A stretch of DNA of 32,000 bases from assembly GCA_002421785.1 (NCBI GenBank), contig DIRZ01000002.1, positions 270,001 through 302,000 of the forward strand, in the 5' to 3' direction. The DNA is from Candidatus Saccharimonadota bacterium (GTDB taxonomy: Bacteria > Patescibacteriota > Saccharimonadia > Saccharimonadales > Saccharimonadaceae). The position numbers and the translations under genes were made by a program. The notes below the pieces were generated by a model, which was not told where the DNA came from, did not search any database, and saw nothing but the letters and a program-made list of their open reading frames with translations. Shown one piece after another: positions 1 through 32,000 of the stretch (the first letter of the stretch is position 1; each line of letters begins with the position of its first letter).

Positions 1-18
1 ACGGAGTGTCTTAGACAT
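1..18 (-). CDS. 5' end of a leftward CDS that leaves the window (MSKTLR...)
   Basis: ATG (complement of 16-18) follows AAGGAGAG (complement of 21-28) by 2 nt (4 nt after the AGGAG core). The 62-90 promoter points this way. Only 6 codons are visible. Confidence 0.3.
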
Positions 19-61
19 TTCTCTCCTTTTTGACGTACAACAGGTAATTCCTATCAATTAT

Positions 62-90
62 ATTATACAAATAAAATGTATAAATGTCAA
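62..90 (-). promoter_or_regulatory. sigma70-type promoter firing leftward
   Basis: Minus strand reads TTGACA (90-85), 17-nt spacer, TATAAT (67-62). Confidence 0.5.
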
Positions 91-102
91 TGCACCTCTA
101 TC

Positions 103-111
103 TGTTATAAT
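103..111 (+). promoter_or_regulatory. extended -10 (TGtTATAAT) for tRNA-Ser
   Basis: TGTTATAAT ends 8 nt before the tRNA 5' end at 120. No good -35 was seen. Confidence 0.45.
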
Positions 112-119
112 ACAATTAT

Positions 120-211
120 GGAGAGGTGTCCGAGTGGTTGAAGGAGCACGCCTGGAAAGTGTGTGTGCGGGGCAACTCGTACCGTGAGTTCGAATCTCAT
201 CCTCTCCGCCA
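120..211 (+). tRNA. tRNA-Ser (anticodon GGA), long variable arm, CCA encoded
   Basis: Acceptor GGAGAGG/CCTCTCC. Anticodon stem CACGC/GTGTG with loop CTGGAAA. Long variable arm. T arm GTGAG-TTCGAAT-CTCAT. Discriminator G followed by CCA. Confidence 0.93.
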
Positions 212-216
212 AATTC

Positions 217-244
217 AAATGACGAGGCCCTAGCCTGGTCATTT
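217..244 (+). terminator. hairpin downstream of the tRNA
   Basis: AAATGAC...GTCATTT outer stem with AGGC/GCCT inner stem, followed by TAATTT. Confidence 0.4.
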
Positions 245-387
245 TAATTTGCACGCGATGGACTGAGGTTTGAACTCACGGGTTTTGCAAAGCAAAACGA
301 CCGTGCGGTTCGGCGTAGCGCCGTGAAATTCTGGAAAAGCTAGCTTTTGCCAGAATGAGCCAGTGGAGGAGCGAGCTCGCGAGCGAT

Positions 388-400
388 ATCTCATCCTCTC
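388..400 (+). repeat. 13-nt direct repeat of the tRNA-Ser 3' end (copy of 194-206)
   Basis: ATCTCATCCTCTC occurs at 194-206 inside the tRNA and again at 388-400. The flanks are also similar (GAGTTCGAATCTC vs GAGCGATATCTC). Confidence 0.6.
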
Positions 401-404
401 TGTA

Positions 405-1271
405 TTAGATTTGCGCTAGCTGTGTGAGTGCGCTCGCCTCACGATCATGTCGAGAATATACTCTAAACAAAGGCATCGTTACTTCTCTGGGTATGTCGAA
501 GAGCGTCTTTCCGTCAGTAGTTGCGCTTACGCGTACGTCACGCGCCTGCACATCGCCCCTGTTGTTTATTTGTTTGAAGCGTTCTACGGCGTGTCGTATC
601 GCGTCTGAAAGTGAGCATGCTGGAATGATTTCACAGTAGTCATTCTCACCTTCTCTTCGCCATGCGGACTCGATACTCACTTGGTACATATTGATTGGCG
701 TGGTTTCGCTCATCACCACACTTCGTTGACGGCGGAGTTCATCTAGCGTTGCCTCGGTGGCTGCGATGTGTTCATCCAATTTATGGAGTGAGTAGCCACG
801 GATGTCAAACTCATCAGTTTTGCTAGTGAGAGCCTGTCGGTATTCTTGGTCTAGGACATCCACTAGGTTACGAACCTGGTGAAGGTCTGCGGGGTCAACA
901 ATCAAATGGCCCTTTCCGTCTGCAATATGTTTGTTCGTAGTATCAAAGACAATCCAAATCGCAGGGTCACGTTGGTCAGGAGTTTTAACATATATATTGC
1001 AGAGCCCGTAGTCTTGAATGTTGCGGCCTGCAAAAACAGTTGCAAAGTCAGTTTCAGATTCGCTGCTGATGTTGAGTTGAACTTCGGGGGTGAACACAAA
1101 GGTATTGTCGGGGGCCACTTCTGTCGGCTCGCCATACCTGTCTACGAGCATATTGCTCGCCGCAATCAGCACGCTCGGGTCCCGTAGTGCATCATGCTGA
1201 CCGGTGTCTTGATCTATTCTTTGATCGTCCAAAGCAAGGCGCTCGCCAGTTTTAAATTTTGTCAATGGCAC
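405..1271 (-). CDS. hypothetical protein, 288 aa, no family recognised
   Basis: Long ORF with a GTG start 7 nt after AAGGAG. Opposite-strand ORFs are short. No motif identified. Confidence 0.65.
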   Translation of the reverse strand: MPLTKFKTGERLALDDQRIDQDTGQHDALRDPSVLIAASNMLVDRYGEPTEVAPDNTFVFTPEVQLNISSESETDFATVFAGRNIQDYGLCNIYVKTPDQRDPAIWIVFDTTNKHIADGKGHLIVDPADLHQVRNLVDVLDQEYRQALTSKTDEFDIRGYSLHKLDEHIAATEATLDELRRQRSVVMSETTPINMYQVSIESAWRREGENDYCEIIPACSLSDAIRHAVERFKQINNRGDVQARDVRVSATTDGKTLFDIPREVTMPLFRVYSRHDREASALTQLAQI

Positions 1272-1356
1272 AGAACTTCTCCTTTATTATGCCGCAATTA
1301 TACCTACCTCAATAAAGGAGCGCAAACAAGAGCGTTATAAGGTGATGCGACGGCAG

Positions 1357-2565
1357 CTAGGAGCGACCAAAGATTTCTTTAATCGAGAGTTTGCGACTGT
1401 ATTCCAGCGCGCCGTAGCGGAACAGTCGAATCGCGATGAACATTACTACTACAGCGGTAATCGTAAGCAGGGTAATGCTTAGTGCAGCCTCGCTACCCGA
1501 GAGATTTCCCACGGCATTACGCAACATTAGGGGGATGGGCGAGGTGAGCGGGAAGGTAGATAGGAACTGAACGAGCGAATTGTCGGGATTGGAAATAAAG
1601 AGTGATACGGCGTAGAGTGGCCCAAAGATCAACATCATGACGATGCCGAAGAACTGCCCTGCTTCCTTGGCGGTAGGAACGGCGGCGCCCACAGCAACTA
1701 ACAGTCCGGTGAACATCATGAAACTGGCTGCAAAGATAGCCGCGCCCACGCCGATGCGTCCCCAGTTGACGGGAAGTGTAGTCAGGTCAACAAACGGCAA
1801 GTTGAGCTGGTCGTGAAACAGCAGATACCCTATGAGGGCCGGCAGGATGATAATGAGACCCTGAATGAACGCCAGGATAATCAGCGAGATGATTTTGCCG
1901 ATAATCAGTGTGCGCGCTTCGATGGTCGTGAGTATCATTTCAATGACGCGGTTTTCTTTTTCCTCCGTGGTACTGGTAAGCATCTGGTTGCCAAAGAACG
2001 AAATGAGCAGATAGAACAGCACTAGGAAGATACCTGGCAGGATCATTTCCTTCAGTCCGTCATACGAATTGCCATCTTTGTAGGCAGTAAAGGTGGTGTT
2101 CGTTGTCCCCTTCACAACAGAACGAAGTTCGGGACTAATATTACTTTCTGCTGATAGCTGAAGGAGGCTATTGGCGACACCGGTATATTTGCCGTTATCG
2201 AAGAGTCCGGCTTCTTTGCCATATACTTCCACGGCTTGGGTGGCAAGGTTGGCGGGGTAGTAAAAGTAGGCATCATATTCACCTGTTTTCACTGCATCAA
2301 TCCCGGTCTGCTTGTTATCAACTGTTGTAGCATTTACAGCGGCAAGGTACTCTGGCTTTATGAGGCCAGAATCGTCAGTCACGGCGATGCTGAACTTCTG
2401 CTTCTCTAGGTCTTTGGCGGCATCACTGGTGGCTTGGTTCGACAAGAAGATAATGCCGAAGATTGCGGCAAACATGACAGGGAAGCCAATAGCCATAATC
2501 CAAAACGACTTCTTTTTGAGGGTGCGCACGATTTCGAAGCGCATGACAGTGCCGAGATTATACAT
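1357..2565 (-). CDS. ABC-2 family transporter permease (NatB-like)
   Basis: 402 aa: N-terminal TM helix, large extracytoplasmic loop, then a C-terminal bundle of about 5 TM helices. AGGAGGA lies 5 nt before the ATG. Overlaps the upstream ATPase gene by 8 nt. Confidence 0.85.
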   Translation of the reverse strand: MYNLGTVMRFEIVRTLKKKSFWIMAIGFPVMFAAIFGIIFLSNQATSDAAKDLEKQKFSIAVTDDSGLIKPEYLAAVNATTVDNKQTGIDAVKTGEYDAYFYYPANLATQAVEVYGKEAGLFDNGKYTGVANSLLQLSAESNISPELRSVVKGTTNTTFTAYKDGNSYDGLKEMILPGIFLVLFYLLISFFGNQMLTSTTEEKENRVIEMILTTIEARTLIIGKIISLIILAFIQGLIIILPALIGYLLFHDQLNLPFVDLTTLPVNWGRIGVGAAIFAASFMMFTGLLVAVGAAVPTAKEAGQFFGIVMMLIFGPLYAVSLFISNPDNSLVQFLSTFPLTSPIPLMLRNAVGNLSGSEAALSITLLTITAVVVMFIAIRLFRYGALEYSRKLSIKEIFGRS

Positions 2566-3298
2566 TGATTTCCTCCTGGTTTTCGTCGCCGTAGACCGAC
2601 AAGAATATACTATTCAGCGATTTACCCCCGAACGTGGCGCGGACGTCTGCCACAGTGCCGTAGGCACGGGCTTTGCCGTCCTTTAACAGAATAATGCGAT
2701 CGCACAGTCGTTCGACTTCTTCCATTTGGTGAGTCACCATCACGACAGTGGCGCCTTTTTGCTGGTGCTCTTCGATGATATCCATCAGTAGCTTGCGGTT
2801 GACGGGATCAAAGCCCTTGGTTGGCTCGTCGAGGATAAGGAGCTCCGGACTGCCCATGACGGTGATGCCGAGCTGCACTTTTTGCTGCTGGCCACCACTG
2901 AGTTTGTCGAGACGGGTGTTGGCTTTGTCTTGCAGTTTGACACGCTCCAAAAAAGCGATAGCTTCTTGCTTGGCCTGAATGCGGCTGAGTCCTTTTAGCT
3001 GGCCAAAGTACACCATGACATCGAGCACAGGCTCCTTTTTGTACAGGCCTCGCTCTTCAGGCAAGTAGCCGAGCTTTACGTCACCCGATACACTATACGG
3101 CTTGCCTTCGATAAGTAACTCACCTTCGGTCTGGGGGTATATACCTAGCAGGGCACGGATGGTAGTGGTTTTGCCACTGCCGTTGCTACCGAGCAGGCCA
3201 AAGGTCTCGCCGCGCTTGACGGTAAAGCTGAGGTTATTAATAACGGCCGTGGTGCCAAACTTCATAGAGAAGTTTTTGATAGAGATAATGTTCGACAT
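2558..3298 (-). CDS. ABC transporter ATP-binding protein (NatA-like)
   Basis: Walker A GSNGSGKTT, signature LSGGQQQK, Walker B LLILDEP, H-loop VTHQ. Confidence 0.93.
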   Translation of the reverse strand: MSNIISIKNFSMKFGTTAVINNLSFTVKRGETFGLLGSNGSGKTTTIRALLGIYPQTEGELLIEGKPYSVSGDVKLGYLPEERGLYKKEPVLDVMVYFGQLKGLSRIQAKQEAIAFLERVKLQDKANTRLDKLSGGQQQKVQLGITVMGSPELLILDEPTKGFDPVNRKLLMDIIEEHQQKGATVVMVTHQMEEVERLCDRIILLKDGKARAYGTVADVRATFGGKSLNSIFLSVYGDENQEEINV

Positions 3299-3321
3299 AT
3301 ACCTAGTATACTAGCATTAGT

Positions 3322-3744
3322 ATGAATGACTTAAACAACCTTACACCTGTGAATATTAGTCAGCCAGTAAAAAGTGACGCACCCGCCCATCCGTTACGCG
3401 CATGGCATATCATGTACACCATACTGGGGGTTCTTATCGTAGCGCTATTTGTGGTAGGTGGGTTACAGCTCGCTCTTTATGAAATGTCTCCCGCAAGAGG
3501 CGGCACGGCGGGACTGAGTGTCGCGATATTTCTGCTGTATGGTGTGATAGCCTGTGTGGCTCTGGGAAGCGCGGCACTGTTTACGCTACCTTTTTATATT
3601 ATGGCGCGCAAGAGGGTAGTACAGAGTGGTGCAGTGGCAGTACCCCAGAAAAAAGTACGAATCGGAGTCATTGCCGCAGTTATCGTCTTCGGTTTGGTAG
3701 TTGCGCTTGTGGCACTGATTGTGTCGTCGTTCCTAGGTATTTAG
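3322..3744 (+). CDS. small multi-pass membrane protein, unknown function
   Basis: 140 aa with 3-4 hydrophobic helices. No family recognised. Confidence 0.65.
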   Translation: MNDLNNLTPVNISQPVKSDAPAHPLRAWHIMYTILGVLIVALFVVGGLQLALYEMSPARGGTAGLSVAIFLLYGVIACVALGSAALFTLPFYIMARKRVVQSGAVAVPQKKVRIGVIAAVIVFGLVVALVALIVSSFLGI

Positions 3745-3813
3745 TTTTTGCACCGCACACATTTTTGCCATTGAAAATAGTCGGCACGCACGTGCCTGCT
3801 ATAATAATGAGCA

Positions 3814-5235
3814 ATGGCAATGGGGAGCAAAAAACTAGGGATACTCGCCGCAACCGCGGGTTTTGTACTGATGGTGTTCGAAATTGCGGCAGCGCGGATA
3901 CTTGCCCCGAGCATTGGTAGCTCGACGTATGTGTGGACGAGCGTGATTGGGGTTATTATTATGGCACTGAGCGTGGGGTATTGGGCTGGTGGGCGAATTG
4001 CCGACAGGCGCAATAACCCAAATGACATCGCGCGGCTTTTTTTGGCACTTTCACTCACGATTACTTTTGCTATGATTATGTACCCGGGTTTCCTGTCTTC
4101 GGTCGCTGAGTGGACAATCGACGTACGATTCAGCGCCGTCATCGCATCGCTGGTGTTGTTTGCGCCAACAAGCTTGCTCGCAGGGGCGGTAAGTCCTTAC
4201 CTCGCCAAGTTAAATGTTCGCTCGCTCGCGTCGTCGGGAAGTGCGGTAGCAGACCTAGGGGCCCTGAACTCTCTGGGTGGTATTGCGGGCACGTTCCTGA
4301 CAGGCTTTGTATTGTTTGGCTTTATGGGCGTGCGTGACGTAATGGCGGTGCTTGCTATAGGCGCGCTCGTGGTTAGTTGGTGGGCTCGGGGAGGGCGAAA
4401 CCGCCGTGAAACCTTGTTGATGGTTGCGGCGCTGGTGCTAGCTATGCTTGCGTGGCCAGGTTCGGGGGTATTAGCAATCGACACACCGAGTGCGCACTAT
4501 ACCATCGAAGATGCGACACTAAGTAGTGGTCATACGGTGCGGACGCTCGCCACTGGCCCGGGTGGCAAGCAATCCGGCATTATTGTAGGTAGCCCGACGG
4601 AATTAGCCTTCTGGTATACGCGCGAGATTGCTACGGTCATCGACCTACAGCCAGCCAAGCAGCGCATTGCTGTGCTTGGCGGCGGCGCTTACACGCTGCC
4701 TGCGTATCTTGCCCAGAAGTACCCTGACTCACAGATTGACGCAGTCGAAATTGATCCCAAATTACTTCCCATTGCCCAGGAGTACTTTGAGTATAGCCCT
4801 GCGAAAAACGTGGGTCATATTGCGATGGATGCTCGAACGTTTATTAACGGCGTGAAGCTGCCCTACGATATTGTGGTGGTCGACGTGTTTGGCGACGACA
4901 GCATCCCCGAGAGCCTCATGACGGCAGAGTATGGGCGCGCGCTGAAGCGTGCGGTTACTCCCGGTGGTGTGGTTATCATTAACGCGATAGCTGGCACTGG
5001 GGGGACATGCCTCGAGCTGTTCCAGGCTGTGAGCCGCCCCTACCTCGATAATTTTGCGACCGGATATTATTTGCCACGTATCAACGACGGGGGTCGTTCA
5101 AACATCACCGCGGTATTCGGCTCTCACCCGAAGGTGCCGTCAAACTACATCCCCACAGGGCCCGCGACGGGGCCAATCTATACAGACGATTACAACCCCA
5201 CGATGCGTGTCCAGTTTGCGTGCGAGCGCCGTTAA
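3814..5235 (+). CDS. membrane-fused spermidine synthase-like (aminopropyl/methyltransferase fold) protein
   Basis: N-terminal half is a multi-TM domain. C-terminal half has VLGGGAYTLP...IDAVEIDP...VVDVF, typical of the SpeE-like Rossmann fold. Confidence 0.85.
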   Translation: MAMGSKKLGILAATAGFVLMVFEIAAARILAPSIGSSTYVWTSVIGVIIMALSVGYWAGGRIADRRNNPNDIARLFLALSLTITFAMIMYPGFLSSVAEWTIDVRFSAVIASLVLFAPTSLLAGAVSPYLAKLNVRSLASSGSAVADLGALNSLGGIAGTFLTGFVLFGFMGVRDVMAVLAIGALVVSWWARGGRNRRETLLMVAALVLAMLAWPGSGVLAIDTPSAHYTIEDATLSSGHTVRTLATGPGGKQSGIIVGSPTELAFWYTREIATVIDLQPAKQRIAVLGGGAYTLPAYLAQKYPDSQIDAVEIDPKLLPIAQEYFEYSPAKNVGHIAMDARTFINGVKLPYDIVVVDVFGDDSIPESLMTAEYGRALKRAVTPGGVVIINAIAGTGGTCLELFQAVSRPYLDNFATGYYLPRINDGGRSNITAVFGSHPKVPSNYIPTGPATGPIYTDDYNPTMRVQFACERR

Positions 5236-5320
5236 CGGAAGTTTATTTTTGTAGTAAATACTACAATAGGGGTCATGAAGTGTTAGAGCGGGCGTTGCCA
5301 AAAATACATGGTGAAAACGC

Positions 5321-5349
5321 TTGAAAATGCTATATATAGCGTTTATATT
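5321..5349 (+). promoter_or_regulatory. candidate nrdA promoter
   Basis: TTGAAA (5321-5326), 17-nt spacer, TATATT (5344-5349). The spacer is filled by NrdR-like box 1. Confidence 0.5.
5327..5342 (+). promoter_or_regulatory. NrdR-box-like palindrome 1
   Basis: ATGCTATATATAGCGT contains the perfect palindrome GCTATATATAGC. It resembles the NrdR box acaCwAtATaTwGtgt as I remember it. Confidence 0.55.
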
Positions 5350-5358
5350 TATAGACAG

Positions 5359-5374
5359 ACACTACATATGTAGT
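5359..5374 (+). promoter_or_regulatory. NrdR-box-like palindrome 2
   Basis: ACACTACATATGTAGT contains the palindrome CTACATATGTAG. It starts 32 nt after box 1, about three helical turns. Confidence 0.5.
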
Positions 5375-5515
5375 AGTTCAGCAAAATAGACACACACGCA
5401 AGGAAGTTGTAAAGCTAGCAGTCACCACTCTAGTGGCGGTTTTCTTGTGTAGCCTTTGGGAGGTGGTGTGTGTAAGCGAAGGTACTAACCATAACATATA
5501 AAAGGGATAGGGTAG

Positions 5516-7924
5516 ATGACGAATATCCAAGTCGTAAAACGCGACGGCACCCGTGAGCCGTTCGACGCCAACAAGATTAACCTGGCGCTCGTAAAGGCAA
5601 GCGAAGGCCTGCCAGATCAGATTCAAAAAGTAGTGCAGGTTGCTACCGAGCTACAATTAACGTTGTTTGATGGAATTACCACCGAAGAGCTTGATGAGGC
5701 GGTGATTCATACCGCGCTACAGAACGTAAAAGATGATCCAGATTTCGATACCATCGCTGCGCGCCTGTTGCTGAAGAACATATACAAAAATATCCTTGGT
5801 GACTATGCTGATGATGCTGAACTAAAAAAACTTCACACCAAAAAATTCCCTGAGTATTTGAAATTTGGGGTAAAGGAAGGCCTACTCGACAAAAGGATGG
5901 CGGACAGCAAACTGTTCGACCTGAAGAAACTTGCCGAAGCGCTCGACCCTAGCCGAGATGGACTGAGTAAATACCTGGGTGTTATTACGAACAAAAACCG
6001 CTACGCGCTCCGCAAGCAAAACGGTGACCCGATTGAAACGCCACAGTTCACTCATATGCGCATTGCAATGGGGTTGAGCTTCAACGAAAAAGACCCAACC
6101 GCTGCAGCACTCGACTTCTACCGACACATGAGCAACCTGGATTACTTGCCTGGCGGCAGTACTCGAGTTAACGCCGGTGGGTCATTCCCGCAACTTTCTA
6201 ACTGTTTTGTGATTGATGTCGAAGACGACATGGAAAGCATCGCAAAAAGCGTCCGCGACACTATGTGGATTGCTAAGGGTACAGGCGGTATTGGTATTAG
6301 CATGAACAAACTGCGCGCCGCAGGGAGTCCTGTTAAAACGACCAACACCGTCAGCACTGGACCGCTGCCATTTATGAAAATGATTGATACGGCACTCTTT
6401 GCCGTCAGCCGTAAGGGTAAAAAAGCAGGGGCAGCCGCCATTTATATGGAAAACTGGCACCTCAACTTCCCGCAGTTTATGGAACTTCGCCAAAACAGCG
6501 GTGACCCATACTTCCGCACTCGTTTTGCGAACATTGCCGTGTATATTAGCGATGAGTTTATGAAACGTGTTGCTAAGGAGCAAGATTGGTACATGTTCGA
6601 CCCAGCAGAAACCGCTGATTTGTCAGAACTCTACGGCGAAGCATTTAGTAAACGCTATGCAGAATATGTAAAACTAGCCGAAGCAGGAAAGCTCCGTGAA
6701 TTCAAAAAAGTGCCCGCTCGTCAGCAATGGCGACAGATTCTGACGACACTACAGGCAAGTAGTCACCCGTGGATTACCTGGAAAGACACCATTAATACCC
6801 GCGCGCTGAACAACAATACAAGCACCATCCACAGTAGCAACTTGTGTACTGAAATTACACTGCCAAATGATGCGAAAAACATCAGCGTGTGTAATCTCGT
6901 GAGCATCAACCTAAGCGCCTTCCTGGACATCGAAACGAAGCAGTGGGACTGGGACCGCCTAGAGTCCGCCAGCCGAAGTGCTATTCGCCAGCTCGATAAC
7001 CTTTGCGACGTGACTGATACGCCAATTCCAGAAGCTATCAATAGTATCCGCACCACTCGTGCACTCGGCCTCGGTATTATGGGCTTTACTGATGTCATCG
7101 AAAAGCTTGGGTACAGTTACGAAAGCGAAAGTGCCTACGATACGATGGATCAGTTGACGGAGTTTATTAGCTACTACGCTATTGACGAAAGCGCCGAGCT
7201 GGCTAAGGTAAAGGGAAGTTATCCAGATTTCAAGGGAAGTGGTTGGAGCAAAGGCTTGCTGCCAATCGACACCGTTGATTTGCTTGCCAAGGACCGTAAA
7301 GTCAAGGTCGACATGACCCGCAAGACTCGCCTGGACTGGGAAGCACTTCGTGCAAAGACTACTAAAGGCATGCGCAACGCAACCTTGATGGCAATCGCGC
7401 CAACCGCAAACATTGCACATGTTGCCGGTACGACCCCAGGTATTGATCCACAATTCGGCCAGATCTTCAGCCGCAGCACGCTGAACGGCAAATTCCTCGA
7501 AGTAAACGGTAATCTGGTTCGTGACCTTAAAAAACTGGGCCTTTGGGACGAAGTGAAGGAACAATTGCTTGTGGAGCAGGGCGACCTGACGAACATCGAT
7601 GTCATTCCACAGGCACTCAAGGATGTATACAAAACCTGCTTCCAGTTGTCGCCATTTGCGTTCATCGAAGTCGCCGGTCGCGCCCAAAAATGGGTCGACC
7701 AGGCAATTAGCCGCAATATGTACCTGGAAACCCGCAGCATTGATGACATGGAAAAAGTGTACATGGAAGCATGGAAGCGCGGCCTTAAGACTACCTACTA
7801 CTTGCACATGAAGCCACGTCACCAGGCCGAACAGAGCACGACTCGTGTAAACAAAGCCGAAACCGCCCCAGGCGGCGGCGCACGAAAAGCTGGATTTGGA
7901 TTCGCGAAGAAACAATCAGTATAA
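5516..7924 (+). CDS. nrdA: ribonucleoside-diphosphate reductase alpha subunit (class I) with one N-terminal ATP-cone
   Basis: ATP-cone VVKRDGTREPFDxxKI. Catalytic motifs LSNCFV, SNLCTEI, VCNLVSINL and the TTYYL tyrosine pair. No Cys in the last 36 aa. Confidence 0.95.
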   Translation: MTNIQVVKRDGTREPFDANKINLALVKASEGLPDQIQKVVQVATELQLTLFDGITTEELDEAVIHTALQNVKDDPDFDTIAARLLLKNIYKNILGDYADDAELKKLHTKKFPEYLKFGVKEGLLDKRMADSKLFDLKKLAEALDPSRDGLSKYLGVITNKNRYALRKQNGDPIETPQFTHMRIAMGLSFNEKDPTAAALDFYRHMSNLDYLPGGSTRVNAGGSFPQLSNCFVIDVEDDMESIAKSVRDTMWIAKGTGGIGISMNKLRAAGSPVKTTNTVSTGPLPFMKMIDTALFAVSRKGKKAGAAAIYMENWHLNFPQFMELRQNSGDPYFRTRFANIAVYISDEFMKRVAKEQDWYMFDPAETADLSELYGEAFSKRYAEYVKLAEAGKLREFKKVPARQQWRQILTTLQASSHPWITWKDTINTRALNNNTSTIHSSNLCTEITLPNDAKNISVCNLVSINLSAFLDIETKQWDWDRLESASRSAIRQLDNLCDVTDTPIPEAINSIRTTRALGLGIMGFTDVIEKLGYSYESESAYDTMDQLTEFISYYAIDESAELAKVKGSYPDFKGSGWSKGLLPIDTVDLLAKDRKVKVDMTRKTRLDWEALRAKTTKGMRNATLMAIAPTANIAHVAGTTPGIDPQFGQIFSRSTLNGKFLEVNGNLVRDLKKLGLWDEVKEQLLVEQGDLTNIDVIPQALKDVYKTCFQLSPFAFIEVAGRAQKWVDQAISRNMYLETRSIDDMEKVYMEAWKRGLKTTYYLHMKPRHQAEQSTTRVNKAETAPGGGARKAGFGFAKKQSV

Positions 7925-7936
7925 GGAGCTATGCAT

Positions 7937-8008
7937 ATGAATGAATCAAACAACTGTACCTGCACCTGCGACTGCTGCAAAGACTGCAAAAGCTGCACAA
8001 CAAAATAA
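7937..8008 (+). CDS. Cys-rich micro-ORF (23 aa from 7937; 25 aa if started at 7931)
   Basis: (MH)MNESNNCTCTCDCCKDCKSCTTK with 7 Cys. AAGGAG (7923-7928) lies 8 nt before the ATG at 7937. In frame with nrdA. Confidence 0.35.
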   Translation: MNESNNCTCTCDCCKDCKSCTTK

Positions 8009-8029
8009 CACAAGCAAAGGGAATCTACT

Positions 8030-8203
8030 ATGAATGCATCACAAATCATCAATGACGAAATGACACTCGAGGAAAAACTCCAGGCAATTAGCGACGCCAT
8101 GGAGCAAGCACAATCAACCGCCAACGAAGCAGCCGCCCGTCGCGGTGAAGTTGCGGCACCTATCGATCCTGCAGACCTAACTATGTGTGAGGGGTGCCAG
8201 TAG
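8030..8203 (+). CDS. 57-aa protein ending ...PADLTMCEGCQ (RNR-tail-like CxxC)
   Basis: ATG preceded by AAAGGGA. In frame with nrdA and the micro-ORF. Too short for the supplied ORF track. Confidence 0.5.
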   Translation: MNASQIINDEMTLEEKLQAISDAMEQAQSTANEAAARRGEVAAPIDPADLTMCEGCQ

Positions 8204-8448
8204 TGTCGGTCCGGATTGAATATACTCCAGGTAACAAGCCAACGACACGACAAATTCTGGATTCGTTGAATGCACAGCACCCAGACAAGGTGTTTACTGC
8301 TGGCCCCGGCAATGTAATTGTCGAATCGTACCGCGAGCCAACCGCGGAGCTTTCGCGCGCGGAAGCGCTCCAGGAGCAGGCTGATTTACGCGCGCTCCGT
8401 GAAGCAAAGGTTGGCTACGGCGCAACTGAAGCAGTGTTTACATTCTAG
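8203..8448 (+). CDS. hypothetical 81-aa protein (track start 8194)
   Basis: The GTG at 8203 overlaps the preceding TAG (TAGTG), suggesting translational coupling. No family recognised. Confidence 0.5.
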   Translation: MSVRIEYTPGNKPTTRQILDSLNAQHPDKVFTAGPGNVIVESYREPTAELSRAEALQEQADLRALREAKVGYGATEAVFTF

Positions 8449-8534
8449 TTTGTGCGATTTATTTCACACCGACTCGTCACGTAGCCGGCTAGAATGATAG
8501 TAGGAAAGACTAACTAATTTTTGAGGAGAATAGT

Positions 8535-9605
8535 ATGGGAAAGATTCTAGGCAGCGGTATTCAGGACGGGTTGCTCCTAAAACCAATTAATTATCAGTGG
8601 GCAATGGACTTGTATGACCAGGCTGTAGCGAATACATGGTTCCCCAACGAAATTCAGTTAGCTCAGGACCTTGCTGACTGGGAAAAAATGAGTGACGAAG
8701 AGCGCCACGCAGTGACATTCCTGATGAGCTATTTCAACCCAAATGAGCTCCTCGTGAACAAAGCCTTGGCGTTTGGTGTGTACCCGTATGTCAATGCAGC
8801 AGAAGCCCACCTATACCTTGCCAAGCAGATGTGGGAAGAAGCGAACCACTGTATGGCATTTGAGTATGTGCTCGAAACGTTCCCAATTGACCGCGACGTT
8901 GCGTATGCCGCACACGTCGACGAAGAAACCATGGCGAAAAAGGAAGCGTTTGAAACTAAGTACATCAAGCGGATGACTGAAGACACGATGGATATCACGA
9001 CGATTGATGGTAAAAAAGACTTCATTCGTAACTTGATTGCGTACAATATCATCCTCGAGGGCATCTGGTTCTATAGCGGCTTTATGGTAGCGTTGTCATT
9101 TAGGCAACGAAACCTGCTGCGTAACTTCGGAAGCCTGATCGACTGGGTTGTGCGCGACGAAAGCCTGCACCTGAAGTTTGGTATCAACCTGATTTTGACG
9201 GTGATCGAAGAAAACGAAGAGCTGCAAGATCCAGAATTTGCCGAAGAAATTAAACAAATGATTTTAGACGCCGTTGAGATGGAAGAAGAATACAACAAGG
9301 CGCTGTTGCCAAATGGTATTCTTGGCCTGAACGCCGACTATATCAACCAGTACGTCAAGTACCTGACCGACCGCCGCCTGGAAGAGCTTGGCTTTGAACC
9401 TCACTACAACGTGAGCAACCCTGCCAAGTGGATGGCGACAGCCAACGATACGTACGAGCTGGTGAACTTCTTTGAAAGCACCAACACAAGTTACGAAGTG
9501 AATGCCGGTAATGCCGAAAGTAAGCTACAAGGCATCGGCCCCGAAGAAGGGCAAAGCCCATCAGCTGACCGTGGCGAAAATGAAGTAACTGATAGCGAAA
9601 AGTAG
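8535..9605 (+). CDS. nrdB: ribonucleotide reductase beta subunit, class Ic-like (Phe at radical position)
   Basis: GAGGAG RBS. Ligand motifs NPNE71LLV, E102ANH105, ILEGIWF, RDESLH. F109 sits at H+4 where the Tyr radical normally is. C-terminal FFESTNTSYEV. Confidence 0.93.
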   Translation: MGKILGSGIQDGLLLKPINYQWAMDLYDQAVANTWFPNEIQLAQDLADWEKMSDEERHAVTFLMSYFNPNELLVNKALAFGVYPYVNAAEAHLYLAKQMWEEANHCMAFEYVLETFPIDRDVAYAAHVDEETMAKKEAFETKYIKRMTEDTMDITTIDGKKDFIRNLIAYNIILEGIWFYSGFMVALSFRQRNLLRNFGSLIDWVVRDESLHLKFGINLILTVIEENEELQDPEFAEEIKQMILDAVEMEEEYNKALLPNGILGLNADYINQYVKYLTDRRLEELGFEPHYNVSNPAKWMATANDTYELVNFFESTNTSYEVNAGNAESKLQGIGPEEGQSPSADRGENEVTDSEK

Positions 9606-9619
9606 GATTATCGTTATGT

Positions 9620-10480
9620 ATGGTGGTGGCGTTTAACGGGCTTCAGTAGCGGGCGATTCAGTCTAGTTTGCAAGCAGATGTCGACAATGCTAAGAAAAAA
9701 GTGATGCTGTATCAGGCCGAAAAAGGCACCTACCCAACGGCGATTAATTGTACAAATCCGAGTGATACTGAAATTTGCGTGGAGCCGTCAGGGTCGAATA
9801 CGTATACATATAGTGCGACGAACGCGACCAACCCGCCGCGCTTCGGTTTGACAGCGAGCAGCGGCACCACGACCTACCAGGCTACGCAGCGCACTTCGGC
9901 CGAGCAGCTGGCAGGCGTGGTAACCGATGGCTTGTCATTACATCTTGATGCGTCCAATAGCGCTTCCTATTCGGGCACGGGTACGCTATGGAGCGATATT
10001 TCTGGTACTGGCCGCAATGCGACGCTGACAAATGTTTCATACGGTAACGAACACGGCGGCGTGCTCGTATTTAACGGCACAAGTTCGTATGCACGAGTTG
10101 CGAGTGGCGCAACGCAGTCCGTGTTTATGATGGTCTACATTGACCCGAGCCAAGTCACTTCACGTTACCTGCTGGACTCGCGTACGGGTAATTCCGCGGG
10201 GTATATCTACAACAACGGCGTGGGCAACTGGCTAAACTTTTATGCGGATGCCCAGCCTGTTGCTACGAACTGGGCGAGCATACCTAAGGGTAGGTGGGTA
10301 GGCTTTTATACCAACACAACCCTGCAGTATACCTCGACTGTTAATGTCATGAGCCGCTACAGTAATGGCGAATTGCTGATGGGCAAGCTGGGCGTCGTGC
10401 TGGTGTATAACCGAGCTCTGTCACAGGCGGAAATTTTGCAGAACTTCAACGCGTTCAGTGTTCGCTACGGAGTGCTCTAG
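9620..10480 (+). pseudogene. 5'-truncated type IV pilin-like / LamG (laminin-G_3) domain gene with an in-frame TAG
   Basis: Reads MVVAFNGLQ-TAG(9647-9649)-RAIQSSLQADVDNAKKKVMLYQAEKGTYP, then a LamG-like body (LHLDASN...GTGRNATL...LVYNRALSQAEILQNF). The prepilin leader and first half of helix alpha1 are absent. Confidence 0.65.
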
Positions 10481-10491
10481 TATAGGAAAAA

Positions 10492-10512
10492 CCCCGCCCT
10501 GGATGGGCGGGG
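10492..10512 (-). terminator. GC-rich hairpin; intrinsic terminator when read on the minus strand
   Basis: CCCCGCCC-tggat-GGGCGGGG with an A5 run on the plus-strand 5' side, which is a U-tract after the stem on the minus strand. Confidence 0.55.
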
Positions 10513-10542
10513 TAAAGAGCGTGACTGCTAGGAAAAATGTGT

Positions 10543-10574
10543 CGAGTGGTGGGGGACTGGGCCCCCACCACTCG
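10543..10574 (-). terminator. intrinsic terminator of the high-GC operon
   Basis: 13-bp stem CGAGTGGTGGGGG/CCCCCACCACTCG just past the stop at 10580, followed on the minus strand by ACACATTTTT. Confidence 0.65.
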
Positions 10575-10579
10575 CTGTA

Positions 10580-11533
10580 CTACTTGGCGGGCTGCACCAC
10601 TCCGCCGCCGGCCACGATGGGCGCCGGCCACGGGTTGACACCCTTGTCGATGCCGTACTTCTTCAGCCAGGCTTCGGAGCCGATGACATCGACCTCGGCC
10701 TGGGTCGCTCGAGCCTTGGCCTCGGCGACTGCGACATCGGCGAGTGCTGCGCGCTCCTCAGCCTTCGCTGCGATCTCCTTCGCCTTTGCCTCTTCGGCGA
10801 CAGCGTTGGCGTTCGCAACGGACGACTGCTCTCGGCTGATCGCAGCCTTGAGCTCGGGATCGACCGGTTCCGGCTTCAACACCAAGGTGGTGTTGACCGT
10901 GAAGTAGTGGCCGCCCATGCGGTCATCGATCATCTTCTGGAGTTCGGTCTCGACTGCCTGGTCGAGCTTTACCTTGACCTCTGCGTTGTTCCAGAGGTCG
11001 CGCCAGTTGTACTGCTGGGCCGTGCGGTCCAGCGTGGCGTCCAGCGACTTTCCGACGTACATGTTGAGGACCTTGATCCACCCGTCGGGCGTCTTGTCGC
11101 GGTTCTTGTCGTCGATGTCGTCGTTGAAGTCTCCGCCCGACCAGAACGCGCGGTCACGGAGCCCCATGTTCTCGTGGAACTTGCGCAGGGCGGTGCAGTC
11201 GGTCACCATGTTGAAGGTGATCGCGACCGGCACGTCCATCTCGGCGTTGTCCTTGGAGAGAACGCGAATGGGGCCCGTCTCGGCGCCTTCCGTGAGGCTG
11301 GCGTCGTAGGTCCGGTTGTTGGTCGGGTAGGTGTAGAACAGGTTGCCCGGGTTGTCGACCTTGCGGGTCGACACGGGGATGCACTCCTTGAACGTCGTGG
11401 ACGAGAAGGCGCCGGCGTCGTAGTGCACGGCCACCATGTCCGGGGGGGTGCTCACCATGGAGCATCCGGTGGTGGTCAGGCCGACACCGACTGCAGCGGC
11501 TGCGAGGACGATGTTGCGGATGGTCTTGTTCAT
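10580..11533 (-). CDS. SPFH/band-7 (prohibitin-like) domain lipoprotein, high-GC codon usage
   Basis: Start moved to MNKTIRN (GGAAGGA RBS). Signal peptide plus lipobox LTTTGC. SPFH-like core and an Ala/Glu/Lys-rich coiled-coil tail. Strong G/C preference at third codon positions. Confidence 0.85.
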   Translation of the reverse strand: MNKTIRNIVLAAAAVGVGLTTTGCSMVSTPPDMVAVHYDAGAFSSTTFKECIPVSTRKVDNPGNLFYTYPTNNRTYDASLTEGAETGPIRVLSKDNAEMDVPVAITFNMVTDCTALRKFHENMGLRDRAFWSGGDFNDDIDDKNRDKTPDGWIKVLNMYVGKSLDATLDRTAQQYNWRDLWNNAEVKVKLDQAVETELQKMIDDRMGGHYFTVNTTLVLKPEPVDPELKAAISREQSSVANANAVAEEAKAKEIAAKAEERAALADVAVAEAKARATQAEVDVIGSEAWLKKYGIDKGVNPWPAPIVAGGGVVQPAK

Positions 11534-11537
11534 TTGA

Positions 11538-11855
11538 TCAGTTTCCTTCCATGCGGTGGTACTGCTTGAGGGCTTGTTCGAGGGGGTTGTAGTACTCGCC
11601 CGGAAGCGAGCTCTGGACGACCGGATCCTCCAGTGCTCGGTCGAGCACTTCGGCGGTTTTCTCCATCCACTCCCACCTTTCGATGAGAATAGTGCGGACG
11701 GCAGGGTCGACTTCGGTGTAGGCAAGTTGCTTGGGGTCGCGTCTGGCAATCTCGGCAATCTTCTTGCTCTGAATGCTCTTTGAGATGAGCACGAATGCTC
11801 CCACGATGATGACGACGACCACGAGGACTGCCACTATGGCAAGTACTCGAGTCAT
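11538..11855 (-). CDS. small single-pass membrane protein (105 aa), co-transcribed with the SPFH gene
   Basis: Start at MTRVLAIVAVLVVVV, 4 nt after AAGGAG. A 4-nt gap separates it from the next gene. GC3-rich. Confidence 0.7.
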   Translation of the reverse strand: MTRVLAIVAVLVVVVIIVGAFVLISKSIQSKKIAEIARRDPKQLAYTEVDPAVRTILIERWEWMEKTAEVLDRALEDPVVQSSLPGEYYNPLEQALKQYHRMEGN

Positions 11856-11863
11856 TTGGCTCC

Positions 11864-11913
11864 TTTCGGTCGCTGTACGGTCATATGAGTATATGAACAT
11901 ACAGCGACCGAAA
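11864..11913. repeat. 14-bp perfect inverted repeat with 22-nt spacer in the operon leader
   Basis: TTTCGGTCGCTGTA (11864-11877) and TACAGCGACCGAAA (11900-11913). Confidence 0.8.
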
Positions 11914-12022
11914 TACACGAGCAGCTCCTGACGGAATTTTAACTGAATAAATTATTCCTAGCTTGTCAATGTGCTCCGCGTGGAGTCGGTGAATTATGAC
12001 CCTGACACACGGTAACTTGCAT

Positions 12023-12051
12023 ATATTAGCATAAAAAAGTATTAATGTCAA
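12023..12051 (-). promoter_or_regulatory. sigma70 promoter for the high-GC operon
   Basis: Minus strand reads TTGACA (12051-12046), 17 nt, TAATAT (12028-12023), with TGc upstream of the -10. Confidence 0.6.
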
Positions 12052-12109
12052 TACTCTGATTAAATAATTTTTAGTATTTGCCTTTGCACTCTGAGCGACA
12101 GTATATTTA

Positions 12110-12370
12110 TTATTTCTTGCGAGGCGTATGCTGCGCCCGAGTAAACACTATGGCGACAACGATAAAGAGCGCTGACAGTCCGCCCCACAGGAGGAGTGGT
12201 GGAATATAGCGGGATGGTTCGCAGGCGACCATACTGTTGCCGGTACTGTTGCAATCTGGTGAAGATGCTTGATAAAGCATTATCGCCATCAGTGACGTAT
12301 AGAGCAGTGATACGACCAGCATGAGAGTGAGGGTAATGACAATAAGATCATGGAGTATGCGCTGCTTCAT
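12110..12370 (-). CDS. small membrane protein, 86 aa
   Basis: Two hydrophobic helices. Starts 4 nt after the stop of the upstream EEP gene. Confidence 0.55.
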   Translation of the reverse strand: MKQRILHDLIVITLTLMLVVSLLYTSLMAIMLYQASSPDCNSTGNSMVACEPSRYIPPLLLWGGLSALFIVVAIVFTRAQHTPRKK

Positions 12371-12374
12371 ACTG

Positions 12375-13127
12375 CTATTCTAGCACGCGTACATGATGAA
12401 GTGGTGGTGCGTGGCGGAGCGTGAGCATGAGCGGCAGATGGTCAGACACCGGCACGTCGTCCACAGAAAAGTCGTAGTTGAACAGGTTGTTTAGTCTGGT
12501 GAAGGCGTAGTCCGCATAGAGCTGCTTGTTGTCAGGGTAGCGTTGCCAGGCGTGTTGGTTGCGCGTGGTCGCGATGGCATAGTCGCTAATGAGATCGCGG
12601 TAGCCAGCGGCGGTAAACAGCTTCACGGAGTGGGCCTCGGGTAGCAGGTTAAAATCGCCCATAAACACCGTGGGAATATCGTCATGTGCCGCATAACGCA
12701 GCAGTCCTTTTGACTGGGCGATACGTTCGGGTGTGTCGAGCTTGTGACCAGGCTGCGGTTGACCGTGAACATTCACGACTCGCAACCTGTGTTTGGGCGA
12801 TACTTGCAATTCGCACACGAGGCCTACGCCCGCGTGGGGGATGTCGCACAGGAGTTCGGCGGTGCCTGTAACAGTAACATCTTCGCGTACGTAAGTGGTG
12901 GCGTAAAACTCATCAGCCTCACCGACAATGCTCCTGCACATGGAATAGCGCGTAAAGCCTGGCTTTAGTAGTGCATCAAGCATAGCCAGTGTAGGGGTGT
13001 CGGTTTCTTGGAAGCAAAATACCGACACGGTGGCTTTGTGCTGGGCGATGTAGGCTCGCAGCTCTTGCTGCAGCTCGCCGTACCAGGTGTTTAGGGACAG
13101 AATGACGATTTTGTTTGTGTTCTTCAT
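12375..13127 (-). CDS. endonuclease/exonuclease/phosphatase (EEP) family protein
   Basis: Motifs LNTW, CFQE, VNVHG, GDFNL and SDHLPL. Confidence 0.85.
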   Translation of the reverse strand: MKNTNKIVILSLNTWYGELQQELRAYIAQHKATVSVFCFQETDTPTLAMLDALLKPGFTRYSMCRSIVGEADEFYATTYVREDVTVTGTAELLCDIPHAGVGLVCELQVSPKHRLRVVNVHGQPQPGHKLDTPERIAQSKGLLRYAAHDDIPTVFMGDFNLLPEAHSVKLFTAAGYRDLISDYAIATTRNQHAWQRYPDNKQLYADYAFTRLNNLFNYDFSVDDVPVSDHLPLMLTLRHAPPLHHVRVLE

Positions 13128-13209
13128 GCTTCATCTACTGTAACGTAAAATATCACCACGAGCTAACCACTACGCACTAAACCTAGAAAAAAGGCTGAAT
13201 GAATTAGCT

Positions 13210-13791
13210 CTAGTGCCATACGGTGACGGCGCAACCAGTCGTGTTCTGGCTTGCCATGTACTGGGTTACTATGCCCGACCCCATGTTTGTGCATGTTTGA
13301 TTGCCAGGCAGAAGATAAACAATTGAATACCATGTTGGATCTAGGTTTGAAAAAGCGATACCGCGTTGACTTAGGTTTCCACCACCCCACCATAACGTTT
13401 TTGGTTGCAGCGGAACGTTACTTCGCAAGGTTGAGCCGTATCGGCTGATCCTTGAATTTAGTTCGTTGTCTGCACTTCCGAACAAGGTTAAATCTGTAGC
13501 ATTTTTTCTACATTGACCCGCAGCAAACCCATCGGCAGCCGGGTAGTCTTCCAGTGTGCCGAGACAAATTGCCGCATAGGAATACGCCACGACTGGGTAG
13601 CGACCGAACTCTGAATAATGCATCTCGAGTGCTTTCATGTATGTTTTAACAACAGATTCGGTCCGCACCTTTTCGGCGCGACCCTGGATGCCACCATAAG
13701 AAACAACGGTTATTGAGGCGAGTATTGCGACAAGTACGATGATAATAAGTAGCTCTATGATTGTGAAGCCATGCCGTCCATTCCTGGTCAT
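13210..13791 (-). CDS. type IV pilin-like protein (prepilin N-terminal cleavage/methylation domain)
   Basis: MTRNGRHG|FTIIELLIIIVLVAILASITVVSYGG. Confidence 0.9.
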   Translation of the reverse strand: MTRNGRHGFTIIELLIIIVLVAILASITVVSYGGIQGRAEKVRTESVVKTYMKALEMHYSEFGRYPVVAYSYAAICLGTLEDYPAADGFAAGQCRKNATDLTLFGSADNELNSRISRYGSTLRSNVPLQPKTLWWGGGNLSQRGIAFSNLDPTWYSIVYLLPGNQTCTNMGSGIVTQYMASQNTTGCAVTVWH

Positions 13792-14250
13792 GACACTATA
13801 TTAACATAATCGGTGTTGTAGATTGCTGTTATCGGGAAGGGGCGTAGATGTTGGTATTGCCGTTGATCTGGTTGTCGATAAGATTCTAAATAGCCCCGAC
13901 GAAGCAGTGCTGCAAGTGCTCATTAGTTCTGACGCAGATTTAATTCCTACGATAGAGACAGTACGGGGTACTGACGGGGGAGGCCGTGCATATTGGGTGT
14001 AGCAATAAGCTCACAAAATCAATTGTGACCGAAGCGGATAAAACACAAACTATTCGTGGCTCCGGAGTGCTTGCCGCATGTTACGCGATATACCCCCCCA
14101 AAAAAGCCCAACGGTTAACTCGGCCATTTGTAGGTATACCCTAAACTGACACAGGCTTACCTGTGGCGGGATTATACATCGCGAGTACTTGCCGCTGCGA
14201 CTGAGCATTGATTGCTTTTGCATGTACGAACGCTTTGTGGTGGAGGGGAG

Positions 14251-14709
14251 CTATAGCCGCTTCGACAGCATGCCATCGCCTGAGTCGCCATCTGGCTGGT
14301 AGCCGTGGGCTTCGTAGAACCGTCCGGCATCGTCACTCACGGGGTTGAGCGTAATGCGCTCGGCGTTGTTGTTGCGGGCAAGGGCTTCTATGAGCCGAAG
14401 TGTACCAGCGCCAAGGCGTTGACCACGGCGCTGTTCATCTATTACCAATGTATCGATATGGACATCGTCGTCAGGAGTTTCTAGCGTAACGATGCCGACG
14501 ACAGGGTCGGTGCCCTCAGGGGCATCGGTATCCGTGACGCTATAGGCGTGTTTAGTGCGAGCATCCTGGAGTATCATGCGGGCGAGCTGAGGAGTTAGCT
14601 CGCTATCGTGGAGCTGTGCGCCAATTTCGAGAAAGCGCTGCTGGGCAGGCGTGAGTTCTTTAACCGATTTGGTGTTTCTGAAATTTTCGGGCTTGAGTTT
14701 GAGCGGCAT
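14251..14709 (-). CDS. GNAT family N-acetyltransferase
   Basis: Acetyl-CoA motif A-like segment: VIDEQRRGQRLGAGTLRLIEALA. Confidence 0.85.
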   Translation of the reverse strand: MPLKLKPENFRNTKSVKELTPAQQRFLEIGAQLHDSELTPQLARMILQDARTKHAYSVTDTDAPEGTDPVVGIVTLETPDDDVHIDTLVIDEQRRGQRLGAGTLRLIEALARNNNAERITLNPVSDDAGRFYEAHGYQPDGDSGDGMLSKRL

Positions 14710-14741
14710 GTTTTTTTGTTTTTCGTTTATGCACTAGAGGT

Positions 14742-14770
14742 ATATTAGCATAAAAGATATAAAAAGTCAA
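14742..14770 (-). promoter_or_regulatory. sigma70 promoter for the GNAT gene
   Basis: Minus strand reads TTGACT (14770-14765), 17 nt, TAATAT (14747-14742). It shares the 15-mer TTTTATGCTAATATA with the 12023-12051 promoter. Confidence 0.6.
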
Positions 14771-14839
14771 TCAACTGCTCAAAATTCCCTGAGCCTCCAC
14801 CCCTAGACGCACCCGATAGAATACGGGTATAGTGACAGT

Positions 14840-15754
14840 ATGAAGATTGCACTATGTGGCTCGATGGAATTTGCCGATGGAATGAACGAAACAGCTGACA
14901 CGCTGGAAACGATGGGGTACGAAACCTACCGCCCGGCACCAGCAGATGAAGGGCGGATTGCGCGCGACCCTGCCATAAAGGGGCGGGTGATGCGCGAGTA
15001 CTTTGAGTTTATTGATCAGAGTGATGCGGTGCTGCTGTACAACGTCGCCAAGAAGGGGATTGCTGGATATATTGGCGGCAATACGCTCGTGGAGGCGTCG
15101 CACGCGTTCAGTAAAGGCGTGGAGATATTTGCTCTTCATCCACTACCTAATATGTCGTATACAGATGAGCTTGCTGCGATGAACCCGCGAGTACTAAACG
15201 GCGATGTTGCTGGTATCGACGATTATTTCGATTCGCTGCCCCGAATGCACGTGAGTAGTAAAAGTCCTGTGAAGTTGCAAGCGCTTGGCGCGGCAATGCG
15301 CCGTGCGGGCCGGCCTGTGGTGCCGGTGGGCTACAAAACCCAGAGTGGCGTCAACGAGCAACCAATGACGATTGAAGAAACATTGCAGGGCGCTACCAAC
15401 CGGCACGCTCACCTGCACACGTTCGTAGAAGCGGGAGTGGGGGATTACTTTGCCACCATTGAGAGCGGTAACCAGGCGTTCACTGCGGCGCTTGGCTTCC
15501 GCGGCCTCTCGGTGACGATTATCGAGCAAGCGGGTGGTGCTCTAAGGCACGGGCTGGATGTCGATATTGAGTTTCCGGCTGATTTTGCCGCGCTCGTGCC
15601 GTCGCAGTATCGGGACTATGGTGTGCTGATGCAGCAAAAGTTTGGCAGTACGCTGAAAGACCCGTACCCATACCTGTCCGGTGGTAAGCTGACGCGCGCC
15701 GAACTGCTCGAAGAAGCTGCGTACCGTGTGGCGACGCAACTACCTGTGCGATAA
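14840..15754 (+). CDS. fusion protein: nucleoside 2-deoxyribosyltransferase-like domain + YjjX/DUF84-type inosine/xanthosine triphosphatase
   Basis: N-terminal half resembles the NDT-like Rossmann fold (KIALCGSM...AVLLYN...GYIGGNTLVE). C-terminal half has SGVNEQP...EETLQGATNR...GKLTRA, as in YjjX. Confidence 0.7.
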   Translation: MKIALCGSMEFADGMNETADTLETMGYETYRPAPADEGRIARDPAIKGRVMREYFEFIDQSDAVLLYNVAKKGIAGYIGGNTLVEASHAFSKGVEIFALHPLPNMSYTDELAAMNPRVLNGDVAGIDDYFDSLPRMHVSSKSPVKLQALGAAMRRAGRPVVPVGYKTQSGVNEQPMTIEETLQGATNRHAHLHTFVEAGVGDYFATIESGNQAFTAALGFRGLSVTIIEQAGGALRHGLDVDIEFPADFAALVPSQYRDYGVLMQQKFGSTLKDPYPYLSGGKLTRAELLEEAAYRVATQLPVR

Positions 15755-15837
15755 TACTTGATTTATTGGAGGCGTATCGCCATAATGAAAACAATTACAA
15801 AACGACAGGCACATGATGTGCGCTAGTTATCGACTCA

Positions 15838-15853
15838 CCACTACATGCAGCGT
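15838..15853 (+). promoter_or_regulatory. NrdR-box-like element (distal, weaker) upstream of pyrG
   Basis: CCACTACATGCAGCGT is a near-copy of the proximal box and starts 33 nt upstream of it. Confidence 0.35.
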
Positions 15854-15870
15854 AGAATAAACAACAAGGC

Positions 15871-15886
15871 ACACTACATATAGCGT
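15871..15886 (+). promoter_or_regulatory. NrdR-box-like element (proximal) upstream of pyrG
   Basis: ACACTACATATAGCGT. The left half equals nrdA box 2 and the right half equals nrdA box 1. It overlaps the expected -35 of the pyrG -10 (15905-15910). Confidence 0.5.
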
Positions 15887-15918
15887 ACATAGTGATTTGC
15901 GTGTTACAATGAAATCCC

Positions 15919-17526
15919 ATGGAAGAGCAATCGAACGTGGGTAAACAGACAAAATATATTTTCGTAACGGGGGGAGTCCTTTCCGGGGTAGGGAAAGGAA
16001 TTACTGCAGCGAGCATTGGTGCCGTTTTGCAAGCTAAGGGAGCAACCGTTTCAATTCAAAAGTGCGACCCGTATCTGAATGTAGATGCGGGTTTGCTTAA
16101 TCCCGCAGAACACGGCGAGTGTTTTGTCACAAAAGATGGCGCGGAGACCGACCTAGACCTCGGGCATTATGAGCGATTTTTAGACATTGAGGTGACCCAA
16201 AAAAGCGCAACGCTAGCAGGCCGATTGTTTAGCAATCTGATTGCAGACGAGCGCGCAGGGAAATTTGGCGGCAAAACAATTCAGCTGGTACCCCACCTGA
16301 CAGGCGCAATCCAAGATGCCATTACGCTGGCGAGCGAAGGAAGCGATATTCACATTGTCGAAATTGGTGGCACAGTAGGGGATTACGAGGGCCTCAGCTT
16401 CGTAGAGGCAATTCGTGAGTTTGGCCGCAAGGTCGGCCGCGACAATGCACTGTATATCCATGTGGTGTACGTGCCGTTCATTGGCACCAGCAAAGAATTT
16501 AAGAGTAAGCCAGCGCAGAATGCCCTAAATGATCTACGCGGTTTTGGAATTGTGCCCGATGTCGTGATTGTGCGCACCGATGATCCAGCCCCTGAATCAA
16601 TCGCGCACAAAATTGCAATGTTTGGTGGCGTGAGTGATGACGCGGTATTAATGATGCCAAATCTTGATAGTGTGTTTAAAATTCCTGCGAGGATTGCCCA
16701 GAGTACTCTGGCGCCGATACTCGAAAAGTTTTCGGGTTATCACAACAAGCCAGACTTGAGCAAGTGGACTGATCTGGTGAAGCGTCAGCAGGCGGACAAA
16801 GAACAGTCTGTGACCATTGGCTTGGTTGCGAAGTATCTGGATAACGAGGATACCTACATAAGTGTACTCGAAGCACTCAAAGCCGCTGCCTGGCATGAAG
16901 GTGTAGGCCTAAACACGAAGTGGATTAATGCCGAAACAGCTAACGAGGCTGATTTTAGTGGCGTGGACGGCTTATTGGTACCGGGTGGATTTGGGAGTCG
17001 TGGGATAGAGGGAAAGGTAGCTGCCGCTCGCTACGCACTCGACCACAACGTGCCATACCTGGGTATTTGCTTAGGTTTACAGGTGGCGGTGATTGCTGCT
17101 GCTCGCAAGGCCGGGCTAAAAGATGCCAATAGTACTGAATTTGCACCAAATACCCCAGAAGATGTCGTATACATTATGGAGGGCCAGCAGGGCAAGGAGA
17201 GTACTGGTGGGACATTGCGCCTGGGTGATTACCCAGCACACCTCGACATTGATTCTTTGGCGTACAAACTTTACCAAGCGCAGGACATTGTGGAGCGTCA
17301 CCGTCACCGCTACGAGGTGAATCAGCACTTCCGCGAGGCAATCGAGCGGGGCGGACTGCGAATTAGCGGGTTGTCGCCCGACAAAAAACTCGTTGAATAT
17401 GTAGAGGCGCCAGCATGCGACTACTTTATTGCGACGCAGGCACACCCCGAATTCCGCAGCCGCCCTACACGGGCGCACCCATTGTTCGTGGGGCTTATCC
17501 AAAGCGCGCTCAAAACCCGCAAATAG
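15919..17526 (+). CDS. pyrG: CTP synthase
   Basis: KYIFVTGGVLSGVGKGI synthase N-terminus. GATase domain with GICLGLQ and HRHRYEVN. Confidence 0.96.
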   Translation: MEEQSNVGKQTKYIFVTGGVLSGVGKGITAASIGAVLQAKGATVSIQKCDPYLNVDAGLLNPAEHGECFVTKDGAETDLDLGHYERFLDIEVTQKSATLAGRLFSNLIADERAGKFGGKTIQLVPHLTGAIQDAITLASEGSDIHIVEIGGTVGDYEGLSFVEAIREFGRKVGRDNALYIHVVYVPFIGTSKEFKSKPAQNALNDLRGFGIVPDVVIVRTDDPAPESIAHKIAMFGGVSDDAVLMMPNLDSVFKIPARIAQSTLAPILEKFSGYHNKPDLSKWTDLVKRQQADKEQSVTIGLVAKYLDNEDTYISVLEALKAAAWHEGVGLNTKWINAETANEADFSGVDGLLVPGGFGSRGIEGKVAAARYALDHNVPYLGICLGLQVAVIAAARKAGLKDANSTEFAPNTPEDVVYIMEGQQGKESTGGTLRLGDYPAHLDIDSLAYKLYQAQDIVERHRHRYEVNQHFREAIERGGLRISGLSPDKKLVEYVEAPACDYFIATQAHPEFRSRPTRAHPLFVGLIQSALKTRK

Positions 17527-17547
17527 CGCGCCTTCATCTACCTGTAA

Positions 17548-17576
17548 TTGACATTTTGTAACGCTTATGCTATAGT
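17548..17576 (+). promoter_or_regulatory. near-consensus sigma70 promoter
   Basis: TTGACA (17548-17553), 17 nt, TATAGT (17571-17576). An ATG lies 6 nt downstream. Confidence 0.65.
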
Positions 17577-17582
17577 GTACGT

Positions 17583-17738
17583 ATGGCAGAAGAAACACAA
17601 ATACCTGAAATCAACGACACGCTCACGATGGACGACATGGACATGCTTCGTGCCGTGCTCGAAGACAGCCACTCACGCGGTATAACGCCCGTGTCGGTTT
17701 ACAACCAAGCAGACTTTGTCGATACAGACGAATCATAA
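17583..17738 (+). CDS. small acidic protein, 51 aa (not in ORF track)
   Basis: MAEETQIPEINDTLTMDDMDMLRAVLEDSHSRGITPVSVYNQADFVDTDES. No SD; positioned as a leaderless ORF behind the 17548 promoter. Confidence 0.4.
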   Translation: MAEETQIPEINDTLTMDDMDMLRAVLEDSHSRGITPVSVYNQADFVDTDES

Positions 17739-17760
17739 TTATCTCTGATACAATAGGCGT

Positions 17761-19434
17761 ATGGAACGCCTTGCGAGTCAGATAGCTACAATTGTCCACG
17801 AGCTGTATGGGCAAGATGTTGATGTGCGCCTGGATCGCCCAGAGGCACGGTTTGGTGATTACGCCACGAATATTGCCCTGCAACTCGCAAAACCACTCGG
17901 CAGAAGCCCGCGCGATGTAGCCGAAGAGCTTGCGAGCAAGCTTCGTAATACCGGTGATTATCGCGACGTTACAGTGGCGGGTCCTGGATTTATAAATGTG
18001 TTCATGGGCGATGTAAGTTTGCTTGAGCAGGCGCAGAGCGCAGTGGCGCGAACGGCTGACGGTGAGCAGGTTGTGGTGGAGTATAGCTGCCCGAATGCTT
18101 TCAAAGAACTTCATACGGGGCATTTGTACCAAACCATCCTCGGCGATATTTTAGCGCGCTTACTCGAGCAAACGGGTGCTAGCGTGCATCGCACGAGCTT
18201 TGGTGGCGACGTGGGGTTGCACGTGGCAAAATGTTTGTGGGGTATGGTCGCGACGTTTGAGGGAATTTACCCAGAAAAGTTGGCCGACGTACCGGCAGAT
18301 GCATTCGCACGCGCAAACTGGGTGAGTAGCTGCTATGTTCGTGGCGCCGGAGCCTATGAAGAAAATGACGAAGCCAAACAAGAAATTGATGAACTGAACA
18401 AAACGATTTATGGGTTTCACGAAACGGGTGATCACGAGTCGCCGCTTGCGCAAATATATTGGACAACGCGCCAGTGGAGCTATGATTATTTCGATGCGTT
18501 TTACGCATTAATCCAAGTCGACAAGATGCGCTATTACCCTGAAAGTGCAACTGCTCCTGTGGGTATGGAGGTTGTTCGCGAGCAACTTGCGCGTGGTAAC
18601 TTGAAAGAGTCGGAAGGCGCAGTGGTGTTCGAAGGTGACGAGAGCCAGCACTTGCACACTCGCGTGTTTGTGACCAGCAAGGGCTTGCCGACGTATGAGA
18701 CCAAAGACATCGGGGTGATCTGGCTTGAGCAACAAGATTATTCATTCACGCGCCGTGTACTGATTACGGGTAACGACCAAAAAGAATACATGCGCGTGGT
18801 GTTTGCAGCAGCCGAAACGTTCCAGCCGGGTCTGGCGGCGAGGATGACACACATTACGAACGGAACCGTGCGGTTTGCTGATGGTAAAAAAATGAGCTCG
18901 CGACTCGGTAACGTATCACGAGCCATTGACGTGGTAAACGTGGTGCGGGAAAAAGTACGCGAACTGGTGCAGGATGAATCACTCGTGGAAGGCGTCACGC
19001 TCGGTGCCATTAAATACGTGTTTGCTAAGTACCGTGCGGGTGGCGACATTGCATTTGACATTGATGAGACCGTCAGTCTGGCAGGGAACAGTGGCCCGTA
19101 CATTCAGTATGCACACGCCAGGGCCTGTAGCATTATTGCTAAAGCAACGGCGACACCGGAATATAGCGACGAGTACGATGCAAGTGAGCGATCGCTGCTG
19201 GTAAAATTAACCGGCTATAACGAAGTGGTCGAAAAAGCCGCTGCTGAGTATATGCCCCATGGTATTTGCACCTACCTTTACGAACTCGCGCAGGAGTTCA
19301 ACCGATTTTATGAATCATCACATATTGTGGGCCATGAACGCGAAGCGATTCGCTTGGGATTGGTCACACTCTATCGTGACACACTAGCAAAGGGTCTGGG
19401 CATTCTGGGTATTACCGCACCTGAACGCATGTAA
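17761..19434 (+). CDS. argS: arginine--tRNA ligase
   Basis: HIGH-type HTGHLY, a KMSSRLG loop, and the C-terminal DALR anticodon-binding region. Confidence 0.95.
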   Translation: MERLASQIATIVHELYGQDVDVRLDRPEARFGDYATNIALQLAKPLGRSPRDVAEELASKLRNTGDYRDVTVAGPGFINVFMGDVSLLEQAQSAVARTADGEQVVVEYSCPNAFKELHTGHLYQTILGDILARLLEQTGASVHRTSFGGDVGLHVAKCLWGMVATFEGIYPEKLADVPADAFARANWVSSCYVRGAGAYEENDEAKQEIDELNKTIYGFHETGDHESPLAQIYWTTRQWSYDYFDAFYALIQVDKMRYYPESATAPVGMEVVREQLARGNLKESEGAVVFEGDESQHLHTRVFVTSKGLPTYETKDIGVIWLEQQDYSFTRRVLITGNDQKEYMRVVFAAAETFQPGLAARMTHITNGTVRFADGKKMSSRLGNVSRAIDVVNVVREKVRELVQDESLVEGVTLGAIKYVFAKYRAGGDIAFDIDETVSLAGNSGPYIQYAHARACSIIAKATATPEYSDEYDASERSLLVKLTGYNEVVEKAAAEYMPHGICTYLYELAQEFNRFYESSHIVGHEREAIRLGLVTLYRDTLAKGLGILGITAPERM

Positions 19435-19456
19435 TAAGCGCAATAAGGAGAAGTAC

Positions 19457-19813
19457 ATGGTTACGAAAAAAGAAGAACCCCGCAAAGAATCAACCGGCCA
19501 CACATCAGGATTCATGGGATTTATTCGTGAACAGGGCGTAGTAGGACTGGCGGTTGGTTTGGCTATAGGAACTGCCGCGGGCGACACGGTTAAAAAGCTT
19601 GTTGAAGCCTTCATCAACCCGTTAGTGCAGCTGCTTGTCGGTTCGCAAAAAGGACTAGAAGCCGCTACTTGGACGGCGCAAATTGGTGACCGCGTGGGGG
19701 ACTTTAAGTGGGGCGCGTTTGTGAGCTCGCTGATTAGTCTGCTGGCCACCGCACTCGTTGTTTACCTGATTATTCATTTGATGAAGCTTGATAAGCTCGA
19801 CAAGAAAAAGTAG
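19457..19813 (+). CDS. mscL: large-conductance mechanosensitive channel
   Basis: AAGGAG RBS. GFIREQGVVGLAVGLAIGTAAG TM1, a second TM helix and a KKK tail. Confidence 0.92.
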   Translation: MVTKKEEPRKESTGHTSGFMGFIREQGVVGLAVGLAIGTAAGDTVKKLVEAFINPLVQLLVGSQKGLEAATWTAQIGDRVGDFKWGAFVSSLISLLATALVVYLIIHLMKLDKLDKKK

Positions 19814-19836
19814 CACGACGACTACGTTGCTGTATT

Positions 19837-19862
19837 CGACACCTCTTACTAACGGGGTGTCG
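19837..19862. terminator. hairpin between convergent mscL and the wHTH gene
   Basis: CGACACC-12 nt-GGTGTCG followed by TTTC. It overlaps the 3' end of the minus-strand CDS. Confidence 0.4.
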
Positions 19863-20541
19863 TTTCAGTATGCGGGCCAATAAACAGGTGGCGATCATGG
19901 AGCTCACCTTGCTGATAGAGGGCAATAATATCGGGCATAAAATTCGCACTTTCGTGTGGCAGCTGGAGTGCGTCAGCAAGCGGCATGAAGCCCATGGAAA
20001 AGATGCCATCATCGTAACGGTAAGGCCCAGTTGGCGCGGAAGCGGGGTAGTAGTCGACCAATGCATGGTAGTCACTGCCGGGGAGAATAATTTCTGCGCT
20101 GCCAAGCCTGTCGCCGGTTAGCGTGAGCTGAAAGTTTTGCGCGATTGACGAGGCGGCTGCGGTGCCCTCAGATCCAAACGAATGAAGCCCGCCAGGGAGC
20201 ATGTAATGGTTCAGGTGCTCTGCCATGTGAGCGGCGCGCTCTGATACCAGGATAGCGTTGTCGCGAATAACGATGAACTGAATTAGCAGCCGCGGGGCCT
20301 TTGGATGTCGGTAGCGGTGGTCTGTTTGGTTTGCCCAGCGTGCGCCGTTGGCTGTGAGCGCAAATCCGGTGGTAGTCTTTTCGACGATACCCCGCGTAAT
20401 GAGTTTGCGGATATGGTACATAAACAAGCTGTTTTCAATACCACGAGGCTTTAGCGAAGAAAACGACTGCTCCCCACGTAGGTGTAATGTTTCGACGATG
20501 GCTGTTTGAATGTGGTGGTCGAGAAAATAGGTATCACTCAT
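19849..20541 (-). CDS. winged-helix DNA-binding + degenerate NUDIX-like domain protein
   Basis: Start moved to MSDTYFLDHH, avoiding overlap with the divergent gene. N-terminus is MarR/ArsR-like (SSLKPRGIENSLFMYHIRKLITRGIVEK). LPGGLHSFGSEG resembles a decayed Nudix box. Confidence 0.6.
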   Translation of the reverse strand: MSDTYFLDHHIQTAIVETLHLRGEQSFSSLKPRGIENSLFMYHIRKLITRGIVEKTTTGFALTANGARWANQTDHRYRHPKAPRLLIQFIVIRDNAILVSERAAHMAEHLNHYMLPGGLHSFGSEGTAAASSIAQNFQLTLTGDRLGSAEIILPGSDYHALVDYYPASAPTGPYRYDDGIFSMGFMPLADALQLPHESANFMPDIIALYQQGELHDRHLFIGPHTETTPR

Positions 20542-20625
20542 CACCCTTATTGTACCAAGTAAAAATTGTTTCACTGCCCAGTTGCGCAGCGGTCGATAGG
20601 ATAGGAGGGTAACGAAAGGAAGCAT

Positions 20626-21234
20626 ATGGCACACGAGCAACATAGGGCACTGGTGGAGCGGGGGCGAGAGATTGTCCAGGCGTCAGATAATCTGTATATT
20701 GACTTGGACGTTGAATCTGACGGCATTGCGGGATTCGGATCACTCCTCAGCATCGGGGCGGTGAGTCCCTGGGGTGAGACATTTTACCGAGAGCTTGTGC
20801 CGACGGATGTGCGGTATATCGAAGGTAACAAAGAGTTTTGTGAGCAACATGGACTTATCCGCGAGCGGCTGATGAGAGACGGTGTGGCGCCGCGCGAGGC
20901 AGTGAGTGATTTGGCTCAATGGCAGCAAGCACTTCGTGAACGCTATGAAAAAACAGGCAAATCAGTTCTCGTTGCATTTAATGCGAGCTATGATTTCCCG
21001 CTGATTGACCTCGAATACAAACGTGCGGCAATCGATAACCCATTTGGTGTTGCGGGGTACTGCGTGAAGAGTCTCGCAATGGCACTGGGTGGCGCGTATG
21101 ATTGGCGCGCAACAAGTAAGTCAAAGCTCCCCCTGGAAGTGATTCCCGATGGTGAGTTCACGCACAATGCGCTTGAAGATGCGGTGTATCAGCAAGCCCT
21201 GCACTTTGCGATGGTCGGAAAGCTCCAGTCCTAA
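20626..21234 (+). CDS. DEDDh 3'-5' exonuclease (DnaQ/ERI-like)
   Basis: Exo I DLDVESDG, Exo II AFNASYDF, Exo III HNALEDA. Confidence 0.85.
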   Translation: MAHEQHRALVERGREIVQASDNLYIDLDVESDGIAGFGSLLSIGAVSPWGETFYRELVPTDVRYIEGNKEFCEQHGLIRERLMRDGVAPREAVSDLAQWQQALRERYEKTGKSVLVAFNASYDFPLIDLEYKRAAIDNPFGVAGYCVKSLAMALGGAYDWRATSKSKLPLEVIPDGEFTHNALEDAVYQQALHFAMVGKLQS

Positions 21235-21253
21235 CCTCTGATATACTAGAGGC

Positions 21254-21805
21254 ATGACAAAACCTGTATTTAAACCAAAACGCATTTTGTGGATGGACCT
21301 TGAAATGACCGGACTTGACCCCGTGAAAGATAGGATTTTGGAAGTCGCATGTATTGTGACCGACTGGGAGTTTAATGAGATTGCGAGCTATACCGCAGTG
21401 AAGCAGGTGGGGCCGCGGTTGATGAAAAAACGCATGGTGGGTGCCTTCTGGGACGAGTTCACAGAAGTTCGCGACCAGCTGATTGCGCAGAACCAAACAG
21501 GAGTAAATGGACGAACGGTAGAAAATGAACTCCTTGCATTTATTGATGAGCATTTTACTGGAGAAGCAAAGGTTTTGCTCGCGGGCAATTCGATTCATCA
21601 GGACAGACGTTTTATCACGAATGAATGGCCGCGTTTGGACGAACGATTGCATTATCGAATGCTCGATGTGAGCGCGTGGAAAGTAGTGTTTGAAGGTAAA
21701 TACAAAAAGAAATTTGCAAAGCCCGAGGCGCATCGAGCCTTGGACGACATTCGGGGTAGTATCGAAGAACTGCAGTACTACCTGAAAAAAGTACGCGACA
21801 AGTAG
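21254..21805 (+). CDS. orn: oligoribonuclease
   Basis: WMDLEMTGLDP, GNSIHQDRRF and HRALDDIRGSIEEL over 183 aa. Confidence 0.92.
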   Translation: MTKPVFKPKRILWMDLEMTGLDPVKDRILEVACIVTDWEFNEIASYTAVKQVGPRLMKKRMVGAFWDEFTEVRDQLIAQNQTGVNGRTVENELLAFIDEHFTGEAKVLLAGNSIHQDRRFITNEWPRLDERLHYRMLDVSAWKVVFEGKYKKKFAKPEAHRALDDIRGSIEELQYYLKKVRDK

Positions 21806-21810
21806 ACCGA

Positions 21811-21838
21811 TTGATTTTGCTACAAAAAATGATATAAT
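21811..21838 (+). promoter_or_regulatory. sigma70 promoter
   Basis: TTGATT, 16 nt, TGaTATAAT. Confidence 0.55.
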
Positions 21839-21882
21839 AATATCCGGTAGAATCCACTCCTAACAAACGTCAGAGAGGAAGT

Positions 21883-22371
21883 GTGGGAACCGTGCCCAAA
21901 ACCCATTGGCAATTGGCCACTGGAGAACGGGTCTTTGACCGTTCGCCATCGCACATCCATCCCGGAGTTCGTCCATTCCTGAAGGGCATCCTTGCCCGCA
22001 TCAACAGCCGACGACGTCAGGTTATCGTGGAGAAGGTGAGGTATGATCACGTTGTCGGCCACAGCACCTGCGTAACCACACGTCCTGGTGATAAGATTGT
22101 CTTTGCTCGTCGGGTAAATCGTCGTGGCATTAGCCGATTTGTCAAGAATCGACGGTCGGAGCCAACGCAGTTTGTGACGGTCATCCTGCGACGAACTGAA
22201 AGAGGCGATTACCAGGTGATGACGGCTTACTTCGGTGAGCCAGCCCCGCGTGAGCCATGGAGCAACCGGGTGAAGCCGGGCCCTCACCATTTCTGGAACC
22301 GTCACGCGTTTGTATGGGGAGTTGAGCCAATCGTCCCTGGCACCGAGAGCTACAAGGCTCCTGGTCGCTGA
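21883..22371 (+). CDS. hypothetical basic protein, about 160 aa (start may be the GTG at 21892)
   Basis: GAGGAAG RBS with its own promoter and hairpin. The 196-aa ORF on the opposite strand is judged a shadow. Confidence 0.55.
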   Translation: MGTVPKTHWQLATGERVFDRSPSHIHPGVRPFLKGILARINSRRRQVIVEKVRYDHVVGHSTCVTTRPGDKIVFARRVNRRGISRFVKNRRSEPTQFVTVILRRTERGDYQVMTAYFGEPAPREPWSNRVKPGPHHFWNRHAFVWGVEPIVPGTESYKAPGR

Positions 22372-22377
22372 TACGAC

Positions 22378-22408
22378 GCCCCATGCTACCAGGTTGGTAG
22401 CATGGGGC
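22378..22408 (+). terminator. 13-bp perfect hairpin after the hypothetical gene
   Basis: GCCCCATGCTACC-aggtt-GGTAGCATGGGGC. No clear U-tract follows. Confidence 0.45.
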
Positions 22409-22433
22409 ACTTAAAAAATGATACGATAATTAT

Positions 22434-22769
22434 ATGACACACAAGGAAATCGAAGACTATTTACTGAGCATGCCAGACACCTGGCTTGATTTTCCGTTTG
22501 GTGAAGGAACCAGCGTCTACAAAGTCGGCAATAAAGAAGCGGGTGAAGGCAAGTTGTTTGCAATTATTGCTGACAACAGCAAGCCGTTACGCCTCAGTCT
22601 AAAATGCGATCCGTTGCTCGCGAAGACACTACGTGATAAATATGAGTCGGTTTTACCGGGGTATCACCTAAATAAAAAACATTGGAATACGATTCTTTGC
22701 ACGGGGCAGCTGGACGATGAAGAAATCAAAGACCTCGCACGCCTTAGCTATAATCTTGTGACTCAGTAG
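22434..22769 (+). CDS. MmcQ/YjbR family DNA-binding protein
   Basis: 111 aa with PGYHLNKKHWNTI, typical of the family. Confidence 0.85.
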   Translation: MTHKEIEDYLLSMPDTWLDFPFGEGTSVYKVGNKEAGEGKLFAIIADNSKPLRLSLKCDPLLAKTLRDKYESVLPGYHLNKKHWNTILCTGQLDDEEIKDLARLSYNLVTQ

Positions 22770-23603
22770 CTACTCTGCCTGGGCGGCATTCGCATATGCC
22801 TTCAGGATAGCGTCGATATTTTCAATCGCACCTGTACAAAATGTTGTGAGTGATTTGCTGTCCCCGCTATTTTGTAGTTTTTTAAGCTTGCTGCGCAGCA
22901 AGGTGAGTTCGTAGGTCATTTGCGATGTATAGGTGCGGTCGAGGGTGCCGCGCTGGTAGGAATCGTCGAGCTTCTTTTGGAGCTTTGTTAAGTATGCGCT
23001 TTCTGTTGTCGTGCTGGCTGATTTTTTGTCGGCAACTTTGATACCCTTGGTCTTCATGATTGCCGTGAGGTCTGTTTTCATTGATGAAAGGGCGGAGCTG
23101 AGAGTGGCGTTTGCTTGATTGATGTCGTTTTCAGCGAGATGCTTTTGCTGCGCATCGGCAACCGTTTGCAGCGTACCGATTCGTGCGAGAGTTTGCTGCA
23201 TCTGCGTTGATGGCGGTGCGCCGCCAGAACTTGTCAGGAGAACAACGGCAATTGCTGCTGCAGCTAAAATTCCACCGATGAGGCCAAATACGGCAAGACG
23301 ATTGACGGGTTTTTGCTGGGTCGGTGCAATTTGATTTAAATAATCAATCGAGTATTCGTCGCGTGGCTCATAGCCAGGATGCGGCGCCGATGAAAGCGGT
23401 GCTGGCTGAGCAACGGGAGTATCAGTAGGGGCCGGTACTGGTGCCGGAGGTTGTTGGGAGGGTTGCTGTGGATACGCTGATGGCTGGGGTGGCGTAGGAT
23501 ATGGCGGTATAACAGGCCCCGAGTGGCTCAACGTTGGTGGCTCGGCCGGCGCTGGTGGCTGCTGCGGCGTACGGCCTGGTTCATAGGGGTTCTGTGGATA
23601 CAT
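22770..23603 (-). CDS. Pro/Gln-rich single-pass membrane protein, unknown function
   Basis: Start at MYPQNPYEPG. About 100 aa of low-complexity P/Q/A, a TM helix (VFGLIGGILAAAAIAVVLL), then a helical C-terminal domain. Confidence 0.65.
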   Translation of the reverse strand: MYPQNPYEPGRTPQQPPAPAEPPTLSHSGPVIPPYPTPPQPSAYPQQPSQQPPAPVPAPTDTPVAQPAPLSSAPHPGYEPRDEYSIDYLNQIAPTQQKPVNRLAVFGLIGGILAAAAIAVVLLTSSGGAPPSTQMQQTLARIGTLQTVADAQQKHLAENDINQANATLSSALSSMKTDLTAIMKTKGIKVADKKSASTTTESAYLTKLQKKLDDSYQRGTLDRTYTSQMTYELTLLRSKLKKLQNSGDSKSLTTFCTGAIENIDAILKAYANAAQAE

Positions 23604-23659
23604 TCTATCCCTATTTAACCACAAGCGATAACAGAGGTAAAGAGTGATATAATGAATCT

Positions 23660-25408
23660 ATGGACGCCAAAGAGGAGGTGAGGGCAAAGCTGAACATCGA
23701 GGACGTGATTGGAGAATACGTTCCCCTCAAGCGTGCCGGCCGCAGCTTTAAAGGCCTGAGCCCGTTTAGTGGCGAGAAGACACCAAGTTTTTTCGTGAGT
23801 CCCGATAAGCAAATTTGGCATGATTTTAGTAGCAACAAGGGCGGTGACGTGTTTGCATTTGTGATGGAAGTCGAGGGTATGGACTTCAGGCAAGCACTTG
23901 AGCATTTGGCACGAAAAGCTGGCGTGGACCTAAGCCTTTACGACAATAAAAGCACCCAGGTACTCGCACAGCGCAAAAAGCGGCTGCTCGAAGCTAATCG
24001 GCTTGCGGCGCAGTACTACCAACAGTGTTTGCTGGGGAATCAGCACGCCATGGAATACGTGTTCAAAAAGCGCGGTCTAAGCAAGCACATCGTGCAGGAA
24101 TTTTTGCTCGGCTACGCGCCAGACACGGGCAAGGCGCTTGTGAGCGCGCTCACGCGTAAAGGCTTTACCGCCCAGGAACTCGCGGATGCCGGACTCGTGA
24201 ATCGATTTGGTGGTGATATGTTCCGTGGACGAATGACGGTGCCATTGATGGACCCAGCCGGGCAGGTGATTGGGTTTACTGGACGAATCATTAAAGACGT
24301 GGAAGGTGCGCCTAAGTACCTAAATACGGGCCAAACAATACTGTATGACAAAAGCCGGCACGTGTTCGGACTAAGTCAGGCGAAGCAAGCAATCCGCGAG
24401 CAGAATTATGCGGTCATTGTGGAAGGTAACTTGGACGTTGTGAGTAGTCACCAGGTAATGATGAAGCAGGTTGTGGCAACAGCGGGTACGGCGCTTACCG
24501 ATCACCATTTGCGCGCGCTAAAACGTTTGGTGGGTGATGTCCGACTAGCGTTTGATGCCGACAAAGCGGGTATCGCCGCCACCGAGCGTGCAATCGCCAT
24601 CGGCAGTAGGGTGGGTGTGGAACTGACGGTTATTTCGCTGCCCGAAGGCGCAAAAGACCCCGATGAATTAATCCAGGATGATCCCAGCAAGTGGCAGCAA
24701 GCAATCGACGACGCCAAACCAGCCGTTGACTGGGTACTTGAACAATATAAAGCGCGCGTCGATATGAAGACAGCTGCCGGGAAGCGTAAATTTACCACAG
24801 CTGGACTGGCCGTTGTTCGAACGCTGAGCGACCCAGTAGAGCAAGAGCATTACGAACAAAAGATTGCTGAGTTGACCAGCACAAGCCTTGAAGCGGTGCG
24901 CGCAAAGTCTGCCCAGGAGCCTGCCGAAGAACAACATCGCCTGAAGCCGGTGAAGCCCCAGCACATCGAACCCCCAGTTGAGCAGCTTGTGCATCAGGAT
25001 GATGCCTTGGCGGCGGCGTGTTTGGATTCGCAAAGCCAGGAAGCCTTGGCGCACATGAAACTCGATATCTTTGTGGGGGAAGAGCGCTACGCGGTGGCAA
25101 GTTATTTGTCGACCCACGCCGGGAAAGCGTTGCAGGATACCCCAAGAGAGTTGCAAAAATACGACACCTATGTAAAAATATTACTATTACGTGCCGAAGC
25201 GCGGTATGCTGACATGAACCCAACAGAACGGGTCTACGAAACAGCTCGCCTTTTGCGGCAAATAGAATATGAACACAAGAAACAAAGACAGCTAGAACTA
25301 ATTGAAGAGTTGCGTAGTGCCGAAAGCTCGGGTGACGAGGAAAAAGCAGCACAACTACGCATTACTCTGAACACACTAATCAAGGAGATGCCGCGTGGCA
25401 AACGATGA
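23660..25408 (+). CDS. dnaG: DNA primase
   Basis: GEKTPSFFV zinc-binding-domain scaffold (ligands substituted). TOPRIM motifs EGNLDV and DADKAG. C-terminal helical domain. Confidence 0.93.
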
Positions 25409-26387
25409 CCAAGTACCAATAGACGATGAAGCCAAAGAAACAGAAGAACTGGTGATACCCGATATCGAAGAACCAGCGCTTGATGAACTGATTGATGAGG
25501 ACGAAGATACCCCTGAAGACGTACTCAACAGCGGCCAGTATTTTGATGATATTAGCGACGACAGTGTTCGCTTGCACCTACGCGAAATCGGTAAAATTCC
25601 CCTGCTTTCTGCCGAAGAAGAGCTGGAGCTTGCGCAGCGCGTAGTTGCTGGCGATAAGCGAGCTAAAGACAAAATGGCCGAAGCCAACATGCGCCTCGTG
25701 GTAAGTATTGCCAAGCGATATAGCGGCCGCGGCCTCGATTTTTTGGACCTTATTCAGGAGGGGCACACGGGCCTTTTGCGCGCGGTTGAAAAATTCGACC
25801 CCGATAAAGGCTTCAAGTTCAGTACCTATGCCACATGGTGGATTCGCCAGGCGATTACTCGTGCGATTGCCGACCAGGCGCGTACCATTCGTATCCCTGT
25901 GCATATGGTCGAGACTATCAATAAGCTACTTCGCACACAGCGCCGTATGACGCAGGAGCTGAACCGCGAACCAAGCATTGAAGAGCTAGCAAAAGAGCTG
26001 GAAATGGAACCGGAGAAGGTTGAATACGTCATTAAAATCAAGCAGGATATCAGTTCGCTTGATGCCGGCGTGGGCCGTGATGGTGAAGACGAGGACAGCG
26101 TACTCGGTGACTTTATTGAAGACGAAGACGGTGCGACACCAGAGGAATCTGCAAGTAGTCAGCTACTGAAAGAACAGGTGCAGTCTGTGCTTGGTACTCT
26201 CAGCGAGCGTGAACAAAAAATTATCACCATGCGATTTGGTCTGGACAATACCAAGAGCCATACGCTTGAAGAAGTTGGGCAAGAGTTTGCCGTTACTCGC
26301 GAGCGCATTCGTCAGATTGAAGCAAAAGCATTGGCGAAACTGCGAAAGCATAAAGACGCCAAAAAACTGTACGAATATCTCCAATAA
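25395..26387 (+). CDS. rpoD: RNA polymerase primary sigma factor
   Basis: GTG start 6 nt after AAGGAG, overlapping dnaG by 14 nt. Region 2 [27 protein letters not shown]. Region 4 [24 protein letters not shown]. Confidence 0.95.
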
Positions 26388-26392
26388 AAAAA

Positions 26393-26414
26393 TGCCCCGA
26401 AAGGGGCATTTTTG
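26393..26414. terminator. bidirectional intrinsic terminator
   Basis: A-run, ATGCCCC-gaaa-GGGGCAT, then TTTT, between convergent rpoD and the 26415 gene. Confidence 0.8.
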
Positions 26415-27026
26415 TTAGCAGGTGGCAAGGCCGGTCGCGTTACCGAGCGGAATGACAACCGCTTGGGACGTCGACCTGTCATAGTAGCTTACCCATGCGC
26501 TTTCTGGGTTGCAACGCTTGTACGTTACGACACCAGGTGTGGGGTCGGTCCCATCCTGAACGGTAACGGAATCAGACGGCAGCTCGGACAGTGAGGTATC
26601 GGTGTACTGTTCGAAGGCGGCGAGGTTAGAAGGATACTGCACTGGCTCCTCGATGACATAGTAGGCTTCGGCATGACTTGCAACCAAGTTTGCGGTGGCG
26701 TGGTCTTGGCTGGTTTGCGCTCGGTCTTGAATGCCATTATAGGCAACGACGGTAATCGCTACGAGAATGATTGAAGTAAGGATACCGAGAATATTGAGCA
26801 CAAGGCCAACGATACCGAGTATTTTTGATGCGCGCGCTTTGCTGGCTTGAACGATAGAAATGATACTAAGAACAATACCTACTGGCCAAAGGAAGACAAA
26901 GGCCATGACCAGGCCGATGATACCCACGACGTGTCCATCGTTTGGTTGTGCGCTCGGTTGTGTGGGTTGTGGCTGCTGCGGCACGTACGCAGGCTGTGGT
27001 TGGGGTTGAGGTGTATTTTCTTGCAT
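26415..27026 (-). CDS. chimeric membrane protein: PQ-rich N-terminus + DUF4190-like TM pair + type IV pilin-like head domain
   Basis: MQENTPQPQPQP..., then GIIGLVMAFVFLWP and LGIVGLVLNILG helices, then AITVVAYNGIQDRAQ (pilin alpha1-C). Two Cys lie near the C-terminus (RCNPES...GLATC). Confidence 0.8.
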   Translation of the reverse strand: MQENTPQPQPQPAYVPQQPQPTQPSAQPNDGHVVGIIGLVMAFVFLWPVGIVLSIISIVQASKARASKILGIVGLVLNILGILTSIILVAITVVAYNGIQDRAQTSQDHATANLVASHAEAYYVIEEPVQYPSNLAAFEQYTDTSLSELPSDSVTVQDGTDPTPGVVTYKRCNPESAWVSYYDRSTSQAVVIPLGNATGLATC

Positions 27027-27031
27027 AGTAG

Positions 27032-27352
27032 TTAGAACCCTTGCTCGCTTGAATAGTCACTATACGAACTCGACGAGCTCGTGCTGGTTGATGCAAGAGC
27101 CCCAACAAACATGAGGAAAATAAAGAAAATCACGAGCAGGAAGCCGATTACAGTGCCGATAATTCCCCAGACGAGGCTAATAGTTCCCATGGTTGGCGAC
27201 ATACCAACCTGACGTGATTTGTTGCGTGACATGACACCGAGGATGATGCCACCGATGTTGATACCAAAAAAGTTAAGGACGAGGCCGACGATACCTAGTG
27301 TGTGTCCGGGATTTTCAGCAAGCTGAACAGGATGGCCCATCTGTTGTGGCAT
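27032..27352 (-). CDS. DUF4190-like small membrane protein (intact part; likely original start at 27422 is out of frame)
   Basis: GIVGLVLNFFGINIGGIILG and ISLVWGIIGTVIGFLLVIFF helices with a Ser-rich tail. Paralog of the N-terminal half of 26415-27026. Confidence 0.75.
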   Translation of the reverse strand: MPQQMGHPVQLAENPGHTLGIVGLVLNFFGINIGGIILGVMSRNKSRQVGMSPTMGTISLVWGIIGTVIGFLLVIFFIFLMFVGALASTSTSSSSSYSDYSSEQGF

Positions 27353-27373
27353 TGGCTGTGGCGCGTAGGCGGG

Positions 27374-27403
27374 TTGTTGTGGTTGTGGTTGTGGTTGTGG
27401 TTG
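27374..27403 (-). repeat. hexanucleotide tandem repeat (CAACCA/CCACAA, about 4.5 copies) encoding PQ repeats
   Basis: Plus strand reads TTGTTGTGGTTGTGGTTGTGGTTGTGGTTG. Confidence 0.85.
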
Positions 27404-27511
27404 GCGTGTTATTGTCTTGCATTGTATCCTCTACGGTTATCTTATTTGTAGTATAGCATGTGTCATGACGTGTGCTTGGCGGCGGCATTCTCTCTGTGAT
27501 ATGATGCAGGT

Positions 27512-28048
27512 ATGAAAAGGCGGGCACAAAAACAGACAGGTTTTACGATTGTAGAGCTATTGATTGTCATTGTGGTGATTGCTATTTTGGCGACTGTTAC
27601 CGTGGTAGCATTTAATGGCACGCAGCAGCGAGCACGTTTGTCAAAAATTGATAGTGATATGCGAAGCCTGAATCAAGCCATAACGATGGCTCGGATAAAT
27701 CAGGGTGGAGTTGCGCTACGATATGTAACGGGGTCTACTGCAACGGGCTCGATATGCTGGGGTAAGGCTTCGGGGACCAATTTAGCAACGCTGCTGCTCA
27801 CGGATGGGTGCTGGACATCGTATGTGAGTGCTCTTAATGCCATCAGCAATGCGAGCGGCGTGAATGTTCGGGGCCTTGTTGATCCGTGGGGCCGTCCCTA
27901 CTATATTGACGAGAACGAAGGTGAGGGTGCAGACCCGCCTAATGCGTGTGGAGATGACTGGATTGGCTACTACTCGAACCCATTCACAACTGGGCAGACA
28001 ATGACAAAACATACCACCGTAAGGAATATTCAGCCCGCATGTATCTAG
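27512..28048 (+). CDS. type IV pilin-like protein
   Basis: MKRRAQKQTG|FTIVELLIVIVVIAILATVTVVAFNG. Confidence 0.9.
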   Translation: MKRRAQKQTGFTIVELLIVIVVIAILATVTVVAFNGTQQRARLSKIDSDMRSLNQAITMARINQGGVALRYVTGSTATGSICWGKASGTNLATLLLTDGCWTSYVSALNAISNASGVNVRGLVDPWGRPYYIDENEGEGADPPNACGDDWIGYYSNPFTTGQTMTKHTTVRNIQPACI

Positions 28049-28548
28049 TGTTGCCGCATAAACAGAATTCTCGCCAAGGCTTTACTATCGTCGAGCTACT
28101 GATTGTCATCGTTATTATTGCGGTGTTAGCAACGGTGACGGTGGTGGCGTATAACGGCATGCAATCCCGAGCGCAATTTACGCGGCTGAGTAGTGAGCTG
28201 GGCCTTATTAACAAAGCACTTGCGCTCTATCACGCCGAAAATGGTGCCTACCCAGTGACGGGAACATTTGGCGCACCAGGATGGCGTTACTCGTGCGCAA
28301 CAGGAATCGCCAACTTTATTACGGGAATTAGTACCCATATTAATACGCCTCCGCAGGCTCCTTGCAATGGTGGTGCAACGAATAATGATACATGGCTCTA
28401 TGCTTCTGATGGAGCGGGGTATAAGTTGCTTCACATACGACCAAGTGCGTCATTGTCGGGCCAGCCGCCTGCGGCAATGCGTGATACGCGCTATACGGCT
28501 GCGTCACCCTCATGGGGTTATTGGACACCGAGCTGGGCTGCGCAGTAG
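28039..28548 (+). CDS. type IV pilin-like protein
   Basis: ...NSRQG|FTIVELLIVIVIIAVLATVTVVAYNG. Overlaps the upstream pilin gene by 10 nt. Confidence 0.9.
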   Translation: MYLVLPHKQNSRQGFTIVELLIVIVIIAVLATVTVVAYNGMQSRAQFTRLSSELGLINKALALYHAENGAYPVTGTFGAPGWRYSCATGIANFITGISTHINTPPQAPCNGGATNNDTWLYASDGAGYKLLHIRPSASLSGQPPAAMRDTRYTAASPSWGYWTPSWAAQ

Positions 28549-28552
28549 CTTA

Positions 28553-29122
28553 CTAAAAATCGATATGCTTTAGCACATCATCAAGTGCTATATGCAGCGA
28601 GTCACGGCTGCCGCTATTGTCGACATAGTAGTCGGCAATGGCAATCGGACCACCTTTTTCGAGGTTCTCAATTTCCGCCCAGTCGCGGTGATTTGCTTCC
28701 TCGATGGTGAGTGGGCGGATGGGGCGTAGGGTTAGTCGGTGATGGCGAATGTGCTTGGGGGCAACGACCGCAACGACAGTTAGCTCACCCGGGAATGCGT
28801 GTTTAAGCGCTTTGTATTCGGTCCAGGTGTACAGGCCATCGGCAACGATACGGTGTTGGCCAGCACTAATGAGACTATGAATTTGGTCAATAATTCGCTT
28901 GACCACGAAATCTTTGCCTTCCCGCTCACGAAGCTCCTCGCGAAATTGCTTTTCATTTTGTTCGGTATGCTCTAGGCCTGCCTGTGTCATAGCGTCCAGG
29001 ACGACACCGCCGAAGTATACCTTCGGGTGTCCTTGCTCAGTCAGGTAGCCGACGGCTTCGCTTTTGCCCGAACCAGTGAGGCCGACAAGTGCGACAATTT
29101 TTACGTTTTGGTGCTCACTCAT
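28553..29122 (-). CDS. P-loop nucleotide kinase-like protein (dephospho-CoA kinase / NMP kinase fold)
   Basis: Walker A GLTGSGKS at the N-terminus; about 190 aa. The precise substrate cannot be inferred. Confidence 0.7.
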   Translation of the reverse strand: MSEHQNVKIVALVGLTGSGKSEAVGYLTEQGHPKVYFGGVVLDAMTQAGLEHTEQNEKQFREELREREGKDFVVKRIIDQIHSLISAGQHRIVADGLYTWTEYKALKHAFPGELTVVAVVAPKHIRHHRLTLRPIRPLTIEEANHRDWAEIENLEKGGPIAIADYYVDNSGSRDSLHIALDDVLKHIDF

Positions 29123-29156
29123 GTAACTAGTGTAACAGATGCGCTACAATAGAGTC

Positions 29157-31691
29157 ATGGCAAAGAGGTTAGTGATTATCGATGGCAAGTCCGTGTTTTA
29201 CCGCGGGTATTATGCAATGCCGAACCTAAGCACTGCGGACGGGACACCAACAGGTGGCGTGTACGGGTTTGCAGCACTTAGTCTAGAGCTGTTTAAAAAG
29301 CTCAAGCCCGACTATGTGTGCGTGGCATGGGACAAGCCAAAAACTAACATTCGCAAACGACTTGAAATCTGGCCGGAATACAAAGCCGGCCGCAAACCAG
29401 CGCCAGCTGATTTTTACGCGCAGATTCCTATTTTGCATGAATTACTAGACGCGTTCGGATGGCCACTGTACGAGCTGGATGATTATGAAGCCGATGATAT
29501 CATGGCGACGCTTGCGAAAAAAGCGGCAGAGCAGGGGGTGGAAACTTGCTTAATCACCAGCGACCTGGATGCACTACAGGCGATTAGTCCGCTCACGCAT
29601 GTGTACGCGCTCAAAAAAGGTCTGACCAACATCGACTTGTTTAGCCCCGAAAGCTTTACGGAAAAGTATGGCATACGCGTGGACCAGTTCCTGGACCTCA
29701 AAGCGCTCAAAGGTGATAGTAGCGATAATATTCCGGGTGTGGCGGGTATCGGCGAGAAAACAGCCGTTGGCCTACTGCAGCAATTTGATACACTGGACAA
29801 TATTTACGAGAATTTGTGGCAGGTAAAAGACAGTGTTCGGCGTAAGCTGGAAGCCGGTCGTGAAATGGCGGACATGAGTAAAAAAGTAGGGGAGCTGTGG
29901 TTCGATGCACCAATTGCCCTAAACCTCGAGGAAATGGACGTAAACGAGCTCGATACGGGCAAGCTAAAAGAATTACTCAACAAATTGGAGTTTCGGTCAT
30001 TGCTACGCAACCTGCCCCAGCATATGCAAAGCGACGCTAGTTCTAGCGTGGGCACACCAGACATGGTGTCGGTGGAGGCGAGCGAGGATGTGAGCGGGAA
30101 TAGTGCGAAAGCACTGTTGCTGATGGCGAAAGAACTTGTGGTTTATTCTGTTGATGATGATGTGTGGTTGAGCCACGAGCGGGGAAAAGTTGCCAAAGTG
30201 AGCATGGCGGAAGCGGCTGAGTTGCTGGCGCATGTGCCACTCGTAGGGCACGACACCAAAGTATTTTTGAAGCGTATGCTGAGTGCGGGTTACGACACGC
30301 TTCCAGAAATACATCATGATACAGCCCAGGGTTCGTTCCTACTAAACCCACTGCGCAAATCTCGCGAGCTAGCCGATCTTGTGGGCATGGAATCGATTGA
30401 TGACCCCAAACTTGGCATTAGTGCGGTATGGGCGCTGTATGAGGAGCAGGCAAAAGCGCTCGACGAACTACCAAAGCTTGCTCACGTGGCGCGTGCTATC
30501 GACTTTCCGCTCATTCGGGTACTGGCACGCATGGAACACCGCGGTATCAAGCTGGACGTCAGCCACCTAGATGCCATGAACGTGGAACTAACAAGCAACA
30601 TTGCTCGTATTCAGCAGGAAATGTTTGATATGGTTGGGTATGAATTTAACATCGCGAGCCCTGCCCAGCTGGCCGAAGTCTTGTTCACAAAACTACAACT
30701 ACCGACTGTCGGAGTGAAGCGCGGCAAAACAGGGTTTAGTACGGGGCAAAAAGAGCTCGACAAGCTTCGTGGCCAGCACCCGATAATTGAATTGATTGAA
30801 CAATTCCGTGAACTCACCAAGCTGCAAAATACCTATGTGGAAACGCTGCCAGCGCAGGCAGACGAGCATGGTCGCATCCATACTGTATTCAACCAAGACG
30901 TGGCGGCAACAGGACGACTGAGCAGCACTGATCCTAACTTGCAAAACATCCCCATTCGCACCGAGCTGGGGCGTAAAATTCGCGATGCGTTTGTGCCGGA
31001 AAAGGGGAATGTATTTGTGAGCGCAGACTATAGCCAGTTCGAATTACGCCTGGCTGCGGTACTGGCGGGCGAAGAAAAAATGATAAATGACTTTAACGCT
31101 GGCACGGATATTCATTCCAAAACAGCGAGCGAAGTGTATCATATTCCGCTTGATGATGTGACTAAAGACATGCGCCGCGCTGCCAAGGTGATTAATTTTG
31201 GCGTGCTGTATGGCATGAGCCAGCATGGGTTAGCTGCGGCTGCCGGGATGAGTTTTATCGATGCAAAAAACTTTATTGACGAATACTTCCGTATTCGTCC
31301 TCGCATCCGCCAATACATCGACGCCACGATTAAGAAGGCGCATGACGAAGGTTTTGTGGAGACGCTTTTCGGCCGCCGCCGCCCTACGCCAGATGTAAAA
31401 TCGAGTAATTTTGTTGTTCGCTCGAGCGCCGAGCGCGCCGCAGCTAATATGCCGATTCAGGGGACAGAAGCCGACCTAATGAAGATGGCAATGCTGCGCG
31501 TTGACGAGCGTTTGGACGGTATGGGTGAGCAACTGCTGCAAATTCATGACAGCATACTGATTGAATGTCCTCGCGAGAACGCCGAACGGGTAAGTACGAT
31601 GCTCGTAGAAGCGATGGAGCAGATTTACCCAGAGCTTGGCGTGAATCTGCAGGTGGACGTGCACACTGGTAATAATTGGGGAGAGGTGTAG
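29157..31691 (+). CDS. polA: DNA polymerase I (5'-3' exonuclease + degenerate 3'-5' exo-like + polymerase domains)
   Basis: MAKRLVIIDGKSVFYRGYYA FEN domain. Motif A DYSQFELR, motif B RRAAKVINFGVLYGMS, motif C QIHDS. The track start at 29139 is rejected because it lies inside the -10 box. Confidence 0.95.
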   Translation: MAKRLVIIDGKSVFYRGYYAMPNLSTADGTPTGGVYGFAALSLELFKKLKPDYVCVAWDKPKTNIRKRLEIWPEYKAGRKPAPADFYAQIPILHELLDAFGWPLYELDDYEADDIMATLAKKAAEQGVETCLITSDLDALQAISPLTHVYALKKGLTNIDLFSPESFTEKYGIRVDQFLDLKALKGDSSDNIPGVAGIGEKTAVGLLQQFDTLDNIYENLWQVKDSVRRKLEAGREMADMSKKVGELWFDAPIALNLEEMDVNELDTGKLKELLNKLEFRSLLRNLPQHMQSDASSSVGTPDMVSVEASEDVSGNSAKALLLMAKELVVYSVDDDVWLSHERGKVAKVSMAEAAELLAHVPLVGHDTKVFLKRMLSAGYDTLPEIHHDTAQGSFLLNPLRKSRELADLVGMESIDDPKLGISAVWALYEEQAKALDELPKLAHVARAIDFPLIRVLARMEHRGIKLDVSHLDAMNVELTSNIARIQQEMFDMVGYEFNIASPAQLAEVLFTKLQLPTVGVKRGKTGFSTGQKELDKLRGQHPIIELIEQFRELTKLQNTYVETLPAQADEHGRIHTVFNQDVAATGRLSSTDPNLQNIPIRTELGRKIRDAFVPEKGNVFVSADYSQFELRLAAVLAGEEKMINDFNAGTDIHSKTASEVYHIPLDDVTKDMRRAAKVINFGVLYGMSQHGLAAAAGMSFIDAKNFIDEYFRIRPRIRQYIDATIKKAHDEGFVETLFGRRRPTPDVKSSNFVVRSSAERAAANMPIQGTEADLMKMAMLRVDERLDGMGEQLLQIHDSILIECPRENAERVSTMLVEAMEQIYPELGVNLQVDVHTGNNWGEV

Positions 31692-32000
31692 TGAAGGTTG
31701 CGATTACCAGGCTCCATAGCAAGGCTGAGCATCCGCTGTACCAGACTGAATATGCGGCTGGCATGGATGTGACAGCGTGCATCGATCAGCCACTAACTAT
31801 TGCGCCACACGAGCGGGCGGTTATTCCGACGGGTTTTGCGATTGCGTTGCCGCCAGGTTATGAGGCACAAATTCGCGCACGAAGTGGGATGGCGGCGAAG
31901 TACGGCATTATGCCCGCTAATGGTGTGGGAACGATTGACGCTGATTATCGCGGGGAAGTGGGAGTGATTCTGCTCAACACCAGCAATGAAGCATTTACTG
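31691..32000 (+). CDS. dut: dUTP diphosphatase (3' end outside the window)
   Basis: GTG overlaps the polA TAG (TAGTG). Motifs AAGMDV, IRARSG and GTIDADYRGEVGVIL. Confidence 0.9.
   Translation, partial: MKVAITRLHSKAEHPLYQTEYAAGMDVTACIDQPLTIAPHERAVIPTGFAIALPPGYEAQIRARSGMAAKYGIMPANGVGTIDADYRGEVGVILLNTSNEAFT

Follow-up and report, generated by a model that had tools for sequence, protein, structure and literature searches.

In the RNR literature all class I enzymes bear a redox Cys pair on NrdA. The locus described here, situated in a window of 32,000 nucleotides from Candidatus Saccharimonadota (contig DIRZ01000002.1), encodes an NrdA without such a pair and raises the question of where the enzyme obtains its redox tail. 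A small gene of 57 codons, ending in CxxC, is found downstream of nrdA. The answer favoured here, with a probability of about 0.8, is that this gene would supply this class I RNR with its redox-shuttle tail as a separate polypeptide, provisionally named the tail peptide. The tail-less lineage breaks the rule given above, so tail-less class I sequences should not be called broken or small-molecule-reduced before a search for a neighbouring mini-ORF has been made.

Layout of the locus

The features of the locus are collected in Table 1. The promoter-like site 5' of nrdA is the only one that the consensus scan found on the + strand in 5200-9800, and no + strand terminator was found between nrdA and nrdB; this is weak evidence, consistent with nrdA-nrdB being a single operon. 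No RNA elements were found by Rfam in 5000-9800.

Table 1. Features of the nrdA-nrdB locus (positions in the window)
Feature	Position	Strand	Basis or remark
Promoter-like site TTGAAA-17-TATATT, 5' of nrdA	5321..5349	+	Consensus scan, 10/12 matches
nrdA	5516..7924	+	802 aa; ends ...GFGFAKKQSV-TAA(7922)
Cys230, predicted active-site redox cysteine	6203..6205	+	Aligned with Cys of 'PQLSSC' in human/P. aeruginosa (5IM3, human R1)
Cys444, predicted thiyl-radical cysteine in SNLCTEI	6845..6847	+	Motif identical in P. aeruginosa and human R1
Cys459, predicted second active-site redox cysteine (VCNLVS)	6890..6892	+	Aligned with AVCNL[GA]S of P. aeruginosa, human R1
GFGFAKK motif, NrdA C-terminus	7892..7912	+	Possible docking site
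Shine-Dalgarno AAGGAG of the mini-ORF	7923-7928	+	Spacing suits ATG at 7937 better
Cys-rich mini-ORF MHMNESNNCTCTCDCCKDCKSCTTK	7931..8008	+	25 aa; stop TAA(8006)
Shine-Dalgarno-like AAGGGA, 7 nt 5' of the 57-aa gene	8017..8022	+	Sequence reading
Tail peptide gene (putative stand-alone RNR redox-tail protein)	8030..8203	+	57 aa; ends ...TMCEGCQ-TAG(8201)
Predicted amphipathic helix, residues 13-37	8066..8140	+	AF2; M-[TS]-L-[ED]-E-K-L-x-A-I-[DS] conserved
Putative flexible redox tail P-I-D-P-A-D-L-T-M-C53-E-G-C56-Q-stop	8159..8200	+	pLDDT about 50; likeness to fused tails
84-aa ORF, overlapping the stop of the 57-aa gene	8194..8448	+	GTG start; hypervariable slot
nrdB, radical-generating subunit, class Ic-like	8535..9605	+	Pfam Ribonuc_red_sm

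Judged by alignment, NrdB is class Ic-like. Its best PDB matches are the C. trachomatis R2c structures 1SYY/4D8F, and in the alignment with 1SYY (EEANHCMAF vs EEAVHTHTF, NPNELLV vs STAESLV) a Phe aligned with Ct-F127 replaces the radical tyrosine and a Glu aligned with Ct-E89 replaces the first Asp metal ligand.

NrdA, a catalytic chain without a tail

NrdA comprises one ATP-cone, Ribonuc_red_lgN and Ribonuc_red_lgC (Pfam). It passes the NCBIfam class I alpha equivalog NF005101 with 1283.8 bits, the match running only to profile position 788 of 822, and the NrdJ model TIGR02504 scores it under the cut-off. The catalytic motifs LSNCFV, SNLCTEI and VCNLVS, which the original prediction described as retained, match in alignments the catalytic cysteines of R1 from P. 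aeruginosa and human; Cys230 is presumably the counterpart of E. coli C225. The last 36 residues had been described as free of cysteine, which is correct and in fact too modest: NrdA has just five cysteines (230, 444, 459, 497 and 708), so its last 94 residues are Cys-free. The absence of a C-terminal Cys pair is shared by the 120 closest orthologs, all of them 799-805 aa long with a Cys-free C-terminus, and it is therefore a clade trait and no local accident. Close to the end of the chain, G-F-[GA]-F is kept in every tail-less clade, including the 59-62% and 75% relatives, and not in tail-bearing relatives; the GFGFAKK motif may be a docking site for the 57-aa protein.

The putative tail peptide gene

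Purifying selection acts on the 57-aa ORF, which is a genuine gene. Its homologs number 868, nearly all of them 57 aa long. An exhaustive search of 1.84 billion representatives gave 119 clusters at 50% identity, and in none of these clusters is the tail peptide fused to an RNR. Among differing codons of the tail gene the ratio of synonymous to nonsynonymous changes is 35196/31454 in frame, as against about 5000/64000 out of frame. Other loci carry Shine-Dalgarno sites of the GGGGG/AGGGG type at an equal distance from the gene.

The 57-aa protein has no match in Pfam or NCBIfam, and in PDB sequence searches neither the family profile nor the bare 22-residue tail retrieved anything beyond coiled-coil noise. 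PHROGs gave only a weak match, on the helix, to a family of unknown function. Reading the protein as a tail peptide would give a function to a very widespread Candidate Phyla Radiation gene which is now called 'hypothetical' or is mis-named.

With the family alignment, AF2 predicts helix 13-37 at a pLDDT of about 80-86, and residues L13, K16, L17, A19, I20 and A23 of this helix are invariant in the family. The amphipathic helix may be the element which docks on NrdA. C53 and C56 of the 57 residues are invariant across the family and G55 is conserved, the family ending being C-[ED]-[GA]-C-[QE]-stop.

Likeness to fused redox tails

That the small ORF ends in CEGCQ-stop in the manner of an RNR tail, as originally proposed, is borne out by comparison with relatives. 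Its C-terminus (...PIDPADLTMCEGCQ) resembles the tails fused to NrdA in 25 tail-bearing relatives (12 plasmid/phage and 13 IMG/VR phage relatives), all of which end in C-x-x-C plus 1-2 residues, mostly as CE[AS]CQ-stop with a few variants (CQACQ, CEMCGA, CLMCGS, CESCHG). One family member, P0331 (...ACPIDPAERALCEACQ), bridges the tail peptides to the P. aeruginosa tail (...ACSIDNPDCEACQ). In hhalign the tail peptide is matched to NrdA tails in end-to-end register with 73% probability, not above 95%, and P = 3e-5, over only about 12-14 residues. When the real tail was grafted on NrdA, the NF005544 score rose from 86.6 to 91.1 (+4.5 bits) and the match ran to profile position 965/965, whereas shuffled, Cys-to-Ser and reversed controls scored 86.7-87.9 and halted at 935-939. 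With NF005101, the nearest of the curated models, the real tail (165.8 bits) could not be told from the shuffled one (166.1 bits), and local alignment of the NrdA-tail chimera against PDB gave no extension into the 5IM3 tail. As in a redox tail, the C-terminus is flexible and its last ~10 residues include two cysteines; covalent membership of NrdA is missing, the protein being a separate ORF with its own Shine-Dalgarno sequence.

Gene order and complementarity

In 77 of 80 Saccharibacteria loci the tail gene adjoins an nrdA without a tail; it lies between nrdA and nrdB in 75 and 3' of nrdB in 2 others. NrdA of this clade does end Cys-free, an outcome that the original prediction had set against itself if the downstream ORFs were not conserved, yet the 57-aa ORF is conserved beside nrdA. 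The gene is also present in L087 and L135, two divergent loci whose NrdA is 75-76% identical. A stand-alone tail peptide ORF accompanies 82 of 86 tail-less loci and a fused tail none of them (0/86); in the tail-bearing loci (569 kb) no stand-alone peptide occurs (0/75) and a fused tail was detected in 60 of 75. On the strength of the operon position and of this strict complementarity, the tail peptide is argued to be an essential catalytic accessory. Of the explanations offered in the original prediction, it is the supply of the tail in trans that conservation, synteny, tail similarity and phyletic complementarity support.

A second tail-less clade, probably of actinophages, has NrdA of 59-62% identity and tail peptides of only 28-35 aa, which have their own Shine-Dalgarno sequence and are encoded 5' of nrdA. 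We can only infer fission as the evolutionary direction, because within the clade no ancestral form with a fused tail turned up. Two DNA-pattern scans of metagenomes for a fused tail in the clade defined by W[KR]RGLKTTYYLH found none, the first with poor sensitivity (control 1/12) and the second with moderate sensitivity (control 5/12). A scan of viral contigs for a close-relative NrdA also found none; the alignment-based NrdA scan of viral contigs succeeded.

Candidate redoxin partners and phage copies

The tail gene is carried by 33 viral contigs without an RNR within 6 kb, and in 11 of them it abuts a gene for an NrdH-family redoxin. In 8 viral loci NrdH (TIGR02194, 88.8 bits vs cut-off 85.75) overlaps the stop of the tail gene; in three further viral loci and in the group L093-95 a glutaredoxin-like YruB/NrdH relative is found, and such a relative also lies 5' of nrdA in one host locus (L074). 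G6PD is encoded 3' of the operon in 35/80 loci. Among the scanned ORFs of the window there was no redoxin gene. A few tail-gene homologs are located far from RNR genes, beside genes for PNPOx, a Zip transporter or SOD, and some contexts are near ZnuA/ABC metal uptake, a Zip transporter or Fe/Mn superoxide dismutase. Because some copies, including those of phages, sit away from RNR genes, the peptide may have a wider role in thiol or metal chemistry.

It is rather probable that the shuttle tail is here, for the first time in any class I RNR lineage, a free diffusible peptide, Saccharibacteria-wide and with a minimal form of 28-35 aa in probable actinophages, and that Saccharibacteria phages, by carrying the peptide, often with NrdH, feed the reductive half-reaction to the host RNR and boost dNTP synthesis in infection. 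If this is true, phages may supply just the electron-delivery module (tail peptide and NrdH) for the host enzyme, which would be a new kind of auxiliary gene.

Neighbouring small ORFs

The original prediction had proposed to see whether the Cys-rich 25-aa ORF and the 57-aa ORF are contiguous with NrdA in orthologs. Neither is fused to it there, and of the two only the 57-aa ORF is widely conserved. The Cys-rich mini-ORF is patchy: it occurs in 8 of 78 loci, with one variant form counted, is missing in the closest relatives and is never fused. Nevertheless its position is specific, for the motif C.C.C.{0,3}CC occurs 8 times in 777 kb translated in all six frames, with 7 of these occurrences on the + strand in the gap between nrdA and the tail gene. 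The mini-ORF is not part of the tail but an element of its own, patchy in occurrence and specific in position. Polycysteine short ORFs of mycobacteria act as cysteine-responsive attenuators (bioRxiv 10.1101/834739), and the mini-ORF is like them very short, packed with Cys codons and placed within an operon 5' of other genes; it differs in being operon-internal (after nrdA), in having a Shine-Dalgarno sequence where those are leaderless and in its occurrence in about 8/78 loci.

The 84-aa ORF was considered as a component of the system and set aside as a hypervariable-slot gene. It has no family match in Pfam, NCBIfam or PHROGs, only a partial 54% match in L003 was seen, and its spacer has no nucleotide match in other loci; in about 30 loci unrelated ORFs of 66-140 aa occupy the same slot. 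The ORF is probably outside the RNR tail system.

Proposed mechanism and alternative explanations

In the mechanism proposed, the active-site pair C230/C459 of NrdA would be converted to a disulfide in each turnover, the chain having no C-terminal Cys pair of its own for re-reduction. The N-terminal amphipathic helix of the tail peptide would dock on NrdA, possibly at GFGFAKK, and a flexible linker would lead to C-x-G-C-[Q/E] at the extreme C-terminus, an ending found also in related fused NrdA tails. This end could then enter the active site, reduce the disulfide by thiol-disulfide exchange and leave oxidised. An NrdH/glutaredoxin-like redoxin or thioredoxin would then re-reduce the tail peptide, NADPH being the likely ultimate donor. 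A separate tail of 28-57 residues is a titratable and synthesisable component for studying tail docking, active-site entry and redoxin specificity, which is difficult with fused, disordered tails.

The other two explanations put forward in the original prediction have to be abandoned. In one of them ribosomes read through both TAA codons at a low level and so make NrdA and the tail as one chain, and nrdA, the mini-ORF and the 57-aa ORF do share one frame in this window (7931-5516 = 2415 and 8030-5516 = 2514, both divisible by 3). The observation stands, but the shared frame is due to chance, because across 78 loci the tail gene is in frame 0, 1 and 2 relative to nrdA in 30, 24 and 24 cases. 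Moreover, the gaps between nrdA and the tail gene vary from 3 to 181 nt with up to 6 in-frame stops, every copy has its own Shine-Dalgarno sequence and ATG, and the gene may be found after nrdB (2 loci) or upstream of nrdA (3 loci). Frame statistics, variable gaps and alternative gene orders rule out readthrough or fusion as a conserved mechanism, and the chance that it operates here is negligible. Just as implausible is a decaying or truncated nrdA, or stops that are sequencing errors, for which the missing tail alone would speak: independent assemblies show the same architecture in at least 120 orthologs, the exact 57-aa protein was found on 215 contigs, the NrdA catalytic motifs are all intact, and both NrdA and the 57-aa gene are conserved and under purifying selection. 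A pseudogene or an assembly error is ruled out by the orthologs and the contigs with the exact small protein.

More serious, albeit improbable, is the idea of a general small thiol-redox peptide, or of a tail-mimicking RNR regulator or inhibitor, with NrdA re-reduced directly by a redoxin. Yeast Sml1, which competes with the R1 C-terminal domain, offers a parallel for the regulator, and phage copies without nearby RNR genes, cellular copies which are not RNR-adjacent and the adjacency of the tail gene to NrdH would all suit such a role. The position between nrdA and nrdB in most loci and the strict complementarity with fused tails speak against it, and an inhibitor has no need for a CxGC that is invariant, redox-competent and placed at the very end of the chain. 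It is still less probable that the small CxxC protein handles metal or helps to assemble the cofactor at the Mn/Fe site of the class Ic-like NrdB and is not a reductant of NrdA. The class of NrdB, the metal-uptake, Zip transporter and superoxide dismutase neighbourhoods and the ability of CxxC motifs to bind metals favour this view; however, the C-terminus copies the NrdA redox tail, the gene is present exactly where NrdA is tail-less and absent where it is tail-bearing, in phages it is accompanied by NrdH and has no nrdB within 6 kb, and a metal site built of just two cysteines is weak.

Comparison with known systems

The fused tail of class I NrdA/R1, which is reduced by thioredoxin, glutaredoxin or NrdH, shares with the tail peptide a flexible Cys pair at the extreme C-terminus and a near-identical ending. 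The tail peptide differs in being made separately, from a ribosome-binding site of its own, and in the additional N-terminal helix that it has in Saccharibacteria.

Small CxxC proteins encoded in or near RNR operons are known to serve RNR reduction, and in Facklamia ignava a Grx domain is fused to NrdB (PMC6187632). The tail peptide resembles NrdH and glutaredoxin in its small size, its CxxC and its place in or near RNR operons. It seems to lack the thioredoxin fold (no Pfam/NCBIfam match, a single predicted helix), carries CxxC at the extreme C-terminus and not at the start of helix 1, and co-occurs with NrdH without replacing it; the 57-aa protein is not recognised by TIGR02194/PF00462, whereas the neighbouring phage gene passes TIGR02194.

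The closest analogue of a detached class I tail is the split class II RNR NrdJa/NrdJb, the small chain of which mediates thiol-disulfide exchange (PMC4520616). As in NrdJa/NrdJb of P. aeruginosa, the catalytic chain is without the C-terminal redox cysteines and a small chain from an adjacent gene supplies them, so that the locus has the organisation of a split RNR without being class II. NrdJb carries folded IscU-like and zinc-finger domains (Burnim et al.); the 57-aa protein has none of this type, with only two cysteines, no Pfam domain and one predicted helix. In contrast to the AdoCbl-dependent class II enzyme with its folded NrdJb, the system described here is class I (Ic-like), with nrdB in the operon, and its partner chain is a peptide of 28-77 aa with at most one predicted helix.

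Ribonucleotide reductase region and the NrdA terminus

The coordinates in the original prediction, the shared reading frame of its three ORFs and the two TAA codons are all accurate in the sequence, and so is the reading of NrdA as lacking a C-terminal Cys pair. Five cysteines are present in total (residues 230, 444, 459, 497 and 708); in alignment with P. aeruginosa and human R1, C230, C444 and C459 fall on the active-site and thiyl-radical cysteines. As these catalytic cysteines are conserved, a disulfide must form at each turnover, and there is no C-terminal Cys pair in NrdA to reduce it. The match to the curated model NF005101 ends at profile position 788 of 822.

The missing Cys tail is a trait of the clade and no sign of damage. 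The 120 closest NrdA orthologs (87-100% identity, independent assemblies) each have 799-805 aa and a Cys-free C-terminus with the conserved ending ...G-F-G-F-A-K-K-x-x, and those which are named all belong to Candidatus Saccharibacteria (TM7). Gene decay, proposed earlier as degradation of the enzyme, was rejected because of this constancy. In the proposed ortholog comparison NrdA of this clade normally ends without cysteine, and the small 57-aa ORF is conserved and never RNR-fused.

One promoter-like site was found, upstream of nrdA, with no + strand terminator between nrdA and nrdB and no RNA element in the region by Rfam. The best PDB match of NrdB is Chlamydia trachomatis R2c (class Ic-like); its radical tyrosine is replaced by Phe and the first Asp ligand by Glu, which would imply a Mn/Fe cofactor. 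The 270-aa ORF directly 3' of nrdB has no Pfam match.

Positions of features in the window and in compared loci (L-numbers: genome, metagenome or viral contigs)
Feature	Locus	Position	Remarks
nrdA	window	5516-7924	802 aa; ATP-cone, all-alpha and barrel domains
Cys-rich ORF	window	7931-8008	25 aa
Tail-peptide ORF	window	8030-8203	57 aa
ORF after tail-peptide gene	window	8194-8448	84 aa
Small-gene-to-nrdB spacer	window	8204-8534	
nrdB	window	8535-9605	
ORF	window	9668-10480	prokaryotic N-terminal methylation (type IV pilin-like) motif
ORF	window	13210-13791	same motif
ORF	window	27512-28548	same motif
Cys-rich mini-ORF	L006	~6421	
Cys-rich mini-ORF	L020	~6421	
Cys-rich mini-ORF	L053	~6429	
Cys-rich mini-ORF	L065/L066/L068	~6415	
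Cys-rich mini-ORF	L078	~6409	
Glucose-6-phosphate dehydrogenase	L045	6496-7782	
Upstream peptide region	L197-L199	about 8800-10000	
ORF between tail-bearing nrdA and nrdB	L086	3864-3998	44 aa; Acinetobacter baumannii plasmid; annotated 'preprotein translocase subunit YajC', probably a mis-annotation

The small gene between nrdA and nrdB

The 57-aa ORF, labelled in public databases as hypothetical or with a spurious name, is a real gene, with 868 homologs that almost without exception are exactly 57 aa long. In 61 codon-aligned copies third-position changes predominate (synonymous/nonsynonymous differing codons 35196/31454 in frame vs about 5000/64000 in shifted frames). When 1.84 billion representatives were searched exhaustively by HMMER with the family profile, 119 clusters were obtained, all of small proteins (34-144 aa, mostly 50-80 aa) except three long unrelated proteins without RNR motif, and no RNR fusion was found among them. 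In members of the family the amphipathic N-terminal segment, M-[TS]-L-[ED]-E-K-L-x-A-I-[DS], is followed by a variable linker and, at the extreme C-terminus, by the motif P-[ILV]-D-P-x-x-L-x-x-C-x-G-C-[QE]-stop with two invariant cysteines and an invariant glycine. A single helix is predicted at residues 13-37 by AlphaFold2 from the family alignment (pLDDT about 80-86); the tail is of low confidence.

Of 80 Saccharibacteria genome loci with NrdA 77-95% identical, 75 have the gene between nrdA and nrdB and two have it 3' of nrdB; the remaining three are either rearranged or interrupted by the end of a contig. It occurs in frame 0, 1 or 2 relative to nrdA in 30, 24 and 24 loci. The gap measures 3-181 nt and contains as many as six in-frame stops, and a GGGGG-type Shine-Dalgarno of its own precedes each copy; therefore the single frame in the window is a coincidence, and stop readthrough, another of the earlier proposals, was rejected.

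Likeness to fused tails and complementarity

All 12 tail-bearing plasmid and phage NrdA relatives (32-45% identity) end in C-x-x-C with one or two further residues, ten of them in C-[EQ]-[AS]-C-Q-stop (for example P. aeruginosa ...ACSIDNPDCEACQ), and the same is true of 13 more phage relatives from IMG/VR (for example ...CSIEAMKNGGICESCQ; one ends ...CESCHG). The 57-aa protein ends ...PIDPADLTMCEGCQ, and a family member, P0331 (...ACPIDPAERALCEACQ), bridges it and the fused tails. In profile-profile comparison the family and NrdA C-terminal extensions align end to end (73% probability, P = 3e-5). When the last 20 residues were grafted on the NrdA C-terminus, the score with the Pseudomonas-type model NF005544 rose from 86.6 to 91.1 bits and the match now reached the end of the profile; no such gain or extension was obtained with grafts that were reversed, shuffled or changed from Cys to Ser. 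On NF005101 the real tail was not told apart from the control. Judged by its sequence, the C-terminus of the 57-aa protein is an RNR tail.

The two forms are complementary across loci: in 86 loci with tail-less NrdA no fused Cys tail and 82 stand-alone 'DP...CxxC[QES]-stop' ORFs were found, and in 75 tail-bearing loci (569 kb) 60 fused tails were detected and no stand-alone ORF. The tail-less set takes in two divergent cellular loci (L087, L135) and, as a clade of its own, L137-139 (59-62% identity; the same as L197-199), probably of actinophages, because WhiB proteins, which from their known distribution we take as an actinophage sign, are encoded on these viral contigs. There nrdB follows nrdA directly; 0.1-1 kb upstream a peptide of 28-35 aa is encoded (for example MSTSTTTSFSSSVDVVDGIVCPVDPMELLNCESCQ), with a Shine-Dalgarno of its own. 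Two DNA-pattern scans of metagenome contigs, of limited sensitivity by local controls, found no fused tail within the tail-less clade. One NrdA of L197-L199 has 1120 aa, an intein being likely, and in two of these loci a 315-321-aa ORF without Pfam match stands between peptide gene and nrdA.

Phage copies and redoxin genes

The small gene has homologs on 33 IMG/VR viral contigs, with neither nrdA nor nrdB within 6 kb. In eight (L119-126) its stop is overlapped by a gene for an 81-aa NrdH-family protein, which passes the curated NrdH model TIGR02194 (88.8 vs 85.75 bits) and carries CVQC and WSGFRPD motifs. A glutaredoxin-like YruB/NrdH relative is found in three more viral contigs and in the phage-like metagenome group L093-95 (RusA, phage lysozyme and Acb2/Tad1 matches), and in host locus L074 a glutaredoxin-like gene lies directly upstream of nrdA. 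Two loci (L109, L114) have a tandem second tail peptide. Viral contigs from the NrdA-alignment scan, which would miss divergent RNRs, do not overlap with those of the small gene. Of the tail-gene phages (IMG/VR L102-L134; L093-L095), which have no RNR genes close by, several come from human-microbiome samples; the tail gene often shares an operon with an NrdH or glutaredoxin-like gene.

In 35/80 loci the RNR operon is followed, 0.1-3 kb 3' of nrdB, by a gene for glucose-6-phosphate dehydrogenase, which can supply NADPH; this gene is absent from the window. A PNPOx-like flavoprotein gene adjoins the tail-peptide gene in L045, L072 and L090-92, and is 3' of nrdB in L079.

Other small ORFs

The 25-aa Cys-rich ORF does not belong to the RNR tail; it is a patchy, separate element. 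Mini-ORFs of C-x-C-x-C-x-C-C-K type (12-26 aa) directly follow the nrdA stop in about 8/78 loci and are absent from the closest relatives. In six-frame translation of 777 kb the C-x-C-x-C...CC motif occurs eight times; seven of these occurrences, all on the + strand, fall between nrdA and the small gene, hence the element is real and position-specific. By analogy only, it resembles mycobacterial polycysteine attenuator ORFs and may be a cysteine-responsive leader/attenuator, or a thiol- or metal-binding peptide.

The 84-aa ORF occupies a hypervariable slot, which in some 30 loci is filled by small, unrelated ORFs. Across loci the spacer before nrdB is bimodal, with lengths of 8-110 nt and 190-520 nt; long spacers contain unrelated ORFs of 66-140 aa, mostly acidic, from several small families. 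The spacer of the window has no nucleotide match in other loci, even at 95% NrdA identity.

Proposed mechanism

Gene conservation, synteny, tail likeness and complementarity all back the earlier option of a tail supplied in trans, and we consider the 57-aa protein, with a probability of about 0.8, to be the redox tail of class I NrdA. Acting in trans, the small protein would use its C53/C56 dithiol to reduce the C230-C459 disulfide left after each turnover, and would itself be re-reduced, at the expense of NADPH, presumably by an NrdH/glutaredoxin-like redoxin or thioredoxin. The helix of the small protein is a putative docking element, and the conserved GFGFAKK terminus of NrdA may have a role in the peptide system.

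The few small-gene contexts which adjoin metal transporters and SOD suggest another function, a metal or cofactor-assembly factor for the class Ic-like NrdB, which leaves tail mimicry, complementarity and NrdH linkage unexplained. A regulatory tail-mimic or a general thiol peptide is of low probability.

Comparison with known systems

According to the literature searched, NrdA bears the redox Cys pair in every class I RNR (PMC6187632), and a split RNR is described there only for class II NrdJa/NrdJb, where the small chain NrdJb carries folded domains and mediates thiol-disulfide exchange (PMC4520616; Burnim et al.). The same searches, with subscription journals outside their coverage, turned up no description of a class I tail detached from NrdA. 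The 57-aa protein is proposed to function like the fused NrdA tail and like NrdJb, but is a member of neither as they are defined.

Follow-up and report, generated by a model that had tools for sequence, protein, structure and literature searches.

A probable mobile operon of Saccharibacteria carrying an SPFH gene of an actinophage family

Layout and products of the cassette

The window, a 32,000-nucleotide stretch of a Candidatus Saccharimonadota genome (GCA_002421785.1, contig DIRZ01000002.1, positions 270,001–302,000), contains a two-gene operon on the minus strand at window positions 10,481–12,051, comprising a promoter, a leader, a gene for a small partner protein, a gene for an SPFH protein, and two terminators. 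The predicted sigma-70-like promoter (12,023–12,051, minus strand) has the form TTGACA-17-TAATAT with an extended −10 TG; it had been named in the original prediction, made from the sequence alone, and was recovered at 12051..12023 by a motif scan, from which we infer its activity. The 15-mer reported to be common to this promoter and that of a GNAT gene, TTTTATGCTAATATA, was found exactly twice (12,022–12,036 and 14,741–14,755, both minus strand), compared with 0.01 expected occurrences. It spans the spacer and the −10 element, and its second copy falls within a promoter-like site that precedes the GNAT gene. The partner gene (11,538–11,855, minus strand) encodes a 105-aa single-pass membrane protein, and the gene for the 317-aa SPFH/Band-7 lipoprotein (10,580–11,533, minus strand) starts 4 nt past the partner stop codon. 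Both genes would be carried on one mRNA, and translational coupling is probable. The two GC-rich hairpin terminators described earlier were both recovered as intrinsic-terminator-like hairpins by scanning the minus strand, the first at 10574..10543 (13 pairs, 10 of them G-C; 10,533–10,574 with its T-run) and the second at 10513..10491 (9 pairs, 8 of them G-C; 10,481–10,513 with its T-run). Four additional stop-free ORFs that had been named are all present in the six-frame listing, and five hand counts of G+C (40, 36, 31, 25, and 30 of 60) were exact on recount. The descriptive elements of the original prediction were all reproduced and are confirmed.

The AT-rich 5′ leader of ~160 nt (11,856–12,016, minus strand) holds a conserved box, ACAAGCTAGGAA (11,955–11,966, minus strand) and a long stem-loop with 23-nt arms (11,864–11,913, minus strand). 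The 3′ arm of the stem-loop runs into and overlaps the Shine-Dalgarno sequence AAGGAG (11,860–11,865, minus strand). The predicted fold of the leader has an energy of −62.3 kcal/mol (z = −6.7 relative to shuffled sequences). The box was confined to the region preceding the partner gene, in the window and at loci L001, L056–59, L067, L068, and L069. Three diverged lineages retain the lower stem of the hairpin, where pairing is preserved by two compensatory changes (C-G to U-A in L067 and G-C to A-U in L069). A search of Rfam with the leader and the terminators resulted in no match at gathering score, with sub-threshold chance matches only, and a scan of viral contigs for the leader motif resulted in no match.

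The SPFH protein matched the Pfam HMM Band_7 (PF01145) at residues 30–252, scoring 32.3 bits where the gathering cutoff is 23.6 (E 1.3e-7), and residues 2–314 matched the PHROG family phrog_200 (E 2e-30). Read directly from the sequence, its N-terminus, MNKTIRNIVLAAAAVGVGLTTTG-C24, shows the elements of a lipoprotein signal peptide: basic n-region, hydrophobic core, and lipobox. The lipobox cysteine, Cys24, is invariant in 11 of 11 aligned homologues, most of which have the canonical form L-[AS]-[GA]-C; this invariance and the above-cutoff Band_7 match bear out the lipobox and SPFH/band-7 core proposed originally. C51 and C113 are nearly invariant among the aligned homologues, and the C-terminal motif AWLKKYGIDKGxNPWP is conserved. 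On the strength of these sequence features the protein is predicted to be exported and lipidated at Cys24; genes for Lgt and LspA are absent from the window itself. The AlphaFold2 (AF2) monomer model (pLDDT 78.7) contains a long coiled-coil helix at residues 226–284. When this model was searched with Foldseek, HflK/C, stomatin, prohibitin, flotillin, and QmcA were matched with probability 1.0 (E 1e-9 to 1e-6), and it aligns over ~300 columns with the cage-forming SPFH proteins 7vhq, 9z7u, 8rrh, 9l3g, and 8z5g; from this full-length structural match the protein is predicted to assemble into a ring or cage. A sequence profile search of solved PDB chains gave no match, and the link to solved SPFH proteins is made through fold comparison only.

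The partner consists of an N-terminal TM helix followed by a helical tail of ~75 aa with the conserved motif ARxDP...DPVVQSxLPSEYYxPLE, and its AF2 model is all-helical. No significant family was found for it in Pfam, NCBIfam, or PHROG, the sole Pfam match being HemY_N at 17.7 bits (cutoff 31). A word-index search with the partner matched its own 90% cluster alone, and its family was recovered by an exhaustive phmmer search; the homologues P0117 (64% identity) and P0118 (32%) are each encoded immediately 5′ of an SPFH gene. The partner had been regarded as one half of an actinobacterial gene pair, a view not supported by word-index, phmmer, and profile comparisons, none of which detected a homologue in Actinomycetota or phages. 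Small proteins with an N-terminal TM helix do abut the SPFH gene elsewhere (Baudelaire gp56, Firecracker gp86, PSonyx gp95, and loci L010, L011, L012, L009, and L071), and both gene order and partner family are variable across the clade. A common origin of the partners was considered but is not supported, with hhalign probabilities of 4–9% among the Saccharibacteria, actinophage-upstream, and L003/L005 partner families (4–5% for the Saccharibacteria family against the actinophage family); in a BLASTP comparison with small neighbouring proteins from 24 loci, no match between families was found either.

Relatives of the SPFH protein and codon composition

The phage collection was searched with tblastn, which resulted in 118 matches, all of them to actinophages (115 Mycobacterium, two Rhodococcus, and one Corynebacterium phage); the sole plasmid match was from Rhodococcus. 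An alignment of six sequences was used as the query for a scan of 185,579 species genomes, in which 35 of 35 matches were to Actinomycetota. Outside a clade of copies from low-GC genomes, all SPFH relatives found thus belong to Actinomycetota or their phages. The closest relative outside Saccharibacteria is 45% identical, and the nearest ones, at 41–45%, are located in phage or prophage gene arrays; P0004, P0005, P0008, and P0009 lie in such arrays with DnaN, YqaJ, WhiB, integrase, ERF, and DnaB. Its actinophage members carry the annotation "band-7-like membrane protein" or "lipoprotein" and are located in early or replication modules. A search of 5.8 billion clusters, together with a metagenome scan, turned up only about seven low-GC lineages; the metagenome scan contributed five loci and a scan of IMG/VR one locus, none closer than 51% identity. 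All low-GC copies group in a single clade in neighbor-joining (NJ) trees (bootstrap 84% at first and 64% with added taxa), with an inner clade at 94% bootstrap; in the midpoint-rooted NJ tree, which has no outgroup, the low-GC clade falls inside the diversity of high-GC sequences from phages and Actinomycetota. BLASTP and phylogeny had earlier been suggested as a check, with nesting inside Actinomycetota taken as support for transfer; the SPFH family shows this nesting, and the closest outside homologue, at 45% identity, points to no particular donor.

The phage members of phrog_200 (for example Mycobacterium phages Faith1 gp52, MiniMac gp50, LeBron gp49, and Firecracker gp85, and Corynebacterium phage PSonyx gp94) are ~275–320 aa long, share 27–35% identity with the SPFH protein over up to 92% of its length, and have the same lipobox cysteine, SPFH core, Ala/Glu/Lys coiled coil, and C-terminal motif, often with a small N-terminal-TM membrane protein directly adjacent. 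The window copy differs in lying in a cellular Saccharibacteria genome and in having its own sigma-70-type promoter, leader hairpin, and double terminators, whereas the phage genes are part of an early operon, and its partner shows no sequence relationship to the partner family of the phages. The window flanks consist of cellular genes (nrdAB, pyrG, argS, pilin-like genes, EEP, and GNAT), and no integrase or phage module was found within the 32 kb, so the SPFH gene of the cassette is a cellular descendant of a phage family rather than a phage gene.

The composition of the cassette is distinct from that of its surroundings. GC over 500-nt segments is 0.59–0.646 over 10,251–11,750, compared with 0.512 for the whole window. 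Relative to the 30 other ORFs in the window (mean GC3 0.550, sd 0.048, maximum 0.649), GC3 is 0.887 in the SPFH gene (+7.0 sd) and 0.708 in the partner gene (+3.3 sd); GC1 (0.60) and GC2 (0.43) are both ordinary, which places the GC excess at synonymous sites. The most atypical 1.5-kb segment of the 32 kb is 10,501–12,000, with a tetranucleotide distance of 0.038 (vs 0.0193 ± 0.0017) and a dinucleotide delta* of 144 (vs 55 ± 17). The sliding GC/GC3 and tetranucleotide analysis that had been proposed as a check, carried out within the 32-kb window, thus identified the cassette as the strongest outlier. Composition had also been offered as evidence of transfer; the atypicality stands, but its evidential weight is lowered by the C-rich third positions that all low-GC-clade copies tested have retained, though their mutual synonymous sites are saturated. 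This persistence is not explained by a simple recent import. The window and L001 differ at too few third positions, and lack a usable outgroup, for these differences to be polarised as signs of amelioration.

Synteny and exchange among Saccharibacteria

The NrdB and DnaG proteins of the window genome share 90% clusters with proteins of "Candidatus Saccharimonas sp." and "Candidatus Saccharibacteria bacterium", which agrees with the Saccharibacteria-type genome conjectured originally. The same assignment was confirmed for L005, the NusA of which is 92% identical to a named Saccharibacteria protein; L003, L067, and L069 were assigned by GC, gene content, and cassette similarity. The cassette lies in a 6.3-kb island of eight genes between nrdB and pyrG. 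In L066 nrdB directly adjoins pyrG, and in L061–65 two other genes intervene; none of these loci has the cassette there, and the recommended synteny comparison therefore shows it to be foreign to the conserved nrdB–pyrG backbone. Five genomic contexts of the cassette were found (window/L001, L003, L005, L067, and L069). Against L001 (GCA_035904485.1), the block 10,530–12,040 is 95–100% identical at the nucleotide level, including the promoter, which is located at its edge, and the non-coding leader, and the window copy is 97% identical to that of L001. The flanks are mostly 57–87% identical, except for a short stretch at ~9,883–10,182 (0.88–0.97). Between the window and L001, dS is 0.09 and 0.13 in the cassette and 0.62 in a flanking gene, and the dN/dS ratio is 0.09, which indicates purifying selection on the gene. 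From this comparison, the block 10,530–12,040 appears to be the unit exchanged most recently. The 97% identity of the copy, with flanks at dS ~0.6, places the last transfer between Saccharibacteria, and the sequences indicate that the immediate source of the cassette was probably another Saccharibacterium. No direct repeats, integrase, or transposase were found flanking the cassette; an inverted repeat of 21 nt with 76% complementarity that flanks it was judged to be due to chance.

Atypical composition, absence at the locus in relatives, and discordant tree and dS are the signs of a horizontal island, and the claim of horizontal acquisition is upheld by the agreement of composition, synteny, tree, and dS (0.09 vs 0.62). 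We consider it likely that the cassette is a self-contained mobile two-gene operon of Saccharibacteria, the SPFH gene of which belongs to an actinophage/prophage family, and that it has been exchanged among Saccharibacteria. A low-GC lineage would have gained the SPFH gene from the actinobacteriophage/prophage family; there a sigma-70 promoter of native type and a conserved leader would have been placed ahead of the gene, which was joined with a small single-pass membrane protein. Movement among Saccharibacteria genomes would most simply have occurred by natural transformation and recombination, with the variable island of the nrdB–pyrG interval as the present site. Saccharibacteria are naturally competent (PMC10633639).

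The known hosts of Saccharibacteria are Actinobacteria (Actinomycetota), and a host-to-symbiont transfer of a membrane-microdomain scaffold had originally been offered as a hypothesis. High GC3 and the restriction of outside homologues to Actinomycetota and their phages would fit such a transfer, taken as the direct and recent passage of a chromosomal gene pair from the actinobacterial host to this episymbiont, as would the life of Saccharibacteria on Actinobacteria and their uptake of DNA (PMC10633639). It is nevertheless improbable, given that the best non-Saccharibacteria match is phage-borne and so distant, that the actinobacterial homologues inspected lie in prophage-like regions, that the partner has no actinobacterial homologue, that the AT-rich promoter and leader are common to other low-GC copies, and that a near-identical copy exists in another Saccharibacterium. 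The host-scaffold part of the claim is equally contradicted by the nature of the family, which is phage/prophage cargo rather than host housekeeping. Of the proposed high-GC Gram-positive donor, what survives is that the family is otherwise confined to Actinomycetota and their phages; the last step was between Saccharibacteria.

Less credible still is a native, vertically inherited gene pair with high GC3 due to codon selection for high expression. The strong consensus promoter, strong Shine-Dalgarno sequence, and double terminator, the C-rich third positions kept by the low-GC-clade copies despite saturation, and the low dN/dS would all be expected of such a pair, but it is missing at the nrdB–pyrG locus of related genomes, occurs in few low-GC lineages and in five different contexts, nests within actinophage diversity, and is an outlier in dinucleotide signature besides GC; its dS is ~7-fold below that of the flanks, with the non-coding leader equally conserved. 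An assembly chimera or contamination with actinobacterial or phage DNA, which the abrupt composition shift might suggest, can be dismissed, because the arrangement recurs with the same junctions on nine contigs (NCBI, JGI, and Logan records), including one of 812,921 bp; the unit also contains an AT-rich native-type promoter and has an orthologous arrangement in a second genome (L001).

Possible role of the predicted SPFH cage, and significance

In the proposed mechanism, the SPFH protein of the mobile operon would be exported, lipidated at Cys24, and anchored on the outer face of the cytoplasmic membrane, where its SPFH domains and coiled-coil helix would form a closed multimeric ring or cage comparable to those of HflK/C, stomatin, prohibitin, and flotillin. 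The cage would fence a membrane patch enclosing the TM helix of the partner. By the positive-inside rule the partner tail is cytoplasmic, opposite the SPFH domain, and any contact would therefore be only through the membrane. The operon would thus provide an extracytoplasmic SPFH ring or cage that possibly excludes phage. Phage origin, the location of the phage copies in early and replication modules, and the defence-type neighbours of the cassette, which include a type IIG restriction-modification gene (L001), GmrSD_C (L005), and Cas1/Cas2 (L069), are suggestive of a phage-related role, but a "defence neighbourhood" in small genomes may reflect only a shared variable region. A search of PADLOC-DB v2 with the SPFH protein, the partner, and two neighbours resulted in no match at E ≤ 0.1, and NCBIfam likewise yielded none.

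We tentatively propose that the cassette acts as an envelope-level phage barrier that resembles superinfection exclusion and goes back to its phage ancestors, with general membrane organisation or stress protection as the fallback role. Exclusion is a known activity of two phage lipoproteins, Ltp (Streptococcus phage TP-J34) and Llp (T5), which the SPFH protein would resemble in being phage-derived, exported, and lipid-anchored at the external face of the membrane (PMC3952083, PMC9586334); Ltp and Llp are small and not SPFH proteins, and the likeness in exclusion is a functional analogy. LeBron gp49 is listed without known function and is mildly cytotoxic when overexpressed (PMC13148394). In its most specific form, the proposal would describe a phage-derived envelope defence module, hitherto unrecognised, the SPFH gene of which was captured by Saccharibacteria from viruses of their actinobacterial hosts, furnished with a conserved regulatory leader RNA, and traded by natural transformation, in which the cage and the bitopic partner block phage genome entry or membrane damage and GC-rich codons are selectively kept; the whole of this combination is rather unlikely.

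A generic flotillin- or stomatin-like microdomain or stress scaffold, stabilising the epibiont membrane without a phage-related role, is possible but doubtful. The SPFH fold with its coiled coil and the purifying selection are compatible with it, and the layout of an SPFH gene with a small partner recalls SPFH-NfeD pairs such as the E. coli QmcA-YbbJ operon (8z5g), which also joins an SPFH protein to a small membrane protein and to the SPFH component of which, QmcA, the model is structurally matched. However, a distribution that is patchy and mobile, and relatives restricted to phages, speak more for an accessory function in conflict than for housekeeping, and the partner, for which no Pfam family was found, is not NfeD: its model is all-helical and lacks an OB-fold.

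The SPFH domains of HflK/C are periplasmic, and HflK/C acts on the lambda lysis-lysogeny decision via FtsH. A cage that encloses and regulates FtsH in the same manner, with which phages protect proteins and Saccharibacteria tune membrane-protein quality control, was also considered and is unlikely. E. coli HflK/C and the FtsH-HflK/C complexes (7vhq, 7wi3, 9cz2) are the best structural matches, over the full-length SPFH domain and coiled-coil helix, and the predicted location of the SPFH domain outside the cytoplasm agrees with that of HflK/C. Yet identity is only 11–14%, with no HMM-level match and no sequence-level match to solved SPFH chains, and stomatin, prohibitin, and flotillin score equally. 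The cassette has a single SPFH gene with a lipid anchor, whereas HflK/C is a hetero-pair with N-terminal TM anchors, and linkage to ftsH was not seen at any locus.

In the literature library searched, no publication links Saccharibacteria with SPFH proteins. The genomes of Saccharibacteria are tiny and the organisms depend on actinobacterial hosts, so the accessory genes that are kept and exchanged are informative about their lifestyle. The Saccharibacteria arginine deiminase system (PMC8764695) is likewise an accessory gene set gained horizontally by a reduced-genome episymbiont; the cargo of the present cassette is instead a phage-type membrane scaffold, with direct evidence of onward exchange between Saccharibacteria. 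The findings outline a route of gene flow from an actinophage/prophage family to an epibiont, with rewiring by a native-type promoter and leader, followed by spread between epibiont lineages of a cassette whose age is ~7-fold below that of the genome around it. With genetic tools now available for Saccharibacteria, the large, uncharacterised "band-7-like" actinophage family gains a testable cellular setting, and the known SPFH proteins are joined by a variant predicted to be anchored by lipid outside the cytoplasm and paired with a protein other than NfeD. Should the operon prove to exclude phage, it would represent a new class of membrane-level antiviral module.

An SPFH lipoprotein operon and its leader

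The two-gene cassette at 10,481–12,051 is a compact operon on the minus strand that matches the description in the original prediction, with its promoter, two genes and two hairpins all recovered. A sequence scan placed a promoter resembling the sigma-70 type, TTGACA-17-TAATAT plus the TG of an extended −10, at 12,051–12,023. Downstream come a leader of ~160 nt and, behind a strong ribosome-binding site (AAGGAG), the partner gene (11,855–11,538), whose 105-aa product has one N-terminal transmembrane (TM) helix and a helical tail. The gene for the 317-aa SPFH protein (11,533–10,580) lies 4 nt after the partner stop codon, and scanning identified terminator-like hairpins at 10,574–10,543 and 10,513–10,491, also on the minus strand. 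The 15-mer said to be shared with the GNAT promoter has exactly two occurrences, and alignment of both regions showed that it covers the spacer and extended −10 element in two promoters that resemble each other and have −35 boxes of TTGAC type; a resident-type promoter therefore drives the cassette. The pattern TTGAC-N-TTTTATGCTAATATA, common to the promoters at 12,022–12,036 and 14,741–14,755 (both minus strand), looks like the consensus for strong promoters in this genome, with TGCTAATAT as the extended −10, and may aid transcription-unit annotation in Saccharibacteria. A tRNA-Ser(GGA) at 120–211 was the sole RNA gene detected in the window.

Within the leader, a 12-nt box, ACAAGCTAGGAA, is located at 11,955–11,966 and a long hairpin at 11,864–11,913 (both minus strand), the 3′ arm of the latter extending into the Shine-Dalgarno sequence. 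Among 75 loci, the box and hairpin are kept only in the window, the sister genome L001 (GCA_035904485.1), L067/L068 (equivalents at ~1438–1531 of L067) and L069 (~2199–2278). The lower stem carries two compensatory pair changes across lineages, although three independent sequences do not suffice to assert an RNA structure firmly. The stem-loop has no Rfam family; possible identities for it and the box are a cis-regulatory RNA or a palindromic operator.

The larger product was read correctly as an SPFH/Band-7 lipoprotein: it passes the Pfam Band_7 threshold and has an N-terminal signal peptide ending in a lipobox cysteine, C24, that is invariant in 11 of 11 aligned homologs. Two more cysteines, C51 and C113, are nearly invariant. 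The dN/dS of the gene between the window and L001 is 0.09, indicating purifying selection. The genome was also rightly guessed to be saccharibacterial, as NrdB and DnaG share 90%-identity clusters with proteins of "Candidatus Saccharimonas sp." and "Candidatus Saccharibacteria bacterium". Window proteins are also present on an 812,921-bp contig, and the identical arrangement on nine contigs (NCBI, JGI and Logan records) excludes an assembly artifact.

Relatives and origin of the cassette genes

Searching 5.8 billion protein clusters resulted in only ten relatives of the SPFH protein. The nearest are encoded on low-GC contigs and are 98% (GCA_035904485.1, Saccharibacteria), 53% and 49% identical. 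Further relatives (45%, 42%, 38%, 35% and 33%) are encoded on contigs of 57–68% GC within tight small-gene arrays typical of phages or prophages, which include DnaN, a YqaJ exonuclease, two WhiB genes, an integrase, ERF and DnaB. The 118 matches across 50,697 phage genomes were all to actinobacteriophages, with hosts in Mycobacterium (115, e.g., Faith1, MiniMac and Firecracker), Rhodococcus (2) and Corynebacterium (1), and the matching genes were annotated as "band-7-like membrane protein" or "lipoprotein". The match to phrog_200 ("lipoprotein"; E 2e-30) is far better than that to Pfam Band_7. The sole plasmid match was in Rhodococcus, and all 35 matches among 185,579 species (one genome each) belonged to Actinomycetota (Kineosporia, Streptosporangium, Planomonospora, Planobispora, Thermocatellispora and Mycobacteriales). 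The literature search found no paper connecting SPFH proteins with Saccharibacteria.

In neighbor-joining trees, the low-GC copies form a single clade with 84% bootstrap support in the first tree, or 64% after more taxa were added, and the inner group containing the window has 94%. With midpoint rooting and no outgroup, this clade is nested among high-GC phage, prophage and actinobacterial sequences. The suggested homology search and phylogeny yielded outside relatives that are actinobacterial or actinophage, and a horizontal origin of the SPFH gene in that gene pool is well supported. These relatives and the nesting favor transfer from Actinomycetota or their phages to Saccharibacteria, with the closest known potential donor sequence 45% identical; the proposed recent, direct transfer of a scaffold pair from host to symbiont was not borne out, which leaves the original interpretation supported in part.

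Nor is the partner traceable to an actinobacterial donor. A search of 1.84 billion representative proteins returned a small family (64%, 32% and ~30% identity, all 103–107 aa), and both homologs examined are encoded directly upstream of an SPFH gene from the same clade. Actinophage SPFH genes often have their own small N-terminal-TM protein directly upstream (Baudelaire gp56, Firecracker gp86 and two metagenomic contigs), and these partners are homologous to one another; in Kineosporia and at locus L009 the small TM partner is instead downstream. Profile comparisons detected no homology among the Saccharibacteria partner family, the actinophage family and the L003/L005 pair. A small bitopic membrane protein therefore recurs beside these SPFH genes, while the protein filling that place is not conserved.

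Several other loci were inspected. A separate low-GC (0.48) phage-like contig, L071 (JGI Ga0066648_10002089), encodes a 45%-identical SPFH lipoprotein of ordinary GC3 (0.53), with its own 78-aa TM partner upstream, that the tree places outside the Saccharibacteria-type clade. In the inspected cluster L mycobacteriophages (L047–L050) and prophage L010, a metallophosphoesterase gene precedes the band-7-like gene by a few genes, and a gene for a Ro-like RNA-binding protein follows it. Two Saccharibacteria contexts have an EEP-family phosphoesterase/nuclease gene nearby, but this may be coincidental, as metallophosphoesterases and EEP enzymes are not homologous.

Variable contexts, exchange and composition

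Genomes with an NrdB at least 90% identical share a common backbone (ABC transporter-nrdA-nrdB ... pyrG-argS-...-dnaG-sigma factor), whose DNA is 66–80% identical to the window. The proposed synteny comparison identified related genomes without the cassette: pyrG directly follows nrdB in one, and two unrelated genes intervene in five others, whereas the window has eight genes in 6.3 kb, the cassette among them. In a comparison of window positions 9606–15,900 with L061–L066, the nrdB-pyrG interval is a variable hotspot holding 0, 2 or 8 genes in related Saccharibacteria; the L001 island also holds a type IIG (MmeI-like) restriction-modification gene and an Nramp transporter. The low-GC copies occupy five genomic contexts, adjoining an EEP-family gene (window and L001), adjoining another EEP gene in a different order (L003), between a pilin gene and GmrSD_C (L005), between valS and a histidine-phosphatase gene (L067), and adjoining cas1-cas2 (L069). 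L005 was assigned to Saccharibacteria from its NusA, which shares 92% identity with a named Saccharibacteria protein and 83% with Nanosynbacter proteins.

The 270-aa ORF beside the cassette (9606–10,480) is a 5′-truncated remnant of a type IV pilin-like protein. Its 337-aa L001 counterpart has the N-terminal pilin motif (FTIVELLIVI...) absent in the window, where an in-frame TAG occurs at ~9647–9649 and similarity to L001 begins only ~20–30 nt past the nrdB stop; the island's left junction probably lies at this truncation. The C-terminal part of the ORF matches the phage families phrog_24074 and phrog_8510.

Between the window and L001, the block at ~10,530–12,040, including the non-coding AT-rich leader and promoter, is 95–100% identical, whereas the flanks are mostly 57–87% identical, with the exception of a short 0.88–0.97 stretch (~9883–10,182) inside the pilin-like ORF. 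At third codon positions the two cassette genes have identities of 0.94 and 0.91, versus 0.54–0.68 for four flanking genes, and dS is 0.09 and 0.13 versus 0.62 for the comparison flanking gene. Codon bias does not account for the non-coding part, whose identity is just as high. These alignments indicate that cassette and promoter were exchanged as one unit long after the two genomes diverged, and that the most recent transfer step was between Saccharibacteria, whose natural competence (PMC10633639) provides a simple route. Relative to the window, the partner and SPFH proteins are 64% and 54% identical in L067 and 32% and 67% in L069, a discordance that suggests recombination within the cassette.

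The compositional shift that led to the original prediction is real: its five hand G+C counts are exact and the stop-free shadow ORFs are present. The SPFH gene has a GC3 of 0.887 and the partner gene one of 0.708, compared with a mean of 0.550 (sd 0.048, maximum 0.649) for the other 30 window ORFs; as GC1 and GC2 are unremarkable, the surplus is synonymous. Of all segments in the 32 kb, the 1.5-kb one beginning at 10,501 deviates most (tetranucleotide distance ~11 sd; GC-normalized dinucleotide signature ~5 sd). Third positions are C-rich (C 0.42–0.61) in all low-GC copies tested (window, L001, L003, L005, L067 and L069), with GC3 exceeding the flanks by 0.17–0.34, yet four-fold degenerate sites are saturated between the deeper lineages (identity 0.29–0.49, against a chance value of ~0.37 roughly estimated from third-position base composition of these genes). 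This persistence, together with the AT-rich leader common to the clade, makes a plain import that has not yet ameliorated an inadequate explanation, and the argument for transfer therefore rests on phyletic, syntenic and dS evidence rather than on composition. Possible causes are codon- or mRNA-level selection, GC-biased gene conversion during frequent recombination of the cassette, and repeated re-import from unsampled donors.

Possible role of the SPFH lipoprotein

The AlphaFold2 model (pLDDT 78.7) comprises an N-terminal region rich in beta structure, an alpha/beta SPFH core and one long coiled-coil helix (residues 226–284). Foldseek aligned ~300 columns of the model at probability 1.0 with HflK/C, stomatin, prohibitin, flotillin, QmcA and major vault protein. 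The protein would be lipid-anchored at the outer face of the cytoplasmic membrane, and the cysteines C51 and C113 would be in keeping with export. It may build a closed ring or cage, as solved SPFH complexes do, surrounding a membrane patch that contains the partner TM helix, with the partner tail predicted by the positive-inside rule to be cytoplasmic.

We tentatively favor an envelope-level anti-phage role resembling superinfection exclusion, at somewhat short of an even chance, because the family is phage cargo within early or replication modules, exclusion is a classic function of exported phage lipoproteins (PMC3952083, PMC9586334), and restriction or CRISPR genes lie within a few kb in three of the five low-GC contexts. 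Against this role, PADLOC has no model for the SPFH protein, and the defense-gene neighborhood may merely reflect shared variable regions. LeBron gp49 is listed with no known function and is mildly toxic when overexpressed (PMC13148394). Alternatively, the protein could be an HflK/C-like cage for FtsH or a general membrane scaffold. Whichever role applies, the cassette is a cellular, self-contained, mobile derivative of an uncharacterized actinophage SPFH-lipoprotein family.
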